A DNA stretch of 32,787 nt, filler included, from GCF_002087085.1; 15 parts of 15 records of this genome joined end to end with filler, not necessarily neighbours in it; one strand, 5' to 3'; positions 1-32,787 are shown, counted from the whole stretch's first letter. Notes: generated from the letters alone by a model not told the origin. Made by a program: numbers and translations.

Positions 1-3000
1 CCTGCAGAAAACAGTGACCCTGTACGACACAACAGATTACGCCCATCGGGGCCTGGTACTGGAACAGGAAGTACTGGACGAATCCGGCTTTGTGTACCGC
101 CGTACCGAACGCAGCTACAACTCTGTCCCGGTATACTATGCGACGAAGCATGTCGGCCGGGGAACGGTGTACGAGCAGAACCTGCAGGTCGGCTCGGTGT
201 TCCCGCAGCTGACAGAGGAACGGACGACACAATGGGAAAAGTCGAGCGGCCCCTATGAAGGCTCAACGATTACCAGGAGCTACACCTACGACGAGTACGG
301 GCTTGTCCGTACCATGCGTGAGAGTACCGAGAGCGGCAGCGATGAGGATACCCTCTGGCTCTCGATTGACTACGACAGGAGTACCGTACTGACCCAGGAT
401 CGCTACTGCGTGGGCCTTCCGACAGAGCTTGTCGTACAAAGCGGAGGAGAAAGCGGAAATACCCTGCGGCACCGGGAAGGAAGCTACGATGACACAGGAC
501 ACCTTGTAAGCCTTACGACCTGGGAAGACGAGGATACATCATCTACAACGACCCTCACCTGGACCGAGAACGGCTTGGTACAGAGTATTATCGATCCCCG
601 GGGAACCACTGTCCTCTACACCTACGACGATACCCTTGATCAGTTTGTGGAACGAATCGAAACCTCGGGAAGCGGCATAGCCGGGTATACAACGCAAATG
701 GCCTGGGATTATACTCTGGGAGTGATGACCGAACGCACCGATGCCAACGGCCTGACCGAGAGAAGCGAATACGACAGCTACGGACGGCTGACTGCCGTCT
801 ATACCCCCTACGACGAGAGCATCCCGGCAGTACACTACGACTACGAGCATGCCGGGGATGCGTACTGGCGGAGCATCACCGAGAACAAGATCAGCACGGA
901 CCCTGAAAACGAGGAGACCCTCCGGACCATTATAGCAATCGACGGCCTTGGCCGAACAATCTACAGCGCCAAGAGCGGTGTGATGACCGATGAAAACGGA
1001 AGCGGCGAAACAGGCTGGAACGTAAGCGGAGCAGTCCGCTACGACAAAAAAGGACGGAGCATCGAAGAGGGGCAGCCCGGGTTCAGTCCCGGCCCTGATG
1101 ACCCTGTCCCCGCAACCATGCGGAACGGGACGGTGACGGACTACGACATTCTGGACAGGCCCATACGGGTGGAACTGCCGGACGGCTCGGTCATGACCAC
1201 TGAGTACGGCATAGAAGAAGGCCTCCCGAGAACCATCAGCACCGACCCGGAGGGGCGGGTAACAGAAACCCTGAGCGACCAGCGGGGACGTATCGTTGAA
1301 CTGCGGAAGAAGTACCAATCCACCCTGCTCATGAAGAGCGCCTACAGCTACGACGTGCTGGGACAGCTGTGTGAAGCGGTGATACGGGATGAAAATGTAA
1401 GCGGATCACCTGAGTACAGAACGGAATACGAGTATGACCTCCGGGGCCTCCAGACCGCCGTGGAATCGGCTGACACCGGACGCACGACCTTGAGCTACGA
1501 CGCGGCAGGACGCCTTGTAAAGAAGGTGAGCGCCGTACTGCGGGAAACCGGCGGAGCGGTGAACTACGAGTACGACGGCCTGGGGCGACTGATACACATC
1601 CGCTACCCCGACCCCGGTATGGATGTGAGTTATCAGTACGGAACGGCCGCCGCGGCCATCGAGTACGGGGCAGGACGGCTGTTGAGCAGAAGCGACGAAT
1701 CAGGGAGCATCGACTACGAGTACGGAAAGATGGGTGAGGTTATTGCAGAGACCAGGACCCTGAGGCGCCTTGACCCCCTCTCGACCACCCGGGAGGCCCG
1801 CATCGAGTACCAGTCGAACTACCTGGGCCAGATGGAGAGCGTGAGGTATCCTGACGGAGAGGAGATCCGCTACGACTATGACGAAGGCGGGCAGGTAGTC
1901 CATGTTGAAGGCGTCCGGCCAAACGGAAGCACGACCGTATTCGTCGAGAGAATCGGTTACGACGAGTTCGGCCAGCGGAGCTATCTTGAATACGGCAACG
2001 GGGATGTGACCCGTTATACCTACGACCCCGAACGCCGCTGGCTCAGTACCTTGAACACAGAGAACCAGTGGGGACGGAACCTGCAGAACCTGAGCTACAG
2101 CTTTGACAATGTGGGAAACATCGAGGAGCGGAGAGACGCAAGCGGCAGGTACATGGGCACCCAGAGTTACAGCTACGACGGGCTCTATCAGCTGGTGGGA
2201 GAAGAGGGGACCTACGTGAACAAACCCGCCGGCCACACCAGCTGGACCGATCGCTACAGCCAGAGCTTCAGCTACGACGGCCTTGGGAATATCCTTACGA
2301 AGACCAGTACGGAAACCAGAGTCCCCTCGGCCTCTGTCCGGCCCCTGAATTACGAGCTGGACTATGAGTACGATGAACAACGTCCGCACCTTGCAACCAG
2401 GATAGGGGAGCTCTACTACAGCTACGATGCCAACGGAAATGTAACGAGGGAATCGACCCTGCCTGACGGCCAGTCCTCCGCCCATGAAGCCCCGAACCTG
2501 AGCACCATCGGGGATGTCCGCCGGGCCGACCAGGCCTTCGGCTTTATCAACGAAGTGGAAAGCGGAAACGAGAACGAGTACATCCGCAGCTTCAGCTGGG
2601 ACGCGGAGAACCGCTTGAAGAGCGTCCTTACCTCCAACGGAAAGAGTGTGAAGTTTCTGTACGATGCCGACGGCAAGCGTACCACCAAGTATGCAGGGGA
2701 CGGCTCCTACACCGAAGGCATAAGTGGCGAAACCCTCTACTTTAACGAATGGTGGACCGAAACCGCCGACTCCGGCAGCTTCCGCAGAGCCAAGCACATC
2801 TACGTGGGAAAGGAGCGCATCGTAACCCGCCTGAGTAACCCCTCCACGGGAGGAACTCCCTATGAAGACGTTAACACCTACTATTACCACCCCGACCACC
2901 TGGGAAGCGCCCACTGCATCACCGACCCCCAGGGAAACCCCTACGAGAGGATAGAGTATACCCCCTACGGTGAGATGTGGATCGAGATACAGGAGGATGA

Positions 3001-3835
3001 GGCTACAGCAAGTTATAACTACATACCCTTCCGCTTCACCGGCAAGGAGATGGACCGTGAGACCGGGCTGTATTATTACGGGGCGCGGTACCTTGATCCG
3101 AAGACGTCGAGGTGGATGAGCGGGGACCCTGCGGGGTACCAGCTAATGAATCCGATGGATGGAGAGGGGAAGCCGAGGCAGGGATACAGCATAGTTGAGG
3201 CGACGAACTGGTATTCGTATACAAATAATAATCCTATTATTTACGTTGATCCAAATGGAAATATATCAATCAAGTCAATATTTAATATCGGGCAATTAAT
3301 GGTTTCTAATCCACAACCATTGGGAACACCAATGGAGGCACCACGCTCTGCATATGGAAAACAGTTTACTACCATTCAAGATTCGAGAAACGCGACCGCA
3401 AAAGTATTTAATGCAATCGGTTTCTTACCATCGGGTGTGACTCAAGTCTTATCATGGTTAGCTGTTGCTGCGGGTGCGGCTGAAGGTGACGTTAATCCAA
3501 GTGTTGTTAAGTATGAAGTACGGAAAGCTTTTATTACTGGTGCAAAAGATGAAATAAAGGTAATTGATGCGATAATTAATGGAGTCGATCCCAGTATTGA
3601 CAAAGATTTTATTGATTACCTTTCTGGCCAGAAAAGCTTACTGGAAAGTGAGTTATATGCAAATCAAGAATATGATGCAGAGCAAATTGAAAAAATAAAA
3701 GACGATTTTAGGATGTACGCTGGCGAAGGAATGGGTGGCCGAGGCGGACAAATACCACAATACGAGGATAATAGACCTACATCGATACCAACTGATTCGA
3801 TTGATTATTGGAAGGAATACAATGAGGCAAGGTAA
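1..3835 (+). CDS. Rhs/YD-repeat polymorphic toxin, 5'-truncated at the contig edge; variable C-terminal domain ~3260-3835
   Basis: Many YD repeats; Rhs core end (YYYHPDHLGS...PFRFTGKEMDRETGLYYYGARYLDP...WMSGDP...YVDPNG); visible drop in GC after ~3220. Confidence 0.93.
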   Translation, partial: LQKTVTLYDTTDYAHRGLVLEQEVLDESGFVYRRTERSYNSVPVYYATKHVGRGTVYEQNLQVGSVFPQLTEERTTQWEKSSGPYEGSTITRSYTYDEYGLVRTMRESTESGSDEDTLWLSIDYDRSTVLTQDRYCVGLPTELVVQSGGESGNTLRHREGSYDDTGHLVSLTTWEDEDTSSTTTLTWTENGLVQSIIDPRGTTVLYTYDDTLDQFVERIETSGSGIAGYTTQMAWDYTLGVMTERTDANGLTERSEYDSYGRLTAVYTPYDESIPAVHYDYEHAGDAYWRSITENKISTDPENEETLRTIIAIDGLGRTIYSAKSGVMTDENGSGETGWNVSGAVRYDKKGRSIEEGQPGFSPGPDDPVPATMRNGTVTDYDILDRPIRVELPDGSVMTTEYGIEEGLPRTISTDPEGRVTETLSDQRGRIVELRKKYQSTLLMKSAYSYDVLGQLCEAVIRDENVSGSPEYRTEYEYDLRGLQTAVESADTGRTTLSYDAAGRLVKKVSAVLRETGGAVNYEYDGLGRLIHIRYPDPGMDVSYQYGTAAAAIEYGAGRLLSRSDESGSIDYEYGKMGEVIAETRTLRRLDPLSTTREARIEYQSNYLGQMESVRYPDGEEIRYDYDEGGQVVHVEGVRPNGSTTVFVERIGYDEFGQRSYLEYGNGDVTRYTYDPERRWLSTLNTENQWGRNLQNLSYSFDNVGNIEERRDASGRYMGTQSYSYDGLYQLVGEEGTYVNKPAGHTSWTDRYSQSFSYDGLGNILTKTSTETRVPSASVRPLNYELDYEYDEQRPHLATRIGELYYSYDANGNVTRESTLPDGQSSAHEAPNLSTIGDVRRADQAFGFINEVESGNENEYIRSFSWDAENRLKSVLTSNGKSVKFLYDADGKRTTKYAGDGSYTEGISGETLYFNEWWTETADSGSFRRAKHIYVGKERIVTRLSNPSTGGTPYEDVNTYYYHPDHLGSAHCITDPQGNPYERIEYTPYGEMWIEIQEDEATASYNYIPFRFTGKEMDRETGLYYYGARYLDPKTSRWMSGDPAGYQLMNPMDGEGKPRQGYSIVEATNWYSYTNNNPIIYVDPNGNISIKSIFNIGQLMVSNPQPLGTPMEAPRSAYGKQFTTIQDSRNATAKVFNAIGFLPSGVTQVLSWLAVAAGAAEGDVNPSVVKYEVRKAFITGAKDEIKVIDAIINGVDPSIDKDFIDYLSGQKSLLESELYANQEYDAEQIEKIKDDFRMYAGEGMGGRGGQIPQYEDNRPTSIPTDSIDYWKEYNEAR

Positions 3836-4427
3836 GTCACACAAGAAGCCAAGGATATTCTGGATATACTATTTCTTTATTGCTCTCCCTTTCTTTGCAT
3901 ACAGGTTTTTCATTTGGGAGCCGAGTCCGTATAGAGAAAAACTACCGGATTGGTTTAATAGCGTTGAAAAGCAAATAACCTATTTAAATAATATAAGTCA
4001 AGAACTATATAGCAGTGATTTAAAAAAGGAAGTGGGTATAGTAGAAATCAATGTAAATCAAAATAATAATGAAATCATATTAAGTCTTGCTGGGGAAGAG
4101 TATTCAGGAAATATCGGGAAAGTCGATACTCTTTCCTATACTTATGAGAGTTTTTCTGTCGATGATCAAGTGATGGAACCTATTCAGATTGATAGTATCG
4201 TTTTATGGATTAGTGTTAACCCAGATGATTCCGCAGTTCTTATTCCATTGAATCCAGAAAGAGTGATGGAAGATGAGGATAAGAGAGTATTTTTATATCA
4301 AAATATGGATGAAAACGAATTTAGGAGAATAATAAAAGAAAGGAAAAGTCCTATGGAAATTGAAAAATCTATTTACTTCAGTATTAATGAATCAATTTAC
4401 TCAGGTATTTTTATAGTTGAGCAGTGA
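3822..4427 (+). CDS. Putative Rhs immunity protein with N-terminal membrane anchor (201 aa)
   Basis: ATG at 3822 with GAAGGA upstream overlaps the toxin stop; AT-rich; basic N-terminus followed by hydrophobic IFWIYYFFIALPFFAY. Immunity role inferred from position. Confidence 0.7.
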   Translation: MRQGKSHKKPRIFWIYYFFIALPFFAYRFFIWEPSPYREKLPDWFNSVEKQITYLNNISQELYSSDLKKEVGIVEINVNQNNNEIILSLAGEEYSGNIGKVDTLSYTYESFSVDDQVMEPIQIDSIVLWISVNPDDSAVLIPLNPERVMEDEDKRVFLYQNMDENEFRRIIKERKSPMEIEKSIYFSINESIYSGIFIVEQ

Positions 4428-4478
4428 TACTGTGTCTTAAAATAACAGACAGTACAGTAATAGGATTAATCTAATAAC

Positions 4479-4540
4479 CCACCGAATGACCGAATTGAGC
4501 CGCGTCCCGGAAAGCTTCCGGGAGGTCTGCTCCAATTGAT
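4479..4540 (-). repeat. attC-like hairpin (ATT-core type), interrupted by an IS end
   Basis: Minus strand reads ATCAATTGGAGCAGACCTCCCGG..CCGGGACGCGGCTCAATTCGGTCATTCGGTGG, nearly identical to 5001-5072; the left outer box is replaced by the IS terminus. Confidence 0.75.
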
Positions 4541-4595
4541 GTAACCGTCAATTAAACCCCACCCCTGACAAGAAATCAGAGGGAAATATTCCAAG
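4541..4595. mobile_element. IS terminus (IS66-like terminal inverted repeat)
   Basis: GTAACCGTCAATTAAACCCCACC, the exact reverse complement of 4728-4750; GTAA start is typical of IS66 TIRs; 55-bp contig tail. Confidence 0.6.
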
Positions 4596-4695
4596 NNNNN
4601 NNNNNNNNNNNNNNNNNNNNNNNNNNNNNNNNNNNNNNNTTAATTAATTAANNNNNNNNNNNNNNNNNNNNNNNNNNNNNNNNNNNNNNNNNNNN

Positions 4696-4750
4696 AGGAT
4701 TGTAGGGTATACAGCTATCCGGTATAAGGTGGGGTTTAATTGACGGTTAC
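4696..4750. mobile_element. Opposite IS terminus (IS66-like TIR)
   Basis: Ends GGTGGGGTTTAATTGACGGTTAC; the internal sequence differs from 4564-4595, so this is the other end of the same IS type. Confidence 0.6.
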
Positions 4751-4770
4751 ATTGTTTCTATCCTTGTCCT

Positions 4771-5000
4771 CTACCCTATTCTACCCCATATTCATCAGTG
4801 CACTGCTTCTCCGTTGTACCCAATATTATCAGTGTTCATTAGGGTTTAGTTTTTCCCTTCGCAGGTTCATCGTCACGGGGGAGTGGCTCCCCTTTTTTTT
4901 TAGTCGGCTCATAAAAGATTATAAAGGACGGGTCGTTTGGCCCGTCCTCCTAAAAATTCTTCCTTCACTATTACATATCAATGAACAATTTTATTACGCT
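4771..5000 (+). repeat. Deleted copy of the GxxExxY unit (flanks kept, gene removed)
   Basis: 4771-4864 aligns to 7719-7812 and 4860-5000 aligns to 8284-8424, joined at a shared CGCAG. Confidence 0.85.
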
Positions 5001-5072
5001 CCACCGAATCGATCAATTGGAGCAGACGTCCCGGAGCTTTCCGGGACGCAGCTCAATTCGGTCATTCGGTGG
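5001..5072 (+). repeat. attC-like hairpin, ATT-core type (complete)
   Basis: CCACCGAAT-cgatca-ATTGGAGC-agACGTCCCGG-agcttt-CCGGGACGca-GCTCAAT-tcggtc-ATTCGGTGG; perfect 9-bp outer IR and the same L''/L' (extra G) as the canonical attCs. Confidence 0.8.
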
Positions 5073-5113
5073 GTGAATTAGTCTGATCAATCTAATCTCC
5101 ATACATATTACAA

Positions 5114-5743
5114 TTAATCGGAAGATGTAAACCACAAGACTTTATTATCTATTTCACTTAAGAAAACGTAACCATTCTTAGGTCCATTTAATGGAGTTGT
5201 TGCCTCATGCACCTTGGTAGCCCATTCATCAAAAAATGTATAGTCTTCATTATTCAACTGAGAAATTATTTTACTAATCTTATCGATATCTTTTTCGGGG
5301 CCAACATGCAGAGAATTATCTTTAGATATTGTATGATAGATCTTACCGTCTTTTTCATAAGTTACTGAGTAAGCTACAGCATCACTTAGAGCTCTTACTT
5401 TATACGTTTGGTCCTCCGATGATTGTAGATAATTTGGTAATATGAAAATCTCTAGTGATTGTTCAATAGCTTCTTCAATTTTCGGATAAATAAAAACACT
5501 AATATTTGAATCATTCGTTATCCGCCTGAGAACGCTATCTTCGGCTAAATTAATACTTTTAGTACTACCAACAATCATTGAAAATATAGCTTTTGATGCA
5601 TTACCGTTATTACTGAAGGCTAATTCTATCTCCTGAGGTTCACTGGTATAGCCTCGCCATATAATATTATATTCAACAGAGCACCCAATAAATATTACAC
5701 AAAATAACAAAAAACTACTAATCGCCAATAATCTTTGAAACAT
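5114..5743 (-). CDS. Putative Rhs immunity lipoprotein (209 aa)
   Basis: Overlaps the toxin 3' end; signal peptide MFQRLLAISSFLLFCVIFIG-C with lipobox-like Cys; AT-rich. Confidence 0.72.
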   Translation of the reverse strand: MFQRLLAISSFLLFCVIFIGCSVEYNIIWRGYTSEPQEIELAFSNNGNASKAIFSMIVGSTKSINLAEDSVLRRITNDSNISVFIYPKIEEAIEQSLEIFILPNYLQSSEDQTYKVRALSDAVAYSVTYEKDGKIYHTISKDNSLHVGPEKDIDKISKIISQLNNEDYTFFDEWATKVHEATTPLNGPKNGYVFLSEIDNKVLWFTSSD

Positions 5744-7538
5744 CCTGTAAAACTCCTGAGTTCTCTAAAGATTTTCGATTATCCAGTAAAAACATCATTG
5801 CATCATCCTTTGGTAGGATAAAATCTTCAACTTTATCGGTAACTGGAATCAACATTGTCATTTGTATATTCCAATCTGTAACTCTTCCATTAACTTTTTT
5901 TACGTTCATTCTAATATCGCCTGCAACGTGTCCATCCTCGCTTCTACTATTTTCCAGGATATCCCCTAGTAATCCTGCTGCATCAATTATTGTAGAAAGG
6001 TTTGTATCAACACCATCAGAATAACTATTCTCGCCTGGCATTCCCCTTGGAAGCCCAGTCCCAATAGCAACAAAAATATTTGAAGATAATATCAATGAAT
6101 TATTTTTTACTCTCCTCAAACCATTGGACTGAATTGTTAAGCCACCTTTATTACTCCCATCATTATAATGCATTCCTTGAAGCCCAAGATATAAATCAGA
6201 AAAATTAACCGGGTCTGGGGGTGGAGCAGTATCAGACTTCAACATTAATGCAAAAGCTGAAATGAGAACAAATGGGACCCAAGCGACCTCTCCCGTTGGA
6301 TCAACATACTTCACTGGATTATTACTCACATAGCTATACCAGTTCGTCGCCTCAACCATGCTGTATCCCTGCCTCGGCTTCCCTTCTCCATCCATCGGAT
6401 TCATCAGCTGGTACCCCGCCGGATCCCCACTCATCCACCTCGACGTCTTCGGATCAAGGTACCGCGCCCCGTAATAATACAGCCCGGTCTCACGGTCCAT
6501 CTCCTTGCCGGTGAAGCGGAAGGGTATGTAGTTATAACTTGCTGTAGCCTCATCCTCCTGTATCTCGATCCACATCTCACCGTAGGGGGTATACTCTATC
6601 CTCTCGTAGGGGTTGCCTTGAGGGTCTGTTATGCAGTGGGCGCTTCCCAAATGATCAGGGTGATAGTAGTAGGTGTTTACATCCTCATAGGGAGTCCCGC
6701 CCGTGGATGGGTTACTCAGGCGGGTTACAATGCGCTCCTTTCCCACGTAGATGTGCTTGGCCCGCCGGAAGCTTCCTGAGTCGGCGGTTTCGGTCCACCA
6801 TTCGTTAAAGTAGAGGGTCTCGCCGCTTAGGCCTTCGGTGTAGGAGCCGTCCCCTGCGTACTTGGTGGTACGTTTGCCGTCGGCGTCGTAGAGGTACTTC
6901 ACGCTCTTCCCGTTGGAGCTAAGGACGCTCTTCAAACGGTTCTCCGCATCCCAGCTGAAGCTGCGGATGTACTCGTTCCCGCATCCGCTTTCCACTTCGT
7001 TGATAAAGCCGAAGGCCTGGTCGGCCCGGCGGACATCCCCGATGCTACTCAGGTTCGGGGCTTCATGGGCCGAGGACTGGCCTTCAGGCAGGGTCGATTC
7101 CCTCGTTACGTTCCCGTTGGCGTCGTAGCTGTAGTAGAGCTCCCCGATCTTCGTTGCAAGGTGCGGCCGTTGTTCATCATATTCATAGTCCAGCTCGTAA
7201 TTCAGGGGCCGGACAGAGGCCGAGGGTACTCTCGTTTCGCTGCTGGTCTTCTTCAAGATATTCCCCAAGCCGTCGTAGGTAAAGCTCTGGCTGTAGCGAT
7301 CGGTCCAGCTGGTGTAGCCGGAGGGTTTGTTCACGTAGGTCCCCTCTGCTCCCACAAGCTGCTACAGCCCGTCGTAGCTGTAGCTCTGGGTGCCCAGGTA
7401 CCTGCCGCTTGCGTCTCTCCGCTCTTCGATGTTTCCCACATCGTCAAAGCTGTAGCTCAGGTTCTGCAGGTTCCGTCCCCACTGGTTCTCCGTGTTCAAG
7501 GTACTAAGCCAGCGGCGTTCGGGGTCATGGCGTGCCAT
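5718..7538 (-). pseudogene. Orphan Rhs module (3' core fragment plus distinct C-terminal toxin 5718-6290) with in-frame TAG at 7362-7364
   Basis: Near-identical to ~2020-3250 of the first Rhs gene; homology stops abruptly at ~7527; Tyr codon (TAT in copy 1) is TAG here; ends YVDPTG plus 190 aa of unique sequence. Confidence 0.88.
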
Positions 7539-7929
7539 ATTTTTTCTGCCACGGATTAGAGAAGTTATTGAACCACTGATCGATATGGGGCCAGGCTGGG
7601 GGGCCCCGCTGATAGTGCATGTATGCGCAAGGGGGTGGTTCGCTGATTTTTGTCGCGAATGTGCTGGAACCGGACTTTTTATCATGATGAGATTATAGCA
7701 GATTCCTTTTTCTCATCGCTACCCTGTTTCGCCCTGTTTTATCAGTACACCGCTTCACTGTTGCGCCCAATATTATCAGTGTTCATCAGTGGTTTAATTT
7801 TTCTCTTCGCAGCCTCCTGTCTTCTTCATTATACCTCCCGCTCCTCGCCGTCAAGGGACGCTGTCGCTCTTCGCCCTGTGACTGCTCCTCGCTTGGACGG
7901 TGTTTGTTAAGAAAAACAGGAGGTGCAGT

Positions 7930-8310
7930 ATGGCACACATAGCTTTCAAGGAATTGTCTCATCAGGTGCTGGGAGCAGTCTTTTCGGTTCATAACATTTG
8001 TGGTCCCGGGCTCCTGGAATCCGCCTATCATGGGGCCCTGGTCATCGAACTTAAAAAGAGAGGTATTCCCTTCTGTACGGAAAAAATCTATCCCCTCTAC
8101 TATAAAGGCGAACTGGCAGGTGCCTACATCGCTGATCTTGTTGTTGCAAACAGCATCATCTTGGAACTCAAGTCAGTACGGCAGCTCACATCCGCCATGG
8201 AGGCGCAGCTTATAAATTACCTGCGGCTGTCCAAGGTTCCTGTCGGCTATCTTATCAATTTTCGCAATAGCAAGGTCCAGTGGCGCAGGTTCATTGTCAC
8301 GGGGGAGTAG
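7930..8310 (+). CDS. GxxExxY protein (PD-(D/E)XK nuclease-like family)
   Basis: GPGLLESAY motif, ADLVVANSIILELK, AQLINYL, GYLINF; AGGAGG RBS before ATG 7930. Confidence 0.92.
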   Translation: MAHIAFKELSHQVLGAVFSVHNICGPGLLESAYHGALVIELKKRGIPFCTEKIYPLYYKGELAGAYIADLVVANSIILELKSVRQLTSAMEAQLINYLRLSKVPVGYLINFRNSKVQWRRFIVTGE

Positions 8311-8348
8311 CGCCCCCCATTTTTAGTCGGCTGTATAAAATATTATGA

Positions 8349-8372
8349 AGGACGGGCCGTTTGGCCCGTCCT
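8349..8372. terminator. GC-rich hairpin downstream of GxxExxY (second copy at ~4925-4948)
   Basis: AGGACGGGCC-gttt-GGCCCGTCCT, perfect 10-bp stem; no clean U-tract, so the terminator role is uncertain. Confidence 0.45.
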
Positions 8373-8424
8373 CCTGAAAATTCTTCCTTCTCTATTACGT
8401 ATCAATGAACAATTTTATTGCGTT

Positions 8425-8496
8425 CCACAGAATATCTTAATTGGAGCAGACGTCCCGGAGCTTTCCAGGACGCAGCTCAATTCGGTCATTCGGTGA
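8425..8496 (+). repeat. attC-like hairpin, ATT-core type
   Basis: CCACAGAAT-atctta-ATTGGAGCAGACGTCCCGG..CCAGGACGCAGCTCAAT-tcggtc-ATTCGGTG; near-identical to 5001-5072. Confidence 0.8.
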
Positions 8497-8586
8497 TCTC
8501 AATAAATTCTACGGAAGATGATGCAAGAATCGTATCATTGTCGCTAAGTGCCAAAGTTTTGATCATATAATAATTTGGTATTATTG
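8486..8586 (-). CDS. 3' end of a further gene, probably the next immunity gene (partial)
   Basis: Open minus frame ...IIPNYYMIKTLALSDNDTILASSSVEFIEITE* whose TGA overlaps the hairpin's outer box; same position and orientation as the other immunity genes. Confidence 0.45.
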
Positions 8587-8686
8587 NNNNNNNNNNNNNN
8601 NNNNNNNNNNNNNNNNNNNNNNNNNNNNNNTTAATTAATTAANNNNNNNNNNNNNNNNNNNNNNNNNNNNNNNNNNNNNNNNNNNN

Positions 8687-8743
8687 GGTAGCAGCACAAA
8701 CGCATGCCAACTTAACGCCACGCAGCTCAATTGGATGTTATAC
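8687..8743 (+). repeat. Integron attC site, right arm (contig start)
   Basis: ...GCCACGCAGCTCAAT-TGGAT-GTTATAC; the first 55 bp are identical to 14803-14857. Confidence 0.88.
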
Positions 8744-29175: not shown

Positions 29176-30495
29176 CAGGGCGAACGCACATAGATATGCA
29201 TGAACAGGCGGCGGTCGATAGGCTTTTCTGTATTAATATACAACAGAAGTGAATTCTTATACTACTAGACTTTTTCAACTCCTTATTTGATAATGGATTA
29301 GAGTATAAGGAGTGCATATGAAGAAGCCGACAGCATCCATCGTTGATCATTTTGAGGAATTAGCAGATCCCAGAATCGAACGAAACAAGAAGCACGCCCT
29401 GATAGACATCATCGTTCTGACGATTTGTGCTGTTATCACGGGGAGTGAAACCTGGGAGGAGATTGAAGATTATGGTCACTACAAAGAAGAGTGGCTCAAA
29501 TCGTTTCTCCCCTTGCAAAATGGCATTCCTTCACATGATACCATCCGCCGGCTTTTCATCCGACTCAATCCTGACGAGCTTCAGCGGTGCTTCATGAGCT
29601 GGATAGAAGCCGTACGAGATGTTATAGCCGGTGATGTCATCGCAGTAGATGGGAAAACACTCAGACGAAGCGGAGACCAGGTGAGCGGGAAATTGCCTAT
29701 CCATATGGTCAGTGCCTGGGCCGCAGGGAGTGGGGTACTCCTGGGACAGAAGAAGACTGCAGAGAAATCAAACGAGATAACCGCCATTCCTGCCCTACTG
29801 GAATTGCTCAAGATTAAGGGGTGTATTGTTACGATCGATGCCATTGGCTGTCAGAGTGAGATTGCAGCAACTATTCAGAACAAGAAAGCTGACTATGTCC
29901 TTGCGCTGAAAGGAAATCAGAAGAATCTCCATGAGGACGTGAAATACTTCTATCATGAGCTGGAAGAGAAGGACTTAGCAGAAGAGTGGCTCGATAGTCA
30001 TACAACAGTCGATAAAGACCATGGACGCATTGAGATCCGTGAATACTATCAGAGCGATGAGATCGCTTGGCTCCCGGAACTAAAGAACTTTGTCGGGGCA
30101 AAGACCATCGGAATGGTAAAGGCAACCCGGATTATTGGCAAAAAGCAATCGACCGAATGTCGATACTATATCTCAAGCTTGCCGATAGATGCACAGCGCT
30201 TTGCCCATGCGGTACGCTCGCATTGGAGTGTGGAGAACACCCTTCATTGGACATTGGATATGACGTTCAGGGAAGATGATTCCCGGATGCGCGAAGGTTA
30301 TTCGGCAGAGAACTTTGCCATGATGCGACGGTTAGCGTTGAGTTTGATGAAACGAGATAAGTACTCGAAGAAATCATTGAAACGTCGCAGAAGGATTGCT
30401 CATCTCGATAACTCATACTTAACCCAAATGCTGTTTAGTTCTGACGAGGCTATCGACCGCCGCCTGCCTGGATGAGTTTATGTGCGTTCGCCCTG
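29176..30495 (+). mobile_element. Second ISAs1-family element
   Basis: Perfect 17-bp TIR CAGGGCGAACGCACATA. Confidence 0.93.
29318..30475 (+). CDS. ISAs1-family transposase
   Basis: Same motif set (GIPSHDT, AVDGKT, KSNEITAIP, HWSVENTLHW); AAGGAG RBS. Confidence 0.95.
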   Translation: MKKPTASIVDHFEELADPRIERNKKHALIDIIVLTICAVITGSETWEEIEDYGHYKEEWLKSFLPLQNGIPSHDTIRRLFIRLNPDELQRCFMSWIEAVRDVIAGDVIAVDGKTLRRSGDQVSGKLPIHMVSAWAAGSGVLLGQKKTAEKSNEITAIPALLELLKIKGCIVTIDAIGCQSEIAATIQNKKADYVLALKGNQKNLHEDVKYFYHELEEKDLAEEWLDSHTTVDKDHGRIEIREYYQSDEIAWLPELKNFVGAKTIGMVKATRIIGKKQSTECRYYISSLPIDAQRFAHAVRSHWSVENTLHWTLDMTFREDDSRMREGYSAENFAMMRRLALSLMKRDKYSKKSLKRRRRIAHLDNSYLTQMLFSSDEAIDRRLPG

Positions 30496-30597
30496 GGNNN
30501 NNNNNNNNNNNNNNNNNNNNNNNNNNNNNNNNNNNNNNNNNTTAATTAATTAANNNNNNNNNNNNNNNNNNNNNNNNNNNNNNNNNNNNNNNNNNNN

Positions 30598-31555
30598 TAA
30601 TTGCAGCAGAGATCTTGGCTCCAAACTCATAGGCTCCTCTGGCCTTACCGCGGGCGATGGGCCTCACATGGGGCTGCGACAAACTGACGATTTTTCCACG
30701 GATAGAATGTTTATGCTCACGGTACAGATACATCTGCTGATCATAGGCCTTCTGAATTACCAGTAAATCCTTATACTCTTTCCGACTCAAGGTACTCATT
30801 GGAACAGTTTTGATTAATTCCTTAACTGTCTTTAAGTTACGCCGTACATACTGCAGCTGCTGCCGGGTTGCTTTCCGTATCTGCTGTCGTGTCCTTCGCC
30901 GGCCCCGTGCAAAGGTCAGATATTGGTTCCGTGCTCGTATCCGGTAGGTTCTCGGTTTCTTCTTAAGGCCACTTTCGGCGTACAGGGTATCAATAATACC
31001 TTCAAGCTTCTTCCGCGCGTCATCAAGCAAGCCAACATCAGTTGGAAAACGGATGTCCTGCGGAATACAGGTTGCATCCAGTATCAACTGACCCTCATTA
31101 TCCTGATCATCGTCACTATCGTCTTTTTTATCGCTCTTTTTACTCTGTTTCTTTTCCACAAACTTCTTGGCGATAAGCTCATTCACTTCCGCGATAATCT
31201 CACTCCCCAGGCGTTTTCGAAAATACACCATCAGACTCGCTTCAAAGATGGGGTCTTCCTGATAAGATTCAAAGCCAAGAAAATATTGCAGATACGGATT
31301 CTCCTGAATCTGCATAATCGTCTCTTCATCTGTTACATTCAATTTTTCTTTTATTATCAATGCACCCAAAGCAACTCGTACACTTTTTGCCCGCCGTCCT
31401 TTCTTTTTGGAAAAAGAATTGGCATACCGCGGTTCTATCTCTTTCCAGGGAATGATCCTGGACATTTGTACCCAACGGTTATCTGCTCGCAGCCGGCCAC
31501 CAAAAGGCAGGTAGAAATCCACAAACTCAGGGTAAGCTATTCGCTTTTTGTACAA
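30598..31555 (-). CDS. IS5-family transposase, 3'-truncated at the contig edge
   Basis: FYLPFGGRL..DNRWV, ENPYLQYFLG, LDATCIPQDIRFPTD, RPIARGKA..YEFGAK; TTG start after GGAGG. Confidence 0.9.
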
Positions 31556-31679
31556 ATCACCCTCCAATCAAGTGCACGGCTTTTTGGCCATTTTTCGCAT
31601 TTTCCGTGCACCTTAACAGGAGAAATCCTAACATATTTCCCCGCTCTATGGGAATTTATCTATTTTTCAGGAGACCCTA
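30598..31679 (-). mobile_element. IS5-family element, partial (left end and 5' part)
   Basis: Terminus GGGTCTCCTGAAAAA, also seen at its insertion site 12375-12429. Confidence 0.85.
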
Positions 31680-31812
31680 NNNNNNNNNNNNNNNNNNNNN
31701 NNNNNNNNNNNNNNNNNNNNNNNTTAATTAATTAANNNNNNNNNNNNNNNNNNNNNNNNNNNNNNNNNNNNNNNNNNNNCAATATATACCGCGTTTAGCT
31801 TTTTTTCAATAT

Positions 31813-31986
31813 ATATAACATCCAATTGAGCTGCGTGGCGTTAAGTTGGCATGCGTTTGTGCTGCTACCGAACCAACAGTATATCATCAGTTTCGCTCGC
31901 ATCACCTTCGTTATATCTACTCTATTATTGGAACCAGTAGCACAAACCATGACAATAGCCACGTCTGCTCCAATTGCAGGTTATAC
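31813..31986 (-). repeat. Integron attC site (174 bp)
   Basis: Minus strand GTATAAC-ctgca-ATTGGAGCAGACGTGGC...GCCACGCAGCTCAAT-tggat-GTTATAT. Confidence 0.92.
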
Positions 31987-31992
31987 CGTAAA

Positions 31993-32694
31993 TTATTCAC
32001 TACTATATTGATAAGATAATTGCTCCGGGAGATCTTCCCATACTCTTTTTATCGCTGAAGCATAAGAAATAAGTGTTTCAGAATTAATATTCAAGGTTTC
32101 TTCCAAGAGTGTTGTCCTATATAGGTTCATCAAGTCAGTGTCATCAGCGTTAACAAATATATTCCCATTCTTTTCCCTTAATTCTTGTGAGGATCTACCA
32201 TGACCATGCTTAATAACATTACATAATAATCTGAGCTCATCCAATACTGTCCAGTCATTTAAAGATTCAAAATCAAATCCGAAGTCTCTATACAAATTAG
32301 GAATATCATTATATTTCGCGATGAATGAGCTAAATTCAACATGTACATACCGTCGAATTTCATCGTATAAGAATATACGCATTTGCTGATGATAGAATTC
32401 AAACAAAGTGGCATGCCATGTAGCTGTCGCTGTATATAATCCCAATCTAAGCATATTGTATCTTCTAAAACCGTAGTCATATGCTAGTTCAGCCATATCA
32501 TAACCGTCAGCATATTCATCAGCAGGCATGGACATTATTTCATTAAAGTATTGCTCTGCAGCTTCATTTGCCTCTGTATCAATATTTTGAAATTGCGGAA
32601 GTATTTTTTGGATATAGGGATCAATAAAATCATCAATTTGATTTTTATGAAGTTCCCTTCTCATGGGGTGTAAGAATATCCAGATATCTCTCAT
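31993..32694 (-). CDS. Cassette protein of unknown function with HEPN-like R-x-H motif
   Basis: Single ORF between GTTATAC (32737) and the complementary GTATAAC (31986); ELRLLCNVIKHGHG; AAGGGGA RBS before ATG 32694. Confidence 0.7.
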   Translation of the reverse strand: MRDIWIFLHPMRRELHKNQIDDFIDPYIQKILPQFQNIDTEANEAAEQYFNEIMSMPADEYADGYDMAELAYDYGFRRYNMLRLGLYTATATWHATLFEFYHQQMRIFLYDEIRRYVHVEFSSFIAKYNDIPNLYRDFGFDFESLNDWTVLDELRLLCNVIKHGHGRSSQELREKNGNIFVNADDTDLMNLYRTTLLEETLNINSETLISYASAIKRVWEDLPEQLSYQYSSE

Positions 32695-32730
32695 TATGTT
32701 ATCCCCTTTCAATACTTCAAATTTTTATCG

Positions 32731-32787
32731 GTATAACATCCAATTGAGCTGTGTGGCGTTAAGCTGGCATGTGTTTGTGCTGCAACT
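32731..32787 (-). repeat. attC right arm (cut at the window end)
   Basis: Minus strand AGCACAAACACATGCCAGCTTAACGCCACACAGCTCAATTGGATGTTATAC. Confidence 0.88.

Follow-up and report, generated by a model that had tools for sequence, protein, structure and literature searches.

Hairpins related to the local integron attC sites at the 3' edges of candidate Rhs toxin/immunity modules

Rhs modules and their surroundings

The window, which is the whole stretch of 32,787 nucleotides that was analysed, consists of 15 small contigs from one assembly joined by N spacers. The assembly includes at least one foreign contig (yeast EF-1alpha), and the contigs are separate, so that a common origin of the contigs with Rhs modules and those with integron cassettes is read only from the hairpin arms that they share. 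Three Rhs modules are present (Table 1). In the 3' part of the full-length Rhs gene on contig 1, a variable C-terminal toxin region of 191 aa comes after the core-end motif YVDPNGN (3242-3262). The orphan Rhs of contig 2 (4696-8586) has its core-end motif at 6308-6288, followed by a 190-aa C-terminal toxin region, and the orphan Rhs of the third module runs from 18822 (or the contig end) to 17536, with the motif at 18135-18115 and a C-terminal toxin region of 193 aa. The Rhs core is repeated at 92% identity (2024-3259 on contig 1 and 6291-7526 on contig 2, ~1.2 kb, and 18125-19055 in the third module).

Table 1. Features of the Rhs modules, hairpins and attC sites in the window
Feature	Position	Strand	Remarks
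Full-length Rhs gene, 3' part	2..3835	+	RHS_repeat E 1.3e-37
Candidate immunity gene 1 (201 aa)	3822..4427	+	overlaps Rhs stop codon; immunity by position only
h1	4479-4540	-	attC-like strand is minus; distal outer arm missing; abuts 25-nt box
25-nt box	4539..4563	-	exact copy 4728-4752 (+); flanks differ between contig 1 and contig 2
213-bp direct repeat, copy 1	4860..5071	+	aligns to 8284-8495; GxxExxY gene tail without the gene, two terminators, hairpin
h2	5001-5072	+	best-preserved copy
Candidate immunity gene 2 (209 aa)	5114..5743	-	sole member of its 90% cluster
Orphan Rhs unit	5718..7685	-	own ATG at 7685; ORF broken near 7358, then Rhs core fragment
GxxExxY-type PD-(D/E)XK gene	7900..8310	+	PDDEXK_3 E 1.1e-37; convergent with Rhs module
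h3	8425-8496	+	three uncompensated pairing defects relative to h2
Canonical integron attC, ~168 nt	13303..13470	+	fold -29.8 kcal/mol, z -5.08; one of four full copies
Other full canonical attC	10083-10250 (+), 14690-14857 (+), within 31810-31989 (-)		R1 166-192 bits for canonical sites
Partial attC copies	8687-8741, 12530-12549, 32732-32786; from 11035		first three cut at contig ends; last 3'-truncated
h4	17197-17270	+	diverged; outer helix, L-box helix, both unpaired bases and compensated inner stem kept
Third module	17319..19055	-	immunity candidate 17543-17319 (74 aa, hydrophobic) and orphan Rhs

The features of Rhs orphan arrays are thus found here: a full-length Rhs gene accompanied by 5'-truncated orphans, 92% core identity up to a DPxG-type motif at which the core ends, and unrelated C-terminal regions of ~190 aa, each followed by a small ORF. 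Pfam gave no family for any C-terminal toxin region or immunity ORF, and toxin and immunity are candidate functions assigned by position only.

The variable toxin/immunity segments belong to orphan units of roughly 3 kb arranged in tandem. Read along the genes, a unit starts with the orphan Rhs core and goes on with the C-terminal toxin, the immunity gene, the hairpin, the terminators and lastly a GxxExxY gene or remnant. The name GxxExxY for the gene at 7900..8310 is one that we take from NCBI family naming. Such a gene or its remnant precedes h2 and h3, and probably h4 too. The two hairpins of contig 2 had been described in the earlier note as direct copies bracketing a unit, and they are indeed repeated, but what is repeated is a 213-bp segment with the GxxExxY tail and terminators, of which the hairpin is the final 72 nt. 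Further similarity (80%) links 4791-4854 to 7738-7801, and contig 6 continues at its left end into the same spacer.

Structure and position of the hairpins

Four hairpin copies of 62-74 nt are found at the 3' ends of the three Rhs C-terminal-toxin/immunity modules and of a fourth ORF. The positions reported earlier behind the three toxin/immunity pairs proved correct, with distances from immunity stop codon to hairpin of 51, 41 and 48 nt for h1, h2 and h4, respectively, as did the overlap of the fourth copy with the stop of another gene, a minus-strand ORF open to the contig end whose stop codon (8488-8486) lies within the arm of h3. The description of the "same ~72-bp hairpin" at all pairs holds in that the copies are homologous, but h1 is without one outer arm and h4 is a diverged variant. 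Every variable toxin/immunity segment has a hairpin at its 3' edge, and each of the four is at the 3' end of some gene of the Rhs strand and points in the opposite direction to the Rhs and immunity genes.

In the best-preserved copy, h2, an outer helix of 9 bp is followed, after a spacer of 5 nt, by an L-box helix in which two bases stay unpaired, and then by a GC stem with a 4-nt loop. Folded as single-stranded DNA and compared with 200 shuffles, h2 reaches -26.8 kcal/mol (z -6.85) and h4 -19.4 kcal/mol (z -4.05), neither being equalled by any shuffle, while h3 (-13.4 kcal/mol, z -2.57) and h1 (-13.3 kcal/mol, z -2.37) are matched by 5 and 3 shuffles, respectively. With its truncation in h1 and the three uncompensated defects of h3, half of the set looks decayed. 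In the alignment of the four copies, all from one assembly, 90.9% of cells are paired, against 36-45% when the partner is slid by one column, and pairs changed on both sides number four, against a shuffle mean of 1.0 and with 0/500 shuffles reaching four. All four of these compensatory pairs stem from the single diverged copy h4, the flank of which has diverged with indels while the hairpin structure has nonetheless been kept. The fold is maintained.

A model of the hairpin (R2) found exactly h1-h4 in the window, all beside Rhs modules, and an Rfam search gave no family matching the hairpin at the gathering score. Terminator behaviour, named earlier as a possible refutation, is not seen: the scan calls separate sites, including 4877-4893 and 8301-8317 (+) and 4950-4923 and 8374-8347 (-), which place intrinsic terminators, one per strand, 50-75 nt beyond the hairpins, and none of the 11 terminator-like sites called (GC-rich stem with a T run) is a hairpin.

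Kinship with the canonical attC sites

The canonical attC sites of the window fold into an R helix of 7 bp, separated by a 3-nt spacer from a bulged L helix; they carry AAC/GTT, and each comes after a co-oriented cassette ORF, for example a VapBC pair. The arms of the hairpins had been said to match these sites, and they do so exactly: the inner arms (16 + 13 nt, two unpaired bases included) are letter-identical to the attC L-box arms, h2 sharing a 16-mer (5014-5029 = 14698-14713) and a 13-mer (5046-5058 = 14836-14848) in the same arrangement, and h4 an 11-mer with the attC variant at 10230-10240. A covariance model (R1), trained on only the four canonical attC sites, scored h2 at 36.2 bits (E 2.9e-9), h3 at 28.4, h1 at 16.2 (match spanning 4479-4551, minus strand) and h4 at 11.1, making the hairpins the best non-self matches in the window, the next unrelated one having 8.8 bits (E 0.39). 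The match is strand-specific (h2 plus strand 36.2 against minus 6.6 bits). Two unpaired bases lie on one and the same arm in 4/4 hairpins and 4/4 canonical sites, and on the putative bottom strand the proximal extrahelical base is C rather than the usual G in both alike. Hairpins and local attC sites are homologous in both sequence and structure.

Published attC sites are laid out as an R box, an unpaired central spacer, an L box with extrahelical bases and a variable terminal structure, as described in PMC5027507, and the order of outer helix, short spacer, L helix and stem-loop in the hairpins fits this layout. The general properties of integron attC sites, and of CALINs (attC clusters without a nearby integrase), recur here: an imperfect palindrome of 68-74 nt whose single strand folds by pairing of R'' with R' and of L'' with L' (h1 being without one outer arm), a short unpaired spacer next to the outer helix, two extrahelical bases in the L'' arm, across from the arm where 5'-AAC lies on the recombined strand, a variable stem-loop, direct repeats in one orientation that bracket gene units, and arms identical to the attC of the same assembly. 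However, the hairpin outer helix is without the R-box consensus RYYYAAC / GTTRRRY and its AAC/GTT crossover triplet, and in 4/4 cases the site runs antisense to the toxin and immunity genes, where cassette attC sites stand at the 3' end of a co-oriented ORF; the only co-oriented gene is GxxExxY, with h3. The units, moreover, are 3.4 kb long with convergent genes that have their own terminators. The register of the outer helix is ambiguous, R1 giving AAT/ATT for h2 and h4 and other registers for h3 and h1; under the GTT of the model h3 has GTC (a GAC/GTC register) and h1 has CAT. The near-complementary unit ends, earlier compared with those of excisable cassettes, turned out to be simply the complementary sides of the outer stem of the hairpin itself. 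As had been stated, the window has no integrase: none of its 56 ORFs scanned matched a tyrosine recombinase or integrase family.

Depth and joints in metagenomes

In four marine metagenome runs, which are not independent evidence because runs holding the sequence may be its source, contig depths were summed. The depth of the hairpin is ~2-10x that of its unique flanks, a ratio of depths and not of copy numbers, and in run X2 it reaches 1306.6 at position 5034 against 135.5 in the flanks. The Rhs core is similarly in excess (755-1085 in X2 bins, peak 1756), so hairpin depth tracks the Rhs core rather than a genome-wide repeat. Set against REP/BIME elements, which stand behind unrelated genes in tens to hundreds of copies per genome, four copies in the window and this depth ratio, which is not a copy number, would suggest a sequence of low multiplicity. 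Loose ends at 4995, 5004, 5056 and 5071 show copies that have other flanks and break off at the edges of the hairpin. A joint from 7686 to 4751, with 12 extra letters, occurs in 3/4 runs and lies ~250 nt from the nearest hairpin. Among the 14 joints listed for the four runs, in contigs that drop rare forms, none goes from hairpin to hairpin.

Interpretation

The attC homology and the position at module boundaries suggest that an integron-type enzyme may help to shuffle Rhs toxin modules. The reading that we favour, with a probability of roughly 40%, is that the hairpins are a short, R-box-altered subfamily of the organism's own attC sites that marks module boundaries. The short form would have kept the attC L-box arms and the two extrahelical bases, its variable centre being reduced to a 9-bp GC stem and its R-box helix replaced by a 9-bp helix with AAT/ATT instead of the canonical AAC/GTT. 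Folding as single strands, the hairpins may be, or may recently have been, substrates of an integron integrase or a close relative, and units between two hairpins could thereby be excised, reordered or acquired. Homologous recombination via the 92%-identical Rhs core would account for fusion to the full-length gene and for most unit duplication. Any recombination, as distinct from the anatomy, attC homology, position, orientation and multiplicity observed, is what we infer. The earlier proposal of integron-style cassettes thus stands as regards attC homology and boundary position, whereas the missing AAC/GTT, the inverted orientation, the damaged copies and a repeat of a size suited to homologous recombination speak against it.

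The altered triplet appears compatible with integrase chemistry as described for IntI1. A substitution at the first base of GTT cuts recombination 1e3-1e4-fold when only one partner has it, recombination returns when the other partner is altered likewise, and substrates with G-to-A remain cleavable, the G-to-A site recombining well only with a partner of the same change, while IntI1 fails to cleave the change that corresponds to the GTC register (PMC2811028). If the AAT/ATT register is right, the hairpins naturally carry the G-to-A change of the engineered attC/attI sites of Frumerie et al. 2010 (PMC2811028), which were laboratory mutants of class 1 sites, whereas the register here is uncertain. 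Since the first crossover-triplet base differs from the canonical one, the hairpins would recombine with one another and not with ordinary cassettes. The further idea that one integrase serves two insulated site classes in one organism, long attC/GTT sites for cassettes and short ATT sites for Rhs units, is rather unlikely. If true, an arsenal of interbacterial weapons would be shuffled apart from the general cassette pool, a natural counterpart of an engineered change in integron target specificity, and a first site-specific route for moving Rhs orphan modules would have been found.

Given the 213-bp repeat and the 1.2-kb core at 92%, homologous recombination by itself is enough to assemble and shuffle an array of this kind; because the repeat on contig 2 includes the GxxExxY tail, this process could explain the array. 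It is possible, though somewhat less probable than the favoured reading, that the hairpin is a relic attC site, perhaps of a GxxExxY cassette, copied along as part of a ~3-kb unit duplicated by unequal crossing-over with no site-specific recombinase at work. The hairpin would then belong to a conserved 3' flank which, with the Rhs core, lets RecA-type double crossovers swap the toxin/immunity segment. The extent of the 213-bp repeat, which takes in the gene tail and terminators, the entry of contig 6 into the same spacer, the damage to h1 and h3 and the tandem-unit joint from 7686 to 4751, away from any hairpin, all agree with such a relic. Homologous or illegitimate displacement of C-terminal regions is moreover the accepted model for Rhs and T6SS arrays as set out in PMC5361080; a conserved structured DNA site behind every immunity gene does not figure in that model. 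What a relic explains poorly is that h4, within a flank diverged with indels, has kept its outer helix, L helix, unpaired bases and four compensated stem pairs, that breaks at the hairpin edges are seen in copies whose flanks are unrelated, and that the L arms are still letter-identical to those of active-looking attC sites.

It is improbable that the hairpin is an RNA-level or REP-like element in the 3' UTR of the immunity gene, blocking 3' exonucleases or binding a protein, with its attC likeness due to common descent only. Being placed between the immunity stop codon, which is always closely upstream, and a minus-strand intrinsic terminator, the hairpin would be in the transcript, and folding is equally favourable for either strand (-26.8 and -26.6 kcal/mol). 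A stabiliser, however, needs neither two unpaired bases nor attC-identical L arms, the multiplicity is ~2-10x the flanks and not hundreds, and no Rfam family is reached at the gathering score.

Least probable is a site for a different enzyme, such as a Xer-like recombinase, an IS110/IS1111-type transposase targeting attC-like hairpins or the GxxExxY nuclease, to which the R-box analogue departing from the integron consensus, the recurrent GxxExxY gene or remnant before the hairpins and the IS110-family transposase of contig 10 would lend themselves, but the hairpins share their L arms and bulges with the local attC, which points to the same binding protein, no such enzyme is linked to a hairpin on any contig, and R1 gave no attC-like sequence at the ends of the IS110 contig at E < 0.1. 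A precedent is offered by the rAID-1 arrays (recombinase-associated acquired interbacterial defence) of Bacteroidales, which pair an XerD-family recombinase with integron-like intergenic repeats and resemble the present array as conflict-gene arrays with repetitive spacers (10.1101/471110). In the description of 10.1101/471110 they hold co-oriented orphan immunity genes of low GC behind a 5' XerD-family recombinase, whereas the units here include toxin domains fused to Rhs core fragments, the sites match the host's true attC, and taxon hints point to Spirochaetota.

Structure and conservation of the hairpins

All four hairpins (h1-h4) lie where the earlier note had placed them, and a search of the window with a covariance model built from the hairpins (R2) returned these four copies only. 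Read on the strand similar to the top strand of attC, h2 has a 9-bp outer helix in which CCACCGAAT is paired with ATTCGGTGG. On either side a 5-nt spacer leads to the L helix (L and R being the names of the attC boxes), in which a G and, five positions further, an A are unpaired. The centre is a GC stem of 8-9 pairs closed by a loop of 4 nt. Two of the four hairpins are damaged, h3 by three pair-breaking changes relative to h2 and h1 by the absence of the distal outer arm. In the four-copy alignment 90.9% of cells are paired, falling to 36-45% when partners are shifted by one column. Four pairs have changes in both partners; shuffles average 1.0 such pairs, and 0 of 500 have as many as four. 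All four come from h4, and so amount to a single diverged lineage rather than independent tests. The hairpin evidence as a whole comes from four copies in a single fragmentary assembly that includes one foreign contig.

A chance palindrome is ruled out by the fold z-scores and the exact arms shared with attC sites. A miniature transposable element (MITE) was rejected by eye, as no terminal duplication or further inverted repeat surrounds the hairpin. The terminator behaviour that the earlier note had named as speaking against its proposal was not seen, the hairpin being absent from the calls of the terminator scan.

Positions of the features discussed, with single-stranded DNA fold statistics and scores of the covariance model of the four canonical attC sites (R1)
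Feature	Contig	Position (strand)	Fold (kcal/mol)	z	Shuffles as good	R1 (bits)	R1 E
h1	1	4479-4540 (-)	-13.3	-2.37	3/200	16.2	0.0025
h2	2	5001-5072 (+)	-26.8	-6.85	0/200	36.2	2.9e-9
h3	2	8425-8496 (+)	-13.4	-2.57	5/200	28.4	6.1e-7
h4	6	17197-17270 (+)	-19.4	-4.05	0/200	11.1	0.084
h2, opposite strand	2					6.6	not significant
Best unrelated sequence						8.8	0.39
YVDPxG motifs of the Rhs genes	1, 2, 6	3242-3262, 6308-6288, 18135-18115
Stop codon overlapped by h3	2	8488-8486
GxxExxY gene	2	7900-8310 (+)
213-bp direct repeat	2	4860-5071, 8284-8495
Matching segments beside the repeat	2	4791-4854, 7738-7801
Exact 25-nt box	1	4539-4563 (-)
Exact 25-nt box	2	4728-4752 (+)
Orphan Rhs ATG	2	7683-7685
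Orphan Rhs frame break	2	near 7358 (7355-7365)
Toxin/immunity segment	2	5086-6255
VapBC cassette pairs (antitoxin + PIN)		12616-13245, 10366-11038
11-mer in variant attC		10230-10240
attC downstream of IS30-family gene		10083-10250
attC without 3' half		11035-11160				12.6
HXXEE-family membrane protein gene		11170-11703
IS30-family transposase gene		9134-9982 (-)
IS110-family transposase		24862-25977 (-)
EF-1alpha	11	26226-27602
DDE_Tnp_1 transposases		27774-28961 (-), 29312-30475 (+)

Kinship with canonical attC sites

Four full sites of ~168 nt, together with copies cut off by contig ends, are found on the integron-cassette contigs (3, 4 and 15). The outer helix of these sites is TATAAC/GTTATA; an unpaired spacer of 3 nt separates it from the L helix, whose two unpaired bases are the same as in the hairpins, and the central stem is long and imperfect. 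Each stands 3' of a co-oriented cassette ORF (a VapBC pair, for instance); in structure they are attC sites of the ordinary chromosomal-integron kind. The two L arms of h2 recur in one canonical site as an exact 16-mer and an exact 13-mer, and h4 shares an 11-mer with a variant attC that has the same compensated L-helix change. R1, built from the four canonical sites alone and run on the window without filters, scores all four hairpins above the best unrelated sequence. R2 does not reach the canonical sites in the window at E up to 1. The match of the arms, including the unpaired G, to this genome's attC sites was correctly seen in the earlier note and is far beyond chance. The hairpins are homologous to attC and may be attC-like in working.

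The AAC/GTT triplet that defines attC is absent from the hairpin outer helix. R1 puts the outer helix of h2 and h4 on the R boxes, with AAT/ATT in place of AAC/GTT, and sets h3 and h1 in other registers (GTC and CAT, respectively, under the model's GTT), so that the R-box register of the hairpins is uncertain. RYYYAAC-like or GTA-type motifs just beyond the outer helix were considered as the true R boxes and rejected, being present in some copies only and of poor complementarity. All four hairpins moreover point in the direction opposite to that of the Rhs and immunity genes. Lacking both the triplet and the expected orientation, the hairpins are not filed as canonical attC; of the cassette-type interpretation first proposed, the attC homology stands, and the lack of the triplet, the inverted orientation and the damage to two of four copies count against the rest.

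The cassette contigs show some further features. One canonical site lacks its 3' half and is followed by the gene of an HXXEE-family membrane protein, and a cassette contig contains an IS30-family transposase gene (HTH_38 and rve), which runs antisense to the cassettes a short way upstream of an attC. The window also holds a transposase of the IS110 family, of which some members target attC sites; no attC-like sequence was found at the ends of the contig that carries it.

Position in the Rhs modules

The three Rhs genes (contigs 1, 2 and 6) are 92% identical as far as the YVDPxG motif, beyond which each continues into an unrelated region of ~190 aa followed by a small ORF. Pfam has no family for any of these C-terminal regions or small ORFs, so that the labels "toxin" and "immunity" rest on the Rhs architecture. 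The hairpins of the three modules start 51, 41 and 48 nt behind the immunity stop codon, and h3 overlaps the stop codon of a same-strand frame open to the contig end. On contig 2 the hairpins share their orientation with a single gene, the convergent PD-(D/E)XK gene of GxxExxY type (PDDEXK_3, E 1.1e-37).

The direct repeat of 213 bp on contig 2, ~91% identical, contains in order the last codons of GxxExxY, a plus-strand terminator, a minus-strand terminator and the hairpin, at whose right edge the identity stops. The match between the two segments beside the repeat indicates that the GxxExxY gene was deleted in the left copy, and contig 6 enters the same spacer at its left end. From this layout the unit, in gene orientation, comprises orphan Rhs, C-terminal toxin, immunity gene, hairpin, terminators and GxxExxY or its remnant. 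What the earlier note took for near-complementary ends of the unit, as in excisable cassettes, are the two halves of the hairpin outer stem and carry no further weight.

An exact 25-nt box is found directly after the truncated h1 and again on contig 2, ~250 nt beyond h2, with flanks on both sides differing between the contigs. In three metagenome runs, what precedes 4751 is instead 7686, with 12 other letters between; the box may be an array end or a deletion junction. The orphan Rhs of contig 2 has its own ATG, from which ~50 codons of non-Rhs sequence lead to the core homology, and its frame is broken near 7358; the orphans may be built as self-starting units. Two transposases on separate contigs combine DDE_Tnp_1_assoc with DDE_Tnp_1, the architecture of ISAs1/H-repeat elements. 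Such elements are classically found in Rhs loci.

Possible further units in metagenome contigs

Among 20 runs listed, only four marine metagenome runs of one study (X1-X4) contain a third to half of the sampled words of contig 2; small word shares in wastewater and sediment runs were left out of the analysis. X1-X4 possibly include the source sample and are therefore not independent. The evidence consists of their Logan contigs placed on contig 2, which cover the toxin/immunity segment nearly without differences; the uncovered bins at 7946-8335 in X1 and X4 are not counted as a finding. In X2, the summed depth in the hairpin (position 5034) is 1306.6 versus 135.5 in the flanks, and in X1, X3 and X4 it is ~2-5 times that of the flanks, with the Rhs core bins of X2 reaching up to 755-1085 and a peak of 1756. 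Although summed depth is not copy number, these values argue for some ten copies of the hairpin, like the Rhs core, and not for hundreds.

Loose ends before (4995, 5004) and behind (5056, 5071) the hairpin mark copies whose flanks diverge just outside or inside the outer helix, one of them combining h2-like inner arms with an h4-like spacer. Further loose ends at 6291-6298, together with joints from 5056/5070 to the core whose intervening sequence is not known, fit additional units in which 5072-6291 is replaced. A joint recurring in three of the four runs leads from 7686 to 4751 with 12 extra letters, and connects the start-codon region of the orphan to the spacer without GxxExxY. The nearest hairpin is ~250 nt away, and the joint looks like a tandem-unit junction and not like a hairpin-mediated circle. 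This joint stops one base before the orphan ATG. None of the 14 joints listed for the X1-X4 contigs, which cannot exclude rare circles, connects hairpin to hairpin.

Elsewhere, the two-arm pattern was found at three loci in genome contigs (Pelosinus, Nocardia and Metabacillus), dismissed as chance matches since there is no stem between the arms, and at nine loci in viral contigs, all nine likewise without a stem. There were no matches to the 21-nt right arm in metagenome contigs, to the canonical attC end in viral contigs, or by blastn to either the hairpin or the canonical attC in the plasmid collection. Relatives of the Rhs core in metagenome contigs comprise four loci of just 40-43% identity, on which the attC model scores at best 9.4 bits (E 0.18).

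Possible recombination of the Rhs units and alternatives

The hairpins may serve as integrase-type recombination sites of the Rhs units, a tentative reading to which we give a probability of roughly 0.4. No integrase was found among the ORFs of the window that were scanned. The L arms and unpaired bases are what the integrase reads structurally in an attC, and since the hairpins share them, the same protein plausibly binds both classes of site. [quoted passage not shown] Excision between h2 and h3 would produce a circle of 3,424 bp that holds the GxxExxY gene as well as the immunity gene and the orphan toxin. For a new toxin to be fused to the full-length Rhs, homologous recombination via the core would still be needed, as in the earlier note.

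If the AAT/ATT register is right, the first crossover-triplet base would set the hairpins apart from the canonical sites. With IntI1, such a change in one partner lowers recombination 1e3- to 1e4-fold, the same change in both partners restores it and G-to-A substrates are still cleaved (PMC2811028). The hairpins could then form a private class, recombining within the Rhs array and not with ordinary cassettes, an insulated version of the proposal that we consider unlikely.

It is also conceivable, if somewhat doubtful, that the hairpin is a relic, an attC remnant carried along in unit duplication while homologous recombination does everything. In favour of this are the repeats of 213 bp and 1.2 kb, the damage to some copies and the place of the recurrent joint; against it, h4 keeps its fold and bulges despite a diverged flank, and flanks break at the hairpin edges. 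A role of the hairpin at the RNA level or as a REP-like element, permitted by its position, is improbable and leaves the identity of the arms with attC unexplained. It is likewise improbable that another enzyme acts on the hairpin, be it a Xer-like recombinase such as that of rAID arrays, an insertion sequence that targets attC, or the nuclease encoded by the GxxExxY gene.

Relation to known systems

The gene content described here is that of a standard Rhs orphan array. The gain and reordering of orphan Rhs, CdiA and type VI secretion (T6SS) modules are usually ascribed to homologous or illegitimate recombination, and for the T6SS arrays of Vibrio an integron-like process was considered and integrase evidence not found (PMC5361080). 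In concept, what comes closest are the rAID-1 clusters of Bacteroidales, in which immunity arrays occur with a XerD-family recombinase and integron-like repeats (10.1101/471110). In the full texts searched, supplements aside, no paper links attC with Rhs or polymorphic toxin modules.

With a structured site related to the host's own attC in each Rhs module, the recombination question is open to direct experiment. If the altered crossover base really insulates the two classes, this would show that integrons in nature can maintain parallel cassette pools that do not mix. Should the sites turn out inert, they would be a clear case of attC relics as passengers of a duplicating toxin array, and a caution for attC-based cassette calling.

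Composition of the assembly

The 15 contigs, of 1.0-4.6 kb each and separated by N spacers, look like the repeat-rich residue of a draft assembly, and several carry transposases. A complete 16S rRNA is the only Rfam match in the window at the gathering score. Contig 11 encodes an EF-1alpha of 458 aa whose 90% cluster consists of Saccharomyces proteins and whose exact sequence is present on 580 contigs; it is almost certainly yeast contamination of the assembly, and the window contigs are thus not necessarily from one organism.

The VapB of contig 4 has a letter-identical protein on nine contigs (the longest of 4.23 Mb), Marispirochaeta aestuarii has a VapC of at least 90% identity, and a Spirochaetota MAG has an IS1380 transposase of at least 90% identity. 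These matches are only hints of the taxon, since cassettes and insertion sequences can pass from host to host. A 2013 paper knew integrons among spirochaetes from the Treponema clade alone (PMC3607928), and the VapBC cassettes hint at chromosomal integrons in other spirochaetes as well. If the assembly is a Marispirochaeta, the canonical attC array would be of minor note in itself.
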